DNA of 64,000 nt from Hamiltosporidium tvaerminnensis FI-OER-3-3 (GCA_022605425.2 JAKIMF020000013.1:248001-312000); one strand, 5' to 3'; shown: positions 1 to 64,000, numbered from the stretch's first letter. Notes: a model not told the origin generated them from the sequence alone. Numbers and translations: made by a program.

Positions 1-786
1 TCCATCTTTTAATATCTTATCAAAAAAATCTACATATGCGTTAGAATCTTTATACATATCTTGTTCTGTTTCTTTTTCTTGTCCGGATTTACTGTCATAT
101 TTCATATCAGAATAGAGTTGGTCTCCACTGGATGTTTTTTCATCAATATGCGGATAAGATTCTTTAGGATCTTTGTATTTCGGATAGTAAAGATTATATT
201 TAAATGAAATCTTATCTGAGGCCTGTCGTATAAGCTTTTCTACGGTTGTAACCATATCAGAATCTGGTTCATATTTATATGAAACGTTATTCATTGTGAA
301 ATAAACCCTTGATTTTTCCTTTAGCAATATACATCTTTCTAAATCCTTTTTATTATCAAAATGACAAGTTATATATAAAAGCCCTTTAAAATCTTTACCA
401 GGAAGGTTCTTATTATTTGCATCTTCGATACAACACATTTTACACTCAAAGGTAGTAAATTTTTTACCCATTTCTTGATCTGTATCGGATGATAATACAT
501 TTATTGAACCATTTCCTTGACATAAATTGCACAAAAAATCTTCAAGTGCACCATAGTTGGTATTTTCACCATATTGTCCGTAATAACCCTCAGGATACTT
601 ATCTACAGTATTTGTAGCATCTTTAATGTATTTAAGCGGATCTTTGTAATCACTTTCTTTGTAATCACTTTCTTTGTAATCACCTTCTTTATAATCACCT
701 TTCTTACTGTCCGTTTCTTTATAATCACCTTTCTTATAATCAGTTTCTTTCTGAGAAGATTTTTCAGTAGAATTTTCTTTTTTCAT
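1..786 (-). CDS. Hypothetical protein, N-terminal part (runs off window edge), with 5-aa (G/S)DYKE repeats
   Basis: Manual translation: ATG at 786-784 opens 262 stop-free codons to position 1 (MKKENSTEKSSQKETDYKKGDYKETDSKKGDYKEGDYKESDYKESDYKDPLKY...). Absent from the ORF track because it has no stop in the window. Confidence 0.75.
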   Translation of the reverse strand, partial: MKKENSTEKSSQKETDYKKGDYKETDSKKGDYKEGDYKESDYKESDYKDPLKYIKDATNTVDKYPEGYYGQYGENTNYGALEDFLCNLCQGNGSINVLSSDTDQEMGKKFTTFECKMCCIEDANNKNLPGKDFKGLLYITCHFDNKKDLERCILLKEKSRVYFTMNNVSYKYEPDSDMVTTVEKLIRQASDKISFKYNLYYPKYKDPKESYPHIDEKTSSGDQLYSDMKYDSKSGQEKETEQDMYKDSNAYVDFFDKILKDG

Positions 787-1190
787 ATATTCTTAAACCA
801 AGATATTTCCTCGTATATATAGTTTTACTATATTTTTTTGATTTGTTTTCGTAGAAAATCGAGATAAGGAAAACAATGTAAACTACCAATTGAATTTTAA
901 CTTATAATTACTCATATATAGTAAAATTTATAAATAAGATAAAAACATAACATATCAAATCTTTATTGTACAATTCATAATACTATGTGATGCTATAGGA
1001 ATAAAAATTAACTGAATAATGTTTTCTTATCTATACTCTATGATTAGATACCAAGTGAATAAATATAAAAAAAAAACTTTAAAAATTTCTACTACTAGTT
1101 TAAAATATACCTTGATAAAACTTTCTAGGTTTTTCAGTATATAAAAACATCTTTCATATATACAATCAGATTCTATTTGATTATAATCCT

Positions 1191-1565
1191 TTAGAAGATG
1201 TATTGGAATATAACATATGCTTTTTTTGTCTTTAAAATTTCTTCCTTTTTTGATTGACCTGTTTTTGATATTTAATTTTTCCTCTATATTTTAAATTGAT
1301 ATAACGTTTCCAATTTATTCTTCGAGAGAGGTACATTAATCCTAAACTTTGTTTGCCATACACCCTTTTCGTCATTAATTTGTAGGAATTAATTAAAGTC
1401 TGTATTTTTCATGTATCTGATATTTAGATATTTGATTATTTTTGGTTCATTTTTAGAAAAATTTATAGACTTTGAGCTACCCGACATCTTAATGGCTAAA
1501 TGTTTAAGGAACTATAAAATGAAGAAAACAAAACAATCAAGTTTAATATAACGAAATGATATCAT
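1191..1565 (-). pseudogene. Probable pseudogene of a small secreted protein
   Basis: 125 codons in one frame (MISFRYIKLDCFVFFIL*FLKHLAIKMSGSSKSINFSKNEPK...) with a hydrophobic N-terminus and four internal stops. Confidence 0.35.
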
Positions 1566-2463
1566 AAACGAGCTCATAAGAGTTAGAGTAAATTTGAAGA
1601 ATATCATCTAATATTTTAAAAATCTTAGATTATAATATTAAATCTATAAAAACTTAAAAGCCTTCTAGCATAGCCGAATTTTTTATTTTCTATAATTTTT
1701 ATGGTATAATGATAGTTTTAAAAATTTCACACCGATTTACATAAGAAATTTATTTGTAGTGCTTTCGTATCCCAAATAAATATTCTTAATAATTATTTAT
1801 AGTGCTGTATTATGCAATCAAATTATTTTTACAATCGATCTCTTTCCTATATAACAACTATTTTTTATGCTATAATAGGTTTTTTCAATGTATGCTAAAA
1901 AATATTCAATTGAACATTGTCGAATCAAACTGAAATCTTGAGTTTTTTGTAATAAAACCATTATTTAATATTTACCTCAGATATTTCAAGCTTATAGATA
2001 AATGGTCAGATCCCCTCAATTTTCAACCTATATATCTTACATATATGATAAAGACAATTAATCTAGAATCCGTATATAAAATAATAGACATAAAACATGA
2101 TAACACTCTTATGTACGCTGTTCTTGTTTAATAAAAAGAAAAATAATCAATTTAACATAAGACTTGGCCTCCCCTAGTCAAAAATAATGCCGAGAAAAGC
2201 ACAAGAAAAAAATACTAGATTCTCTAAAAATTAGAGTATGGAAGTTATAAGGACTGGCAAAACCAACAATATGTTCTGGTTTCGAATGTAACCTTTCTTA
2301 GAAGCAACAGCCGAATGAATTGATATAGTGATATAAAAAAAGAATTGTTTCGAATAATCGACTAAATACTGTAAATTCCCATTTAAATATAAATTTGGAT
2401 TTCAAAATATATAAGCAAATACGAAATAATTGATAAAGCCGGTAAATATTATATTAGAGCCTC

Positions 2464-3187
2464 TTTATTTAAATGAATCATTTTTTTAAAAAAAGGTGTC
2501 ATTTGTTAGATTTCTATTTTCATAAAATTGGCTCAGTTCTACGTTTTACATAAAGAACTGATCTAAAAATACACCATCGGTAGCTCTACAATACATACCG
2601 AGATTTATTATCTAAAAGCTTGCAGTCTCAATTACAGAATGAATCATTTTCCAATAGTTCGTTACACACCATTGCCTAGAGTGTAATATTAGCTTTAAAT
2701 ACGTCTTAGACTTTCTTTCTCATAATAAAACAGCATTCCCATTACTCTAGATATTCCAAACAGTAAAAACTTCTAGCCAAGTTCCAACCAAGCAACCTAA
2801 AAATAGTCCACCTATACGTTGCAATGTCATACCAACAAGTATAATCTGCTACTTATCTTTTCCAGTTTTCTAAAATGTACGTTTTTAGTACCATTCAGAC
2901 GCTAAGTCTTTAAACTCATATGAGAATAATTAGGTTTCCATGCTTTTACATGACAATTACTTACAAGTTCATCAATTTTACAATCTAGTTACATAAAAAA
3001 CTACAAACAAACTCATAGACAATCTTTTCCATTTCTTCCCATTTTTTCTCCCCACACAAATTACCATATAAAACCAAACATATAATATTTTTATCATCTC
3101 ACCAAATACCCAAACAATGAATTCACTCTAATATATTAATCTGACTACTAAGCAAATAGTTTTTTTACTTAATAATCCTCAATCCAC
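2464..3187 (-). mobile_element. ~725-bp dispersed structured element, old diverged full-length copy
   Basis: Collinear with 11955-12680, e.g. cagcattccc, aaacttctagc, tgcaatgtcataccaaca, gctaagtctt, taggtttccatgcttttacatg, gttacataaaaaactacaaa; same ends (tttatttaaa...ccac). Confidence 0.8.
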
Positions 3188-3251
3188 TGTATAAGGGTAA
3201 AATATTTTTTTTTATATTTTAAAATAATAAAAACCCTATTTTTCACATTTC

Positions 3252-3427
3252 AAATACAATTTAAAAATATAGAAATATCAATAAAATAACTTACTAATAG
3301 ATATAATAAATCTTTTAATTAAATACAATTTAAATATATAGAAATATCAATAAAATAACTTACTAATAGATATAATAAATCTTTTAATTAAATAAATTAA
3401 AAATCTATAGAAATATCAAAAAAATAA
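3252..3427. repeat. Tandem duplication, ~69-bp unit x2.5, 3' of Sec7 gene
   Basis: aaatacaatttaaa...tcttttaatt at 3252 and 3321, partial third copy at 3391. Confidence 0.9.
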
Positions 3428-3491
3428 ATAATTATTATTTAAATCCTTCATTTATTTTTCCTATCTGTTACTCTTTAAAATAAAATAATAT

Positions 3492-6400
3492 TTATAAATT
3501 GTAAACCTCATTATCAACACTGTTATTATCATTGTCATCACCTTTAACATCTTTTACTTTGTTATCCTTTACTATATCCTTTACTATATCATTATCCTTT
3601 AGTATATCATTATCCTGTACTATACTATTATCTTTTATTATACTATTATCCTCTACTATACTATCCTTACTCTCACTATCCTTCTTCTTACCATCCACCT
3701 TCTCTTTACCCTCACCTTCTCTTTCCTTACCAATAAATGTAAAACACTCCTTTCCTACCACACCATTACTAACATACACATCAACAACTTCATACACCTC
3801 TTCATACACATCCTTATGCTCTTTATTACACCACTCAACACATACTATCTCTCCATCCATTACCTTACAAACTCTACTACTAAATATCTTACAAATACTC
3901 ATTAAACTATTAGAATTCATATTTTTAAAATATTCTAAATTATTTTTAAATACTCTTAAAAATAAAGGTAAACTACTACTTATTAAATTTACTATCCATA
4001 ACACATATCTACTTAGTTTGGTATTATTTATAGTATCTACCTTATAAAGCATATAACATATTCTTTCTTCTAAGTCAGTAAATAACAGGTCATCAATAGG
4101 ACATAAAGAAGGGGTAATATTTAAAGGGGTGTTATTAACAGTAGTATTATTTAAAGGGGTGTTATTAACAGTACTGTCATTTAAAGGGGTGTTAGTAACA
4201 TTCCTAGTATCATAAGAGGTGTTATTTATAGTACTTGGTTCTATAGTACCACAAAAGGTGTTATTAAAGCTACCTAAATCCTTACTACTTACTGAGGTAG
4301 TGTTATCAATATTACTACTTACTGAGGTAGTACTGTTAATATTACTTAAATCTTTACTACTCTTAGACGTGTTAACACTATCACCTCTTCTCATAAAGTA
4401 CCTTTCTACTACCTTATTGTTCATAACACTGTTACACTTCATAAAAAATAAAAATACATTTCTTATATCTTTAAGACACACATCAAATCTCTCTATAAAA
4501 TACCTTTTATTTTTATAACCCATTATATATGTATAGTTATAATAACACCCCTTTATTACTACATATTTAAACATGTCATATTTGTATTGTAAATTTAAAA
4601 CAAAATTAAAGCAGAGATGTAGATCTGTATTGTTAAAGGGGTGTTGTATATCAGTGTTGTTATTAACAGGGTGTTGTGTATTAGTGTTGTTATTAACGGG
4701 GTGTTGTGTATTAGTACATATATTAACACCCTTTATATTACTACCCCGATCACTAACACCCTGTTGTTCATCAGTAGTATCATTAACACCCTTTATATCA
4801 CTACCCTTATGATTAACACCCTCTTCTTTACCCTTATCATTGACACCCTGTTGTTCATCAGTAGTATCACCAACACCCTTTATATTACTACCCCGATCAC
4901 TAACACCCTCTAACATACTCTTATCTCTAACACCCTCTATATTACTACTCTTATGATTAACACCCTCTAACATACTCTTAGCACTAACACCCTCTACTAC
5001 CCTATCACCCTCTAACATACACTCTTCCACACTACAATATTTAAATATATACCTCTCTATAACATCTATAACACTACTATCAATACATTCTGAATCCTCT
5101 TTAACACACTTATCTAAAACACTAATAACACTAAGTCTCCATTCCTTTATAAATGTACAAAGTACACCTGTTAATCTTAATTCTACTACTTTTTCTATTA
5201 AATAAGACATGTAATTTATATTACCTTTAAATATAATACATACTTCATTTAACACCCCTTTAATTCTAAAACAGTTTCTATCAATAATAAGAAATAAAAA
5301 CCAAAGATAAAAGGTGTTATTTGATAGAAGGATAGAAGGGGTGTTATTTGTATGTTGTGTTGTTAAAGGGGTGTTATTTGCAGTGTTGTTGTTTAAAGGG
5401 TTATAATTATTAGTACTAGTATTAACAGGAGGTAAAGCATTAGTACTAGTATTTAAAGGGTTATAATCATTAGTTACAATATTTAAAGGGTTATAATCAT
5501 TAGTACCAGTATTAAAAGGGTTATAATTATTAGTACTAGTATTAACAGGGTTATAATTATTAGTACCAGCATTAACAGGGTGTAAAGTATTAGTACTATC
5601 ACCCTTATCACTACTATCATTATAAACAATATACTTTATAAGAAGTATATAATACTTATCAGGTAATGAAGATGTTATTCTTATATATTTATTATATACA
5701 TTCTCATATTTAGAAATAAAATGTTCTTTCTTCTTACACTTAGTATAAAGAGTATATAATATATTTAAAGGTAAAGATAGTAAAGTAAGAAGTTGGGAGT
5801 GATTAGTAGTGGTGATATTGGTAGTAGTGTTATTAAAGGGGTGTTGTTCATTAGTAGTGTTATTAAAGGGGTGTTGTTCATCTGTATTATTACTAACACC
5901 CTGTTGTTTATTACTAGTTATGTTAACACCCTGTTGTTTACTATCCATATCACCAACACCCTCTAATACATTATCCATATCACCAACACCCTTTATATTA
6001 CTATCCATATTACTAACACCCTCTAATACATTATCCATATCACCAACACCCTTTATATTACTATCCATATTACTAACACCCTTTATATTACTACCCCTAT
6101 CTCTAACACCCTGTTGTTCATCAGATAGATTGTTAACACCCTTTATATTACTACCCCTATCACTAACACCCTGTTGTTCATCAGATAGATTGCTAAAACC
6201 ACCTACCCCTACACCAATACTATCCCCATACCACTTATCTATATCCTGTACAATCTCTATAAAAATATCAATTATCTCTTCAATCTTAACATCTAAATAT
6301 TTACTAATATATTCTAAATAATATATTAAAGGTTCTATTAAATGTAAATATTTACATATTTCTATATAATAACAAGATATATGATAAGGTATTATAGGTG

Positions 6401-9400
6401 TTATAGATTTATAAGTGTTATTTATAATATAAGTGTAAGAAGATATTATATAGAAAGGACAAAGTGTATAAGATAAGGATATAGGTGTAGTGTTATTTAC
6501 AGTGTTGTTATTTAAAGGGGTGTTATTTATAGTACTTATACTTATAGGGGTGTTATTTATAGGGGTGTTACTATTAGCACTAATAGCTATATGGGTGTTA
6601 TTTACAGTATTGTTATTTATAGGGGTGTTACCAATATCCTTACCAATATCCTTACTTATACTACATTTAGATAGTAGGGTGTTAATATCACTACCTATAG
6701 TTATAGGAGTGTTATTATTAACACTAGTATTATAAAGAGTATTAATACAAGTAAAAGTATTATTTCTATACTTATCATTACTAGTATTACCACTATCCTT
6801 ATCCTTACAGGTATTATTACTATACTTATCATTACTAGTATTATTACTATAGTTATCCTTACTATCCTTATCCTTACTAGTATTATTACTATACTTTTCT
6901 GTACTATACTTATCCTTACTAGTATTATTACTGTAACACCCCCTATTACCATAACACCCTTTACACACCCTAACACTATCCCTACTACTATAATACCCTG
7001 TTAATTCTTTATATACTTCATAGTTACTAACACCCATACAATTACTATCATTAAAAACCAACCCTTTATCTTTAATACTGTTATATAAAGATAATAAATA
7101 TTCATTATTATAATAGGGTGTTATATTACAATTCCTTATACTTTCTATAAAAGATTCTTTTGATATTTTAATTTTAACATTAATGTTATGTAAGTTAGTG
7201 TTAAGCATTATTATAGCATATGATAGTATATATATATCATGTAGAGTAAAGGGTGTAGTATTGTTATTGTTAGTAGGGGTAGTAGGGTGTAATTTACTAT
7301 CCTTATCGGTAACAGGGTGTTGTTCACTAGTACTGTTACTAAGAGGGTGTTGTTCACTAGTACTGTTACTAAGAGGGTGTTGTTTCACATCCTTGTTACT
7401 AACAGGGTGTAATTTACTATCCTGATCTTTATCACCCTCTAACATATCACTCTTATCACCCTTTAACACATCACTATTATCACCCTCTAATTCCTTATCC
7501 AATCCTATTTCTACCTTGTTATCCTCATAATACTTACTAGAGAATGCTTCTAACACACGTATAACCTTTTGACTTTCACCAGGCATAACAAAAGAAAAAA
7601 GAACTTTTCTTATACAACTAAGTATATCATAACCATGAAATACAAAAGTAGACATAAAAACTTTCAATGCTTCTAAATTACCTTCACCAGATATATAATT
7701 ACCTAAAACTTTTAAATCTGTTATATACGAATACCTTAGAAATAAAAAAGTCTCTTTTTTTATACTTAAATTTGCTTTTTCTAATGAACATGTCTTATTA
7801 AAAATATGTATTTTTAATAAAAAGTTATTCTTGTTATTTGTAAGTAAATGTATATTTGTATAGTGGAGTGAGATATTATTAGTAGTATGATTAACAGGGT
7901 GTTGTTTATTTAGATTGGTGTTAACAGGGTTTAAGGTATTAGTACTATAGTTAACAGGGGGTTGTTCATTAGTACAGTGGTTTAAAGGGTGTTGTTCATT
8001 AGTACAGTGGTTTAAAGGGTGTTGTTCATTAGTACAGTGGTTTAAAGGGTGTTGTTCATCTGTACAGTGGTTAACAGGGTTTTGTTCATTATTAATATCA
8101 ATAACAGGGTGTTGTTTATTATCCTTATAGTTAACAGGGTGTTGTTCCTTATTACTATCAATAACAGGGTGTAAAGTATTATTACTATCAATAACAGGGT
8201 GTTGTTCCTTATCCTTATAGTTAACAGGGTGTTGTTCCTTATCCTTATAGTTAACAGGGTGTTGTTTATTATCCTTATAGTTAACACCCCCAATCATATT
8301 ATTATTACCCTCCACCATACTACTATCATTAACACCCCCTACATACATACTACTATCATTAACACCCCCTACATACATATAACCACCACTACACCTTCTA
8401 TACCCCTCCTTAATATCATTTATTACTCTAACAAATGTATCAATAGTATTATTACTTATATCATTAATAAATACATCAAAACATATATTTTTAAATAAAT
8501 AATTTAAATCAAAATATAATAAAATAAAAGGATATAAATTAACAGGTAATAAACAATTACTTATTAATATATTGTTATATAATAAGTAAGTATTTAAAGG
8601 TGTTAAATAAGATAATAAGTAATTAGAAATAGAATCATTGTTATAGAAATAAAGCTTAACACAGTGAATATCAGAAATAGTATTAGTGAGGTTGTTATAT
8701 ATTATTCTGTTATTATCTATATTACCAATATAATTATTATTATATCTATTACTAATATAATTATTATCTATATATCTATTGCTAATATAATAATTATTAT
8801 TATTATCTATATATCTATTACTATGATTATCTATATCTCTATTACTAATATTATCATATCCACTGTATCTATTGTCATATCCACTATATCTATTATCATA
8901 TCCACTATACCCATATACCATACTACTTATTATACTGCTTAGGTATGGATATCCTATATATAAATTATTATCTATAAACATATTAAAATAAAAAGGTATT
9001 ATTTTAATAAATAAATTATTAATTTGTAATAAAAGTATTTTTTTAACGATTTTTTCTTTTAAAAAAAAATAAAATTTAAAAAAAATATCTTTTTGTAAAG
9101 AAGGTGTTATTTTTGTAGTAAATAATGTATATAAAGTTTTAAAGTATATGTATAGTGTTAATTCTACATCTTTATCAAAACGTGATATTTTAAGAGTAAG
9201 AATAAGAGGGGTAAGAGTAGAAAGGAAAGTATTATTATTTGATTGGTTGTTATTAGGGGTGTGTTGGTATGGGTGGTTGTTATTAGTAATAGTATTGATA
9301 GTAGTATTGATTGTAGTATTATTAGTAACAGTATTGATAGTATAAGGGTTATTAGTATAAGGGTTATTAGTATAAGGGTTACTATAAGGGTCATTAGTAA

Positions 9401-9782
9401 TAGTATTATTAGTATAGTTATTAGTATAGTTATTACTATAAGGGTTGTTAGTATAAGGGTTGATATCTATTCTACTACTATCACCATCCCTACTACCCTC
9501 ACTTTCCATATCCCTACTATTAGCATCAATATTATTATAGTATTTAGTTGTTACTGTTCGTTTTATGTATGGTATTCTGTTTATATATTCATTTAATAAT
9601 GTAAGTATCTGTGTAATATCTTCATTATTATATTTCTTAATACTAATAAGATTTATAAATGTATTGTTAAGTGATGTGTTGGTAGGTGGAAATGTGAGTT
9701 GTTTTATTATTTTATTTATTTCTTTGTTTTGAGAGGTTGATAGTGTTAGAAGGTGGATGTGTGTGTTAATGAGGTGTGGCAT
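3492..9782 (-). CDS. Sec7-domain Arf guanine-nucleotide exchange factor (large ArfGEF) with many in-frame repeat insertions
   Basis: 2096-aa ORF with Sec7 motifs FVMPGESQKVIRVLEAFS (glutamate finger) and YILSYAIIMLNTNLHN; ccc motif 6-8 nt upstream of the ATG. Confidence 0.9.
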   Translation of the reverse strand: MPHLINTHIHLLTLSTSQNKEINKIIKQLTFPPTNTSLNNTFINLISIKKYNNEDITQILTLLNEYINRIPYIKRTVTTKYYNNIDANSRDMESEGSRDGDSSRIDINPYTNNPYSNNYTNNYTNNTITNDPYSNPYTNNPYTNNPYTINTVTNNTTINTTINTITNNNHPYQHTPNNNQSNNNTFLSTLTPLILTLKISRFDKDVELTLYIYFKTLYTLFTTKITPSLQKDIFFKFYFFLKEKIVKKILLLQINNLFIKIIPFYFNMFIDNNLYIGYPYLSSIISSMVYGYSGYDNRYSGYDNRYSGYDNISNRDIDNHSNRYIDNNNNYYISNRYIDNNYISNRYNNNYIGNIDNNRIIYNNLTNTISDIHCVKLYFYNNDSISNYLLSYLTPLNTYLLYNNILISNCLLPVNLYPFILLYFDLNYLFKNICFDVFINDISNNTIDTFVRVINDIKEGYRRCSGGYMYVGGVNDSSMYVGGVNDSSMVEGNNNMIGGVNYKDNKQHPVNYKDKEQHPVNYKDKEQHPVIDSNNTLHPVIDSNKEQHPVNYKDNKQHPVIDINNEQNPVNHCTDEQHPLNHCTNEQHPLNHCTNEQHPLNHCTNEQPPVNYSTNTLNPVNTNLNKQHPVNHTTNNISLHYTNIHLLTNNKNNFLLKIHIFNKTCSLEKANLSIKKETFLFLRYSYITDLKVLGNYISGEGNLEALKVFMSTFVFHGYDILSCIRKVLFSFVMPGESQKVIRVLEAFSSKYYEDNKVEIGLDKELEGDNSDVLKGDKSDMLEGDKDQDSKLHPVSNKDVKQHPLSNSTSEQHPLSNSTSEQHPVTDKDSKLHPTTPTNNNNTTPFTLHDIYILSYAIIMLNTNLHNINVKIKISKESFIESIRNCNITPYYNNEYLLSLYNSIKDKGLVFNDSNCMGVSNYEVYKELTGYYSSRDSVRVCKGCYGNRGCYSNNTSKDKYSTEKYSNNTSKDKDSKDNYSNNTSNDKYSNNTCKDKDSGNTSNDKYRNNTFTCINTLYNTSVNNNTPITIGSDINTLLSKCSISKDIGKDIGNTPINNNTVNNTHIAISANSNTPINNTPISISTINNTPLNNNTVNNTTPISLSYTLCPFYIISSYTYIINNTYKSITPIIPYHISCYYIEICKYLHLIEPLIYYLEYISKYLDVKIEEIIDIFIEIVQDIDKWYGDSIGVGVGGFSNLSDEQQGVSDRGSNIKGVNNLSDEQQGVRDRGSNIKGVSNMDSNIKGVGDMDNVLEGVSNMDSNIKGVGDMDNVLEGVGDMDSKQQGVNITSNKQQGVSNNTDEQHPFNNTTNEQHPFNNTTTNITTTNHSQLLTLLSLPLNILYTLYTKCKKKEHFISKYENVYNKYIRITSSLPDKYYILLIKYIVYNDSSDKGDSTNTLHPVNAGTNNYNPVNTSTNNYNPFNTGTNDYNPLNIVTNDYNPLNTSTNALPPVNTSTNNYNPLNNNTANNTPLTTQHTNNTPSILLSNNTFYLWFLFLIIDRNCFRIKGVLNEVCIIFKGNINYMSYLIEKVVELRLTGVLCTFIKEWRLSVISVLDKCVKEDSECIDSSVIDVIERYIFKYCSVEECMLEGDRVVEGVSAKSMLEGVNHKSSNIEGVRDKSMLEGVSDRGSNIKGVGDTTDEQQGVNDKGKEEGVNHKGSDIKGVNDTTDEQQGVSDRGSNIKGVNICTNTQHPVNNNTNTQHPVNNNTDIQHPFNNTDLHLCFNFVLNLQYKYDMFKYVVIKGCYYNYTYIMGYKNKRYFIERFDVCLKDIRNVFLFFMKCNSVMNNKVVERYFMRRGDSVNTSKSSKDLSNINSTTSVSSNIDNTTSVSSKDLGSFNNTFCGTIEPSTINNTSYDTRNVTNTPLNDSTVNNTPLNNTTVNNTPLNITPSLCPIDDLLFTDLEERICYMLYKVDTINNTKLSRYVLWIVNLISSSLPLFLRVFKNNLEYFKNMNSNSLMSICKIFSSRVCKVMDGEIVCVEWCNKEHKDVYEEVYEVVDVYVSNGVVGKECFTFIGKEREGEGKEKVDGKKKDSESKDSIVEDNSIIKDNSIVQDNDILKDNDIVKDIVKDNKVKDVKGDDNDNNSVDNEVYNL
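4105..9465. repeat. Intragenic minisatellite arrays (mostly 30-bp units; core AACA-GGG-TGTT / AACA-CCC-TGTT) encoding QHPVN, QQGVN, LEGV and NTPL repeats
   Basis: Arrays at ~4105-4330, 4625-5015, 5335-5610, 5810-6210, 6485-6960, 7250-7500, 7885-8380 and 9250-9465; unit lengths are multiples of 3. Confidence 0.9.
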
Positions 9783-10003
9783 TGTATGGGTTATTAAATA
9801 GAAAATAGAAATAAATAGAAAAATATTATAGTATTAGTAGGGGTTAGAAGGTAGATGTGTGTGTTAATGAGGTGTATCATACAATGGGTTATTAAATTGA
9901 AAATAGAAATATTATAATAGGGGTTAGAAGGTAGATGTGTGTGTTAATGAGGTGTGGCATTGTATGGGTTATTAAATAGAAAATAGAAATTAGAAATATT
10001 ATA
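9745..10003. repeat. Triplication of the Sec7 gene start region (80-98-bp units)
   Basis: gttagaaggt(g/a)gatgtgtgtgttaatgaggtgt at 9745, 9843 and 9923. Confidence 0.9.
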
Positions 10004-10094
10004 GTAGTGGTGTAGTATTAGTATATATAGTAGTGGTGTAGTGGTATTATATTATTAGTGTTACTATGCAGTAATAGTTATTTAGTAATTTAGT

Positions 10095-11840
10095 GATGAT
10101 CTTAATTCCTTGCAAAAGACAGTTCCACACTGAATGCAATGACAGACGAGGCAAAGGAATTTTTAGAGGTGATTGGCTTAGAGATTAAAAAAGAGAAATC
10201 AGCCAAAAATGATGCGTGTTGTGAAGATACTGCTACTCTTCTAAAGGTGTTAGTGTTTACAAATATTTAGGAATAATAGAAAATAGCAGAGGAATCCCAA
10301 CACGTAGCTCATTTGAAGAAGTACAGAGCAAACTTATATCAAGAGGAGCAAGACTTTGTCACACAAGATTAAATGCAAAAAATTTATTTTCTGCTATTAA
10401 TCAACATGCGATATCGTTAATCAACTATCACATAGGAGTACTTCGACTTTAACCGGCGTACTTCTCTAAGTTAGATGATGCAGTGCGTGCGGTGTTAGTG
10501 TAGAATAAGATACATCTCCGCCCAGGATGTAAAGAGCGTTTGTATCTTCCTAGAACAGAACTTGGAAGAGGCCTACATAGTGTTGAGTTGCGAAGCGAAC
10601 ATATGCTTCTGCAAATCTTGGATTGTCTGGAAAAATGTAAAGAAATATCAACTAGACGAGCAGCAATCCTCAAGATGGAGAATAATAATAAAACCCAACT
10701 TGCACTAATAAAAGGCTTCTTGAATGTAAAGTACAGGTTGGTAGAAGAAGTCACTAAGAAAAGTTTAGAAGAAGCCCAACTTGCAAAAATATTAAAAGAA
10801 ATAGAAAAACGAAAACTCCATTCAAAGTTATATAATGCAAGAAAAAATGAGCTTGTGAGTTTTAGTGACTTTTCTAGATGGCTAAAGAAAGGGAATATTA
10901 AGACGCAATCAAGCAGTGTTCTGCTATATCCGGGATAGAAATGTATTCTGGGAAGCAGATAGTGTGTGTCAACATTGCAAGAAGTCTGGCAAGACTGTAG
11001 ATCATCTAGCAACTCGATGTTAAAAAATGCCAGGCCATGATTACATTAGACGGCATAATGAAATGGTTAGATGCTTACACTTACTCTTCTTAAATAGATA
11101 TAAGTTTAAGCTCTCAAAACGAATTAGGAGTCACTCGGTTCAAGAAATTCTTGATAATGAGTATGCGGAGATAAGAGTGGACACCAGAATAAAAACTGAT
11201 GTTAAAATTCGGAATAACAGACCCGACATATTTATTTTAGATAAGAAAAAGAATAAGATAACACTCATTGAAATAGGAATCACTTCCCAAGATTCATTTC
11301 AAATAGTTGAAACTGAAAAACTTAGGAAGTATGACCTGCTAGCCAATGAGTTGGGTCTTATTTATAAGTGTAGTGTTGAGATAATTCCTTATGTGATGAC
11401 CTGGGACGGTATTGTGACAAAATACTATAAATCTCATCTTAAAAGACTAGAAATACCCATGAATGTAGAAGCATACATTCAGTCTATAGTACTTAAGAAA
11501 ACAGTCGAAAAAATTTCCTTTGATCGACGAAGAGGACTTGACTCAGGACTAAAATCCGAAGGGAGCTGAGAGAGAGGGTCAATAGGTGTTATTATGAGAG
11601 CAGAGATGCATGAGGAACCAACACCCCCTTTAAAAGAAGAGAAGAGAGAGGAAGATGGTGCAAAAAATTTTAAACCAAAAAATAAAGCACCTTTTATTTC
11701 ACAAGGAGAACCACTTTAGAGGAACCGACCAATAACATAAATGAAGACTCTGATTTGGAAGAAGAAACAATTGTGGTAAAAGAGGTAGAAGAAAATGCAT
11801 TAAAACCGTAAAACTACTTTACCCAGAATTTTATTAAATA
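10095..11840 (+). mobile_element. 5'-truncated, disrupted RLE-type non-LTR retrotransposon (R4/Dong-like)
   Basis: Fragments: DDL (RT motif), YKYLGI, AINQHA, RLYLPRTELGRGL, Cys/His knuckle, RRHN, RPDIFILD...LIEIGIT (PD-(D/E)xK endonuclease); stops and frameshifts; ends acccagaattttattaaata. Confidence 0.9.
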
Positions 11841-11954
11841 TATTTTTATTAAGATTTGTATTTTATAGAGATTTGCATTTTTATCGCGATTTTGTATTTT
11901 TGTAGATATAATATATATTTTATTAAGTTTGTATTTTTATAACTTTTTTTAAAC

Positions 11955-12680
11955 TTTATTTAAAAGTATCACATCTTTTTAAAATAGTGGCAAGTGTTAT
12001 ATTTGTTTTCATGACATTAACGCTGTTCTAGGTTTAACATAAATAACTGCTACCCCAAAACTCCATCAGTACCCCCTAAGATACCTACATCCTAAAGTCT
12101 TTCATCTACCAGGTGTGTAGAACCTAATTAATAGGCGAGGTAGTTGCCCGGAGTTCGTTAATGTCCATTGCATGGAGTGTTTGAAGGCCGAAACCCCCCC
12201 CTGGGATCCCCCAAGACTATGCAGCATTCCCACTTACTCTACACTTTCTGAACCCAATAAACTTCTAGCTAAGATATATTTCAGAGACTAACATGGGGTC
12301 CACCTAGACAGTGCAATATCATACCAACAGGTATAACCCGCTACTTAGCTCTCCCGGCTTTAAATGGTTTTTATTTTTATATCTCTCAGGCGCTAAGTCT
12401 TCTAACCTGAGTGAGCAAGGCTAGGTTTCCATGCTTTTACATGGCAATTACCTAAATGTTCAGCTGCGGTCTGCAATCTGGTTACATAAAAAACTACAAA
12501 TAACTTTGTAGAAAAAGTTTCTCCGTTTCTTAGACCTCTCCTCCTCATAATAAATCCCATGGAACAACCAAAGATGTAGTGTGGTTGTATTCCCACCAAA
12601 AATCCAAACAATGACCTCACACCAGTTTCACACACTCATTGCCAAGCAGAAAGTTTTTTATGTGGTTATCCTCCCTCCAC
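11955..12680 (-). mobile_element. ~725-bp dispersed structured element, copy A
   Basis: High identity to 30061-30779 (inverted) and 32838-33554; GC content well above background. Strand assigned from G-U-compatible stems and tetraloops. Confidence 0.9.
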
Positions 12681-13302
12681 CATTGTATTCTTATAAAGAT
12701 AATATATATTTTTATTAAAATTTGTATTCTTATTAAGATTTATCTGTTTTAACTTCTTTTTAGAAATAAAATATATGTTTAGTGTCGAAGTGATAAAATA
12801 TTTGGTAAAAAGAGTGAAAACTGAAATATTAAATAGAATATATATTTTAAGGGATAGTTTGTAATGGAATGTATTATAAAATATATTTTAATAAATTATA
12901 CTCCATAGAATGCATATTAAAATATATTAGAAGATAGTATTGCAATAGATAAATATTTTAATAAGTTATTCCAGTCTTCTTGTACCACATCGTGTTGAGG
13001 ATTCAAATATATTATAATATATTTTATTCGAATAGAATGTATTATAAAATATATTTTAGTAGATATATTTTAATGGATGATATTATAAATTAAAAATATA
13101 TTTATTTTTAAAGATTGAACTCTTCAGACAAAGTTTTCATCACTTTCAGTGAGATTCCCATTAGAATGTCATCATAAGAGTTGTTAAAAAACAAGGGTGT
13201 CTTTTAACGGTTTTTTATCGTAAAAAGAAGGAGAAATTTATATTTTTAAAGAAATAAATAATGTAGTTTAAATAAAATGAAACGTTTTAATTTATAACTT
13301 CT

Positions 13303-13496
13303 ATGGTTTGTTAACTATTCCAAGTTTACTTTAAAGATTAAGACTTTAAATTTTAAAATATTTATGGTTTGTTAACTATTCCAAGTTTAATTTAAAGATT
13401 AAGATCATTCATTTTAAAATATATTTGGTTTGTGAAGAATATTATTATTGAAATTTAAAAATTAAGATCATTTATTTTACTATAAATATGGTTTTA
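13303..13496. repeat. Tandem repeat, ~61-bp unit x3
   Basis: atggtttgttaactattccaagttta at 13303 and 13364; degenerate third copy. Confidence 0.85.
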
Positions 13497-13802
13497 TAGT
13501 CATACTTAGAATGTTTATTTAATTTAAATTCCAATAAAATTTATGTTTTTCTGTTTATTTTATATAAAAAATATATTTCTGTAAAAGTTAATAGCCTTTT
13601 ATTTCAAATGTATTTTTATAGATTCAAAGGTGTATATGTGTATCTATTAAAGTGATTAAACATATGCATATAAGTATATTTTAAATACTGTGTCTAAATT
13701 GTAAATATGTTGATAAGTTAATCTTTATGTATTTTTTAGCGGATAAATAAAAATTAAATATAAAACAAATGTAAGAATTGAAGATATATTAAAAACAAAA
13801 CA

Positions 13803-13920
13803 ATATATTAGTTTATATTGGATTATATTAGTTTATATTGGATTATATTAGTTTATATTGGATTATATTAGTTTATATTAGTTTGTATTATGTTATATTA
13901 GTTTATATTAGATTATATCG
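13803..13920. repeat. 10/20-bp minisatellite (gattatattagtttatattg)n
   Basis: Directly visible. Confidence 0.9.
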
Positions 13921-14263
13921 GTTTTTATTATTTATTTGGTTTATTTATTTAAATTGATTTTAGTTTTAAAATTTTTAACAAATATTCATAGGTTTTTGTA
14001 AAAATAGGTGTAAGATCAGGAATAGAATATATTTCTTCTTTAAAGAGTTTGGAAAATTTTTTTTTTGAATATACCGAATATGTAAAAATTAAATTTACTT
14101 TTTTTTTAGAAAAAAAGTTCCAAAAAAAGAAAAATTAAAAAAAAAAAAATATTTTTTGGTTGATAATAATTGAGAAAAAAAGGTAAATATATTTTTTTTG
14201 GAATGCAAAAAATATAGGAAGCTAAAGATTGTAAATTTATTAGTTGATCAACGTTTTATATGT

Positions 14264-14442
14264 AAAAGTTAAAGTTTATTCAAGAATCAATGCTTATACA
14301 TCTGAGATAGATTATTATTTATTTCGAATTAGAAATTTGTATGTACGACGTAAAGTTTATTAAAGAATCAATGCTTATACATCTGTGATAGATTATTATT
14401 TATTTCGAATTAGAAATTTGTGTGTAAAATGTAGAGTTTATT
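14264..14442. repeat. Tandem duplication, ~81-bp unit, 3' of PSD gene
   Basis: gaatcaatgcttatacatctg at 14284 and 14365. Confidence 0.9.
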
Positions 14443-14457
14443 AATAAAATTTAATTA

Positions 14458-16278
14458 TTATTCTTTGTATTTGCCGATACAATTTCCGACTTTTACAACC
14501 GTTTCGATTCCTATATATGTATTGTTTAAAACATTTTTATGAAAAAGTACTGGTCTGCTGAAGAGTAAACAGACGGTAGATCCACCGAATTTGAAATATC
14601 CCAATTCGTCTAAATGTCTTACTTTTTGTCCTATTTCTACAGATAGTGTTATTGAACCTACCAGTGTTGCACCAACAGCAACACAGTATACATATCCGCG
14701 TTTCTTTGTTTTTATTACAATTACTACTCTGAGGTTTTCGGTGAGAGCATCACATCTTTTTACTGATTCAGGATGAACAGTTAAATATTGACCGCAGTTA
14801 TAAGATATATCTTCAATTCTTCCATCACATGGGCTATGAAACCTATGATAATCTTGAGGAGCAAGTCGGCAAACGAGCATGCTTTCTATTTTGACTTTTC
14901 TTTTGTTCAAAAAAGTTTCAACTGAAAATTTCTTTCCTTTAATCCAAAAATGGCCTACATCTTTGATATATTTGAATGCTACTATTCTTGAATCAGCAGG
15001 TGAGCTTATCCCATCCATGTCTTCAATCCACCTTGCGTTTGATTTAAGTTCCCTAGAAAAAAATTCGTTAAAATTTTTAAATTTTCGAATATCTAATTTA
15101 ATTTCATTAAGATTTATATCGTAGAATTTAACGAATTTGATAATTAAAGATCTACTTTTTTCGGAATCGAAACGTTTTGCACTTAATAATGTCATTCTTT
15201 TCAAGAAATATCGATAAATTGCCATATTAGATAATCTTTCAGAAAAGAAAAACATAAAATATAATTTTAGTGTTTTTGGAACTTTTTCTTGATGTATTTC
15301 CTCGGTTTTGAGATCTTTTACAAAAATATCACCTTTTTTGCTCCAAAATAATCCATTTATAGATATAAAGTTCAATAATTTACCGAAAAATCCTTTTGGT
15401 TTTTTATACCGGGCTAATAATAATTTGGTATACTCGACCGGTGTTAAAATTTCATTTTTAAAAATACCATTGAATTCCATTTCAGAATCTAAATATATTT
15501 TAAAATTTATATCTGATACCTGGAATTCTGTAAGAACGGTTATTCCTAGAAACTCAAAAATACGTGTTTTAGTGAAATATCCTTTTCTGAATATTTTATA
15601 GTGTATTTCCTGATAAAGACTTTTCTTAATTATAAACGGTATTTTTGCATCATTGGCCAAATTAAATTCCAATTTTTCATTTCTTGTTTCGATTCGTATA
15701 ATTTTGTCTTTAATTGGTTGAGTTGAAGATACTTCTATGAAATAAAGAGCTATTCTGTTTATAATGCGTGATCTATCGTTTTTATTGGCTAAATCTATCG
15801 ATTTAGAAATACTATCAATATTCTCTGTAGGATTTTCCCCGAGGATATTTTCAAGTGGTTTAAATCCTTTGATATCAATAGGTGGTTCTTTCTTATTTTT
15901 TGTTTCTAAAACAAGTTGTTTTGCTTCTGCTTCGTATTTTGAATCAGCGATTCTATTTTTTAATTGATCGCGTGGTAAAAATATGTCGGACATATTTATA
16001 GGCTGCTCTTTCTTTTTACGCACAGTTTTATTTGGATTATTACATTTTTCAGGATTATTTTTATTTTCTTCAATGATTTTTTTTCTACTTTTGGCCTTTT
16101 TTAAATTTTCTAATTTTCTTTTTACAGCTTCATCAAAATCTGCTACATCCTTGTATACTTCCTCCTTATCAGATGATAATGAATCCTCACTATTAGATCT
16201 ACATTCATAAAATATTGTACTTGTCGATGACTCTTCACATTCTTCAGAATTATCTGTCACATTGAATCTAAATGCCAT
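14458..16278 (-). CDS. PSD2: Phosphatidylserine decarboxylase proenzyme (Psd2 type)
   Basis: FKNFNEFFSR, SPADSR, RLAPQDYHRFHSP, AVGATLVGSI and GYFKFGGSTV (GGST self-cleavage motif); ccc motif upstream of ATG. Confidence 0.93.
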   Translation of the reverse strand: MAFRFNVTDNSEECEESSTSTIFYECRSNSEDSLSSDKEEVYKDVADFDEAVKRKLENLKKAKSRKKIIEENKNNPEKCNNPNKTVRKKKEQPINMSDIFLPRDQLKNRIADSKYEAEAKQLVLETKNKKEPPIDIKGFKPLENILGENPTENIDSISKSIDLANKNDRSRIINRIALYFIEVSSTQPIKDKIIRIETRNEKLEFNLANDAKIPFIIKKSLYQEIHYKIFRKGYFTKTRIFEFLGITVLTEFQVSDINFKIYLDSEMEFNGIFKNEILTPVEYTKLLLARYKKPKGFFGKLLNFISINGLFWSKKGDIFVKDLKTEEIHQEKVPKTLKLYFMFFFSERLSNMAIYRYFLKRMTLLSAKRFDSEKSRSLIIKFVKFYDINLNEIKLDIRKFKNFNEFFSRELKSNARWIEDMDGISSPADSRIVAFKYIKDVGHFWIKGKKFSVETFLNKRKVKIESMLVCRLAPQDYHRFHSPCDGRIEDISYNCGQYLTVHPESVKRCDALTENLRVVIVIKTKKRGYVYCVAVGATLVGSITLSVEIGQKVRHLDELGYFKFGGSTVCLLFSRPVLFHKNVLNNTYIGIETVVKVGNCIGKYKE

Positions 16279-17894
16279 TTCTTTTTATTTACTGGGATAA
16301 TACATAAATAAATTTGAATCTAAAACAAATGTTTTCTAAAAAAATACAAAAAACAATTTATGCAAATTAAATAACAATATTAGATAGCGCGTGATATAGC
16401 GTCATTTGTTTAAATCATCAGAAAATATTTATTAAACCTTTTTTGTCATGAAAAGAATCAATTTAATGATAATTTTATCTTAAAAACCAGTTATATAGTA
16501 TTTTTTTTAAAAATCTGAAAAAAAATGTTTCGAATTTGAAACAAAAAACAAAGTATAATTTCTTAAAATTACTTGATTTAATTCAAAACTTCAAATTTTT
16601 CAAAATTCTTTCCATAATTTTATCTAAAATAATCATTTATATTCGTTGAATATAATAAAAATCAAAGAACCGTTTCCAAAATAATTTAACACAATATAGT
16701 GTTTTTATATTTGTAGGATAATGTTACTTGTAATAATATAATACTGAAATTACAATGTCAATTTGAATTATGTTAAAACAAAAAATAATTTTACTCTAAG
16801 TTTATTTCAAGTAATTTATAATCATAAAGAATATATTTGAAAAGCAAATATAATTTAGCTTAAATTATTCTAATAAATTTTAAATTTTAATATTTTACAA
16901 AGGGCAATTTAAATAAAATATAATATATTTGAATTATCAACTTTTTTTAATACAATTTATGTTAAATTATATGTGATAATTGTAGAACATAAAATTTTTT
17001 TAAATGTTCTAGAACTTTATTCCCATTTAAGAGATATATAAAAGCAATTTAAATAAAAAAATATATCATTCAAAACATATACCTTATTATATCTTCAGTT
17101 TAAAATTTCACAAACTTCTGATTCAAATTATAATTATAATAAATTATATATGGATTATAATTTAATCTAGATTAACGAATAATTCTTTACATGTAAAGAT
17201 TAAAGTTTTAATAAAAAAATATAAATATTGCATATGATTAGTAGTTTAAACAGAAATTTAGATAAGATTTTATCTAATATTCAAACATGATTTATTTGTT
17301 TGATTTTAATTACTTGTAAATTAACAATAATTTATTCTTATTTTGAGCTTTAGTCATGTAATAATTCTTTGTAATTTTGTATATTTATCAGACACACTAT
17401 TTTAATAACATTCGATATAAATTTATAAGTTTACTCCCAAAAAATTGAAGTCTAAAATAAATGAAAATATTTGTTTTTTATATACTTTAAAATATAATGA
17501 GAACTGATTGTCAATTAAGTATAAGTATTCGTTTGTAAATTTAAAATCTTAATAATGACTTATAAAATCTAAAAATGTAGAAATTTTCATTTTTTTTAGG
17601 AATGATTTATAAAAATTATCAAATAATCTTTTTAAGAAAATAAACTACAACAAAATAAATTTACACTTTTTTTGATGACTGAATAATATTATATTCTATT
17701 TGTTTACAATTATTTATATTAAAATTTCTTACCACTGAGAATTTTTCAGAAAAAGAATCACAAATCAAAAGAGAAATTTACGCTTTTTTATATTAAAGCT
17801 GATATTTATTCGGAAGACAGATCAATTAAAAATTTTTATCCCAGACTTCTGAAATTGTATATAGCAACCTTATTTAAAAATTATGTATCATTGC

Positions 17895-18290
17895 TCAGAC
17901 CGCATAATGAAGTGGTTAGAGGTATACACTCATTTATTTCAAATAGATACATATCGAAGTCTACAAAATGAATTAGGAGGCAAACGGTTCAAGAAATACT
18001 TTAAAATAAATATTCGAAAAGAGAAATAGTCATCAATGTTGAAACAGTTGTCAAAATTAATAACAAATGACCCGATATACTTATTTTGAATAAAAAATTT
18101 AATAGAATAACGGACATTAAAGTAGACATTATATTATAAATATTCGTTTCATATCGTATTATACGTGGGATTTCTGATTATTAGTTGCTGAAAAATTAGA
18201 AATTATTCATTAAATATACAACTAAAAATATTCCTTATTTGATATTATGAAATAATATTTTTAACTGTATCACATGATATACTTCATACA
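17895..18290 (+). mobile_element. Old degenerate fragment of the RLE retrotransposon (endonuclease region)
   Basis: cgcataatgaagtggttaga, gaattaggag, cggttcaagaaat and gacccgatatacttatttt match 11050-11240. Confidence 0.75.
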
Positions 18291-18858
18291 GCGCATTATA
18301 AACCAGAAAAACTTCGCAATTATAATAAAATGCTTTAATATCATACTATAAACCATCCCTTTCAATTCTAACGAAAATTAAAATCTTTACAAAATATTTA
18401 TATGAGTTCAAGTTCAAATTAAACATATAATATCATAAAAAATTACAAATATTGAAATAGTTCACTATATAAAAAGAAAATTCGATACAACTAATAATTA
18501 TTTTAAACCAAGGAATATTATGACATATAATTATATTACCTGTGAAATAACATCATATGCTCGCGGTTCAAAAACAAATAGAAAATTTTATTCAGCTTTT
18601 TATTAAATAAATAAGATATTTTTATAAAAATCAAAAAAAAAAAACAAAATTGTGCCGTTTTAAATAAAACTTTAATTAATGATTCTCAAATTAAATTTAT
18701 TTTGGTAGAATTTTATTCATTAAAATAGATTTCAAATATATTTTGTTAATAAATTTATATTAAAACTGCAATATCTTCATTCTTTTAAAAATAAATATTT
18801 TTTAAATTATTATGCGATATCAGATCATCATATATTTTAGAAAGTTTGATTTGAAATA

Positions 18859-19787
18859 TTATTTAATAAATTTCTGGGTTAACAAATTTTTTTCTTTCCA
18901 AATAATTCTTTCCATTATTTCAACCACTTCTATCTCTTCCTCCACCTCCAACTCTTTATTTGTATTAGTTGTTGGTTCCTTTGCTGTGGTTATTCCATCC
19001 AAAATAAGGGATAAAATATTTTTTGTATTTTCCGTTTTGACACCATTATCCTCGTTGTCTACTTGCTTTAAAGGGAGTGTTGGTTGTTTATGAATCTCAG
19101 CACTTAAAATAACACTTAATGATGCTCTCTCCCAGCTCTCCTCGGCATTTGGACCAGACTCAAGTCCTCTTCGTCGATCAAAAGAAATTGTTTCGACTGT
19201 CTTCTTGAGTACTATGGATTGTATATATGCCTCTACATTCATGGGTATTTGCAGTCTCTTAACATACGTCTTATGGTATTTTGTCACAATACCGTCCCAG
19301 GTCATCACATAAGGAATTATCTTTACACTCCATTTATAAATAAGACATAAACCATTCTAATAGGTCATAATTCCTAAGCTTCACTGTTTCAACTATTTGA
19401 AGAGAGTCTTGGGAAGTGATTCCTACTTCAATGAGTGTTATCTTATTCTGTCTCTTGACTAAAATAAATATATCTGGTCGGTTACACCGAATCTTGACAT
19501 CAGTTTTTATTCTGGTGTCCACTCTTATCTCTGCATATTCGTTATCAAGAATTTCTTAAACTGTGTGGCCTCTAATTCGTTTCGAAGACTTTAACTTATA
19601 TTTATTTAGCAAGAGTAAATGTATACATCGATCCACTTCATTATGTCGTCTAGTATAGTCATGGCCAAGCATTTTTTCACATCTCGTTACTAAGTGATCT
19701 ACCTTTTTCCTAGACTGGTTGCAGTGTTGGGACATACCTTCTGCACCCCAGAATACATTTCTATCTTGGATATAACATAACACTGCT
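18859..19787 (-). mobile_element. 5'-truncated RLE retrotransposon, second subfamily
   Basis: ORF pieces CYIQDRNVFW..HC..DHLVTRC..HDYTRRHNEV, RPDIFIL..LIEVGIT and MTWDGIVTKYH; same 3' end acccagaaatttattaaata. Confidence 0.9.
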
Positions 19788-20610
19788 TTAATTGTAAATA
19801 TTATATTTAAAGTATAGTATTATTCATTTAAATTTTGTTTTAATATAATGAAAAAAGACTGCTAACAATTAGTTTTTATAGATTTTCAATATTCTTAGAT
19901 AAAAATTTCGAATTATGAAAGCTTTTATAATTTATCCTAGTTTATATTATTTCATATATAAAATTAATGTAAAAACCAAATAATATGTTTCATATTTCGT
20001 TTCGATTTTGAAATTATTTATATTCATTATGAAAATCAACGAAATTAAATTTCACTTGCATAATCTTACGTCCTAGATAAATCTGACGGTTTTTGAATGA
20101 CACTGTCACAATGATAAAGTAAGGTGTTTTTTATAAATAGAAAAATTTACGGAATCTAATAATACATTTTTGAATCACTATTTTTAGATGAAAAAAAAAT
20201 ATAATCGGAAGATTTTTACGAGGCCTTATAACTTAGAAAAATATGGTCGAATTAAAATCTTCATTAATTTCTATAAATAAGAGCATTGACAAAGTCTAAT
20301 TAAAATGTCAGCTTTTGTTTTTATTTTTAATTATTTAAATTTTTTTTAAATTTAGAAATAAAAATATTTTGAAGAATTCATTGATTTAATATTATTATAA
20401 TATCACTTAGACATAACCTTACAAACCAATGAGGAAAAAATATACGTTTAGAGGTTAATTTTTAATAATATAGAATCTAAAAACGATTTCGATTATATTT
20501 TAACAAATTCAAAGCAAAGATATGAACAAGGGAGTTACAGAAATGATTATTTTTAAAAATTATTGATTAAAGGCAAACAGAGAACAATTTTTAGAGAAAA
20601 ATATTTTATT

Positions 20611-21600
20611 TTAAATGGGTTTTTCATCGTCTTGAGTTTCAAAAGTTTCTTCGGTATTTTTATTCTCAATTATTTGTGTATCGAAAAATTCGGAATCTTT
20701 AGTAAGTGAATCTTTATCAAGACTACCTATAATACTTGTCATCATTTCTGTGTCTGTATCTGTCGTTTTATCAGACTTTTTACGTTGTTTGTACCTGAAA
20801 ATATTGTATCCAAGTGATTTATAACAATCGCAACCCTCGGGAAATATTTTATACAGGTCATTATATATTCTCTTTTTGGCAACGTCTTCAGTTATTCTTT
20901 TTGTTTCATTCAAATAGCTTTCCAAATAAAGTAATTTGAAAGAAAGATCGATAAATATTACGACCATATCATAAAATACACTATTAAAAAGATCTTTTTT
21001 ACACACGGGAAGATCATCGGTATGTTTATGGCATTTAAGTCCTATTAAAGAAGTTATTTCGTTTTTATATCTTTCGAATTCGCATTGTATTTCTTTACTT
21101 TTCAATTTAAGATATTCTTTATCTATCCATTTTTCATTTATATCTTTGTTCAGTTCTTTCATTTCCTGCAAAAAAGTGTTAACATCTACATTTTCAATAA
21201 TTAATTGTAGCAAAAATATCTCTAAAAATTTATTTTCCAATTCAGTAGTTCCCTCCTTAATTTCTTCCATGATTTTACATCGCTTGACAGTACACTCTTC
21301 TTTTATAATATCTTTTCTTTTTTTCCTATCCTTGGTTCCTGCCTTTTTTACTTCATTTTCATATTTTTTAATAACTTTTTGTCTATCAAATGGCATTTTC
21401 CCAGAATATATAAAAAATGAAGACAAATTACATTCCAATTCAACTGCTTCATATTCATTTTCTAGTTGTTCGATAAATGGATCTTCATAATCATAATCAT
21501 CGTTGGGTCTTCGTTTAGGTTTTTTCGTTTCTAATTGTGGTTCCAAATCTACTTCAATAGATTTAAATACATCTATTTTTATATCCAAAGGAAAATTCAT
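20611..21600 (-). CDS. HUN-domain protein (Hpc2/ubinuclein-like subunit of the HIR/HIRA histone chaperone)
   Basis: 329-aa ORF; DDYDYEDPFIE...FFIYSG matches the HUN/HRD signature. Confidence 0.75.
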   Translation of the reverse strand: MNFPLDIKIDVFKSIEVDLEPQLETKKPKRRPNDDYDYEDPFIEQLENEYEAVELECNLSSFFIYSGKMPFDRQKVIKKYENEVKKAGTKDRKKRKDIIKEECTVKRCKIMEEIKEGTTELENKFLEIFLLQLIIENVDVNTFLQEMKELNKDINEKWIDKEYLKLKSKEIQCEFERYKNEITSLIGLKCHKHTDDLPVCKKDLFNSVFYDMVVIFIDLSFKLLYLESYLNETKRITEDVAKKRIYNDLYKIFPEGCDCYKSLGYNIFRYKQRKKSDKTTDTDTEMMTSIIGSLDKDSLTKDSEFFDTQIIENKNTEETFETQDDEKPI

Positions 21601-23515
21601 TTTAGGTAAGAAAAATATTTTTTTTAAAAAAAATTTAAATTGGAATATAATGATACTTTTTAGAGATAAAAGATTATTGGCTGAAATTTTTCTTTCTCTG
21701 TATATATCGACCTGTTTTATAGAAATATTATAATTTGCTTTTATATTTGCTTTAATTTCAATATTTTGTTATAGAGGTAATTTTATTAATGAACTTACAT
21801 TCACTTTTTTCTATAAAAATGAATAGTAAATAAACAGTGTATTGAATTTCTAGAGAGAATAAGCGAAATGTCTAATGATTCGCTATAAAATTTCAAGAAT
21901 TTTATTGAATACATATAATGAATTAATAAAGAAAAAAAATATAATGGATTTTTGGGAAAAAAACAAATTGGTTTTAAAATGAATGTTGAATTTAAGTTAA
22001 TTTAAACGTGTTTTTTATAATTATATTCTAAACAAACGAAAACCTTTTTTTTAAGAAATATTCATTACAAACGTAAAAGTTTACCTAAAATCTATAAATA
22101 TTATCCGTATTTAGTATGAGCAACCTGAGTCTATTGTGCCAGGGCAACATCTAAAGAAAGCTTAATCAATTTAGAAGAAATAAAAATATATTTCCGAATT
22201 AGGAAATTTTAAAGATCTTATTAATAAAGTGCACGAGTGGAAAAAACTCACTGTGTCCGAAACCAAAAGAAAATAGAAAATATTTCCTGTGAATTATTTA
22301 TATGTGGGATAGGAATAGAATTAGAAAATGCTAGAAGATTGACCACGAACAGAATATGTAAGGTTTCATTTGTTTATATTCGACCCCGGGTGATATAAAG
22401 CCAGGAATAAGTATGTAAGAGTGCATTTATAAGGATCAAAATGATTTTTCGAAGCTCTGGTAAATAAAAAAGATTTACGAAATATTATATTTAACACCAC
22501 CAGATGGCTTAAGATATAAAGCGATTCCAGTAAGAAATTTTTACGTCTAAGCATTCGAGATAAATATCTTCAGGTTGTATGAGGGTGTTTGTTAGTTCTG
22601 AATACATTGGTAATCCTAAAAAAATCCGAGTCTTTGGGATATAACGAGAAAAATAAGCTATTTCACCTTCACCTACAGAAACTATTAACTACCTTTCATG
22701 TCCTGTTTGCTACATTTTTTTAAATTCAAGAAGATTATCAATTGGGTTCTAGCTAACAAGCCGCTGCAATATGTGATTCGAAATTTTTGATTAGCAACTT
22801 ACAAATCTTTACAAATATCTAGCTCATATTCTATACATCGTAAATTTGATTTAAAAGCACGTGCTAATTAATATAATACGAGATTCTATATCTGATTTAA
22901 ACTGTGGTACTAGTTCTGATTCATAGTACAAAAAATCTTACTTTTATTTATAACCTTTACAAGTTCACGAACAATTGTGCAACAAACACTATTTTGCCAT
23001 TAATAAATAAAAGGATTGCTATAAGGAACCAACAAATGACGCTAAAGATATGCAAGAATTAAAGAACGAGTTTAATTCAATTTTGCTCTTAATAAAGTAA
23101 CTGTTAACAAAATAAATGCTACAATAATAGGTTTAAAATTGTAAACGCAAATTAGCCCATGGCCACATTCTTAAATATATGGCTACTTGATTTATATGAT
23201 TGAATGAGAGAATTTATTTAATTAAGGCTATAACAATATAAAATTGAATATATTAAATTCAAGAAAAATCATGAGAAAGAAAATACAAATGAAAATTATA
23301 AGAAAATATAAATTATTTCTATTATGTTTTAGGTTTTGCTGATATCTTCAAACAAAAAATGAACTAAATTTTATACAAAATATTTACATACGCTGAAAGA
23401 TGTCCTCAAACAGTCAATCACACCTTGTCTTACTGATAACCCCAAAATTGTGCTTATTAATTATTGTTTATGGTTTTCATTTCCACATCAGGCCAGAAAG
23501 AATTGAGATCAAGTA

Positions 23516-23704
23516 TTCTCCGCTTGCCCTAAGAAGCGACTAAAGGGACTAGTCCCCCAGGCTGGGGTTGGGCGTAGGGCTAAAAACCACCATTTAAAAC
23601 CACTTTGTTACGAAACCCGAAAAAGTAAATAAACCCACTGGAAAAATCCCAGTGGGTAGTATTACCGAGGGCGGCCAAGGCTGTAGTGCCAAAGATAATA
23701 ATAA
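23516..23704 (+). mobile_element. Short RTE-derived non-autonomous retroelement (5'UTR piece joined to 3' tail)
   Basis: GC-rich island. gcttgccctaagaagcgactaa, ggggttgggcgtagggctaaaaacc and tgttacgaaac resemble arthropod RTE 5'UTR motifs; ggctgtagtgccaaagataataataa resembles an RTE 3' end with microsatellite tail. Confidence 0.7.
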
Positions 23705-25804
23705 AAAGATCATGGTTTGTATCACTCATGTATTTGGAAGTAACAATGAGCGATTAAGCGTGATACGTATTATAAATACAGTTACATGTGGATGTTTTTC
23801 TGCTTACGAATACTTGAGACAGTTAAAAGATAGATATCTAATTTCTACACATATTTCATATGGTTATCAATGAAACCAAAATTTCAATCAAAATAACTTA
23901 TAAGCATAAAGAACAGTAAGAATTTATTCTTTGGAATTACTGGATTGTAGATATTCTTTATTAGCACAAATTGGAATAGTTCGACTTAATCAAGCTTATT
24001 TAAGTAAACAGCTATATGGCGTATGATCCATTGAAATAAATAGTTAGTTATCTTTGTGCAAAATGTAAAAACACCCGTGCTAATGTTATATAAAATTAAA
24101 AGAAGCACAAACTATCTAGTTTTCAAGTAAATTTTTTCTTTTAAAAACACATAGATAACAGAAAAAAAAAGAAATTTATACTAAAAAATATAGATTTTAA
24201 AAGGAAAAAATGATGAATCCTAAATTTACTCTTCCAAGATTTTTTATATATGAAATTAAACTATAAAAAGGTATGGTAAGAATTGGAGAGTGCAAATTTA
24301 CACATTTGTAATATATTACCAAAGAGAAAGTATTTAACAATATTTTAACTGAATAAAGATAGATATAACGAGTACTTGTTTCTAATATCCTTCAAAGGGT
24401 ATAAGAAATTAAAAAGAGTAATTTTTTACAATGAGATTTTACTATTTACATGATAGCTATGTATTTTGTCCGTTTAAAAGTACGTTTTGTTTCTTTATAC
24501 TTTTGAAAATTTGGTCACGCGTTTAGTGTAAGGGTGTACGAAAACTCTCATCTAAGAAGATAATAGATGTCACGATGATGTAATCGAATTATAGATCTAC
24601 TTATGTCAAATAGAGGCAAAGCTATTTTCTACAAAAAACAGGAGTCACTCTGTATATGAAACCTTGAAAGCCAAGATATAAATGATAAGTGTAATCAACA
24701 TAAACCCTGGAGTATAATATAAATAATAGGCAAAAACGATTTCTCTAGATATTAAATTAATGAAAAAAATGCTCATTGAATTTAAATTTACTTTTGAATA
24801 TTCCGTTTAGATAGTCGAAATCCTCTTCCAAAAAAAACTAATATAATATATGATGGTTAGCCACTTGGTTGAATTAAGTAATATTTATTTTCTTAAAAAT
24901 ATCTTATGAAATAATAGAGGGGGTTTTGTTACAATATACCTTAAGATATTTGTTGAGAAACTCAAATACTTAATAGAATATCGATATGCATTCTCTCGAA
25001 GATGCGAAGAAATAACTTTGAAAAAAAAATTCAAATCGACAAAGAGATAATAAAATAACAATGCCTTGATCCAACCTAGGTAATTATATTTATTTAATTA
25101 CTTACTTCAGTCTTTATGTACCTCTCGGTGTTGAGGATAAAAAATAATTTAAGAGATGAAAATAAAATGGGCGAAAATAATCAAAAGAGCGGAATAAAAT
25201 TTCAAATGGATACCTATTGGCAAGAAGAGTAAGTAAATCAATAAAAAAATACTATAAATCCTAAGTTTGGGTTAATTAAACTTAATCAAAAGATAAAATA
25301 TAAAAGTATGACAAAAATAGAAGAAAGAATTATGCAAAATTATCAAAAATCCAATTCTGTGCATCCTTCAGATCATTTATATAAAAAATCTAAAGTATCA
25401 TTAACTTGTCTGCAATTTATTACCAAATCATTTAGAGATACAAAACCTTCGCCTAAAAGTACACCATGTAGTTATTTTTCGAGATGATTAATTTACAGAA
25501 GTTACTTGGTATTTAACTATAATCATCAGAAGTTTTATAATTTTATATAGTGCTTTTATTTTAAATTGAAACGAAAAAAAATATAATAAAGCCAAATTTT
25601 TAATATTATATGTACGTATATAATAAGTTTTACTCATCTTAAAAACAATTATACTTCAAAATATAAAAAAATTGTTGTTTTTAATCAACTGACATTTGAA
25701 TCAAAGTAAAAATTTATTGCATAAGTCTAAGCTATACGTTTAGGGAACTGAAATTTAAAAATATTTAGTTGCTCAAATTAAAAAAAAATGTCTTATAACT
25801 TGGT

Positions 25805-26140
25805 TTAATTATCGTTATCGGCTTTTGCTCTTTTTTTAGAATTATTTTCTAAATTTATATTTTCTTTTGGTGTTCGTTCATCAATATAGGAAGAATCTGC
25901 TATATTTTGCGATATATTTAGGTCAAAATCAAGCTTTCTTTTCACACTACTGTTCATAATTCGGCTTTTTCTTTCAAGTAAAAAATTTTCACAGATTTTC
26001 TTTTTAGGTTTTCGGGGAATTGGTCTAGAATAATTTATAGGTGTAGATTCTTCTGCCCTCATAATGTTTAAACTTGCATTATGCTGTTCTCAAAACGTTG
26101 ATGAAGCTGTCAATAGATCAATAAAGTACATTAAAAACAT
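25805..26140 (-). pseudogene. Small secreted-type protein, paralogue of 31315-31665; one in-frame TGA after the leader
   Basis: MFLMYFIDLLTASSTF*EQHNASLNI continues in frame into the 85-aa ORF (TGA at 26092-26090); shares C.NFL.E.K..I.NS..KRK(L/I)DF with 31315. Confidence 0.65.
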
Positions 26141-29100
26141 AATATTATCAATCCTTGTACTTCATAAAAATATATAAAAAGTCTTCAATGAATTAAATTT
26201 TAAAATATCACCAATTTACTTTTTATAAGATATGGTAATATATTAAATCTTTTTTTTTCCTTTATAGATTTATATATTGAATCTTAAATTTATTAAACTT
26301 TTAAGTTTACAGACACATATTAATAAACAGTTATTTTTTAAAAAAAAAAAAACAATATAGAGCTTATTTGGCACAATAGCTTAAATATGTGTGTAATATT
26401 ATGTATAGGACTTTAATTTAAATATTTTATAAGAAAAATATGAAGCGTTTTTAATCTAAATTATCATATAAATATAATATAGAGAGCTGCACTAAATCTT
26501 TAACATTTGAAAATTAATAATTTTAGAGCATCGATTCAACAAAATACGGATTATAAATAACTGATAAAATATGCCATTTCAAATTTATTAGATATCTAAA
26601 GTTTTCCTTGCTGAATAATAGAAAATATTAAAAAGAAAACAAACATTAACTCATATTTTTAATTTTTCGTTCGAAAAATTTCATAAATAAAGATAATTTT
26701 GAAAAAAGGTGCAAAATTAATTTGGATAGAAACTAATTGTAGCAACTTTAAGGCACAAATTTCAGATTTCTAGAATTTTAGAGTAAGTTGACAACGCTTG
26801 CTTAAAAATTTAGCAAGTTTATATGAAATCGTTTTTAATAGGATTGTACTGATCTATTAAGCATCTAAACCGCTTCATAATATACCCTGGAACATCCAAC
26901 ATACAAAACAGTAAAGCATATATACAATAATATTAGTCAAAAGTTGAAATTATAATTGTGATATTAACAACGAATGAATTTACTTCGAAAACAAAGAACG
27001 GGAGGTTTATATGCAAGTAAATTTGAAAAACACTGTTAAATATGAACGATGTAAAGAGCAATTTAAATATACATACCAACCAATAATAAAATTTAAACAT
27101 ACTAATATTCCATCTGAGAAAAATATGATTCCAAATTTTAGCAAACTAAAAGTATTATTCGAAAATAAAATCAATATTCAAATACAGCTATTTAGAAATT
27201 ATTTTTTTACTAGAAACGATAATAGAATAATGAAAAAAACATTATAAAAAGTTGGTATTTAAGTAATACTTTTTTTTAAACACATAACTTTTATATATTC
27301 AAGAACACGTTCTGCCGCTTCTGTAGTTTATTTGAATTCATTTTGCAATTTGAAATTATCTAGGTCATTTAAATTGAGTATTTGATTATCCGAAAACTGT
27401 AATATATATTAAAATTCTTTTTCCGGGACTAATATGCAATCTAATGTATTATTTTAATCTTGATTTGCTTTTCAATTTGTTAAAACCGTGTCTATGACTC
27501 AATTCTTTCAAAAATTGCATATATTATGTTTTTTGATTAAACCATGTTAATTAATCCATGTAATATAGATATGATATTCATTAATTTGTATGTAACGATT
27601 TACAACCGAAGTTTTTAGCGCCAAAATAAACCGAAAATTACATTTTTAAATTGCTCTATATAATTTAAATCAATAAAAACAGTTAGCGAGGCTAAGTGTA
27701 TTTAAATAAGTTTTGAATATAAAAACATTGTAAATTTTTTCCGCTTCTCGGAAAATTTAGTCTTAAAGCAAATCTTCTTAAACCAAAAATAAAATATATA
27801 GTATTCTTTAATTATGGAAGTAGTATGTGCATATCATCTCATGGTTATTGTTCAAAATTTCTAAAATATATCTTTTTTTATTTCTTTCTTTGCAATTATA
27901 TTTGTGCTATAGAAAATTCAAAAAATTAGATATTTGAACCAGTTATTAGTCTAAAGATTTTTTAGCTTTTATAAATAACGACACAAATTTTAAATAATTA
28001 GGATTTTATAGATATTTATTGAATTTGTTTTCTTAGAAAAAATGTATTGAGTTGATCTTTTAAATCTAACTATTTCTTTTTACTCATGTATTAATCCAAT
28101 TGATTAATCCAACATCTTATTTAACAATCAAAAGCTCGAATTCAGTTGAAATTCATAAATTTTAATGCCTTAAAGTTCATAAATAAGAGTTTTTTTAATA
28201 TAAAATGCATCGATTTTAAGATTTACGTTGTTCTTAGGCTTAGAAACAATATTGTAAAATTAGAAAAGTTCTTAGTAAATAAAAAATTAAATATTTTTTT
28301 ATTTTAAATAATCTTTATGAAAATAGTAAAGGTACTACATTTTGAGTTAATTCAATTATAATTGTCCCGTTCTATATTTTATTCCATTAAAATTGTTACT
28401 TAAATCTTATATGCTTGATTATGATTGTCACTATTTGAAATTTCTATCATGCTATACATGGTAATTTGATCTCTTTCGAAGTTACCAAGACAGAATTAAA
28501 TTATTTTGGTAAAAATTAAATGACTATGGCTTTTTTGTTTAAATCCAATAGCTACAAAGTATATTTATATCATATATATGAAGTATTTTGTTGTAAAATA
28601 ATGTTTTATAAATTATAATATCATTTAAATTAATCTGATAACTATCCAGATAATTATAATAATAATTAATTGAACAATTCAAGTGATTATTGGTTACATA
28701 TTATGGATTGCTCCACTATTTGTTATGTGTGAGGTGTATGCAAGTTGTAATTAGATTATTTGCTAGATTTATTAGGCAATTCGCGTTTTTTTTTAGATTT
28801 TAAGATTTTTAAATATCTTAGATGATATAAATATCACTTTTACATGTAAATCAGCGAAAACTTATCTAATACAAAGATTTCTTTAATATTTATTTATTCA
28901 CAGCCACTAACTTAGTATTTCTAAATAAAATAATATCTTAATCACGTTTAAAATGAGGCTACTCTGGAAAGAAATTAAACTTGTGATTCAAATAGACTGT
29001 TATTTTAAGTTTAAATTGATACAAAATCCAGTTTTGGGTTATACCGCCTAACAATTTGCGAATAGGCAAATAAATATGAAAAATTATAAGAGATATGAAT

Positions 29101-30060
29101 ATTCCAACCTAAAATTATTCGCATTACGGATTTTCTATTATTTATCTTGCTTTTCTGTTTTTTAAAATTTTATTTTGCTTTGTAATTTAGTTTCTGTAAG
29201 GAATTCCTTACAATAATATAGGCACCCAAAACCCTTCTTTCTTTCTTGAATATTCTGTATCTATTACTTTGAAATTAACTGATTCATCTGGAAATTTTAA
29301 AATGATTTTTTATTCCCATCACAATTAATCTTATTGTTATATTCAATGACCTAGTTTATTGATTAATCTAAGAATCGTTGTTTAAATCTGAACATAGTGA
29401 TTTTCTTTATAATCTTGTATTTTAAAGTAAATAATTTTTGTTTTTATGGGAAGATTTTTTCGAAGCATTTCTTATCGTTTTTAAATTAGGTATTTAGCCC
29501 GCATGTTCGATCTCCTCGGTAAAATATGCGAATGAAATACTTCATTTTGTTTTACCGTTTAATATTGAATTCAGTATCATATAAAAGTAAATAAAATGCA
29601 TAATATATTTGGAGTAGATTTTCACTGAGAAATCGAAAAAAACAATTACTTATAAAGTAAAAAACAATATTTAAACTGCATCGGATGAAAAAACTTAGGA
29701 ATTTTTGCAAACAAATTTTGTATCAAACCGTTGTAAAAAGTATATTAAATAAAATGCTCTCCGAAAATTTATAAGATAGACTTGGTATCACGAATTCGAC
29801 TTAAACGATACAACATTTTCAAAATTTTCCGATATTTAATCACAAAAAAGTTATCACGGTTTTTATACATTAATTTCGCAAAATTTACACTAAAGTTATA
29901 TTTATTTTGCTCCAAAGCTTCGCACAAGAACAGTATATAAATATGAGTGTAAGCTTTTAATAACTTAGGTTTTATAAATAAACTGTAATTTTAAAAGTCA
30001 ATCACATAGAGAGAGGTTTATAAATATAAAACAATCTTATATATTATTATAAATTTCGTA

Positions 30061-30779
30061 GTGGAAGAAGGGTACCAACATAAAAAACTTTCTGCTTGAC
30101 AATGAGTGTGTGAAATCGGTGTGAAGATAATCGTTAAGGTTTTTTGTAGGAGTAAAACTACAGTAAATCTCAGTTGTTCCATGGGAGTTGTTATGAGGAG
30201 AAGAAGTCTACGAAATGACGCAACTTTTTCTACAAATTTATTTGTAGCTTTTTATGTAACTAGATTGCACACCTAGCTTAACATGTAGGTAATTGCAAAG
30301 TAAAAGCATATAATCCTAGCCTTGCTTACTCGGATTAGAAGACTTAGGGCCTGGAAGATATAACAATAAAAACCATTTAAAGCCGGGAGAGCTAAGAAAC
30401 AGGCTATACCTGTTGGTATGACATTGCACTGTCTAGGTGAACCCCATATAAGTCACTAAAATATATCTTAGCTAGAAGTTTATTGGGTTCAGAAAGTGTA
30501 GAGTAAGTGAGAATGCTGCATAATCTTGGAGGAGCCCAGGAGGGCTTCGATAAAACTCCATGAAACGGACATTAACGAGCTCCGGGAAACTGCCTCGCCT
30601 ATAAATCAGGTTCTACCCACCTGATAGATGAAAGGGTTTGGGACGTAGGTATCGCAGTGTGTACTGATGAAGTGTTGGGGTAGCAGTAATTTATATTAAA
30701 CCCAAAACTGGGTTAATTAATGTCATGAAACGAATATAACACTTTACTATTTTAAAAAGATGTGATACTTTTAAATAAA
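30061..30779 (+). mobile_element. ~725-bp dispersed structured element, copy B
   Basis: Reverse complement of copies A and C; starts gtgga, ends gatgtgatacttttaaataaa. Confidence 0.9.
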
Positions 30780-31314
30780 TTACTTACACTAAAAATTGTA
30801 AACTTTTAAATTTTTTTTCTAAATTTACTATAAATTAAATTCGATATCTTATTCTTCTTAGTAGAGCTCTACAGTATTACGTGATTTGGTACAGTTTTCC
30901 AGTCATTATTTTTTATAAATTATTAAAGATTTTCATTATCTTCATGTTTTATCAAATTCGAATCATTTTTTGTTCAAAAAACATTTTGATTTTATCTTTG
31001 TTTAGAAAATAATTGAACTAATTAATAAAAAAAGATTAAATTTATAAAATAAATAATCAAGATATTGCAATTTATAAAAATTTCGAAAACCAAATTAATT
31101 TGTATTTTACAGATTATAATTCATTTAAGATGCTTTTAATAAACCCAAACTGGTAAGAATGAATATTTATTTGAATTTTAAATTTAAGAAACCGTTTTAA
31201 CTTTTTTAGATAGAATTAAATGAGAAAAAAACGACTTAAAATATTGATTCTTCAAAAAAGGAAAATTGCATTCTTCTTTAAAAAAATATAAATTAAAAAA
31301 AATCAATCGTGTGA

Positions 31315-31665
31315 ATGATTAGAAATATGTTTTTGATATTTTTTGTTTGCATATTTACAAGTCCAAACATATTTACAGAATCGAAGAATGAAAGTGTACA
31401 ACATGTAGAAGGCGCACAAAATCTGCCCGAAAATTCGTATTTAAATCCTCGCAGATATAGTAAGTTAAAGTGTTCGTGTGCAAACTTTCTTGCGGAGGAA
31501 AAAATTAAAATTGAAAATAGCAAGGCTAAGAGGAAAATTGATTTCGGCTCTCAATCTTCTGAGTATACCAATAATCTTCAAGATATTCTAAGAAAAAGAC
31601 TTAACGAAAGTAATAATTTAGAAGAAGATTCTAAAAATAAAAAGATACTCAAGAAAAATAATTAA
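31315..31665 (+). CDS. Small putative secreted protein with KRKIDF motif and basic C-terminus
   Basis: 116 aa; hydrophobic N-terminus MFLIFFVCIFTS; paralogue at 25805-26140. Confidence 0.7.
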   Translation: MIRNMFLIFFVCIFTSPNIFTESKNESVQHVEGAQNLPENSYLNPRRYSKLKCSCANFLAEEKIKIENSKAKRKIDFGSQSSEYTNNLQDILRKRLNESNNLEEDSKNKKILKKNN

Positions 31666-32837
31666 ATTATTTATCCATACAATTTTATATTATAGCGAAA
31701 GGTTCTTCCCTTGTGTTTTCTCTTTAAATATTCTTATAATTAGTAATTATAAAATAAATTTAACCTTTTATCATAAATCATTGTTCTCAGTTAAGTTTTC
31801 GTTTCTTCTATGATTTCTATGAAATTGTTTTTCGATAATTTAAATCGAATTTCAAAACGTTAATATTCAATATTCTTCGAAATACCAATAAATTACTACG
31901 ATAAACTTTGAAACACTGATTCTGTATGCCGTATATAAATTGGAGAACTCTGTATTTTTAAAAATTATGAAACAATATTGGTAAACAAGATGAAGTTGTA
32001 AATAAATGAGCAGAAGAAAACCAAATAGCTTAAAATAAGCAAATTCAATTCTTTTGAACTTACATCATCCTAAACAAATGAAGTCCACACTACTCTTGAA
32101 AACAAAAAATAGTCTTTTTAACTTATCCGACATATATGAATTTACTTCTATATGTAATCTACATCTTATAGTTAGTTTGAAATTCTTAGTTTTTTTCTGA
32201 AGTACATTCAATAAACTATCACCCAAATGATAAGTCCTATATCAAGTTAAATTTTAATCCAAATTGGGTCATACAATCTATAATATTTTTTCGATTCGAT
32301 TAAGGCTGACATAGGTAATTATTATAGTGTTGTTATGTGTTTAAAACTGGTTTAAAATGAATATCGATAAAGCAAATTGTACATAAAAACTTATGTTTTA
32401 TAATTGAGACCTGTTCCATAGAAAACCCAAAATGTTATAGAAATATTACTCTGAATCGCAAATTTATTTATACAATCACAATGAAAAAATTTTGAATTAA
32501 CAGAATGATAGAAAATTTATATTTGAATATTTCATTACATAACAAATATACTATATTAAACTACCTTAATTTACGCTCAGAGCAGCTGAAAAAAAAGTAA
32601 ATAAAAATCCTAGATAAAATATCAATGTTGATTTTAGAGTTTGAAAGCCACAAATTTAAATTTAAATATGATATCAAGTAATTTAAGAATACGGTTGATG
32701 GTATGAATTTGATTTAAGTACAACCATAGCATATTTTATAAACATTCTAAACTATTTTAACGTAATATATCGTTTGAAGGGGAAAAATCCGAAATGAGAT
32801 TCAAACATAATGAAATACATAAAATATATTTTAAAAT

Positions 32838-33554
32838 TTTATTTAAAAGTATCACATCTTTTTAAAACAATGGCAAGTGTTATATTTTTTCATGGCATTA
32901 ACCCAGTTTTGGATTTAATATAAATTACTGCTACCCCAACACTTCATCAGTACACACTGCGATACCTACGTCCCAAACCCTTTCATCTATCAGGTGGGTA
33001 GAACCTGATTTATAGGCGAGGCAGTTTCCCGGAGCTCGTTAATGTCCGTTTCATGGAGTTTTATCGAAGCCCCCCTTGGTTCCTCCAAGATTATGCAGCA
33101 TTCTCACTTACTCTACACTTTCTGAACCCAATAAACTTCTAGCTAAGATATATTTTAGTGACTTATATGGGGTTCACCTAGACAGTGCAATGTCATACCA
33201 ACAGGTATAGCCTGTTTCTTAGCTCTCCCGGCTTTAAATGGTTTTTATTGTTATATCTCCCAGGCCCCAAGTCTTCTAACCCGAGTGAGCAAGGCTACGT
33301 TTCCATGCTTTTACATGGCAATTACCTACATGTTCAGCTGCGGTCTGCAATCTGGTTACATAAAAAACTACAAATAAATTTGTAGAAAAAGTTTCTCCAT
33401 TTCTCAGACCTCCCCTCCTCATAACAACTCCCATGGAACAACCGAAGATGTAGTGTGGTTTTAGTCCCACCAAAAATCCAAACAATGATCTCACACCAGT
33501 TTCATACAATCATTGCCAAGCAGAAAGTTTTTTATGTGGTTATACTCCCTCCAC
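32838..33554 (-). mobile_element. ~725-bp dispersed structured element, copy C
   Basis: Collinear with copy A end to end. Confidence 0.9.
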
Positions 33555-33794
33555 TATAAAAGTTTAGAAAATCTCTGTTTTGTTTTAATATTTTATTTTT
33601 TTCATTTATTTAAAATGAAGTTCGAAATTCAATTAAATTTCTTTCATAGAATAAAAGATACAAATAATGAAAATATTTATCTAAAGTGCTTTTTTTATTA
33701 TTTCTCTTTCTACGATAACATAGCAAAATACCAAAATATAAATTATATTTTCTTCTCAATATATGAATTCTTTTCTATTTTATTATCCCTAATT

Positions 33795-33947
33795 ATGAGT
33801 AATATTGAAGATTCCAATAAAAATAAAAAGATGAGAAATTTTTTGATTGATGAAGAAAGAAAAAATAAAGATATTGAAGAGGCAGCCAATTTGGTAGTAA
33901 AAAATGAATTGAAAGAGATAGAGGCGTTTTTAGAGCAAAATAAATAA
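33795..33947 (+). CDS. Candidate 50-aa charged microprotein (MSNIEDSNKNKKMRNFLIDEE...)
   Basis: ccc motif 6-8 nt before the ATG, coding-like purine-rich composition, stop embedded in aataaa runs. It is the 3' part of the listed 144-aa ORF. Confidence 0.45.
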   Translation: MSNIEDSNKNKKMRNFLIDEERKNKDIEEAANLVVKNELKEIEAFLEQNK

Positions 33948-34521
33948 ATAAATAACATATATTTTTATATATAGTAATAAATGTTTTCTTCTATTGAAAT
34001 GTAATACGTTTAGTTCCTTAAACAATTAATTTTTATTCCATTTTTAGCTAATATATTTAGCTAGAAAATATCTAAATCTTTATATAGAAAAGTTTCCCGG
34101 CATGAACTTGAAAAATCGTTAGATCTTTGTTATTAAGAAATAAGATTTTAAAACAAGATATATCCTATAAGAATCCTATTTCAGGAATAAGAATGACCTA
34201 CAAATATATGTAATACATTACTTATAGGTCAATCTCTTCTAACAAATAATAAATTTGTTTAAAATAATTTTAAACTATTTTAACAAAATAAAAAACATTC
34301 TAGTGATTTAGATTCATATAGTTTAAAGTTTAGTATAAATTAAATAATATCGAGTTGATATTTTATTATAAATAAAGATTTTATAAAAAAAAGCATATTT
34401 TGATATTCGTTGAAATATTTATTCTATTAGATTTATGATATTTAAGATTTATCAATTTCAAGTCATAAAAAATACTGTTTCTGTTGACACTGGAAACGTT
34501 CGAGCGAATATAATATGAATT

Positions 34522-34730
34522 CAAGAGAAGAAATTTTTGAACTTACAATATTAAAAATATATATAATGTAGCCTTTAAAAATATTGGAATTAATTAAATA
34601 AAGACACAAGAGAAGAAATATTTTTTTGAAATTAAAATATTAACAATGTATAATCTTGACTTAGACATATTGGAAATATTTAAATAAGGACACAAGAGAA
34701 GAAATTTTTTTGAAATTAAAATATTAAAAA
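34522..34730. repeat. Degenerate tandem repeat, ~85-bp unit x3
   Basis: caagagaagaaat at about 34522, 34607 and 34693. Confidence 0.8.
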
Positions 34731-36608
34731 TATTTTAATTGGTGATTAAAAAAACGAATTCTAAAATATTTTGTTGATTTAAACAATATAATCAAATAAT
34801 GTTTTAATTTATTTCATATAACAATAAATTAAATTCAACAAAATATTTTCAAAATACTAAGAAACAAATTATTTGTTAAGATAAAATTTCTATATTAAAC
34901 TTTTATAAGTTGTAATTTTTCTGATAATTGAAAATAGTGCTTTTATAAAAGCAATATAACAGATTTATAATTTTAAAAAACACAAATAAATTTATCTTAT
35001 CAGATTAATTTATTCTTGAAAATAAAATGCAAAACTAATTTACAAATAAATTTATACATTTCAAATAAATTTTAATCTCTTTATAATTTTTCTGAATATA
35101 ACGCAAATAAAAATATGTCTATAATCTTATTAAAATATATTTTTAATAAATCGTTTTTTAATTCATACATTCTATTGGTAAATAAATTAATCCTCAATAT
35201 CTGCTTTGGTATAGAAATGCAAAACAGAACTTCTAATATTTATTTTAAAATCAATCAAAATCTAATTTTTAAATTTTTCTTACAATATTTCGTATCAAAT
35301 TAATAAATATCGTATTAATATGTGATAATACCGCCTATACTGAATTTTTTTGATATATTTAAGTATCTCTTAACATAAAATAAATGTGTAATTGAGGTAT
35401 AAAAACGCTTAAGAAGTGTGAATTTTACAAAGATTATTAAAGTTTATTTCTGCTCAAAATAATCTAATAGTAAGTAGATTATTATTTGTCATGATATTTA
35501 GTAAAGTTTAAAAGTTTAATGACAATTGAAAGGCGTTTATTAAATGTTAAAAAATAACGAAAAATATATTTTTATGAATACCTGAATATTAAAAATCGAT
35601 TTAGAAACAAGATATATAAAACTTTAAAAAATTTTGTAATACGAGAGTAAAAAAATAAGAAGGAAAAATGTATCCTTTAGATGGTATGGATATATCAATG
35701 TAAATTATTTTAAATTTTTTTATTGGTTAATTTATTGTGCAGAGTTTGGGCAAATACTATAAAGCTTTCTGATTAGCAATGTGTGTGTAGAATTGTTTGA
35801 AAATCTTTGTTTACATTTTAGTGTGATATTTACCACCCGGATCTATCAGCCAATCTCTTATAATCTTGAGTTATGACAGATTTAAATAAACAACCAGAAA
35901 ATTTTATTAATTCATCCTAGGCACTGAGTGGTAAAAGAGGCCTGAAATGAGAAATTATTTGGTTTCTATCAGTAAATTGAACAGCGAATTGTGCTTTTTT
36001 GATTAGATAGATCCCGATACGGTGGTTATTATGAATTGAAATATTAAAATAAATATCAAAAATTTTCCATATTTGAGAATAGATGAATGAAAAAAGTAAA
36101 TTAATTGCAAATTGATTCAAATATATTTAATTTGCAACAGATTTATACCGCCTTAAATATGATTTGCCAAAATACAGAAATTTTATTGATATTCATGTTA
36201 TTATCGGAATACTCTTGGTTTATTTGTCTTGATTTTTTATATATGGTATAGAACATCTAATTCTAAATTTTTTTTCGCAAAATTTCATGTTGCAACACAT
36301 CAGTAAACATTTCTTTCTTTCGGTTTTTGTCTCAATTATACTTTTGTGTGGACGAATACAAAAATAATTGAGTAAAAACTAGTGTGTAATGATTTTTTCA
36401 ACTTGATTTAGTATTCTCCTGGTAGTGTAACTAAGCACTGAAATTATCTTTCAGACAAATATATAAACTTTCAGGTGTGTACAGTAGGTAAATAATAACA
36501 TTGAAATTATCTTTAGTTTTTAATGTAAAAATATATAAATCTGTTCTATGGAAAATACTTTATCTAAATATATTTTAATTTGATAAAAAACTACTTTTTT
36601 TCTTAAAA

Positions 36609-39020
36609 ATGATTAAAAACATGAAGCTAGGCATGAATATTTATAACGATTTTTTCCTCATATATTTAATAAAATTTTCTATAAATTTAATTTTGAATGT
36701 AAATATTGGCAAAGAAAGTATAGTTTTCACATTCTTTGTAAAATTTGTGCTTGGAAGAGAAATAATTTTAGTCGCCAAAGAAGATTTAAATAACTCGTCA
36801 GATAATTTTACTTTCATCGATGAAAACTTTATATTTGGATATAAGAAGAACGATACTACGGTATTATGTCCGTGTAACCATGAAATATTTACGATAGGTA
36901 TACAATGCAGTGAAAATATTAAATATTTTCATTTTAAACTGAGAAAAATTATAATACAAAATCCCGATGAATACATTTTAAATTCTGAATTGATAAGAAA
37001 AATTAATGATGATTTTTCTATGTCAAATATTATAATTTTAGATATGTATAGTTACAGTGAAGTAAAAGAGTACATCAAATATTTACAAAATATAGATTTA
37101 GCTATGTCTGATATCAGTATTAATCAATTTTCTAAAATAATAAATTTTATAAATGAACTAAAATTCATAGATTGTAAACATATAAATGAGTTGATTTCGT
37201 TTATTGCCTTTAATACTTTTATAGTCAGAAAAGAGGAATTAAAATATGATCTAAAGGATTTGGAAAACATAGAAAAGGAATATTTTTCCGTTAAATTTGT
37301 TCTTAAAATTTTTAAATATTGCTTTAAATTTTATTTTCGTAATATTGAGGCAATTAAGAAGACAATTGGTATAAATACGGAATCAAAAAATAGTTTATAC
37401 ACAAAGCTAATAAAATATCATAACAAAAACGAAATACCAATAATTTTTTCAAAAGAAACATCAAATTTATTATATAAAATATTGATCAATAGAAATCTAT
37501 ATAGTATAATTGCAATTCTGTTTAATAGATTAAATGTCAAATGTCTAATAATATATGGCGATAATTTACATTATTTGGTTCCAAATTATATTTTCCTAGG
37601 TATTTTACCAAATAGAATTAATAAATGTAGATTTATAATTATTGAGCAAAGAATCGAGTATCTACAAAATTATTTCAAAAAGTTTTTCAACCGAACTAGT
37701 TTAAAAAAAATAGAACTTACAGTAAATTATTTAACAGAAGCATTTATAGAAGCATTGGGAAATCTACAAAATCTAGATTTTTTAAAGATTGGTATATTTG
37801 AATACAATAATGTTATATTGAATAGTATTTTGAAACTCTTAGATAGATCAACAACAATATTTATTGAATTAACATTAAGAAATATAGATTTTCACGATAT
37901 TTTTGATTCTAATACCTATAAATACCTTGAACATTATCAAGAAAGAATAAGCTTTGGCATTTTCACCAAAGATCTTAGAAACCTCAAAATCAAATTCAAA
38001 GAAATCGGAAAAATACATTTAATTACGGGTTTGAAGGTATTTCTTGATGGAAATTTGGCTAAAAATGAAAAGTATCTCACAAAATTATTTTCTTTGAAAA
38101 CTTTGTCGATAAATTTTCTTTTCAAGAATCAGTTCTTCATAAAATCAAAATTTCTGTTTCTATCAAAATTAGATAAAATAAAATCTATCAGAATGTCAAA
38201 TATTCGTATAAATAACAACCTCTTGAAATATATATTATTTTCTAAAAATTTAAAACGGATATATTTAAAAAATGTCACATTCTCAACAAAAATAAACTTT
38301 TTGAAATATGAAAGATATAAAAATTATACGTTAGAAGAATTCAGTTTAGATAAAACTGAAAATGTTCCAAGTGGGTTTTTTTCTCAATATTTAAATAGAT
38401 TTCCTACTGTTTATTTTTTAAACTATGTCCTGATTCAAACAGAAAAATTAATATTAAAATTTACCTTGGTGATGAATAATCTTTTTGATTCATTTAAACC
38501 AGATACAAAGAATATTTCACATCAGGAATACACATTCTTCCCGCAAAAATTACATTTAAACAAAGTATTTTTCGACTCGGAACTTTTTGAGAGATTATTT
38601 ATGACAGATTGGAACATTATATATTTAGAAGAGATATATCTCGAAGATCTTAAAATATACAGGGAAAACCTAATGCATTTTACGAAAATTAATTCCTTGC
38701 AAATAATATCACTCCATTCAGTAATTTTTGCGGATAGCAATTTTTCCGACATATTTTTACAAATTTCAAACCTTACAATTCAAGTAATTATATTAAAGAA
38801 TATAGAAATACATGAAGTAGATCTTCTTAGACTCAACAAATTAATTAATCTAAAAATTTTGGAAATAAATTTTTGTAATTTTTCTGCCAAATATATAAAA
38901 TTATTGAGATATTCACATTTTAGAACATTGTCCAGATTTTATTTTAGAGGTTACTTGTTTTCTAAGAAACTAAGGAATATTTTTGACGAAAACTTTTCTT
39001 CAAATGTACTGACTAAGTAA
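36609..39020 (+). CDS. Leucine-rich-repeat-like protein with hydrophobic N-terminus and possible BTB/SKP1-like domain
   Basis: 803-aa ORF; degenerate LxxLxxLxL repeats (LGNLQNLDFLKI, LSKLDKIKSIRM, LNKLINLKILEINFC); aa ~115-190 resemble BTB spacing. Confidence 0.75.
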   Translation: MIKNMKLGMNIYNDFFLIYLIKFSINLILNVNIGKESIVFTFFVKFVLGREIILVAKEDLNNSSDNFTFIDENFIFGYKKNDTTVLCPCNHEIFTIGIQCSENIKYFHFKLRKIIIQNPDEYILNSELIRKINDDFSMSNIIILDMYSYSEVKEYIKYLQNIDLAMSDISINQFSKIINFINELKFIDCKHINELISFIAFNTFIVRKEELKYDLKDLENIEKEYFSVKFVLKIFKYCFKFYFRNIEAIKKTIGINTESKNSLYTKLIKYHNKNEIPIIFSKETSNLLYKILINRNLYSIIAILFNRLNVKCLIIYGDNLHYLVPNYIFLGILPNRINKCRFIIIEQRIEYLQNYFKKFFNRTSLKKIELTVNYLTEAFIEALGNLQNLDFLKIGIFEYNNVILNSILKLLDRSTTIFIELTLRNIDFHDIFDSNTYKYLEHYQERISFGIFTKDLRNLKIKFKEIGKIHLITGLKVFLDGNLAKNEKYLTKLFSLKTLSINFLFKNQFFIKSKFLFLSKLDKIKSIRMSNIRINNNLLKYILFSKNLKRIYLKNVTFSTKINFLKYERYKNYTLEEFSLDKTENVPSGFFSQYLNRFPTVYFLNYVLIQTEKLILKFTLVMNNLFDSFKPDTKNISHQEYTFFPQKLHLNKVFFDSELFERLFMTDWNIIYLEEIYLEDLKIYRENLMHFTKINSLQIISLHSVIFADSNFSDIFLQISNLTIQVIILKNIEIHEVDLLRLNKLINLKILEINFCNFSAKYIKLLRYSHFRTLSRFYFRGYLFSKKLRNIFDENFSSNVLTK

Positions 39021-39784
39021 TTTAATTTGTAAATTCAATTTAACAAATTTTAGTGCAAACCATATATAACCGGATTATTAAATGTCATATTTTATTCTGT
39101 CCCTCTATCAAAATATAAAAAAATCTATAATAAAATGCCGTCTTCTCGGACTTACACCAATGTTTTAACTTTTAAAATTTCTACCGTTTAAATTGTATTT
39201 TCCATTTTCTATATATTCGATTTTGGAAGAATTTCTTCCTAAAAATATACGTAATTTTAGGTTGTTATTTTATTATGTCACATCTCACTTTTAGTCTGCT
39301 TCCTTCTCGTTCTTGATTGTATTTACTTGTTATATCACATTAATTTGCGTATAAACATGTTATTAGAAACCTAAAAAAAATATTTTTTTGCAACCCTTTA
39401 ATTTATACTGTATTTTGATAAGTTAGGTCTGATTTTATTCATTTTTTAAATTTTCATATATTTGTTTTTAGATTAAAATACAAAGTGTGTCACTAATAAA
39501 GGAAAAGTAACAAAACCAAAAGAGAAGACAAACATATAAAAAAACGAAATGAAAGAAAAATACTTGCAATTCAAATTTTTTTTATTTGTTGGTAAATTTT
39601 CTTTTACTTCGTTGTTTTATATGTTTGTACTTTTATAATTTCCTTTTTTTTAATTTCTATTTCAGATATTTTTACAAATTCTTTTATATTTTTTTCCTTT
39701 CCATTTTTTACTTTTTTTAAATTAGTTTTAATATATTTTCTATTTTTTTTAATCAAAACGAAAACTTCATTCAAAGTTATATAC

Positions 39785-40790
39785 TGCAAGGAAAAATGAG
39801 CTTTTAAATGTTAGTGACTCTTCAAGATGGCTAAAGAAAGGGAATATTAGGCCATGCAATGAAGCTGTGTTCTGCTATATCCAGGATAGAAATGTATTCT
39901 AGGGAGTAGATGGTATGTGTCAACATTGCGGGAATTCGGTAAGACTTTAGATCATCTAGCAACTCGATGTGAAAAAATGCTAGGCCATGACTACACCAGA
40001 CGGCATAATGAAGTGGTTAGACGCCTACACCTACTTCTTCTAAATAGATATAAGTTTAAGTCTTCAAAACGAATAAGGAGTCACTCAGTTCAAGAAATTC
40101 TTGATAATGAGTGTGCAGAGATAAGAGTGGACACCAGAATTAAAAATGATGTTAAAATTCGGAATAACAGACCGGACATATTTATTTTAGATAAGAAGAA
40201 GAATAATATAACACTCATTGAAGTAGGAATCACTTCCCAAGATTCACTTCAAATAGTTAAAACTGAAAAAATTAGGAAGTATGACCTGCTAGCCAATGAG
40301 TTCGGTCTTATTTATAGGTGTAGTGTTGAGATAATCCCTTATGTGATGACCTGGGACGGTATTGTGACAAAATACCATAAATCTCATCTTAGAAGACTAG
40401 AAATACCCATGAATGTAGAGGCATACATTCAGTCTATAGTACTTAAGAAGACGGTCGAAATAATTTCCTTTGATCGACGAAGAGGACTTGAGTCAGGACT
40501 AAATGCCGAAGAGAGCTGGGAGAGAGCGTCAATGGGTGTTATTATGAGATCAGAGATGCATGAAGAACCAATACCCCCTTTAAAAGAAGCGAAAAGAGAG
40601 GAAGATGGTGTTAAAATTTTAAACCAAAAAATAAAGCACCCTTTATTTCACAAGGAGGAACCACTTTAGAGGAACCGACCAATAACATAAATGAAGAGTC
40701 GAATTTGGAAGAAGAGACAATAGTGGTTAAAGAGGTAGAAGAAAACATATAAAAATGGTAAAAATATTTTAACCCAGAATTTTATTAAAT
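39785..40790 (+). mobile_element. 5'-truncated RLE retrotransposon (same subfamily as 10095-11840)
   Basis: Near-identical to 10836-11840; 250-aa ORF with RRHN and RPDIFILD..LIEVGIT. Confidence 0.92.
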
Positions 40791-41624
40791 CAACTATTTT
40801 TTTAATTTATTTGAAATTTTTTGAGTTAAAAATAGGGTTGTTTTTTTTTAAAGTTCTTTAATTAGTGACAAAATATATTTTCACCTACCAAAAAAAAAGA
40901 AGCATAAATACTAATCTTTTTTCGAGACCCCAGCTGATTTAACAAATGTGATGATCTGCTGGATTATACTTTTGGTCAGGGTAAAATTCAGCACAGGAGA
41001 CATAATTTGAAGGGTGAGTAAATATAAAATACGAAACTAAATATTGTCTTTTATATTAAAAAATTTTCTGTTTAAAACTTTAAAAACAATAAATCTCTCC
41101 ATTACTAGATTTAACTGATGTATTAAATATTCCCAAGAATATTTGCACAAACGATGGATAAAATTTTTTCGCACCTAAAATGCAATTTATTCCTTCTTAT
41201 TTAACCACTATATTTTTCCTCTGATTCGAATCTTTATATCGCGAATTATTTTTTTAAGTTGCGACTTCTAAAAAATGAAGTATTATACTTTTTGTTTTTA
41301 TTCGTTCAACTCATTTGTTTTGTTAGTTAGTGTCTTAAATGATCTTTTGAATGTCCATGTCATAAAATCTCTTGTAAATCACTTAAAAAGGTTATATACC
41401 AGTTATTTTCAACATTAGATCCGAATTCAAGCTCTTTTTATTGAATTAAGACATATTACTTTTTGGTTTATTGTTTTGTGTAAATTGATAAGATATTCTA
41501 ATATAATCTAATATAGGTTGGATGAATTATTTTTGGGTATATTCGAACGAGATTTCAATATATATCTAAAAAAAAAATATTTTTCTATTTTAAGTTATAT
41601 AAACCAATTATTTCTAATGAAAAA

Positions 41625-41830
41625 TAATTTCTGATTTATTACAAAGAAAGGTAAAAAACAAATATCTATATATATTTACACTCATTTGTTACATGAATAT
41701 TCATTTATAATAATTTCTGATGGATTACAAAGAAAGATAAGAAACAAATATCTATGTATATTTACACTCATTTGTTATATGACTGTTATACGTTAAAATT
41801 ATTTCTGATATATTACAAAGAAAGATAAAA
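41625..41830. repeat. Tandem repeat, ~87-bp unit x2.3
   Basis: tttctgat..attacaaagaaag at about 41628, 41714 and 41802. Confidence 0.85.
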
Positions 41831-41877
41831 AGAGATAATTTTTTTATTAATTTATACAATATTCTCCCCTCGCTGCA

Positions 41878-42246
41878 ATGGAATTAAACGAATTAGATAA
41901 AAACGATTGGTTGGATTTTAAGAATGAAAATATAAAAATTAAAATGAAAGATTTAAATAGGAATATAACAGTGGCTGAGCAGAAAAATTTATACGGTTTT
42001 ACTGTAAATACTTTTAAAGAATATAAAAGATATTTAAGAAGAAGATTAATTAAGAATAAAATATCAAAGAATGGATGTGTCACGATTATTGACAAAGAAT
42101 TTACGAAACTAGATTCTTTTATGAGTTGGATAAACTTTATAATTGGATTTCTTATTTTTTTTACTTTCAAATCGGTAAGAAACATTACTTTTAGTGTTAA
42201 AAATATTTATTTGTATATAATTAAGAGATATTCATGTATAAAATAA
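41878..42246 (+). CDS. Hypothetical 122-aa protein with one C-terminal hydrophobic segment
   Basis: cccc motif shortly before the ATG; WINFIIGFLIFFTF segment; flanked on both sides by tandem duplications like the conserved genes. Confidence 0.55.
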   Translation: MELNELDKNDWLDFKNENIKIKMKDLNRNITVAEQKNLYGFTVNTFKEYKRYLRRRLIKNKISKNGCVTIIDKEFTKLDSFMSWINFIIGFLIFFTFKSVRNITFSVKNIYLYIIKRYSCIK

Positions 42247-42343
42247 TGTCTAAATTTATTCCTTTATTAGGATTAATTTGGTTTAAATTCCAAAATTTAT
42301 TTAAGAATAAAAAATATTTTGATCCTTTATCTATAATTTCATT

Positions 42344-42554
42344 TTTATGATATAATATATTAAATGCTCAATTATTTCGTTTACTTTTGCCTGCATTATT
42401 TCATCGTTTAGCATATATTTATGATATATTAATATTAAATGCTCAATTATTTCTTTTATCTTTTGCCTGCATTATTTCATCGTTTAGCATATATTTATGA
42501 TATAATATATTAAATGCTCAATTATTTCGTTTACTTTTGCCTGCATTATTTCAC
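42344..42554. repeat. Tandem repeat, ~75-bp unit x3
   Basis: attaaatgctcaattatttc...ttttgcctgcattatttca occurs three times. Confidence 0.9.
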
Positions 42555-45500
42555 CGTCTCTCACTCACTTTTTTTCCTTTCCTACATTTTATGCTTACTT
42601 AATATTCTAAGTTAAAACATAATCTTCAATTTTTTAGTCTAAAATTGGAATTTAAATAATTTAGGTTTTTGTATGCTTAAAATATTCCTTCTCGTCAATA
42701 TATACATGTCCTAGAAGTGTATTATGTTTATAAGTTTTGTTTTCATATTAAAGTATTAAACAACTCTCATATACATTTAAAAAGGTTTTGTTTGATTCAA
42801 CCCAAATGAACTTTATCGATGAATTTAAACAAAATCAGATAAATATATAAATCTAATCATATTATATAGTAGTTTTTAGGGTAATTTTTGATTATTATGT
42901 CACAATACTGTCACATGTTATTACATATGAATTTTTTCATATAAAATTTATAAATAGGACTTAATTCATTGGCCAATAAAGAGTAATTTCATAGTTTTTT
43001 GTTTCAACAATTCTAAGTAAATCTTGTAAAGTATTTACGGTTTCGAAGTGTTTATATGATTGAATTTGTCCGTTATCTTTAATAAAATATATAATAATCT
43101 ATAATTTTACTAGCTTATAAATTTTTAATGAATTTCTTTTATTTTGAAACATTTCTTTCGTGTTTTTACTTTTCTAATATACAAAGAATTTTAAAATATT
43201 TTTTTTAATAATATTTTCAAATTTAAACGGTTAAATAATATTCAACTGTTAAAACCTAGAATGTTTTACCAATGCTCTAAAAATAAGAAATAATTTAATA
43301 TAAATTTCATGATTTTTCTACGCTATAATCCACATTTTCTATGTTTCTTTATATTCCTTTCATATAATTTATTATGCCTTTATCCTGAATTTGTTATAGG
43401 TAGGTTTTAGTCTTCTTTTATATTTTTTCATGGTCGGTTAGAGAACATTATTAGTCGTTTTATTAAAATAAATTTATATACATTTTTTACAGTTTTATTA
43501 TACGACTAGGTGTTAAGCTCCTAGAAACGAACTGTCTTTTACATTCATAAGAATAAAATGCCATAATCTTACACACCATGATCTACTCCATAATTCCTCA
43601 ATCCTTTCAATAAAATTTTTACTCTCACCTAGTCTGTTTCTTGTATATTTTTAATCTATCATATCACGTTTTTAGTAGTCTTCAGGTATTTCTCAATAAA
43701 ATTAAGGATATTTTTTAATTAACATATTTTTCTTCAATTTTCATTAAATTTCAATTTTTCAGATCTTTAGCTCGGGGCTTTATGTTTAGAGTGTTCACTT
43801 TCCACCTATTTGAATTCAATTCTTTCTTTTTTCTCGAAGACATTAATTCAGATGAAGAATTTTCTTTGTCTAAAATCATTCTTTTAACTATATTCTGTAC
43901 TATTTAATTTATTTATTGCATAAATTCTTAGCATTTTTTCAAAAATCTTTTGATTTAATCAAGTATAAAGTTCCATGAATCTATTCAAGCAATATTTGTT
44001 TTATAGAATTATTATTGAGAATATAAATAAAATGCACGGAATAACGGCAAAAAAGCATCAGTTATATCATAAATGTTTTATGCAACTGTAAATTCCTAGA
44101 AAAGAAATCCTAACAAATTGACTTAAACTTTGTATTAAACGGAATACTTTAGAAAAAGGAAAAAAAATAATATGGTATTCTCGATACACAATCAAATTTG
44201 GAAAAAAAATTACGAATTATATAAAATATTTTTTTTGAACAAATAGAAATTCTTTATTTGTTTTATGTTCAGTTCAACTCACTCTTATTGGTTGTGTAAG
44301 TTTTATATACAAATAGAAAGATCATATTTTGATTGAAGTACTCTTAATAGCGTCTTGCAATGTTTTAACCAATTACCTTTTTTAAGGTGAGTCGTCGAAG
44401 AGACTTTACTGAATTGAAAATCATTTGATTTTTAATTCTCAGGGGCAGCGATAAAGTAAAAATATATTTTTTTATACTCAAAGGATGTAAATTTTTTTGA
44501 AACAACATCGGAAATTTATTTTTTCAATTCAATAAATATCTCTAATTAATCAATAAAAATAATTTGATGCGATTCATACTAATTTTTAAGCCTTTAGAGC
44601 GTTTTATTTTTTATAATTTCTCCACTTTACTTGTATGTATAAACAGTAAATTATTTACCCAAAAGGTAATTAAAATTTTATATTTCTATTTCTTTAGAAT
44701 AAATTATTTCAGTTCTGGCTAGATTTAGATATCTTACTTAACTTAGAAGAGGGTTTTATTATTTATTTATCTTAAACTAAAAAATAGCTTTAAACTTTAA
44801 TTGTTTCTCAATTTTTTTCAATAAAAAGAATTTCATTTTCTAATATAGAATCGTTATCTGCTGTATAATTCTTAAATATTACATTAATGCGTTTATAATA
44901 TTTTTTATACTAAAATACAAAACACCTGGTACTAATTTAGAACTTAAAATATAAGGTATAAAGTTATATGTTATCTGGTTTCTATGATGCATTAGTTGCT
45001 ATAAATTAATGTTCTACAAAATTTTTAGCTTCCGGACCATATTGACTTCTACAAAAAGTCACGAGGATCAATAATGCCTTATCTTTTAAAACAGCCTAAG
45101 GAAAGATATTTCTCTAAAGTTTATTATTGATATTTTTTCATATGATGTTAAAAATTTTATTCAGATGTGTTAAAAAAATAAAAATGTATCGTAAAAATAT
45201 AGTCAAAGAAAAATATTAAATTAATTATTTAAATTTCATAAAGCCTCTATTCACAATTTTCAATAATTCTCAGAAATTTTTTTGAGTGTTTATTCCGGTT
45301 TTTGGCTTTGCCCAAGTGTGTAAATAATCATTCTCGAAAATATATTTTCAAATTATATTTATACATCCAAATAAACAGATAATAACTTGATATTGATAAT
45401 TTTTAAATCAAATAAGATCCCTCAATTTCAAAGAAGTAAGTAGGTTCATCAATTTTATAAACCACTAATTATGCCTCAGACTCTCGTCATTTAATTTTGT

Positions 45501-46000
45501 TTTAGTATAAAGTAATATAAAAGAATTTATGTTTTAAAAAAGTCTCGAACCCAAATAAATTTTATTCGATTACAAATCCATAATAAAAAGTAACTAAAAT
45601 TTTAATTTTCTGTGTATAATTTGTTTATATTTTCTTATTTTTTTTTAGCTTATTAAATATAAAATCACTAACTCCACCAAAAAAATTGTGACACCTAGAT
45701 GCAAGTAATATCTTGAAACCATCGCTTATGAATGATATTTGTCAGAGGGTCGTATTTTTGAGAAACCTGGCATAAGCCATTAATTTTCACCCTAATTTAC
45801 TGATATCTTTAATTGACATCATTTTGCAACTAAAAAAATATGATTTACATCTTGGTATATAATATACTCTGTCTTGTATCATATTTCATACGGATTTTAT
45901 TTTTAGTTAAGAAAGATAACTTTTAGAGAGAACCATTTCTTTACTTATGAGTTTATTAATTAATAGATTCATTAACTAAAAATGAGATTATAAAATCGTA

Positions 46001-46183
46001 TTAGTTATTAAAAAAACCATAAAAGCATTTTTTTAACGAGTTGCCGTAATTTTCGGGAAGGCAGCTAAGTTCGAAGTACGTCTCCAACAAGGAGATTGTC
46101 TTCCTGCTCACCATTCCTTTGTTCTTGTATGAAGAATTGTTTTTGTAGTTAGAATAATCGTCTTTATTTATTTTATTCACCAT
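46001..46183 (-). CDS. Possible 60-aa ORF (or structured RNA) in a local GC-rich island
   Basis: gccATGg start; ISLLETYFELSCLP is weakly like homeodomain helix 1; short hairpins also present. Confidence 0.25.
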   Translation of the reverse strand: MVNKINKDDYSNYKNNSSYKNKGMVSRKTISLLETYFELSCLPENYGNSLKKCFYGFFNN

Positions 46184-47231
46184 GGCACACACCTCTTTTT
46201 TATTTAAAAATATAAAATAAAAATATTTTATTTTTGTGATATAAATAATATCACACGAATTTTATCAAATTTGACTTTTATTCTTTTTACTAAAATTGAC
46301 TAAAAAAGATGATTTATTCGTATAAATCAAAACTATTTGTAATTGATTTCGTGTTATACTTATGTCTTTACTATTTTAAATTGAAGTAAATATCACATAA
46401 GTTAAAAAAGAACAACTCTTTTATATATTTATTTATACTATTCTTAATTAATTTTTTAATTATTTGTAATAATATCTTCTCAACAGTTTTTTAATTTAAT
46501 TTCGAAGTAAAAAAAGATTTTTTCTTTCTCTTTTATACATTTCTTTAGCAATCCTTTAATTACCTTAATTTCCTCTTCAAAATTTTACTCTTTATTTGTG
46601 TGTATTGCCAGTCATTTAAAAGTTTTTTCAGATCCAAAATAAAAGATAAAATATTTTTTGTTTTTACTTGTTTAATATTATATTCCTTTTTATCTGTTTG
46701 GTTCACCGTGATTATTAGTTTCTCATGTGTTTTAACTCTTTTAATATATGTGGGATGCTATTTTTAACTCTATACGTAATTATATATTTAAATACATGTA
46801 TAATTAGTTTAAAATGCAAAAAAAATTGCTATATTTGCAAATATTTTACATTAAGTAATAATTTATTATTTCTATACTTTCTCTACACATTGAATTTATT
46901 TTCCTTTTTTTAAATAAAATGTGAACCATTTCAAATATTTTCTTATGTACCGAACCAAAAACAATGTTCGTTTGAATTTTACTTTAATTCGTAATAATAA
47001 TTTATTATTACCTTGAAAAAAATCATAAAACTCAAATTCGTTAATTTCAATTTAAGAAAAAGGTAATTTAAAAAACTGTAAAAAAAAAACTTAAAATTTA
47101 CAAAAAATAAGTTATAAAACACATATTTGAAAAAAAGGCAAAAAATAATTCAAAATTAGAGAAAAAAAAAGAAAATATAAAATAAAAAGCACGAATTTAT
47201 CAACAAAAATGACTCTAATACCAAATTATTT

Positions 47232-48452
47232 TTACACTTCAAAAAATTCATTTTCTTGTAAAAGAAGAACGACATCCAACGCACTTGTATTTCCACACCT
47301 ATCATTTCCAAAACTTAAATTATAATTATCATAAAAATCATTATTTTTTAATTCCGTGTACGCTCTGTAACAATCAGTTATAAATAAAAAATTAATTTTA
47401 ACAGAATTTTCACCAAACTGTATTTTTTCAATTTCTCCAAAATCTTTACAATCCTGCTGTACTTTAGTATAAGTAAGTTCATCATCAATAGGTTCAATCT
47501 TTAAAACTCTGGTTGCATGGTTGTATACAGCTAGAATACCAGGTACAGGTGTAGGTGTATTATTACCATAATTGACTTTTATTCGGTATCCTTTTATATT
47601 CAAAGGACTTTTATTACAAAGTGAAATAAATGAAGCAGCAGATAAAGAAGACATAAATGTAATAAATGCACATTTCTTTTCTCTGTGTATTTTTAAGCAG
47701 AATATACTACCACCTTTTATAGAATCTAATATATCCTCAGCTGATATATCATTTTGTATATTTCCTAAATATACTGTCTTATTACTATTGAAGAGAGAAA
47801 TACTTTTTTCATCAGTATCTGACATTTGTCTAAAGCACCGATCCCATCCGAATCCAAATCTTTTATTTGTAAATAAAGGATCTTTCATTGTATTTTCAAT
47901 AAATTTTATAGCAGAATAGAAAGAAAAATAATCACAGTAAATTATACTTTTATCTTTTACAATTCTTATAGTTTCTACCTCTCCGAATTCTTTACAATAT
48001 TCTGTAAAAAAAGTTTCATCAAGAAATTCGTCTAAAACTAGAAATACAGATCGAGTTGCACCTAAATTATGGATATTTTCTATATTTAAAGATAATTTAG
48101 ATGATTGTTCAATACCTATAGATATTGTAGTATTATCTATAACAACTTCTTGATTAGATAAATCTATATAGCATCTATAAAGAGATGTATAATCAAAAAA
48201 ATGTACTTTTCCTAAATTCTGCATTTTGTCTATTTCTACATTTTCTATATCTCCATGTGTAATAAAATCTAATATATCTTGTAATTTGGCAGTGCTTGGA
48301 AGATTTTTAAAAACCAAAGTTCGCAATTTAAAAATATCATTTATATTTTCTGGTAAATCGTAAAAATCCGTTTCTGGTATATCTTCTTCATCCATGTGTG
48401 AGGGCAGGAAAATATATTTTCTTTCTTTAAATTGTAATAAATAATTTTTCAT
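47232..48452 (-). CDS. Four-RRM RNA-binding protein, Mrn1 / S. pombe Nrd1(Msa2)-like
   Basis: Two tandem RRM pairs: RTLVFKNL, GATRSVFL..FGEVETIRI..FGWDRC, TVYLGNI..GG..EKKCAFITF and ATRVLKI..FGEIEKI..FGNDRC. Confidence 0.85.
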   Translation of the reverse strand: MKNYLLQFKERKYIFLPSHMDEEDIPETDFYDLPENINDIFKLRTLVFKNLPSTAKLQDILDFITHGDIENVEIDKMQNLGKVHFFDYTSLYRCYIDLSNQEVVIDNTTISIGIEQSSKLSLNIENIHNLGATRSVFLVLDEFLDETFFTEYCKEFGEVETIRIVKDKSIIYCDYFSFYSAIKFIENTMKDPLFTNKRFGFGWDRCFRQMSDTDEKSISLFNSNKTVYLGNIQNDISAEDILDSIKGGSIFCLKIHREKKCAFITFMSSLSAASFISLCNKSPLNIKGYRIKVNYGNNTPTPVPGILAVYNHATRVLKIEPIDDELTYTKVQQDCKDFGEIEKIQFGENSVKINFLFITDCYRAYTELKNNDFYDNYNLSFGNDRCGNTSALDVVLLLQENEFFEV

Positions 48453-60266: not shown

Positions 60267-62603
60267 ATGACAGATCCATCAGAAGAACTACAATCTTTAT
60301 TCTATAATTTTCTTACAACTGAACCATATAAAACCAAAATCAAATCCATACTCCTTCACAATCTTCCTTTAGATATACACACTGTACCAGTATCTCTAAC
60401 TGACATACAATTTTATAGCAGTGATCTTTATTCACTTATTGTCCAAACATTCTCTGCCACATCCACACTTCTAATTTCTACATTCAATACTATTTTTAAT
60501 AACAGTACTGATATAAAACTCATACCTTTGTTCGTTAATAATCCGTTTATTCATAGAATGAGACATCTCAGATCAATTTTACTTTCAAAACTTACTTCTT
60601 TCAGCGGAACAGTTACACGAGTTTCTCAAGTGAGACCAGAACTTTCAGTAGGGTGCTTTGTGTGTAAGGCATGTAATGCTACAATTCAAGATGTTCAGCA
60701 ATATTCTTATTACACACTTCCTTCTACATGTCCCAACCATCTGTGTACAAATAGGAAAGCTTTTTCCTTAGAAACTTCCAAATGTATTTTTTTAAATTGG
60801 CAAAAAGTCACCGTACAAGAAGATACTCATCAAACACCACCAGGTACACTTCCACGTAATATTGAGGTCATTCTTCGTAACCATCTAATAGAAAGTGTTA
60901 AACCGGGAGACAAAGCTACATTTACAGGTACACTTACTGTAGTGCCAGAGCAACCAGGATTTATACATACAACTATACAACCAACTCTTAGTGGAATTAC
61001 TGATAACGAAAAGAAAAATAGAAATATCAAAGAAATAAATTACAGACTTTCTTTTGTTGGAGAATCAGTTGAAATACAAAACGAACAAAAAAATAATTTT
61101 ATGAATTCTGATGAAAATAGAAAAAACGAATCAATTTTTAACGAAGAAAATTTTTCAAATTCGATATTAAAAAATTCTTTGAATGATAAAAATCGAACAA
61201 ATAATTTTACTAATTATGAGTTGGGTATCATTTCGCATATAAAAAATTCTCCTGATTTATATAATCGGATGTCTGATTCTCTTTTTCCTTCGATACATGG
61301 ACATTCTTCTATAAAGAAAGCCATTCTTCTTTTGTTGGTTGGTGGTACTTCTAAGGTTGTAAGTGGTGGTAGATTGAGAGGAGATATTAATATTTTACTG
61401 GTTGGTGATCCGGGTACGGCAAAAAGTCAATTTTTAAAACAGTGTTCCACTTTGGTATCTCGTGGTGTTTATACATCAGGGAAAGGATCGAGTGCGGCTG
61501 GATTGACTGCGAGTGTGGTTCGAGATATTGAATCTGGAGATTTCACTATCGAACCAGGTGCTCTTATGTTGGCAGATACCGGTGTCTGTTGTATCGATGA
61601 ATTCGACAAAATGAATTATAAAGATCAAGTATCTATTCACGAAGCCATGGAACAGCAAACGATTACTATCAATAAAGGTGGTATAAATGCCACGTTAAAC
61701 TCTCGAACAAGTGTCCTTGCAGCTTGTAATCCTGTACACGGCAGATACGATAAAAAAAAGAGTCTCAGACAAAATATCAACATGAGTGCTCCAATTATGA
61801 GTAGATTTGATCTTTATTTTGTATTAATTGATAATGTAAATTATGAAGCAGACAAAGAAATAGCAGAATATATTTTAAGAAACCATTATGAAGCTGTCAA
61901 GGATATAAATTCTAAGAATTTTGAAGAAAATGAATTTTTAGAAAAACAAAGTATCAATACTACAGATTACGAGGAAAACACAAAAAATAATAAAAAAACT
62001 TTTTCAAATTTTTTGGTTAAAGAAAATCTTTTTGATTTAGAAAGTGTAAAATTATATTTAAAATATGTACGAGGATTAGAAGTTGTAATGGAAGAAAATG
62101 TTAAAGAAATTTTAGTAAAAAAATATGTAAAACTTAGAATGGACAGTTTAGTGCATTCAAACAATTATAGAATGACAGTTCGTGTTTTAGAAAGTTTAAT
62201 ACGTTTAAGTGAAGCCTTGTCCAAGTTACATGGAGATGTGAGTGTAAAAGAATGTTATGTAGAAGAAGCTTATAGATTGGTAATGAGTTCTGTTGTAGAA
62301 GTTAAAGGAGAAGATTTAATTGTAGAAAAAGAAGATGGAAATGTTTTTAGAGTTAAAGATAGTGATTATATGAGAGTTGTTAGTGTTTTGGTTGGTATTT
62401 TAAAAATGAGAGAAGGTTGTAAGAAAGAAGAGTTGGTTGAGTTGTATTTAGAAGAAATTGAAAATTGTATTGGTGATGAGGGTGGGTTTTATAGGGAGAA
62501 GAGTGTTGTTGAGGAGGTTATATGTTATTTGGTAGAGAAAGAAGGGGTTTTGTATGAGGAAGGGGGTATTATTTTTATACATCCTAATTATGATGTGTGG
62601 TAA
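60267..62603 (+). CDS. MCM6: DNA replication licensing factor MCM6
   Basis: Zn finger CKAC..CPNHLC, PPGTLPRNIEVILR, Walker A GDPGTAKSQ, YTSGKGSSAAGLTA, IDEFDKM, SRFD and C-terminal HPNY typical of Mcm6. Confidence 0.93.
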   Translation: MTDPSEELQSLFYNFLTTEPYKTKIKSILLHNLPLDIHTVPVSLTDIQFYSSDLYSLIVQTFSATSTLLISTFNTIFNNSTDIKLIPLFVNNPFIHRMRHLRSILLSKLTSFSGTVTRVSQVRPELSVGCFVCKACNATIQDVQQYSYYTLPSTCPNHLCTNRKAFSLETSKCIFLNWQKVTVQEDTHQTPPGTLPRNIEVILRNHLIESVKPGDKATFTGTLTVVPEQPGFIHTTIQPTLSGITDNEKKNRNIKEINYRLSFVGESVEIQNEQKNNFMNSDENRKNESIFNEENFSNSILKNSLNDKNRTNNFTNYELGIISHIKNSPDLYNRMSDSLFPSIHGHSSIKKAILLLLVGGTSKVVSGGRLRGDINILLVGDPGTAKSQFLKQCSTLVSRGVYTSGKGSSAAGLTASVVRDIESGDFTIEPGALMLADTGVCCIDEFDKMNYKDQVSIHEAMEQQTITINKGGINATLNSRTSVLAACNPVHGRYDKKKSLRQNINMSAPIMSRFDLYFVLIDNVNYEADKEIAEYILRNHYEAVKDINSKNFEENEFLEKQSINTTDYEENTKNNKKTFSNFLVKENLFDLESVKLYLKYVRGLEVVMEENVKEILVKKYVKLRMDSLVHSNNYRMTVRVLESLIRLSEALSKLHGDVSVKECYVEEAYRLVMSSVVEVKGEDLIVEKEDGNVFRVKDSDYMRVVSVLVGILKMREGCKKEELVELYLEEIENCIGDEGGFYREKSVVEEVICYLVEKEGVLYEEGGIIFIHPNYDVW

Positions 62604-62968
62604 GTAAAATAAGGGGTATAGTTTTTATCAGGAAGGGGGTGTTTTTAATGTAAATTTTATTATGATGTGTGGTAAGTAAAATAAGGGGTATAGTTTTTAT
62701 CAGGAAGGGGGTGTTTTTAAAGTAAATTTTATTATGATGTGTGGTAAGTAAAATAAGGGGTATTAGTATTGCTTAGTGAAGTGGTAAGAAGTGTTTTTAA
62801 AGTAAATTTTATTATGATGTGTGGTAAGTAAAATAAGGGGTATTAGTATTGCTTAGTGAAGTGGTAAGAAGTGTTTTTAAAGTAAATTTTATTATGATGT
62901 GTGGTAAGTAAAATAAGAGGTATTAGTATTGCTTAGTGAAGTGGTAAGAAGTGTTTTTAAAGTAAATT
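62588..62968. repeat. Five tandem copies (72, 72, 80, 80-bp spacing) of the MCM6 last codons, stop and 3' flank
   Basis: tgatgtgtggtaagtaaaataag at 62591, 62663, 62735, 62815 and 62895. Confidence 0.95.
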
Positions 62969-63045
62969 AAAATCAGTTTATTTTTTTAAAATTTTTTTTT
63001 AAAAAGTATTAAAAAATCTGATTTCCATTTATAAGGAAAGTAGAA

Positions 63046-63218
63046 ATTATGTTTAAATATATTTTTAAGAATAATAAAAATATTGGTTGTTTTATTTTGA
63101 TATATAAATAAGAATAATAGAAAGTTTGAGATTATGTTTAAATATATTTTTAAGAATAATAAAAATATTGGTTGTTTTATTTTGATATATAAATAAGAAT
63201 AATAGAAAGTTTGAGATT
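63046..63218. repeat. Tandem duplication, 85-bp unit
   Basis: attatgtttaaatatatttttaagaata at 63046 and 63131. Confidence 0.92.
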
Positions 63219-63362
63219 AGAGTTATATTTATAAGAAATGAAGCAATTGTTATATTACTTGAAATATAAGCTGCTGTATTTATTGGTTTTTTATTTTAAA
63301 AATTTTAGTGAATTTTGATTACTAGGTATAGTATATATAGTCTGAAGAATAGGTAATATTTT

Positions 63363-63503
63363 TAATATTCAAACATTAAAACAATCAGACATAATATCTT
63401 TTTAATATTAAATTTTTTTAATGTTTGAATATTAGAAAGTATTGATTATAACGATTTTTTTATTTCAAACGTTTGAAAAAATTTAATATTAAAAAGATAT
63501 TAT
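63363..63503. repeat. Interleaved perfect inverted repeats (19 bp and 28 bp)
   Basis: 63363-63381 pairs with 63416-63434; 63391-63418 pairs with 63476-63503. Confidence 0.9.
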
Positions 63504-64000
63504 TATGTATTTGGAAGTATTTTATAATATTTACTTACATATTCATTTTTAACTTATTTATGTCTTTGGTTTATACTTACACCTTTTTTTTGAATTTTAA
63601 AGGATTAATAATTCGTTAATTTCCTATATTTGCGGTTTATACATGGATTTATATTCTTAAATTTTTAATTGGATTCATAATTTTGGTATTCGTGTATTAA
63701 ATACCTTATACTTGTAATTATCTTAAGGTTAAAATGCCTGTTGAATCTTCTGATTTCTTCTGTAATATTCTTAATGTTTTAATTTAGAAACAAACATCAG
63801 TTACTTTTGACTCATTTGTTTTTTTTTAAAAAAAAACATAAATATTTGTCATTTTGAATGATATAAACCGAATTATTTTAATTCTATTACGAGCCGTATG
63901 AGGTAGATTGAAAAATATTTGGCGGTAATATAATATAAGCTTATCAAGATTGAGTTATTTTGCTGATTTTAATAATTAAGACACAGCTAACCAATCAAAA

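Follow-up and report, generated by a model that had tools for sequence, protein, structure and literature searches.

The Sec7 gene and its inserts

Hamiltosporidium tvaerminnensis is a microsporidian parasite of Daphnia. The window analysed here (the whole stretch of 64,000 nucleotides) holds a Sec7-domain gene with eight in-frame repeat inserts (Table 1). Its sense frame runs for 2096 codons with 0 stops, whereas the other two sense frames contain 177 and 544. Positions 33-181 of the Sec7 profile are stretched across 232 residues. A Pfam search over the whole protein returned Sec7 only, with no intein or other domain. Reading the inserts as an intein or as spliceosomal introns was rejected on the basis of this search, their nature as in-frame repeats, and the published Iso-Seq-based annotation, which lists only 98 introns with a mean length of 28 bp. 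The Sec7 gene of the other strain starts at window residue 710, reaches the C-terminus and is ~95% identical where aligned; the main difference between the strains is the number of in-frame units. Array periods within the gene are 30, 60, 90, 27, 15 and 45 bp.

Table 1. Coordinates of the Sec7 gene, its inserts and the compared MCM-like gene in the window
Feature	Position	Strand	Description
Sec7-domain gene	3492..9782	-	ORF, 2096 codons; carries all inserts
C-terminal insert	4100..4420	-	30/60-bp G-type units; gradual switch ~4330, under step threshold
Insert E	4606..5020	-	One 30-bp array; G-type 4606-4718, C-type 4719-5020 (+ strand); switch ~4726, step score 51, classed G|C; sense IKGVNIC then TNTQHPV
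Insert D	5310..5625	-	Long G-type array on + strand (sense NYNP units), very short C side; switch ~5598, not sharp by step score
Insert C	5795..6215	-	30/60/90-bp array; switch 5891, score 54; sense KQQGVSNN then TDEQHPF
Insert 6470-7000	6470..7000	-	15/45-bp G-type and 27/42-bp C-type units; switch diffuse, about 6640-6760
Sec7 domain	7065..7760	-	Residues 675-906, split by insert B; Pfam PF01369, E 1.2e-32
Insert B	7245..7495	-	Within Sec7 domain; switch 7415-7425, score 45; unit number varies between strains
Insert A	7875..8400	-	13.6 G-type units (+ strand), then C-type units; switch 8282-8286, score 41
N-terminal insert	9200..9530	-	12/15/27-bp units (sense NPY type); switch ~9459-9465, score 41
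CCC box	9788..9790	-	6-8 nt upstream of Sec7 ATG (GGG on + strand); opens sense C-rich 5' region 9783-10100
MCM-like gene	60267..62603	+	No arrays; bias as gene-long ramp, sense skew -0.6 to +0.9

Array structure and the two-state core

Each insert is a single tandem array, mostly of 30 bp per unit, whose register is unbroken while AACA-GGG-TGTT gives way to AACA-CCC-TGTT. When the + strand is written in rows of 30 nt, the arrays at 4606-5020, 5795-6215, 7245-7495 and 7875-8400 hold one register across the switch, and the same columns pass from ...aaCaGGGtGtt... or ...aaaGGGGtGtt... to ...aaCaCCCt(G/t/C)tt.... The original prediction had described such arrays from individual strings, all of which were recovered where it had placed them, and its protein reading is right: along the minus-strand Sec7 ORF, QQGV, LEGV or IKGV units precede QHPV, LHPV or QHPF units. 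It had also listed eight switches. Five of them are sharp (4726, 5891, 7415, 8286 and 9459; step scores 41-54), while the other three, at ~4330, 5595 and 6700, either change gradually or have a C side that is very short.

In the sense direction, the units share a flank with the consensus AAT AAT AGT ACT AAT AAA CAA CA. This flank leads into a core that reads ..CA-GGG-TGTT (QQGV) in the 5' part of the array and ..CA-CCC-T(G/T/C)TT (QHP[VFL]) in the 3' part, and the units are specific for sense and frame: NNSTNKQQGV, then NNSTNKQHPF. The window contains 13 copies of the motif AACASSSTGTT, where 0.01 would be expected, all of them within the Sec7 gene, and AACAGGGTGTT has 347+376 copies in the genome against 1-2 for a reversed control. 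The 22-nt flank and the decapeptides recur, on either strand, in 15 or more unrelated genes, and a second dispersed in-frame unit family is also present.

The core changes as a block. Of 742 AACA-SSS-TGTT cores, 723 (97%) are GGG or CCC and only 19 are mixed, which suggests that the 3-nt spacer inverts in concert. At L004 4660-5091, opposite cores lie in units that match at 26-27 of 27 flank bases, with at most one mismatch, at an end base. The two halves are not reverse complements of each other: in the four sharpest inserts, reverse-complement alignment of the halves scores about at background, whereas direct alignment with G and C swapped scores well above it. One half is often much longer than the other, and array regularity is highest beside the switch. 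Loop micro-inversion, which had been listed as an alternative to damage at breaks, accounts best for the core change; by itself it does not explain the order of the two states.

The arrays keep the reading frame. Of the 118 arrays within long ORFs, 115 have a period divisible by 3, versus 47 of 92 outside, and the window differs from the other strain (L001) by 13 indels, all multiples of 3. IKI3 differs between H. tvaerminnensis and H. magnivora by whole units. All inserts are common to these two species and are therefore old. C/G differences account for 6 of 118 substitutions between the two strains; strain differences are mostly A/G in the G halves, and A/C and C/T in the C halves. Judged from sequence, the inserts may be coding minisatellites, that is, in-frame arrays of 10-codon units spread through long Hamiltosporidium core genes and read as protein, a reading that we adopt tentatively.

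Polarity across the genome

The 264-kb sample is made up of the window and a further 200 kb of genome picked by core-motif matches. Within arrays, 22 run G-then-C and 0 run C-then-G (binomial p 5e-7), and twelve further Hamiltosporidium proteins contain 27 sharp GV-to-HP steps and 0 sharp HP-to-GV steps. The predicted polarity is thus real and seen across the genome, with a nearly constant order. Long ORFs, on both strands, hold 33 of the 38 sharp switches, and almost all of these read as a GV/GD-type run followed by an HP/NP-type run. Because G-then-C is its own reverse complement, the polarity is silent on the strand of the gene. Across the step, base composition passes from 28% G and 5% C to 7% G and 25% C, and A/T content is flat.

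The two kinds of turn differ in width. The gap at G-to-C turns has a median of 27 nt (n=51) versus 219 nt at C-to-G turns (n=43; Mann-Whitney p 3e-11), so that the G-to-C step is one unit wide and the C-to-G return is broad and lies in non-repeat sequence. In Sec7, the C-to-G turns at 4095, 4578, 5305, 5775, 6298 and 8432 are all broad and fall within non-repeat blocks. The original statement that all switches share one polarity needs rewording: since G-to-C and C-to-G turns must alternate, the shared sign is partly forced, and what stands is that the former are sharp and inside arrays whereas the latter are broad and between them. Genome-wide, core adjacency at 30 bp gives 113 G-to-C versus 49 C-to-G matches, and inspection of the listed places puts most of the latter in interleaved higher-order arrays, where the G-then-C order is not absolute. 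The insert at 6470-7000 is built from a unit family other than AACA-SSS-TGTT, yet it keeps the G-then-C order; generality to unrelated arrays is seen in a few cases only, namely this insert, the one at 9200-9530 and the MCM ramp.

A saw-tooth skew in conserved sequence

The strand asymmetry extends beyond the repeats. Almost all non-repeat blocks of Sec7 begin with a C bias on the sense strand and end with a G bias. Among two-fold codons, R-ending ones carry G in 12 of 111 cases in the first halves of blocks versus 42 of 127 in the second halves, and Y-ending codons carry C in 37 of 183 versus 12 of 193 (p about 5e-5 for each). The flanks of arrays in 35 ORFs have the same C-to-G sense bias, with a position-3 skew of -0.17, 0.09 and 0.29 by thirds; these flanks may contain decayed units, to which the Sec7-domain blocks are less open. 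The asymmetry predicted around the switches is thus regional, acts at the nucleotide level and extends, on either side of the switch, to synonymous sites in conserved sequence. The skew is therefore a saw-tooth that resets at each insert, with at least eight resets in the Sec7 gene, one per insert.

The skew also carries on beyond the stop and start codons. A CCC box lies upstream of both the Sec7 and the MCM ATG, and GGGGTGTT-type motifs directly follow the stop codon of the MCM-like gene. A CCC-like promoter motif has been described in microsporidia (PMC2803860).

Likeness to known systems

Genes of unicellular fungi show a 5'-C/3'-G intragenic GC skew (McLean-Tirosh), also at synonymous sites and in UTRs and with a uniform AT skew; it affects amino-acid choice, extends into flanks and is stronger in AT-rich genomes (PMC3315797). 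The bias described here is alike in its C-biased start and G-biased end, synonymous sites, amino-acid choice, flanks and uniform AT skew. The fungal skew, however, is a single ramp along each gene, without repeats, whereas here every in-frame insert resets it, the drop spans one unit and the skew reaches 0.6-0.9, so that Sec7 departs from a single monotonic ramp. The fungal study neither describes intragenic resets nor offers an established mechanism (PMC3315797), and a word search of its text for 'microsporidi' and 'Encephalitozoon' found neither.

The inserts themselves have several partial counterparts. Proteins of Plasmodium falciparum contain low-complexity inserts, for which we know of no G-then-C order. 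These and the inserts of Hamiltosporidium MCM proteins are like those of Sec7 in that Asn-rich, in-frame low-complexity tracts of strain-variable length split housekeeping domains in an AT-rich parasite genome. For the MCM proteins, the available part of Haag et al. 2020 (PMC6944219) gives one clear case of in-frame Asn-rich expansion, does not tell inteins and expansions apart, and mentions neither polarity, unit family nor skew. Human minisatellites of the MS32/CEB1 type, which are mostly non-coding, likewise consist of units tens of bp long that vary in number, and their variant maps depend on position in the array. Their polarity concerns where units are gained and is ascribed to a flanking recombination hotspot; here it is instead a switch of G/C state in the centre of the array. 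In Rickettsia, palindromic elements occur as single copies, each forming a stable hairpin. Like these and other in-frame selfish inserts, the arrays are dispersed short elements tolerated in frame in unrelated essential genes, but they stand in tandem, in direct register and without special folding.

For the change of the core, spacer inversion through template switching has been documented in coding DNA (PMC8604942). As in such quasipalindromes, the multinucleotide change is the reverse complement of a spacer between short inverted arms, recurs and lies in coding DNA: at L004 4660-5091, either GGG or CCC stands between AACA and TGTT with essentially untouched flanks. Break-repair synthesis stimulates such quasipalindrome changes. 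Here, by contrast, the arms are only 4 bp long, the same site recurs in hundreds of copies and its two states occupy different parts of the array. Resection-linked clusters of the kataegis type are somatic or experimental, and mainly consist of single-base C>T and C>G changes. They share with the arrays C changes on one side and G changes on the other, with the sign of 5'->3' resection. The arrays instead show block flips, rare C/G differences between strains and no A/T shift; a single-base C>T/C>G spectrum was not found in the strain substitutions, the bimodal cores or the flat A/T profile.

Origin of the order

The original prediction took each switch for a recurrent double-strand-break site, at which 5'->3' resection bares the top strand to the left and the bottom strand to the right, cytosines on these tails are damaged, abasic-site bypass converts C to G and repair expands the repeats. 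Resection geometry does give the sign observed, and the model is strand-symmetric, as are the data. It would also suit the homogeneity of arrays beside the switch, the one UDG and one Y-family polymerase that the genome retains, and a synonymous-site bias that extends over a few hundred nt of conserved sequence, a distance similar in scale to known resection tracts. Unit gain and loss, identical units dispersed in unrelated genes, and quasipalindrome changes are hallmark errors of break-repair synthesis, whose known error signature, in the accessible part of one preprint, comprises slippage of units, template switching to ectopic sites and changes at quasipalindromes (Sugawara et al. 2023). 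Base-by-base conversion of C to G, however, finds no support in cores that are almost without intermediates, in clean 3-nt flips in otherwise near-identical units, or in the low share of C/G among strain substitutions. There is almost no reciprocal A/T shift, and C>T deamination is therefore not the driver; central homogeneity is equally expected from ordinary unequal exchange in any tandem array. We regard this model as unlikely, while break repair is a live candidate for the array dynamics. Somewhat less probable still is a founder cassette, in which many genes received sense-oriented copies of one ancestral GV-then-HP block, through ectopic conversion or as a mobile, in-frame-tolerated element, so that order was inherited and only unit numbers changed later. 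The flank and decapeptides shared among unrelated genes on both strands, the 723 core copies, the second dispersed unit family and the age of the inserts would all agree with copying. Copying leaves the synonymous-site saw-tooth and the array-free MCM ramp unexplained, though, and the order is kept by inserts of unrelated units (6470-7000 and 9200-9530); neither terminal repeats, target duplications nor presence/absence polymorphism were seen in the strain and species comparisons.

Two further mechanisms start from the complementarity of the cores or from telomeric sequence. Telomerase could have healed intragenic breaks by extending both ends with its G strand, 6 nt at a time and hence in frame, before the ends were joined and the head-to-head tracts decayed and were re-amplified as 30-bp units. 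Extension of 3' ends only would force the G-then-C polarity, and literal (TTAGGG)2-4 tracts, almost all with the C strand in sense, occur as short tracts within several inserts. The two G-strand tracts examined adjoin the switch on its 5' side, TTAGGG/CCCTAA repeats meet head to head at two junctions (L008 4730-4790 and L009 3263-3310), and among the GGG contexts of the 264-kb sample TTA-GGG-TTA ranks fourth in frequency. Against this, the arrays at large and the skewed tracts lack 6-nt periodicity and show only 30/60 and 27/57, the halves are in direct register rather than inverted, AAC CCT is merely Asn-Pro and expandable by slippage, and the bias in conserved blocks would go unexplained. 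We consider telomerase healing very improbable. We give the lowest credence of all to a selfish or functional palindromic element whose G and C halves pair in mRNA (or DNA) and loop the insert out under selection for pairing, as had also been suggested. The G-type and C-type cores are perfect 11-nt complements, but for two inserts the predicted folding of the sense RNA does not surpass that of shuffled sequence (z -1.8 and -1.5), the halves often differ greatly in length and align at background as reverse complements, and reversing the order would leave a hairpin just as workable. A palindromic in-frame mobile element of the RPE/MITE type was rejected on the same fold and alignment scores, which give no stable hairpin.

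Our best explanation as a whole, which we put forward with some reserve, combines coding minisatellites, a block flip of the core and an outward nucleotide bias. The core would flip as a block when polymerase template switching inverts the 3-nt spacer that the AACA and TGTT arms enclose, and unit number would shift by slippage or unequal exchange. The order would be set by a strand-symmetric, nucleotide-level bias directed outward from every insert centre and, as limited evidence suggests, from intergenic spacers as well. Immediately downstream of such a point the sense strand would then favour C, and immediately upstream of the next it would favour G, and the bias, extreme in this genome of 26% G+C and reset at every insert, would produce the saw-tooth. 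Flipped cores are assumed to be sorted by position through fixation or mutation bias.

Biological meaning

This outward bias is probably the same process as the skew at fungal gene ends. Its proximate cause may be a transcription- or open-chromatin-linked asymmetry that spreads outward from promoter-like islands, which is a possibility we hold loosely; an asymmetry tied to break, resection and repair is more doubtful, and some other cause is doubtful to a like degree. Because the bias points away from the centres of inserts as it may do from the spacers between genes, the inserts look like 'intergenic-like' islands within genes. By this analogy, the 5' half of an insert resembles the one gene 3' end examined, where GGGGTGTT follows the MCM stop codon, and the 3' half resembles the microsporidian CCC promoter box.

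Repeat arrays of the Sec7 gene

Hamiltosporidium tvaerminnensis is a microsporidian that parasitises Daphnia magna (PMC10542269), with a genome of 21.64 Mb in 17 contigs. The Sec7 gene in the window is interrupted by large in-frame inserts, each with a switch at which G-type repeat units become C-type. A Pfam search of the protein places the Sec7 domain at residues 675-906, spread across 232 residues. Its nearest database relative, Sec7 from a different H. tvaerminnensis isolate (~95% identity where aligned), is set apart from it mainly by whole repeat units. Set out on the plus strand in 30-nt rows, the stretches 4606-5020, 5795-6215, 7245-7495, and 7875-8400 are each a single unbroken tandem array. 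The unit left of the switch reads ..aaCaGGGtGtt.. or ..aaaGGGGtGtt.., and the same columns to the right read ..aaCaCCCt(G/t/C)tt... Tandem Repeats Finder returned array periods of 30, 60, 90, 27, 15, and 45. The core of the unit, AACA-SSS-TGTT, has a GGG (QQGV type) or CCC (QHP type) spacer; the window holds 13 copies, all within the Sec7 gene, where 0.01 would be expected.

The original prediction listed eight switches of the same polarity. With a step detector, sharp G-to-C steps emerge at 4726, 5891, 7415, 8286, and 9459, while the changes near 4330, 5595, and 6700 are each either gradual or one-sided; the protein reading of QQGV or LEGV followed by QHPV or LHPV is correct on translation. 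G-to-C and C-to-G turns must alternate, which partly forces the shared polarity, so that it is informative only in that the G-to-C turns are sharp and lie within arrays, with the C-to-G turns in non-repeat blocks. A G-then-C order is also its own reverse complement, and the polarity is thus uninformative on gene orientation. A bisulfite-like or assembly artefact is ruled out, since the ORF is intact and both H. magnivora and an independently assembled second strain carry the same arrays.

Selection keeps the inserts in frame. No stops interrupt the sense frame of the Sec7 ORF, compared with 177 and 544 in the other two sense frames; the array period is divisible by three in 115/118 arrays inside long ORFs versus 47/92 outside; and all 13 indels between two strains are multiples of three. 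The Iso-Seq-based genome annotation for H. tvaerminnensis contains 98 introns with a mean of 28 bp. In L008, one of the 10-kb loci fetched around genome matches of the core, two long ORFs in different frames (4864-6657 and 6900-9536) apparently belong to one gene; the pair is broken within a G-then-C array (6515-7171), either by a true frameshift or by an assembly error in the repeat.

Coordinates of the main features (positions in the window unless a fetched 10-kb locus, L, is named)
Feature	Position	Strand	Remarks
Sec7 ORF	3492..9782	minus	2096 codons; single open frame holding all the listed switches
MCM-like gene	60267-62603		without tandem arrays
~69-bp unit family	L002 3870-4090, 5310-5620; L004 8700-8870; L008 2860-2900, 4760-4800; L009 3290-3440		
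Interleaved higher-order array	L004 4660-5091 (G000:C1:557660-558091)		90-bp period

Generality of the polarity

Twenty 10-kb loci (200 kb), picked by genome matches to the core motif, formed an additional sample, which was supplemented by whole-genome pattern counts and by proteins of other assemblies. With arrays defined after merging G and C into one letter, 22 arrays in the twenty loci switch G-then-C and none C-then-G (p = 5e-7). When runs of at least three G or C serve as transition markers, with three markers per kind needed on each side, the median gap is 27 nt, or one unit, for G-to-C transitions (n = 51) versus 219 nt for C-to-G (n = 43; p = 3e-11). Across the mean step, G falls from 28% to 7% and C rises from 5% to 25%, with A and T unaltered. 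Cores spaced 30 bp apart in the whole genome give 113 G-to-C, 49 C-to-G, and 369 same-type pattern hits, and most C-to-G hits in the listed places that were inspected fall within interleaved higher-order arrays. The predicted excess of G-then-C is therefore strong genome-wide but not absolute, and "always" does not hold, since the interleaved arrays break the order. Among twelve further Hamiltosporidium proteins from other assemblies, located by means of their repeats, sharp GV-to-HP steps (10 residues) number 27 and sharp HP-to-GV steps are absent; both kinds are missing from three fungal Sec7 proteins. A comparison of IKI3 between H. tvaerminnensis and H. magnivora found no young or absent insert, every insert being common to both.

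Unit anatomy and core flips

Sharp switches lie in long ORFs, on either strand, in 33 of 38 cases, and in the sense reading almost all of these proceed from a GV/GD-type decapeptide run to an HP/NP-type run. The sense consensus beside the switch changes from AAT AAT AGT ACT AAT AAA CAA CAG GGT GTT to AAT AAT AGT ACT AAT AAA CAA CAC CCC TTT; the shared flank indicates that both halves are one unit in direct orientation. That the C half arose by reverse-complementing the G half, in a large palindrome or inverted duplication, is ruled out by the direct register, the flanks, and the alignment scores. Outside the core, G and C stand at 18/7% in the last G unit and at 10/14, 7/23, and 4/24% in the next three, with A and T constant across the same four units. 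Whole-unit C or G content is flat over ~200 nt either side, which rules out a purity gradient of whole units, and non-core bases are intermediate only in the first one to three post-switch units. Identity between neighbouring units peaks beside the switch and falls off outward on both sides, as expected of any tandem-array centre and also of a growth zone.

Independent G>C hits would predict many intermediate cores. Genome-wide, the 742 AACA-SSS-TGTT sites comprise 723 with a pure GGG or CCC core and 19 mixed ones. The interleaved array of L004 departs from the clean polarity and provides the strongest evidence of block-wise core flips: its GGG or CCC cores sit on units that differ at no more than one end base among 27 flank bases. 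GGG-core and CCC-core units alternate there on near-identical flanks, with two CCG intermediates. Because AACAGGGTGTT is the reverse complement of AACACCCTGTT, inverting the 3-nt spacer that separates the arms AACA and TGTT would produce this core change, in agreement with the loop micro-inversion offered originally as an alternative. Spacer inversion by template switching is documented in yeast coding DNA (PMC8604942), and a preprint by Sugawara et al. states that break-repair synthesis greatly stimulates quasipalindrome changes.

A second dispersed in-frame unit family, of ~69 bp, joins 2-4 literal telomere repeats, CCCTAA in sense, to a following ATAAATGCATAAACA. Its 25 copies occupy ~12 interstitial loci, and chromosome ends lack it; the companion motif of these telomere-like units is interstitial, and subtelomeric copies were not found. 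At L008 4730-4790 and L009 3263-3310, TTAGGGTTAGG, a short spacer, and CTAACCCTA... form head-to-head junctions of telomere repeats exactly at in-gene G-to-C switches.

Strand bias outside the repeats

Nearly all non-repeat Sec7 blocks, both halves of the Sec7 domain included, pass from C-biased to G-biased in sense at every codon position. Over ten blocks, two-fold purine-ending codons end in G in 12/111 cases in first halves versus 42/127 in second halves, and pyrimidine-ending codons end in C in 37/183 versus 12/193 (p ~5e-5 for each). The gene thus follows a saw-tooth, in which the sense skew climbs through each block and falls within one unit at the insert centre. In 35 long ORFs, non-array codons up to 150 nt upstream of G-type arrays have G 0.36 and C 0.09, and those downstream of C-type arrays have G 0.17 and C 0.26. 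Along the MCM-like gene, sense GC skew climbs from -0.6 to +0.9 at every codon position; the encoded protein is rich in L/T/S/P/H at the N-terminus and in E/V/G/K at the C-terminus. Elsewhere in the window, 11955-12680 reaches 0.40-0.46 G+C versus 26% for the window.

At the gene level, these genes resemble in sign and properties the 5'-C/3'-G bias along genes of unicellular fungi, which is also present at four-fold sites and UTRs, has a uniform AT skew, is stronger at low G+C, and has been proposed to stem from Pol II phase-specific mutation or CTP economy (PMC3315797). That published description does not include resets at inserts. Microsporidian genes have a CCC box directly upstream of the ATG (PMC2803860), and such boxes lie 6-12 nt upstream of the start codons of Sec7 (9783-9800) and the MCM-like gene (60240-60266); GGGGTGTT-type motifs, GGGG(G)TGTT, lie within 50 nt past the MCM stop codon. 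From these motifs, the 3' half of an insert appears to resemble a sense promoter-box array, while the 5' half recalls the MCM gene end or antisense promoter boxes. Taken whole, the insert resembles an in-frame intergenic spacer. Non-coding tandem duplications are present at gene boundaries at 9838-9990 and 3252-3427 (periods 80 and 69), 62547-62968, and 63046-63234; one strand of these duplications is G-only or C-only, extending the skew of the adjacent gene end.

Candidate mechanisms

Only inherently 5'→3' processes that act symmetrically from a point yield a polarity identical to its own reverse complement; resection, 3'-end extension, divergent transcription, and bidirectional synthesis qualify as candidates. 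Since all units lie in sense, a process linked to the sense strand is a further possibility. The original prediction favoured recurrent breaks, with strand-specific C damage during resection, C>G rewriting, and repair-driven expansion. Sign and scale come out as this model predicts, and unit slippage, the dispersal of identical units among genes, and the core flips would likewise follow from break-repair synthesis. Its chemistry, however, is not supported: the cores are bimodal, A and T show no shift, and only 6/118 differences in a small, unpolarised comparison of two strains are C/G, most being A/G in G halves and A/C and C/T in C halves. Retention of a single UDG and a single Y-family polymerase in the genome has little bearing on the model either way. 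Replication-origin skew was set aside by reasoning, its usual sign being opposite and the switch spacing of a few hundred bp too dense.

Telomerase healing of both break ends, a minor rival, would force both polarity and frame, and literal telomere tracts and the two head-to-head junctions are found inside inserts; the main arrays, however, stand in direct register and have no 6-nt periodicity, which tells against a telomerase origin for them. Pairing of G and C halves in mRNA, as in a selfish palindromic element, received no support from the folding of two inserts and was dropped. A founder cassette spreading a ready-made G-then-C block accounts for units common to many genes but leaves unexplained the synonymous-site saw-tooth and the same order in unrelated unit families. 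Weighing these models together favours coding minisatellites with a two-state core that template switching would flip; the flipped cores would then be sorted, and the inserts flanked, by the strand-symmetric pressure acting on the ends of fungal genes, with every insert behaving as an intergenic-like island. As proximate cause of this pressure, transcription or open chromatin is the leading but tentative possibility, with break, resection, and repair, and likewise some other cause, each somewhat less likely.

Implications

The C-to-G ramp of fungal genes and the in-frame expansions of Hamiltosporidium were already known separately, both unexplained. Here the two are joined: at the centre of every insert the ramp resets inside a single 30-bp unit, visibly so at synonymous sites of a conserved domain. 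A single ramp per gene cannot separate transcription phase, open chromatin, and break repair as causes of skew; because the ramp resets at each insert, there are many internal reference points per gene by which to separate them. The several hundred copies of the two-state palindromic core form a natural array for rates and direction of template-switch inversion. Hamiltosporidium is a parasite thought to experience weak purifying selection, and the locus shows how extensively nucleotide-level pressure can rewrite its essential proteins, into Gly-Val runs versus His-Pro runs. It is conceivable, if improbable, that the G-to-C switches at insert centres and in intergenic spacers are recurrent start sites of a 5'→3' DNA transaction, with break resection and error-prone repair synthesis as the candidate. 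If so, insert polarity and the long-unexplained fungal skew would be one phenomenon, the inserts would be self-propagating fragile sites in essential genes, with template-switching repair both seeding and spreading them, and the genome sequence alone would map historical break sites.
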